Below the pieces are notes generated by a model that had not been told where the DNA came from, did no database searches, and worked only from the letters and a program-made list of their open reading frames with translations. 11,143 nucleotides of DNA from NCBI GenBank assembly GCA_016926735.1, contig JAFGOA010000226.1, positions 1-11,143 of the forward strand. The letters run 5' to 3'. The translations under genes were made by a program, and so were the position numbers. Shown one piece after another: positions 1-11,143 of this stretch; position 1 is the first letter of the stretch; the number at the start of each line of letters is the position of its first letter. Origin of the DNA: Promethearchaeota archaeon (GTDB taxonomy: Archaea; Asgardarchaeota; Lokiarchaeia; Sigyniarchaeales; SOKP01).

Positions 1-35
1 TACAAAATTATATCAAAACATTCATAAATAAATGA
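1..35 (+). CDS. Probable 3' end of the upstream gene (partial, product unknown)
   Basis: The frame starting at 3 reads QNYIKTFINK-TGA(33-35) and overlaps the ATG at 32 as ATGA, the same coupling seen at 778, 6559 and 10376. An alternative frame ends at TAA 25-27. Confidence 0.45.
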   Translation, partial: QNYIKTFINK

Positions 36-781
36 AAATCGCAATAATGCAACCCTATTTTTTCCCATACATAGGATATTTTCAATTGATTAATGCTGTG
101 GATAAATATATTTTATATGATCATTTTAATTACATAAAGAGCTCGTGGATTAATCGTAATAGGATTATTCAAAAAAAAAGCGAGATTGGACTAATAACTC
201 TTCCTTTAAAAAATAAAAGTTCTTTTTTAAAGATTAAAGATATTGAGATAGATGATACAAAGAAATGGAAAGAAAAAACAATAAAAACAATTAAAATAAA
301 TTATTCAAAAGCTCCATATTTCGATATAATTTATCCAATCGTAAAAGATGTTATAGAACTTCAAACAGACAAGTTGTCAAATATAAACAAAGCTTCAATT
401 AAAAATATTTGTAATTATTTACAAATAAAAACAACAATAGATTATAACTATAATAATGCTGGTAACATTGAAAATCTTTTATTTAATGATAATTATTTAG
501 AAAGTAATTATTCTGGATTAGAAAAGAAAACTGCTAGATTAATCGAGATATGCAAAATTGAAAAAGCAGATACATATCTCAATTCTATTGGAGGAATTGA
601 CTTGTATTCAAAAGACATTTTTAATAAGCACAATATACAGTTAAGATTTTTAAAAACAAATATTATTAAATACAAACAATTTACAAATACTTTTATTCCA
701 AATCTTTCCATTATCGATGTTCTAATGTTTAATAGTCCTGATGAAATACATGAAATGCTTGATGATTATGAGTTGATATGA
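32..781 (+). CDS. WbqC-like family protein (polysaccharide tailoring; proposed aminoacyl/glycyl transferase)
   Basis: The N-terminal MQPYFFPYIGYFQLI..D.Y..YD, the WINRNRI, NYSKAPYF and YLNSIGG motifs and the C-terminal F.PNLSIIDVL.F are characteristic of the WbqC family. 249 aa. Confidence 0.92.
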   Translation: MKIAIMQPYFFPYIGYFQLINAVDKYILYDHFNYIKSSWINRNRIIQKKSEIGLITLPLKNKSSFLKIKDIEIDDTKKWKEKTIKTIKINYSKAPYFDIIYPIVKDVIELQTDKLSNINKASIKNICNYLQIKTTIDYNYNNAGNIENLLFNDNYLESNYSGLEKKTARLIEICKIEKADTYLNSIGGIDLYSKDIFNKHNIQLRFLKTNIIKYKQFTNTFIPNLSIIDVLMFNSPDEIHEMLDDYELI

Positions 782-1743
782 ATGATATTGGCGGTTTTTT
801 TGAACTTGAACTGAATCAAGGACTCGAATATCACAATAATGCCTTGCGTTTGAATTTAGGTCATACAGCTTTTGAGTACATTTTACGTTTAAGAAAGCCT
901 AAAAGAATATTTTTACCCTATTATACATGTGACGTAATGCTGTATCCTCTGAAAAAATTGAGTATACCTTATAATTTTTATCACATTGATAAAAAACTTG
1001 AACCAATATTTGATTATAAAAGATTAAAAAGAAATGAATATTTCGTATATACCAATTATTTTGGAATAAAAGATTGTTATATAAAGAAAATTTCTATGGA
1101 ATGCAACAACTTAATCATTGATAATGCGCAGGCATTTTTCAGTTTTGCAGTTAAAGGAGTTGATACATTTTACTCGGCCAGAAAGTTCTTTGGTGTACCC
1201 GATGGAGCTTATTTATATACCAGTAGTATGTTAAAAGAAAAATTTAAACAAGATAATTCTGCAAATCGATTTCGCCATTTGATTGGACGCGTAGAAAATA
1301 GCCCTGAAAATGCGTACAGTTTGTTTAAAAAAAACGAGCAATCATTATATAGACAATCAATAAAAACAATGTCCAATATTACTCGCAGGATTTTGAAAAA
1401 CATTGATTATGAAAGAGCCAAAAACATTCGACTTGAAAATTTTAATTATCTTGAGAAAGCACTAAAAAAATCAAATTTATTGAATATTAAGCTTGATAAA
1501 AATAGTGTGCCAATGGTTTATCCTTATTTTACTAAGAAAAAAGATTTAAGAAACAGATTAATTAAAAATCGAATATTTGTTGCTCAGTATTGGCCAAATG
1601 TATATGAATGGGTCTCTAAAAATTGCTATGAATATTACTTGACAAATAATTTAATACCACTGCCAATCGATCAGAGATATTCAGTAGATGATATGAAAAA
1701 TATTTTAGAAATTTTGGATTTATCTATTGAAATTTCTTTATAA
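778..1743 (+). CDS. PLP-dependent fold-type I protein, shortened DegT/DnrJ/EryC1/StrS-like
   Basis: Motifs LPYYTC, YTNYFG, IIDNAQAF (equivalent to the PLP-binding EDAAQA), YSARKFFGVPDGA (putative Schiff-base Lys, codon 1183-1185) and C-terminal LIPLPIDQRY. 321 aa, ATGA overlap with the WbqC gene. Confidence 0.8.
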   Translation: MNDIGGFFELELNQGLEYHNNALRLNLGHTAFEYILRLRKPKRIFLPYYTCDVMLYPLKKLSIPYNFYHIDKKLEPIFDYKRLKRNEYFVYTNYFGIKDCYIKKISMECNNLIIDNAQAFFSFAVKGVDTFYSARKFFGVPDGAYLYTSSMLKEKFKQDNSANRFRHLIGRVENSPENAYSLFKKNEQSLYRQSIKTMSNITRRILKNIDYERAKNIRLENFNYLEKALKKSNLLNIKLDKNSVPMVYPYFTKKKDLRNRLIKNRIFVAQYWPNVYEWVSKNCYEYYLTNNLIPLPIDQRYSVDDMKNILEILDLSIEISL

Positions 1744-1751
1744 TTAATAAA

Positions 1752-1758
1752 AAAGGAG
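1752..1758 (+). promoter_or_regulatory. Shine-Dalgarno site of the GNAT gene
   Basis: AAAGGAG ends 5 nt before the ATG at 1764. Confidence 0.7.
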
Positions 1759-1763
1759 ATTGT

Positions 1764-2306
1764 ATGAAAAATTATAATTATAGGATTTATTTAAGAGCTT
1801 TTGAATTTGATGACTTATTATTATTAAATAAATGGAGAAATGATGACGAAATTTATAAATTTACAGGCGGAAACAAATACTTCATATCAACTGAATATGA
1901 CAAAAAATGGATCGAAAAAAAAATATTCAACAAGCAATCCAATATTTATTTAGCTATTTGTCTAAAAGAAAATAATGACCTTATCGGGTATTTAAGTATC
2001 ATTAATATAGATTACCGCAATAGAAAAGCTGAATGGGGTGGCATAATAATTGGAGAAAAAGCAATGCAGAATAAAGGCTTAGCAACTGAAGCAGGACATT
2101 TAATGTTAAAGTATATATTTGAGGAGATAAACCTAAATAGATTTTATGGCTTTTGGTTGGATAATAACAAAGCATCATTAAAAATGGCAGAAAAACTAGG
2201 ATTTAAGAGAGAAGGTTTATTAAGAAGTTCAGTGTATAAATTAAACTCGTATCATGATCAAGTTATAATGAGTATTTTAAAAGAAGAATATAATTGTACA
2301 TTGTAA
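1764..2306 (+). CDS. GNAT N-acetyltransferase, RimJ/RimL/PseH-like
   Basis: IYLRAFE..DL...KWRND, AEWGGIIIG, acetyl-CoA motif A QNKGLAT, N.ASLKMAEKLGFKREG.LR. 180 aa, with an SD. Confidence 0.9.
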   Translation: MKNYNYRIYLRAFEFDDLLLLNKWRNDDEIYKFTGGNKYFISTEYDKKWIEKKIFNKQSNIYLAICLKENNDLIGYLSIINIDYRNRKAEWGGIIIGEKAMQNKGLATEAGHLMLKYIFEEINLNRFYGFWLDNNKASLKMAEKLGFKREGLLRSSVYKLNSYHDQVIMSILKEEYNCTL

Positions 2307-2383
2307 TATTTAAATAACATTGTATATTGCTCACTTTTTCAGAAAAACGGAGAAAATGTATCATTAATCTTGAAGGAGGAGAG

Positions 2384-2553
2384 ATGAGCAAATCTAAAAG
2401 AAATAGGACATCGAAGGAAAAGGTAGCAATCGTATTAGAAGGATTGAAAGAGAAGTTACCAGGGTACTTTCCCTTAGAAAACACCCAAAGGAATTTTGCT
2501 CCCGTCACGTTATAAACAAGACACAGTATTATCGATGAATAGACAAGCTGTTA
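2384..2553 (+). pseudogene. IS3 OrfA (HTH) fragment with frameshift and nonsense codon
   Basis: SD AAGGAGGA (2373-2380) precedes ATG 2384: MSKSKRNRTSKEKVAIVLEGLKEKLP. A second frame from 2488 reads KEFCSRHVINKTQYYR*IDKLL, matching the OrfA HTH pattern ELC.RHGIS..QYY.W..K, with the Trp codon changed to TGA (2536-2538). Confidence 0.78.
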
Positions 2554-2555
2554 CT

Positions 2556-2714
2556 TTAAATGATTTACAAGATCCATATTTGTATAAAGATGCTTTGGAT
2601 AAATGGATCAAAGACTACAATATGTATTTACCTTATTCAACACTGGAATGGAAAACCACTTATGACTTTGAAAAATATTATATGCAACCTCTAACCAAAT
2701 TTCCGTTTGATTAA
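2556..2714 (+). pseudogene. IS3 OrfB (DDE integrase) C-terminal fragment
   Basis: LNDLQDPYLYKDALDKWIKDYNMYLPYSTLEWKTTYDFE resembles the W...YN..RPHS.L...TP tail of IS3 transposases. The DDE core is absent and the stop lies in the right IR region. Confidence 0.78.
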
Positions 2715-2767
2715 TGGGGAATATAAAATATACAATATAAATATTACTTTCAAGTTAAGATTTATCA

Positions 2768-3796
2768 ATGATGAAAAAAGATATTCTAATTGTTGCTGAT
2801 AGACCTCATTGGGCTTATCACAATATTGTGGAATTTGTTTATAAGCAATTTTCTAATGAATATAATATATATAAAGATTATTTACTATTTAATTTGAAAA
2901 TTGATAACAGATCATCTGTTTTAAAAAAACAATATCGTAAAATTAAATATAAATATAGAGAATTGCATAAATATAAATATTCTAAAATAAAGACAGATAA
3001 TAAATACGATCTTGTTATTTATTTGGGATTTTATTTTCCATTGCAAATGAAGAATAATTATCATTATTCAAAAATTATTAAAGGTATATATACAGAGGGT
3101 TTTCCTCCGGAAAATACTGAAAGTTTTATTAAAACAGAAGAAGAGTTTATAAAAAAGTATCTAATTGATTGTGATGCAATAGTATGTGGAAATCAAAACA
3201 TCAGAGAATTTTATTCTAAATTATTCCACCGTTGTTATTATGCTAATGCTTCACATGATGAATTATTATTTAAGAGGAAAAATTCAAAAACAATAAATAA
3301 TAGTAAAAAATTTATCATTGGCTGGTCAGGAAATAAAAATAGACCTTTTAAAAATTATTATAATATTATCTTGCCAGTAATTTCTAAATTGAAAAAAATT
3401 TATCCAGGGATTATATTAAAAACAAGAACAAAAGGTAGTATGAATTCATTGCCTGGTTTTTATAGTGATATTGATTTGGTAATAATTGCATCAGAAAAGG
3501 ATGCTGGACCTTCACTTTTTTATGAAGCTAGTTTGATGGATGTACCATCAATTTCATGTAAAACTGGTATGCCGAGAGAAATAATTAAGCATAAACATAA
3601 TGGATATTTTGTAAATAATTGTTGTATTGATGATTTTCAAAATGGGATAATCGAAATATATAATGATAGAAAATTATTGTTTTCAATGTCGCAAAATATA
3701 AGGAAAGATGCTATAAATCAATTGGGTACAGAGATAAGCAAAAAACGTTGGGAAATAGTATTATCTGAAGTTTTGAGAGAACAAAGAATATTTTAA
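2768..3796 (+). CDS. Glycosyltransferase, GT-B fold (GT4-like), divergent
   Basis: IIGWSGN...FK, DLVIIASEKDAGPSLFYEASLMDVPSISCKTG..EII....NGY. Start at 2768 or 2771. Confidence 0.85.
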   Translation: MMKKDILIVADRPHWAYHNIVEFVYKQFSNEYNIYKDYLLFNLKIDNRSSVLKKQYRKIKYKYRELHKYKYSKIKTDNKYDLVIYLGFYFPLQMKNNYHYSKIIKGIYTEGFPPENTESFIKTEEEFIKKYLIDCDAIVCGNQNIREFYSKLFHRCYYANASHDELLFKRKNSKTINNSKKFIIGWSGNKNRPFKNYYNIILPVISKLKKIYPGIILKTRTKGSMNSLPGFYSDIDLVIIASEKDAGPSLFYEASLMDVPSISCKTGMPREIIKHKHNGYFVNNCCIDDFQNGIIEIYNDRKLLFSMSQNIRKDAINQLGTEISKKRWEIVLSEVLREQRIF

Positions 3797-3901
3797 AAAG
3801 ATTTTATAAATCCTTCAATGTAAATGAGACAAAAAGTGTTATATATTTTTGTACCCTCTTAAATCTTCAGCTAAGAACAAATTGAGAGTGTAACTCTAAT
3901 A

Positions 3902-5449
3902 ATGTTTTTGCTACAAAAAAGAATTATTACTATTGCGATAATTTATAATATTCTCTTGGCTGTTTTATATGAATATGCATTTGTTAATAGAAGTATTGAA
4001 TATATATTATTTATAGGTATTACCGTTTTAGTAATTTATTATTCTTATAAAAATAATTATCCTTTTGCTGTATTTATATTATTGATGGGGCTCTCAATAC
4101 AATCAGATTTATTAAGATATTTATTGTCTTTATTAAATATAACAGTTTTATTGGTAAAATATGAGATTCAAAAAAATCATAAACATACTTACAATAGTTT
4201 ACTTATAAAATTATTCTATTTGTTAATTGTTTATCTTTTTATATCATATATTATTTTTCAAAGAACATTTACAGATTATTGGAGCTTCCCATTATATTTA
4301 GTTACATTTCTTTCATACCCTTTAGCATGTTTTATATTTATACAAATTAATTTTTCTATAAAAGATTTGGAAAATGTAAGAAAAAGTATTATGACATTTT
4401 TACTAATACATATAATTACTGTATTAATTGTTCCCGTATTTTCTCAAAACTATTTGAGTTATTTGTCTTTATTTTCTTCAATTAGGGCTTTCTTTATTAA
4501 CTTTGGAATTAAAACATTTAATATTAGCGGATTTACTGGAGATATACATAGTAGTAACCTATCAAGTAGTAACACAATAGGTTTATTATCATACTTATTT
4601 ATTACATATACATTTATTATTTATTTTAGAACAAAAATAAAAAAAAACTTATTAGTCCTTTGTTTGGCTATTATTGTATTTATTATGACAGATACTAAAC
4701 ATGCTTATTTTGCTGTAATGATTAGCTTTTTAATACTTTTATTTTTGCTTTTGAAAAAACAGAAAGAAGTATTAATAAAGTATTTTCTAATAATATTGAT
4801 TATATCAAGTTCGATATATCTATTTATTTATATCGACAGTTATAAAAAAAGTATTAAAACTTTCCATAACGAATATTTTATTCGCAGGTCTAATCCAAAA
4901 TTAGAATTATATAGAAGATGCTTAAATGAAAACATAAAAAATCCTTTGTTGGCTATTATTGGTAGAGGCCCAGGAAGTTTTGGTAGTAGGGTCTCTAACT
5001 CAAGAGCGGCTGATATGTTGCATAAAAGCGAAATAAAATTACCAGATTTTATTCCTTTAACAACAAATCAGGATTATAAAAATGTTATGACAGGTTTATA
5101 TGAGCAATCTTTTGTAAGAAGATCAAAATCTGGTGCAATGCAAAACCCTTTTGCAAGTTTTATAGGTATAGTAATGGAGATGGGATTATTTGGATCAACT
5201 TTATTTATCTCAATATTTTTATTAATTATTAAATACTGTATAAAATCATTCTTTGTTGAGAAAGATATATATTGGTCTGCATGTTTATTATCAACAATTA
5301 GCATAATAATACTAATCTTAATTGTTTCAATATTTGATCAATATTTTGAATCGCCGGCATTAATGATACCTTTCTGGCTTATTATTGGATTATCACTAAA
5401 AAGAATAGAAGTGTTAAAAAGTATTGCTATTGTAGAAAAAACAATTTGA
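3902..5449 (+). CDS. Polytopic membrane protein, probable Wzy polysaccharide polymerase (O-antigen ligase-like fold)
   Basis: About a dozen hydrophobic segments and a large late loop containing IIGRGPGSF, followed by EMGLFG. Very AT-rich and flanked by glycosyltransferases. Confidence 0.72.
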   Translation: MFLLQKRIITIAIIYNILLAVLYEYAFVNRSIEYILFIGITVLVIYYSYKNNYPFAVFILLMGLSIQSDLLRYLLSLLNITVLLVKYEIQKNHKHTYNSLLIKLFYLLIVYLFISYIIFQRTFTDYWSFPLYLVTFLSYPLACFIFIQINFSIKDLENVRKSIMTFLLIHIITVLIVPVFSQNYLSYLSLFSSIRAFFINFGIKTFNISGFTGDIHSSNLSSSNTIGLLSYLFITYTFIIYFRTKIKKNLLVLCLAIIVFIMTDTKHAYFAVMISFLILLFLLLKKQKEVLIKYFLIILIISSSIYLFIYIDSYKKSIKTFHNEYFIRRSNPKLELYRRCLNENIKNPLLAIIGRGPGSFGSRVSNSRAADMLHKSEIKLPDFIPLTTNQDYKNVMTGLYEQSFVRRSKSGAMQNPFASFIGIVMEMGLFGSTLFISIFLLIIKYCIKSFFVEKDIYWSACLLSTISIIILILIVSIFDQYFESPALMIPFWLIIGLSLKRIEVLKSIAIVEKTI

Positions 5450-5467
5450 ACCCATAAAAAGGAAAAT

Positions 5468-6562
5468 ATGAAGATTGCTTTTTTAGTTGACAGTCTTTTG
5501 GGCGGAGGAAAAGAAAGGCAATTATTATATCTTGCTCAAGAACTGTCTTTAAAAAATCAAATATTAGTTATTTCATTCAATGATGATATTTTTTATAAAG
5601 ATATATTAGATCTACCTGTTAATATTATCACATTTTCTAAAAACAAAAGATATTCAATTAAAACATATTTATTTTTATATAAGAAATTGTATTATTTCAA
5701 ACCGGAGATTATTCATATATGGGATAAGATTTCGCATTTAATTGCATTACCATATATTCTTACTCATAAAACAAAGATTGTGAACGGTTCTATTCGATTT
5801 GGAGGGAAATTAGATAAAAATATTGTTCAAAAATGGGTTAGTAGAATTTCATATACTTTTTCAGATAAAATTGTAGCTAATTCATTTGCTGGTTTAAAAG
5901 TTGAGAATTTGTATCAATCAAACAAATCTATTGTAATATTCAATGGAATTGATTGTAATGACAAAAATATCAAAACTGAATTTATTAATTGTTTTTACAA
6001 TGAATATAAAAGATTTGATAAATATATTGTTATGGTTGCGCGTTTTTATCCTTCAAAAGATTATATTACATTTATAAAATCTGCAAAAATTGTTCTACAA
6101 AAGTATAAGAATGTTGGTTTTTATTGTATCGGGGAAGGACCAAACAGGAATGAAGCAGAAATAGAATCTGATATATATTTGAATAAAAATATATTTTTCT
6201 TAGGACAATGTTTTGATGTTAAATGCTTGTTAAATAATTTTGATATTGGAGTTCTTTTAAACAACACAATTGGCCACGCCGAAGGCTTGTCAAATGCTAT
6301 AATGGAGTATATGCTTGCAGGCTTGCCTGTAGTTGCTACAAATGCAGGCGGCAATCCAGAAATTATTAATGATGGAGCTACAGGTTTTCTTGTTTCTCCG
6401 TTTGACGATAAAATTGTTGCTGATAAAATAATTTATCTTTTACAAAATCAAGAAGAAGCAAAAAAGATGGGGTGTGAAGGGAGAAATGTTATCAAAAAAA
6501 GGTTTAGTAAAAAAATTATGTCTAGAAGATATTTAACCCTATACAATGATTTAATTGGATGA
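5468..6562 (+). CDS. Glycosyltransferase family 4 (GT-B)
   Basis: GGGKER, NGID, MVARF...KD, canonical EX7E (EGLSNAIME), GLPVVATNAGGNPEII.DG.TGFLV. SD-like AAAGGA upstream. Confidence 0.93.
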   Translation: MKIAFLVDSLLGGGKERQLLYLAQELSLKNQILVISFNDDIFYKDILDLPVNIITFSKNKRYSIKTYLFLYKKLYYFKPEIIHIWDKISHLIALPYILTHKTKIVNGSIRFGGKLDKNIVQKWVSRISYTFSDKIVANSFAGLKVENLYQSNKSIVIFNGIDCNDKNIKTEFINCFYNEYKRFDKYIVMVARFYPSKDYITFIKSAKIVLQKYKNVGFYCIGEGPNRNEAEIESDIYLNKNIFFLGQCFDVKCLLNNFDIGVLLNNTIGHAEGLSNAIMEYMLAGLPVVATNAGGNPEIINDGATGFLVSPFDDKIVADKIIYLLQNQEEAKKMGCEGRNVIKKRFSKKIMSRRYLTLYNDLIG

Positions 6563-7629
6563 AAATTTCGTTTATTGGTGATTTAGCACTAAATGGGTTA
6601 ATAGTTGAAAAGAAAGAATTAAACCATTCAAGATTTAAAGAAGTTTCAAAGTTATTGAAAACCATGGATCTAAATATATCAAATCTCGAAACTCCAATTA
6701 TTGTTCATGGAAATATCAATCCAACAAAAAAACTAAACGGTGTAATTCTTGGGACAGAAAAAAATATTTTAATGGATATATTAAAATATATAAATATAAA
6801 TTGTGTTTCAATTGCCAATAATCATATTTTTGATTATTCAGATAATGGCATTGAAGAAACTTTACAATGTTTAAATAGTTTGAAAATTAAGTGGAATGGA
6901 ATTAGGGAAAAAGGAACTAAAAACATCTGTACTATTGTTAAAAAAAATAATTTAAGAATAGGTTTCCTCGCTTATGTTGATTTATCAACAAACCCAAAAA
7001 TATTATCAGATAGTAAATATGAGTTAAATGTCTTAAATGTAAAAAATGTAATACAGGACATTAGAGAATCCAGGCATGACTGTGATTTATTGATTGTTTC
7101 ATTACATTGGGGAAAAGATTATTCGAATTATTTTACAAAAGAGCAGAGGAAAATTGCTCATAGACTGATAAACGCAGGTGCAGATTTGATTATGGGACAT
7201 CATCCTCATGTAGTTCAAGCCTATGAGAATTACAGAGGTAAACGTATATTTTACAGTCTTGGAAATCTCTGTCATGGAGATTATTATAAAGAGGATAAAA
7301 TAAAAGCACTGAGAATAAAGACTAAAATATCAATTATTGCTTTATTGAACATAGAATCGAATAAGGTTGATTTTATTGTGACAAAAGAAAAGAAAGGTAA
7401 TTTTATAAAAGTTCAACCAAATATTGTATGGAAAAATTATTACAGGTTAACACTCTTAAAAAATCAATATAAGTTTATCCATTGTTTGCTAGTCATAAAA
7501 GAATCTATATTTGATCGGTTTTATGATTTTCTTTTTGGATATTATAGAAAGCCAATTACAGAAATTATGAATATTAAAAATTTAAAAAAAATTAAATATA
7601 TCAATGAAGATATAAATTCGCTTAAATAG
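6559..7629 (+). CDS. CapA/PgsA-family metallophosphoesterase-fold protein
   Basis: Complete CapA motif set: GDL, NLET, ANNHIFDY, SLHWG, GADLIMGHHPHVVQ, YSLGN. ATGA overlap with the upstream GT4. Confidence 0.92.
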   Translation: MKISFIGDLALNGLIVEKKELNHSRFKEVSKLLKTMDLNISNLETPIIVHGNINPTKKLNGVILGTEKNILMDILKYININCVSIANNHIFDYSDNGIEETLQCLNSLKIKWNGIREKGTKNICTIVKKNNLRIGFLAYVDLSTNPKILSDSKYELNVLNVKNVIQDIRESRHDCDLLIVSLHWGKDYSNYFTKEQRKIAHRLINAGADLIMGHHPHVVQAYENYRGKRIFYSLGNLCHGDYYKEDKIKALRIKTKISIIALLNIESNKVDFIVTKEKKGNFIKVQPNIVWKNYYRLTLLKNQYKFIHCLLVIKESIFDRFYDFLFGYYRKPITEIMNIKNLKKIKYINEDINSLK

Positions 7630-7630
7630 C

Positions 7631-9331
7631 ATGACTTGGGTTATTACTAATAAAGTTTTTAAAAACTATTTAAATGTAGAAAAAATAGCTAATTCTATTT
7701 TCTTTTACTCGGAAAATCTCCAAATAAGATACTTTTCCTCAGAAAGAAAAAAAAAAACCGGTATCTTTATTGACGGCTATGTTCTTCTCAGAAATAAATC
7801 AAAAAGAAAATATTATGTTTATAAAAATGAAGAATTAATTTTCAAACTTTATTTAGACTATGGTTTGGATTTTATCAATTATATTAAAGGAAATTTTACT
7901 TTATTCTTAATCATTAGTGATGAAATTAGATTATTTTCTGATCACTTGGGATTGAAGAAGTGTTTTTATTCATTTGATGAAAAAAATATCATTATCTCTA
8001 ATGATATCAATGTAATAATGAAAAATGTAAGTGTTGAGATAGAAAGAAACTCTATAATTGACCATGTTTTGTTTAACCACTTTATTAATGAAAGAACTAT
8101 TTATAAAAATGTATTTTTTAATAAGCCGGGTCAATATGTTACAATAAAAAAAGACATAATCAGTGTAAATCATTATTGGAATTATTTTGATCTAATACAA
8201 AATAATGCTGAATATAAGAACTATCACGAAATAGCAGATTTATTTTTAGATACTATTAAAAGTTATAATGAAATTATAAAACCTAAGAATTTGTCTTCAG
8301 CTATAACTGGAGGTGTTGATTGCAGATTAATAATTTCGACTCTTTTAAATCTTGGTTTTAGACCTAATGTCTATACTTATGGCAATCCTGAATCAGCTGA
8401 TTGCGTTTATGGGAGAAAAGCAGCTGAAAAATTAAATCTTAATTGGAAAAATTATTCATTTGTAGATGTTCAAACCGTATATCCACTTTTAATGAATGAG
8501 ATTTTAGAAAAGGGTAATACCTTGGCATCTATTCACAGAGCACATAGGCTTTATGCAATTAAAAAAGAAGATGAAAGATCAGATTTAATGTTTTTTGGTT
8601 ATCTCGGAAGTGAAATGATAAGAGGTTTATGGCCTGATGATTTGATAATTTCTGAATTTGTCAGAAAGCTTTGGGAAAAACCTAAAGATATAAACGGTCT
8701 AATAAAAAATATATTTCTTGAAAATCATTTTTTATACAATAAAAATGATATTGATTACGCAATAGAAGTTTCTAAATTGTTTAACTCCAAAAACGACTAT
8801 TATAGTTTAAAATATTTAACAGAAGTTATCGCACATATTCATTTTGCGCAGGATTTGAATTTGTTTGAATACTATTTGACAACCATTCCGTTATTTATGG
8901 ATATTGATATTATGAATGTAATATTGTCTTCAGATATATCATCTCTAAAACAAAGTAGAATGGTTAAAAATGATATTTTTAGATCAAATGTCCATGAATT
9001 TTATGCAAATCTGATTTATGAATTATATAAGCCAATGGCATATTTAAAGCTTTCAAAAGGTTTTAAGTTGAGTGATTACAAAAAAAATAAATCTTTGGTT
9101 TTAATTCAAAAATATATTCATGATCATGTAAATAGAGAAAAATTTCCTCCAAATTTTTCATATAATGGGTGGTTTAGAGAAATAATCGCTGAAAAATTAG
9201 ATGGATTAGAAAATTACAGGGATTATTTCAATTTTGATAGAATACCTGAATTATATAATGAAAAAGATTGTTTTCCTTTTTCGAGAATGCTTGAAGTAGA
9301 TTATTATATTGAAAAGTCAAAAAGTGGATAA
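7631..9331 (+). CDS. Asparagine-synthetase-like (AsnB-fold) amide synthetase lacking the N-terminal catalytic Cys
   Basis: Ntn-like region (IKGNFT, SDHLGLK..FY, TIYKNV...PG), PP-loop variant ITGGVDCR, YTYG, FFGYLGSEMIRG and PLFMD. The protein starts MTW with no Cys2. Confidence 0.82.
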   Translation: MTWVITNKVFKNYLNVEKIANSIFFYSENLQIRYFSSERKKKTGIFIDGYVLLRNKSKRKYYVYKNEELIFKLYLDYGLDFINYIKGNFTLFLIISDEIRLFSDHLGLKKCFYSFDEKNIIISNDINVIMKNVSVEIERNSIIDHVLFNHFINERTIYKNVFFNKPGQYVTIKKDIISVNHYWNYFDLIQNNAEYKNYHEIADLFLDTIKSYNEIIKPKNLSSAITGGVDCRLIISTLLNLGFRPNVYTYGNPESADCVYGRKAAEKLNLNWKNYSFVDVQTVYPLLMNEILEKGNTLASIHRAHRLYAIKKEDERSDLMFFGYLGSEMIRGLWPDDLIISEFVRKLWEKPKDINGLIKNIFLENHFLYNKNDIDYAIEVSKLFNSKNDYYSLKYLTEVIAHIHFAQDLNLFEYYLTTIPLFMDIDIMNVILSSDISSLKQSRMVKNDIFRSNVHEFYANLIYELYKPMAYLKLSKGFKLSDYKKNKSLVLIQKYIHDHVNREKFPPNFSYNGWFREIIAEKLDGLENYRDYFNFDRIPELYNEKDCFPFSRMLEVDYYIEKSKSG

Positions 9332-9332
9332 A

Positions 9333-10379
9333 ATGTTAAAGATAACAATACTTGGGAACGAGGATAAAAATGAGAATGTGTTATGGATAAAATCACTTGA
9401 AAAGCATAGAGAAAGAATAGAATATGATGTAATAGACTTAACCAAAAGTGATTGGTTCAAAAAGATAGAACACTGCAAATCAGATTTATACCTTACAAAA
9501 CCACCGGGATTGAATTCTATTTCCAAGCAACTCTATGATGAAAGAATATGGATAATAAACAAAATTTTAAAATTTCCAATTTATCCAAGTTTTGAAGAAG
9601 TTTTAGTCTATGAAAATAAAAGGCTGCTTTCATGTTTCCTCGCAGGCAACAATATATCTTGCCCTAAAACAAGTGTTTTTTATTTTAAGGATGAAGCCCT
9701 CGAATTTCTTAATAATTGTCAATATCCCATTGTTGGGAAATTCAGTATTGGAGCTTCAGGTTATGGTATAAAAATAATAAATACACAAAAAAGAGCGGAA
9801 GACTATATCAAAACCGCTTTTTCTTCGAAAGGTCTTACAAGAAAATGGGGTCCTAATTTCAATTATGGGAATTGGGGGAAAAGAATTGGGAGATACTTAA
9901 AGGGCGAGAGAAAATTAAGTGACAAAATAAAGACATATTCACTGCAAAAAGCAGAAACTCAGAAGGGATTTGTGATACTTCAAGAGTTTATTCCGCATGA
10001 TTTTGAATGGAGATGTGTCAGGATTGGGGATAGTTATTTTGCTCATAAAAAAATGAAAAAAGGCGATAAAACGAGCGGGACTCTCATGAAAAATTACGAT
10101 AATCCACCTCTTTATTTGTTTGATTTCGTCAAAGAATTGACTGAAAGGATTGATTTTAAATCAGTCGCCATTGACCTATTTGAATATCCTGAAAGAAATT
10201 TTCTTATAAACGAAATTCAGTGCTTTTTTGGGCAATCAGATCCTTATCAGATGAAAGTAGATGATAAACCGGGTAGGTATATAATTTCTGAGAAAAAGTG
10301 GATATTTGAAGAAGGATATTTTTGCACGAATGAATGTTTTGACCTCAGGCTGGACCATGCCTTGAGTTTAATTAAATGA
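9333..10379 (+). CDS. ATP-grasp amide ligase, RimK/LysX-like
   Basis: YENK, PKT, YPIVGK..GASG.GI, VILQEFIP, EWRCVRIG, VAIDLF, INEIQ. ATG 9333 (2 nt after the upstream stop, GGA upstream) is preferred over the track's TTG 9309. Confidence 0.85.
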   Translation: MLKITILGNEDKNENVLWIKSLEKHRERIEYDVIDLTKSDWFKKIEHCKSDLYLTKPPGLNSISKQLYDERIWIINKILKFPIYPSFEEVLVYENKRLLSCFLAGNNISCPKTSVFYFKDEALEFLNNCQYPIVGKFSIGASGYGIKIINTQKRAEDYIKTAFSSKGLTRKWGPNFNYGNWGKRIGRYLKGERKLSDKIKTYSLQKAETQKGFVILQEFIPHDFEWRCVRIGDSYFAHKKMKKGDKTSGTLMKNYDNPPLYLFDFVKELTERIDFKSVAIDLFEYPERNFLINEIQCFFGQSDPYQMKVDDKPGRYIISEKKWIFEEGYFCTNECFDLRLDHALSLIK

Positions 10380-11143
10380 AAGTCCTCTTTATTCTCGCCG
10401 ATCTCGGAGGGGATTTTAGAAGAAAATCTCCTTTTATTTATTCACAGGGAGAATCTTTAAAAAAAATTGGTCTTGAAGTTGATTATTTTCTTTTAAGAGG
10501 AAGAGGATTTCTTAAATATGTTTTTGGTATAGGGCAGTTAAAAAAGTATCTAAAGAATAAAGACTACGATATTTTACACGCACATTACAGTTACGCGGGA
10601 TTGTCTGCTACTTTCGCTTCAAAGAAACCTTTAATCGTATCATTGATGGGGAGTGATATATACAGTAGGGAGAATATAATAAAGAGAATTATCAATAAAA
10701 TAGTTTTGAGGAGAGTTTTATATAAATCAGATATAATTATCTGCAAAAGCGAGAAAATGAAAGATTCGATAAATAGAGAGAAAGATATATATGTCATTCC
10801 TAACGGAGTTGATTTTAATGTCTTTTATCCAATAGATAAAAAAAAGTCAAGATCAGTTTTGGGACTGAGTTTAGAGAAAAAATATATTCTAATTGTTGGG
10901 AATACTAAGAGAAAAGAGAAAAATTTTAAGTTGGCTAAAAAAGTGTATGATGAATTGGATAAAATAGAAGTAGAATTATTAGTAATAAACAATAAATCTC
11001 AGGAAGAATTAAACCTATATTACAATTCCGCTGATGTCCTTTTGATGACTTCGTTATATGAGGGTTCACCTAATGTAATAAAAGAGTCTATGGCGTGTAA
11101 TCTGCCGATTGTTTCAACAGATGTGGGGGATGTTAAAGAAAGA
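10376..11143 (+). CDS. Glycosyltransferase family 4 (TuaC-like), partial at 3' end; absent from the ORF track
   Basis: Manual translation: MKVLFILADLGG...DILHAHYSY...LMGSDI...IPNGVD...KEKNF...ADVLLMTSLYEGSPNVIKESMACNLPIVSTDVGDVKER. EX7E motif present, ATGA overlap with the ATP-grasp stop, open to the window end (256 codons). Confidence 0.93.
   Translation, partial: MKVLFILADLGGDFRRKSPFIYSQGESLKKIGLEVDYFLLRGRGFLKYVFGIGQLKKYLKNKDYDILHAHYSYAGLSATFASKKPLIVSLMGSDIYSRENIIKRIINKIVLRRVLYKSDIIICKSEKMKDSINREKDIYVIPNGVDFNVFYPIDKKKSRSVLGLSLEKKYILIVGNTKRKEKNFKLAKKVYDELDKIEVELLVINNKSQEELNLYYNSADVLLMTSLYEGSPNVIKESMACNLPIVSTDVGDVKER

Follow-up and report, generated by a model that had tools for sequence, protein, structure and literature searches.

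Background

The ligases LysX, ArgX and RimK attach acidic amino acids through the alpha-amine to a carboxylate of a larger acceptor. In CarA and beta-lactam synthetase, a PP-loop domain adenylates a carboxylate and an amine then attacks. PgsA/CapA proteins are membrane-anchored. The D-aspartate ligase Aslfm/AslA, AsnH and an aspartate racemase act in lactic-acid-bacterial peptidoglycan, where AsnH is glutamine-dependent, Aslfm acts on a peptidoglycan precursor, and a racemase of the free amino acid sets the stereochemistry.

Two surface-glycan systems are also close to the locus described here. In the Wbp/Vim pathway of Porphyromonas gingivalis and Tannerella forsythia, as outlined in PMC7468200, a sugar is de-N-acetylated by a CE4 enzyme and its amine re-acylated with Ser or Gly, the AsnB-type WbpS amidates the carboxylate, and the sugar then goes to a GT4 (VimF is listed in the pathway). 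The same source gives 2-N-seryl/glycyl-3-N-acetyl-glucuron(am)ide as the product of VimE (CE4), VimA (FemAB-like) and WbpS (AsnB). In the Campylobacter jejuni HS:2 capsule, according to PMC11800379, GlcA of the growing chain is amidated by an ATP-grasp domain, the glycosyltransferase that acts next depends on this amide, and a second enzyme, Cj1435, then trims the substituent. That ATP-grasp domain, Cj1438C, is described there as TupA-like and fused to a GT2, with ethanolamine-P or serinol-P as the amine (PMC11800379).

Gene order and junctions

The window we analysed is the whole of contig JAFGOA010000226.1 (11,143 nt); the rest of the locus is absent. All ten of its open reading frames of at least 150 aa are on the + strand, and the following are considered here:

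3902..5449, + strand: multi-pass membrane protein, Wzy / O-antigen-ligase-like, 515 aa (sub-threshold Pfam Wzy_C match and hydrophobicity)
5468..6562, + strand: GT4 glycosyltransferase GT4_b, 364 aa (Glycos_transf_1 and Glyco_transf_4)
6559..7629, + strand: PGA_cap protein (CapA/PgsA-family, calcineurin-like fold), 356 aa (PF09587)
7631..9331, + strand: Cys-less AsnB-like putative adenylating enzyme, 566 aa, subfamily 'ASNa' (motifs and fold model)
9333..10379, + strand: ATP-grasp ligase of the RimK/LysX/ArgX structural group, 348 aa (structural and profile matches)
10376..11143, + strand: GT4 glycosyltransferase GT4_c, 5' 256 codons only (Glyco_transf_4)

The first-pass annotation had described the three central genes as abutting with 1-nt gaps and overlapping the flanking GT4 genes by ATGA, and this is confirmed base by base. 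The PGA_cap ATG (6559-6561) lies on the GT4_b stop TGA (6560-6562); the PGA_cap stop TAG ends at 7629 and is followed by one base (C, 7630) and the AsnB-like ATG at 7631; the AsnB-like stop TAA ends at 9331 and is followed by one base (A, 9332) and the ATP-grasp ATG at 9333; and the GT4_c ATG (10376-10378) lies on the ATP-grasp stop TGA (10377-10379). None of the three cassette proteins has a hydrophobic segment, so all three are most likely cytoplasmic.

We call the membrane protein Wzy-like because a Pfam match below threshold (Wzy_C, E 5.1e-6, 26.8 bits, under the 31.7-bit gathering score) coincides with strong hydrophobicity (83 Kyte-Doolittle 19-residue windows of at least 1.6). Related loci also have Wzy-like genes upstream (cluster 15, in 11 loci), and the order is the same in L088. 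GT4_b (Glycos_transf_1 5.4e-30, Glyco_transf_4 6.2e-8) belongs to a family, cluster 7, that is present in 23 loci, and is 36% identical to its counterpart in L025. GT4_c (Glyco_transf_4 4.9e-16) is cut by the contig end. The last 87 nt of the contig are identical to the end of another contig, C54, and a search of the bin found no continuation past GT4_c.

Two predicted amide ligases

The first-pass annotation proposed two independent amide ligases, and this holds up: an ATP-grasp fold is found next to an AsnB fold that keeps its PP-loop and has no glutaminase Cys, so that one glycan locus is predicted to encode two amide-forming enzymes of different chemistry.

The ATP-grasp ligase is the best conserved gene of the cassette, with 1151 homologues and 49-56% identity among the 119 matches listed, the window's own protein excluded. 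In alignment A3 (this protein and 23 homologues) mean column identity is 64%, and K136, E225, R227, D281, N293 and E294 are invariant. We place the start at ATG 9333 rather than at TTG 9309, where the longest frame begins, because A3 supports 9333. The RimK family model TIGR00768 matches weakly (39.8 bits against a cut-off of 143.4), and the TupA-like Pfam model gives no match at E 0.01 or better. The structure model (pLDDT 85) gives VIA-align Z scores of 22.9 to ArgX, 22.2 to LysX/ArgX and 21.6 to RimK; the Foldseek top ten are ArgX, LysX and RimK-type chains; and a profile comparison with ArgX (E 6.2e-7) aligns the motifs QEYI..R and D..NE.

By these model-based comparisons the protein is nearest to ArgX, LysX and RimK, which it matches over its whole length in structure and profile, with the ATP-grasp motif columns aligned. 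Unlike them, it is about 70 residues longer, with an insertion at about 165-215 that is low-confidence in the model, is only 14-16% identical to them, and misses the RimK family cut-off; the window also has no LysW-like carrier gene. The ordering logic of glycosyltransferase, ligase, glycosyltransferase is like that of the HS:2 capsule, but unlike Cj1438C the ligase is free-standing, groups with ArgX/LysX/RimK and is without the TupA-like match. A search for fused forms found none, which is weak evidence. Members of the ATP-grasp and AsnB-like families carry only 'hypothetical' or 'RimK-type ligase-like' as database names.

The AsnB-like protein begins MTWVITN, with no Cys after Met, and the N-terminal Cys is absent in all 18 aligned family members. 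In a profile alignment its PP-loop, T226-G-G-V-D230-C-R232, falls on LSGGLDSS of AsnB, with the Ser changed to Thr and the second Ser to Arg (pattern TGGxDxR). Among the 56 sequences of alignment A1, G227, G228, D230 and R232 are invariant, and T226, D257 and D424 are conserved in at least 90%; the D257 and D424 columns also align with AsnB. The acidic residue of the GxxGGE/D motif is kept, and a family-specific HRAHR motif (302-306) has R303 and R306 invariant and H302, A304 and H305 in at least 90%. Family models match weakly (TIGR01536, 62 bits against 267; GATase_7, E 1.7e-3); the score is far under every curated cut-off, and another activity is possible.

The AlphaFold model (pLDDT 92.7) has the two-domain AsnB fold, and Foldseek places carbapenam synthetase at the top (8.5e-15), with TsnB9, human ASNS, AsnB and beta-lactam synthetase also found. 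Judged by the model, the protein is nearest to carbapenam synthetase, TsnB9 and AsnB, and it is most likely a glutaminase-dead adenylating enzyme with its PP-loop kept. It shares with CarA, beta-lactam synthetase and TsnB9 an AsnB-like two-domain architecture whose N-terminal domain has lost glutamine hydrolysis. It differs from these in being 8-13% identical, in the TGGxDxR and HRAHR motifs, and in its glycan context, where theirs is beta-lactam or hydroxamate biosynthesis.

The PGA_cap protein

The third protein matches PF09587 strongly (1.7e-57, 195 bits against a cut-off of 27) but scores 70.8 bits against a 700-bit equivalog cut-off. It has no signal peptide or membrane segment (hydropathy maximum 1.21, no window of at least 1.6). 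This sets it apart from PgsA/CapA, as does the lack of any match to the CapB-like (Mur-ligase type) or CapC families among the ten window ORFs (Pfam, NCBIfam). Its best solved relative is MslH (8gq9, E 1.3e-12), which in the account of PMC10406935 epimerises a C-terminal residue, the Trp of a lasso peptide, in a metal-dependent reaction with residues that the alignment finds here too. The protein keeps D8, E44, N88-H89, D92, H183 and H214/H217: the MslH catalytic pairs His88/Asp91 and His295/Asp11 correspond to H89/D92 and H217/D8, and the ligands Glu44, Asn87 and His259 to E44, N88 and H183. Because the position of another MslH metal ligand, His261, is Gly185, MslH-type chemistry is not assured; there is also no lasso-peptide gene. 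The label 'metallo-hydrolase' in the first-pass annotation does not correspond to an established PGA_cap activity; MslH, the one PGA_cap-type enzyme for which we found a documented activity, is an epimerase (PMC10406935).

Recurrence across metagenome loci

The ATP-grasp sequence alone was used to retrieve 80 metagenome loci, many of them from similar samples and hence not independent. A GT4 gene follows the ATP-grasp gene in 61 of 62 evaluable loci; GT4_c is its obligate partner. The Cys-less AsnB-like gene lies beside the ATP-grasp gene in 42 of 49 loci and is kept even in cassettes with a canonical glutamine-dependent AsnB (7/28). DUF354 is downstream in 27 of 28. Further downstream genes alternate: 11 of 28 loci have a second ATP-grasp and 16 of 28 a FemAB-like transferase, so that 27 of 28 have one or the other and none has both. 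CE4-like cluster 5 occurs in 19 of 28 loci, and a CE4 gene is upstream of the cassette in 22 of 29. Some related loci have up to four ATP-grasp genes. The gene after a second ATP-grasp is PS-decarboxylase-like in 7 loci (cluster 24) and a DegT aminotransferase in 8 (cluster 19).

Of the 29 loci that extend far enough upstream, 12 carry PGA_cap, and all 12 also have the AsnB-like gene. L007, L025 and L088 show exactly the window's order, GT4 - PGA_cap - AsnB-like - ATP-grasp - GT4, and PGA_cap orthologues of about 40% identity lie directly 5' of the AsnB-like/ATP-grasp pair in L014, L025, L027, L067 and L088. Across related loci the neighbour of PGA_cap is always an amide-ligase gene, be it AsnB-like, ATPgrasp_ST or a RimK-like ATP-grasp. 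The arrangement is not a product of chance: dozens of unrelated contigs show the same set of neighbours.

The co-occurrence expected of the trio was thus found, although its boundaries have to be redrawn: the AsnB-like and ATP-grasp genes recur together, while PGA_cap is an optional accessory tailoring enzyme and the downstream GT4 is fixed instead. The conserved unit is AsnB-like, ATP-grasp and downstream GT4, usually with DUF354 and others. The first-pass annotation also knew of no characterised pathway with exactly these three genes. The cassette chemistry is less unprecedented than first thought, because the Wbp/Vim pathway is related to the wider cassette and has been characterised in part. 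The fixed core, namely the Cys-less AsnB-like enzyme, the RimK/LysX-like ATP-grasp and DUF354, has no counterpart in Wbp/Vim. Like Wbp/Vim, many relatives have CE4, FemAB-like and canonical AsnB genes; unlike it, the window has none of these, and the cassette flanks contain no Wbp dehydrogenase or aminotransferase set.

Proposed function and alternatives

On balance we lean towards a cassette that installs an amide-linked amino-acid substituent on one repeat-unit sugar and is of bacterial origin. The substituent would most likely consist of one residue, which could be amidated, or of a very short peptide. The cassette would act in the cytoplasm, between two GT4 steps. GT4_b would add a sugar, and the ATP-grasp enzyme would activate a carboxylate as an acyl-phosphate and join it to an amine. 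The amino acid may well be acidic, because Glu or alpha-aminoadipate is what the nearest ATP-grasp relatives attach by its alpha-amine, but substrate inference from ArgX/LysX/RimK is weak because identity to characterised enzymes is 8-16% in structural alignments. The AsnB-like enzyme would then adenylate a remaining carboxylate and close a second amide. The nitrogen could not come from glutamine because the enzyme lacks the Cys nucleophile; it would be ammonia, a sugar amine or a second amino acid. Where present, soluble PGA_cap may modify the attached residue, with C-alpha epimerisation as in MslH favoured over hydrolysis, before GT4_c, translationally coupled to the ATP-grasp, would extend the modified sugar. 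In other loci a second ATP-grasp or FemAB-like aminoacyl transferase comes after the core, and then DUF354 and a CE4-like deacetylase. In its logic the set of ATP-grasp, PGA_cap and AsnB-like enzyme would parallel the Aslfm/AsnH system, in which an ATP-grasp ligates an acidic amino acid, the D-form is supplied, and an AsnB-type enzyme amidates the free carboxylate.

The alternation of ligase and FemAB-like transferase speaks for amino-acid attachment, as it is expected if the step adds an amino acid. So do the other neighbours in related loci, namely additional ATP-grasps, CE4 deacetylases and canonical AsnB. The first-pass annotation had placed an aminoacyl substituent on a uronic or amino sugar. 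The amino-acid part fits, and the deacetylases and FemAB genes point to an amino-sugar acceptor as in Wbp/Vim; the uronic acceptor is not supported, as no recurrent UDP-sugar 6-dehydrogenase occurs within ±8 kb of the cassette, where amine-freeing deacetylases are common. Counting against the amino-acid reading, the genes that carry much of the argument (FemAB, CE4, DUF354, second ATP-grasp) are absent from the window ORFs, and tblastn found no second-ATP-grasp homologue in the whole genome.

It is unlikely, in our view, that the cassette instead amidates an acidic sugar with a small amine or ammonia, as in HS:2, and uses no amino acid. In this scheme the sugar carboxylate would receive a phosphorylated small amine (such as ethanolamine-P or serinol-P) through the ATP-grasp; PGA_cap, whose fold is that of calcineurin-like phosphoesterases, would take off the phosphate; and the AsnB-like enzyme would make a plain carboxamide from ammonia. 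The pairing of the Cj1438C ATP-grasp with the Cj1435 phosphatase, before a transferase that requires the amide, offers a model in PMC11800379; PGA_cap keeps metallophosphoesterase-type metal residues, and the cluster 24 and cluster 19 genes could make small amines. However, the lack of a recurrent dehydrogenase and of a TupA-like match argues against this, the FemAB-like genes point to aminoacyl transfer, we found no documented phosphatase activity of a PGA_cap protein, and a gene missing from 17 of 29 evaluable loci cannot encode an obligate dephosphorylation step.

We give little credence to the building of an extended poly- or oligo-amino-acid chain on the glycan, similar to teichuronopeptide or poly-gamma-glutamate, with a processive RimK-like ATP-grasp and PGA_cap in the role it has beside CapB/CapC. 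RimK does add poly-alpha-glutamate (its PDB entry 5zct bears the title 'poly-alpha-L-glutamate peptides synthetase'), poly-gamma-glutamate capsule synthesis gave the PGA_cap family its name, and ATP-grasp genes are multiple in some loci. But PGA_cap is optional and unanchored here, no window ORF matches CapB or CapC, and an ATP-grasp between glycosyltransferases and coupled to GT4_c fits a single tailoring step before extension. Least probable of all is that the AsnB-like protein is a non-catalytic partner or a different PP-loop enzyme, so that only the ATP-grasp forms an amide. Its sub-threshold scores, dead glutaminase domain and two PP-loop substitutions would suit this. Against it are the conserved PP-loop and aspartate columns shared with AsnB, the retained acidic residue, closest folds that are active Cys-less homologues (carbapenam synthetase, beta-lactam synthetase), and its retention beside canonical AsnB.

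Host genome and origin of the cassette

The host genome is archaeal (ribosomal protein S24e) and Asgard-type by its two profilin matches, and a search for LpxC found none. The contig appears to belong to it by binning and composition only: its GC of 0.263 is the same as that of the genome on average (0.263, sd 0.016), and its tetranucleotide profile lies inside the range of 46 like-sized contigs, with the 13th-lowest correlation (0.987). Neither the ATP-grasp nor the AsnB-like protein was found in the 399 other genomes of the phylum, and the contig DNA does not recur in 40 relatives.

These two absences would also be expected of a mis-binned piece of a low-GC bacterium, in which case the inter-domain transfer falls and the function reading stays. 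The bin has an estimated 4.84% contamination, the only links of this short contig are to other short ones, and taxon-labelled close relatives are all bacterial save one Hodarchaeota MAG protein. We still doubt that the contig is misplaced, given its composition, the absence of an obvious donor or contaminant (the nearest bacterial homologues are only 36-56% identical), the Hodarchaeota label on one of the closest AsnB-like relatives, and similar WbqC-like genes on large contigs in two further genomes from the family, one of which is assembled into 10 contigs. The cassette is probably horizontally mobile and acquired from bacteria, as the absence of both ligases from the 399 other genomes suggests. 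It is widespread among environmental bacteria, and here it lies inside an archaeal surface-sugar gene cluster.

Gene arrangement of the locus

The window is a complete contig of 11,143 nt with a GC content of about 0.26, from a bin of 3.88 Mb in 238 contigs. All ten of its ORFs of at least 150 aa are on the + strand:

32-781, + strand, WbqC-like protein (PF08889, 1.1e-69)
778-1743, + strand, 321-aa protein without a Pfam or NCBIfam match
1764-2306, + strand, GNAT acetyltransferase
2768-3796, + strand, GT1-type transferase
3902-5449, + strand, multi-pass membrane protein of 515 aa, Wzy_C match below threshold
5468-6562, + strand, GT4_b
6559-7629, + strand, PGA_cap protein
7631-9331, + strand, AsnB-like protein
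9333-10379, + strand, ATP-grasp protein
10376-11143, + strand, GT4_c, the second GT4, first 256 codons (cut by the contig end)

Read base by base, the PGA_cap, Cys-less AsnB-like and ATP-grasp genes are joined to GT4_b by an ATGA overlap at 6559-6562, are separated from each other by one base at 7630 and one at 9332, and run into GT4_c through a second ATGA overlap at 10376-10379. With these four junctions, every checkable detail of the arrangement described in the first-pass annotation is correct. The longest ATP-grasp frame opens with TTG at 9309, and alignment with 23 homologues favours the ATG at 9333.

The WbqC-like gene is joined by an ATGA overlap to the gene of the 321-aa protein, with the GNAT gene next (32-2306), and together the three look like an amino-sugar N-acylation set. 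In the protein atlas the neighbours of the 321-aa protein are clusters named DegT/DnrJ/EryC1 aminotransferase, which we take as a lead only. Only one non-coding stretch of any size interrupts the contig, with about 460 nt between the GNAT gene and the next transferase (2307-2767). It may be an operon boundary; an 81-aa frame on the - strand (2263-2508) lies partly inside it. GC content is 0.29-0.33 across the ATP-grasp and GT4_c genes (9001-11000) versus 0.22-0.27 in the rest of the contig, a rise that could stem from more strongly conserved proteins or from a more recent insertion. GT4_b contains a 103-aa antisense frame (6124-6432, - strand) that groups with frames from two other loci (cluster 37 of the ORF families described below), and several other conserved antisense frames overlap conserved genes (clusters 9, 20, 36-38, 43-47). 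We do not count these frames as genes and take them instead as by-products of conserved coding on the opposite strand.

The two putative amide ligases

The AsnB-like protein begins MTWVITN, and none of 18 aligned family members has the nucleophile Cys after Met. It falls far short of the curated cut-offs, with 62 bits against 267.1 for TIGR01536 and 44.4 against 816.9 for the WbpS-type eps_aminotran_1 (TIGR03108). Its PP-loop, T226-G-G-x-D-x-R232 (variant TGGVDCR), aligns with LSGGLDSS of AsnB, as do the D257 and D424 columns; G227, G228, D230 and R232 are invariant across 56 AsnB-like sequences, and an HRAHR motif at residues 302-306 is specific to the family. Judging from these residues, the adenylation half of the protein looks intact. 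The AlphaFold model is confident (pLDDT 92.7) and has the two-domain AsnB fold, and its best Foldseek matches are carbapenam synthetase CarA (8.5e-15), TsnB9 (TMq 0.66), human ASNS, AsnB (2.8e-13) and beta-lactam synthetase. A word-based search returned 24 relatives, the best 37% identical. Exhaustive phmmer against 1.84 billion representatives returned 4017 proteins at E <=0.001, 500 at 1e-10 and 158 at 1e-30, the last being a count of clusters at 50% identity, and the best of these relatives is 38% identical.

The model of the ATP-grasp protein (pLDDT 85) has the three-domain ATP-grasp fold. VIA-align gave 133 chains at Z >=8, the best full-length ones being ArgX (Z 22.9, rmsd 3.6, 274 aligned), LysX/ArgX (22.2) and RimK (21.6). 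A Foldseek search yielded 500 or more matches at E <=0.001, with only ATP-grasp chains at the top, and a profile search against the PDB agreed. All 24 aligned sequences share K136, E225, R227, D281, N293 and E294, which align with the IVQEYI..R and D..NE motifs of ArgX; we take these to be the ATP- and Mg-binding residues, Lys in the central domain and the acidic and Asn residues in the C-domain. The family also has its own insertion, at about residues 165-215, which would form the acceptor pocket. The match to the RimK family (TIGR00768) covers residues 85-161 only and reaches 39.8 bits against a cut-off of 143.4. A Pfam scan at E <=0.01 found CPSase_L_D2 alone; Pfam presumably includes a model for TupA-like ATP-grasp proteins of the Cj1438C type, and the chains compared included no Cj1438C structure. 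No fused ATP-grasp form of 610-2000 aa was found at E <=1e-20, which is weak evidence. A complex prediction for the AsnB-like and ATP-grasp proteins (score 0.00, mark 0.32) decides neither way.

The ATP-grasp family is large, with at least 1151 relatives at 90% clustering in a word-based search. Among the matches listed, the most specific name is "glutathione synthase/RimK-type ligase-like". Carriers are mostly uncultured Bacteroidota, Desulfobacterota, Ignavibacteria and others, and the protein atlas agrees with this picture, Bacteroidota being commonest.

The PGA_cap protein

The PGA_cap protein is a clear member of its family (PF09587), with 195.2 bits against a gathering cut-off of 27 and residues 2-238 matching profile positions 1-252 of 255. 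Among proteins of solved structure, its best match is MslH, a lasso-peptide epimerase (8gq9, E 1.3e-12). As described in PMC10406935, MslH holds one Ca(II) through Glu44, Asn87, His259 and His261, and the C-terminal residue of its substrate is epimerised by the pairs His88/Asp91 and His295/Asp11. Seven of these eight catalytic and metal residues (D11, E44, N87, H88, D91, H259, H261, H295) are matched in our protein, where D8, E44, N88, H89, D92, H183 and H217 align with the MslH sites and Gly185 takes the place of His261. On this alignment, an MslH-like mode of action may apply. The protein is not a member of the MslH-type peptide epimerase equivalog NF038314 (70.8 bits against 700). It lacks a hydrophobic segment, so it should be cytoplasmic.

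Two known contexts for proteins of this kind differ from the window. In CapBCA/PgsBCA systems CapB and CapC stand beside a membrane-anchored CapA, whereas none of the ten window ORFs matches the CapB (Mur-ligase type) or CapC families and the window protein has no such anchor. We also considered a lasso-peptide pathway, with the PGA_cap protein resembling MslH and the AsnB-like protein a cyclase. We rejected this as a coincidence of families: the scores are far under the cut-offs (38.8 bits against 525 for the AsnB-like protein with the lasso cyclase model), the ORFs gave no match to precursor, protease or RiPP-recognition families, and the neighbours are all glycan genes.

Neighbourhoods of related loci

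Scanning a genome collection with an AsnB-like profile built from a 6-sequence alignment, we found six loci, in MAGs labelled Wenzhouxiangella, Balneolales, Bacteroidetes, Desulfobacterium (two) and Ignavibacteriaceae. Each of the five that were long enough has the ATP-grasp gene and also GT4_c. When metagenomes were scanned with no profile but that of the ATP-grasp, 294 relatives were found, from which 80 loci were kept irrespective of their neighbours. ORFs of at least 90 aa from 87 loci were clustered, and the clusters were named by Pfam. Neighbours were counted only in those of the 80 loci with enough flanking DNA, and many of the loci come from similar samples, so the following counts are not independent events.

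Neighbours of the ATP-grasp gene in the metagenomic loci
GT4_c after ATP-grasp: 61/62
Cys-less AsnB-like beside ATP-grasp: 42/49
DUF354 downstream: 27/28
Second, CPSase-type ATP-grasp: 11/28
FemAB-like (Acetyltransf_6) protein: 16/28
One of second ATP-grasp or FemAB-like: 27/28; both: 0/28
275-aa protein with CE4-like HDVD and HEIGYH motifs (cluster 5): 19/28
Canonical glutamine-dependent AsnB: 7/28
CE4 deacetylase upstream: 22/29
PGA_cap upstream: 12/29, with the AsnB-like gene also present in 12/12

The AsnB-like gene is directly upstream of the ATP-grasp gene in 39 of 54 loci. We defined the cassette by three features: an ATP-grasp gene sharing at least 45% identity with its family, a Cys-less AsnB-like gene ahead of it and a member of the GT4_c family after it. 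The window carries such a cassette: its ATP-grasp protein is 49-56% identical to 119 homologues of about 350 aa among the matches listed (its own entry aside), and its gene order is that of most loci. The conserved unit is the AsnB-like, ATP-grasp and GT4_c genes, with amide-forming and deacetylating enzymes around them. The trio proposed in the first-pass annotation therefore does not hold as a unit, since PGA_cap is upstream in only 12 of 29 loci, while its AsnB-like and ATP-grasp members are conserved together with GT4_c.

The CPSase-type ATP-grasp (about 390 aa) and the FemAB-like protein (about 340 aa) share one position downstream of GT4_c (L013-L092). A gene for a PS-decarboxylase-like or DegT protein usually comes next in the second-ATP-grasp version, and a canonical AsnB often precedes the FemAB-like gene in the other. 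Cluster 5 (250-275 aa) ends the cassette in loci such as L005 (5259-6062), L007 (12873-13628) and L008 (13570-14352); despite motifs typical of CE4 deacetylases, it has no Pfam match at E <=0.001.

The AsnB-like proteins fall into subfamilies. In the window's own, ASNa, a CE4 gene is just upstream in 0 of 9 cases and PGA_cap in 4 of 9, and in ASNb the corresponding counts are 19 of 21 and 0 of 21. Both kinds of gene precede the AsnB-like gene, and we considered whether PGA_cap replaces the CE4 deacetylase; this was rejected as a general rule, as ASNa loci often have neither and seven loci have both. The PGA_cap proteins also form two groups. Members of the window's group, about 40% identical, directly precede ASNa in L025 and L088, and in L014, L027 and L067 they precede an ATPgrasp_ST gene, with the AsnB-like gene distant; the other group adjoins a RimK-like ATP-grasp. 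From these positions, PGA_cap always adjoins an amide ligase.

In L088 the genes run Wzy-like, GT4, PGA_cap, ASNa, ATP-grasp, GT4_c, second ATP-grasp, DUF354, CE4-like; our best guess is that the downstream genes of this locus are those missing from the window. The continuation past GT4_c was not found in the bin by end k-mers, by tblastn with the C-terminal parts of four GT4_c homologues or by walking shared contig ends. By tblastn, the whole genome has no homologue of the second ATP-grasp, and DUF354 occurs on contigs C149 and C17 only. C149 was rejected as the continuation because it owns a complete GT4_c-like gene and is therefore a separate locus.

A second version of the locus in the same bin

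The last 87 nt of the window contig (11057-11143, in GT4_c) are identical to the end of contig C54 (2768 nt), and the final 87 nt of C196 recur at the start of C54. At the other end, the first 174 nt of the window (1-174) are 83% identical to the start of C145 read as its reverse complement. These three small contigs make up a second version of the locus between shared ends. Its first part encodes a WbqC-like protein (49% identical), a pyruvyl-transferase-like protein, a hexapeptide acyltransferase and a GT2, followed by a gap; after the gap come a weak RimK-like ATP-grasp, a Wzy-like protein, a Cys-less AsnB-like protein and GT4_c (71% aa identity). This AsnB-like protein, on C54, is 24% identical to the window's, with the PP-loop SGGFDTR and an N-terminus (MIISNF) without Cys. 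In both versions this GT4 gene comes after an ATP-grasp and a Cys-less AsnB-like gene, and two surface-glycan locus versions between shared ends suggest co-existing strains.

The genome has another glycan locus on C149 (about 4100-12600). It has a GT4_c-like gene at 40% identity, a DUF354 gene that abuts one for a UDP-GlcNAc 2-epimerase and a sequence resembling the C-terminus of cluster 5, and it lacks both an AsnB-like gene and any homologue of the window ATP-grasp.

Host and origin of the cassette

The bin encodes ribosomal protein S24e, matched among the controls in four archaea only, and has two profilin matches over the cut-off (0 in 14 control genomes); no LpxC was found in it. The GC content of the window contig equals the genome mean (0.263), and its tetranucleotide correlation of 0.987, the 13th lowest of 46 like-sized contigs, is within their range. 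Among 399 other sampled genomes of the phylum, none has the ATP-grasp at E <=1e-30 or the AsnB-like protein at E <=1e-15, and a DNA search with the whole window in 40 relatives gave short AT-rich chance matches only. One of the closest AsnB-like relatives carries a Hodarchaeota label. Elsewhere in the family, 2 of 134 genomes have a WbqC-like gene, in one case on a contig of at least 580 kb belonging to a 10-contig assembly. Such a gene is also present in the related locus L040, and a limited literature search found nothing on WbqC function. The simplest reading is that this archaeal lineage acquired a bacterial cassette whose composition is now native; we see a small chance that the contig is mis-binned.

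Proposed function

By analogy, we infer all substrates, the step order and the lipid carrier of the pathway. GT4_b would add a sugar, two amide-forming steps of different chemistry would follow, and GT4_c, which is coupled translationally to the ATP-grasp, would act after them. The ATP-grasp step would proceed via an acyl-phosphate. The AsnB-like step would pass through an acyl-adenylate and take its nitrogen from a donor other than glutamine. The earlier prediction that two ligases make an amide-linked glycan decoration thus appears right in kind. The PGA_cap protein, then counted as a metallo-hydrolase among the builders of the decoration, is better described as a putative optional modifier of the attached residue. 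A uronic-acid acceptor, one of two options in that annotation, is weakened, since no recurrent UDP-sugar 6-dehydrogenase was found within 8 kb of the cassette in related loci, and the deacetylases in those loci favour a sugar amine as acceptor.

The strongest single hint to the substituent is the mutual exclusion of the second ATP-grasp and the FemAB-like protein at one position, which points to an amino acid. The enzymes structurally closest to the ATP-grasp protein join an acidic amino acid to a carboxylate on a larger acceptor. A reasonable candidate is therefore a Glu- or Asp-type residue, with its free carboxylate amidated or ligated in a following step. The system is a variant of known sugar-tailoring chemistry that has no characterised member, not a new category.

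Two partly characterised systems supply the model for this scheme. One is the C. jejuni HS:2 capsule, where, as outlined in PMC11800379, an ATP-grasp domain places an amide on GlcA while the chain is growing; a phosphatase then trims the product, and the following transferase accepts nothing but the amide. The other is the Wbp/Vim pathway. In the account of PMC7468200, VimE, a CE4 enzyme, is proposed to expose the 2-amine of a di-N-acetyl uronic acid; whether Ser or Gly is attached depends on the FemAB-like VimA, and the AsnB-type WbpS makes the uronamide. The window, whose downstream part is missing, has no gene of the VimE, VimA or WbpS type, but such genes do occur in related loci (CE4 in 22/29, FemAB-like in 16/28, canonical AsnB in 7/28). 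Limited literature searches found nothing on this cassette among amide-linked O-antigen or uronic-acid gene clusters with ATP-grasp, and nothing linking DUF354 with ATP-grasp or polysaccharide; PMC4000134 concerns a different ATP-grasp-containing glycan locus and has no bearing on this one.

Other readings have to be weighed against an attached amino acid. A small-amine route like that of C. jejuni, with PGA_cap as the phosphatase, would suit the phosphoesterase fold of that protein and the genes resembling decarboxylases or aminotransferases that adjoin the second ATP-grasp in related loci, but it leaves the FemAB-like genes unexplained and relies on a protein that is optional, and we consider it improbable. 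A longer chain of amino acids, like teichuronopeptide or PGA, we regard as very unlikely given the lack of CapB and CapC matches among the window ORFs and of a membrane anchor on PGA_cap. That the AsnB-like protein is not catalytic is also unlikely, as its PP-loop is conserved.

A bolder reading, to which we give a slim chance, is that the cassette makes an unrecognised type of surface glycopeptide, in which a repeat-unit sugar would carry a short stem made without ribosomes or NRPS by acyl-phosphate and acyl-adenylate ligases, and in the PGA_cap versions a calcineurin-fold epimerase would turn the terminal residue to the D-form. A limited search of the literature on PgsA, PgsBCA and poly-gamma-glutamate found no mention of epimerization. 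If the glycopeptide reading were true, PGA_cap proteins would be a general class of epimerases for carboxy-terminal residues, which would hint at the long-unclear role of CapA/PgsA, and an Asgard archaeon would have adopted, via gene transfer, a peptidoglycan-like decoration and with it bacterial wall-like chemistry.

Implications

Amino-acid and amide substituents shape the charge, the antigenicity and the phage or immune recognition of surface glycans, and we know of few enzymes that attach them. For the amide-ligase cassette that we favour, the scale is large: ATP-grasp identity stays at 49-56% across phyla among the matches listed, and the gene partners are nearly invariant. With no characterised member in either the ATP-grasp or the AsnB-like family, one round of assays would serve to annotate many genes. 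Two patterns, that second ATP-grasp and FemAB-like genes alternate and that PGA_cap pairs with amide ligases, give testable hypotheses for the poorly understood PGA_cap and DUF354 families. If the binning holds, the window would be a clean example of a bacterial surface-glycan module entering an Asgard genome, and the two locus versions suggest that the host locus of the module varies between co-existing strains.
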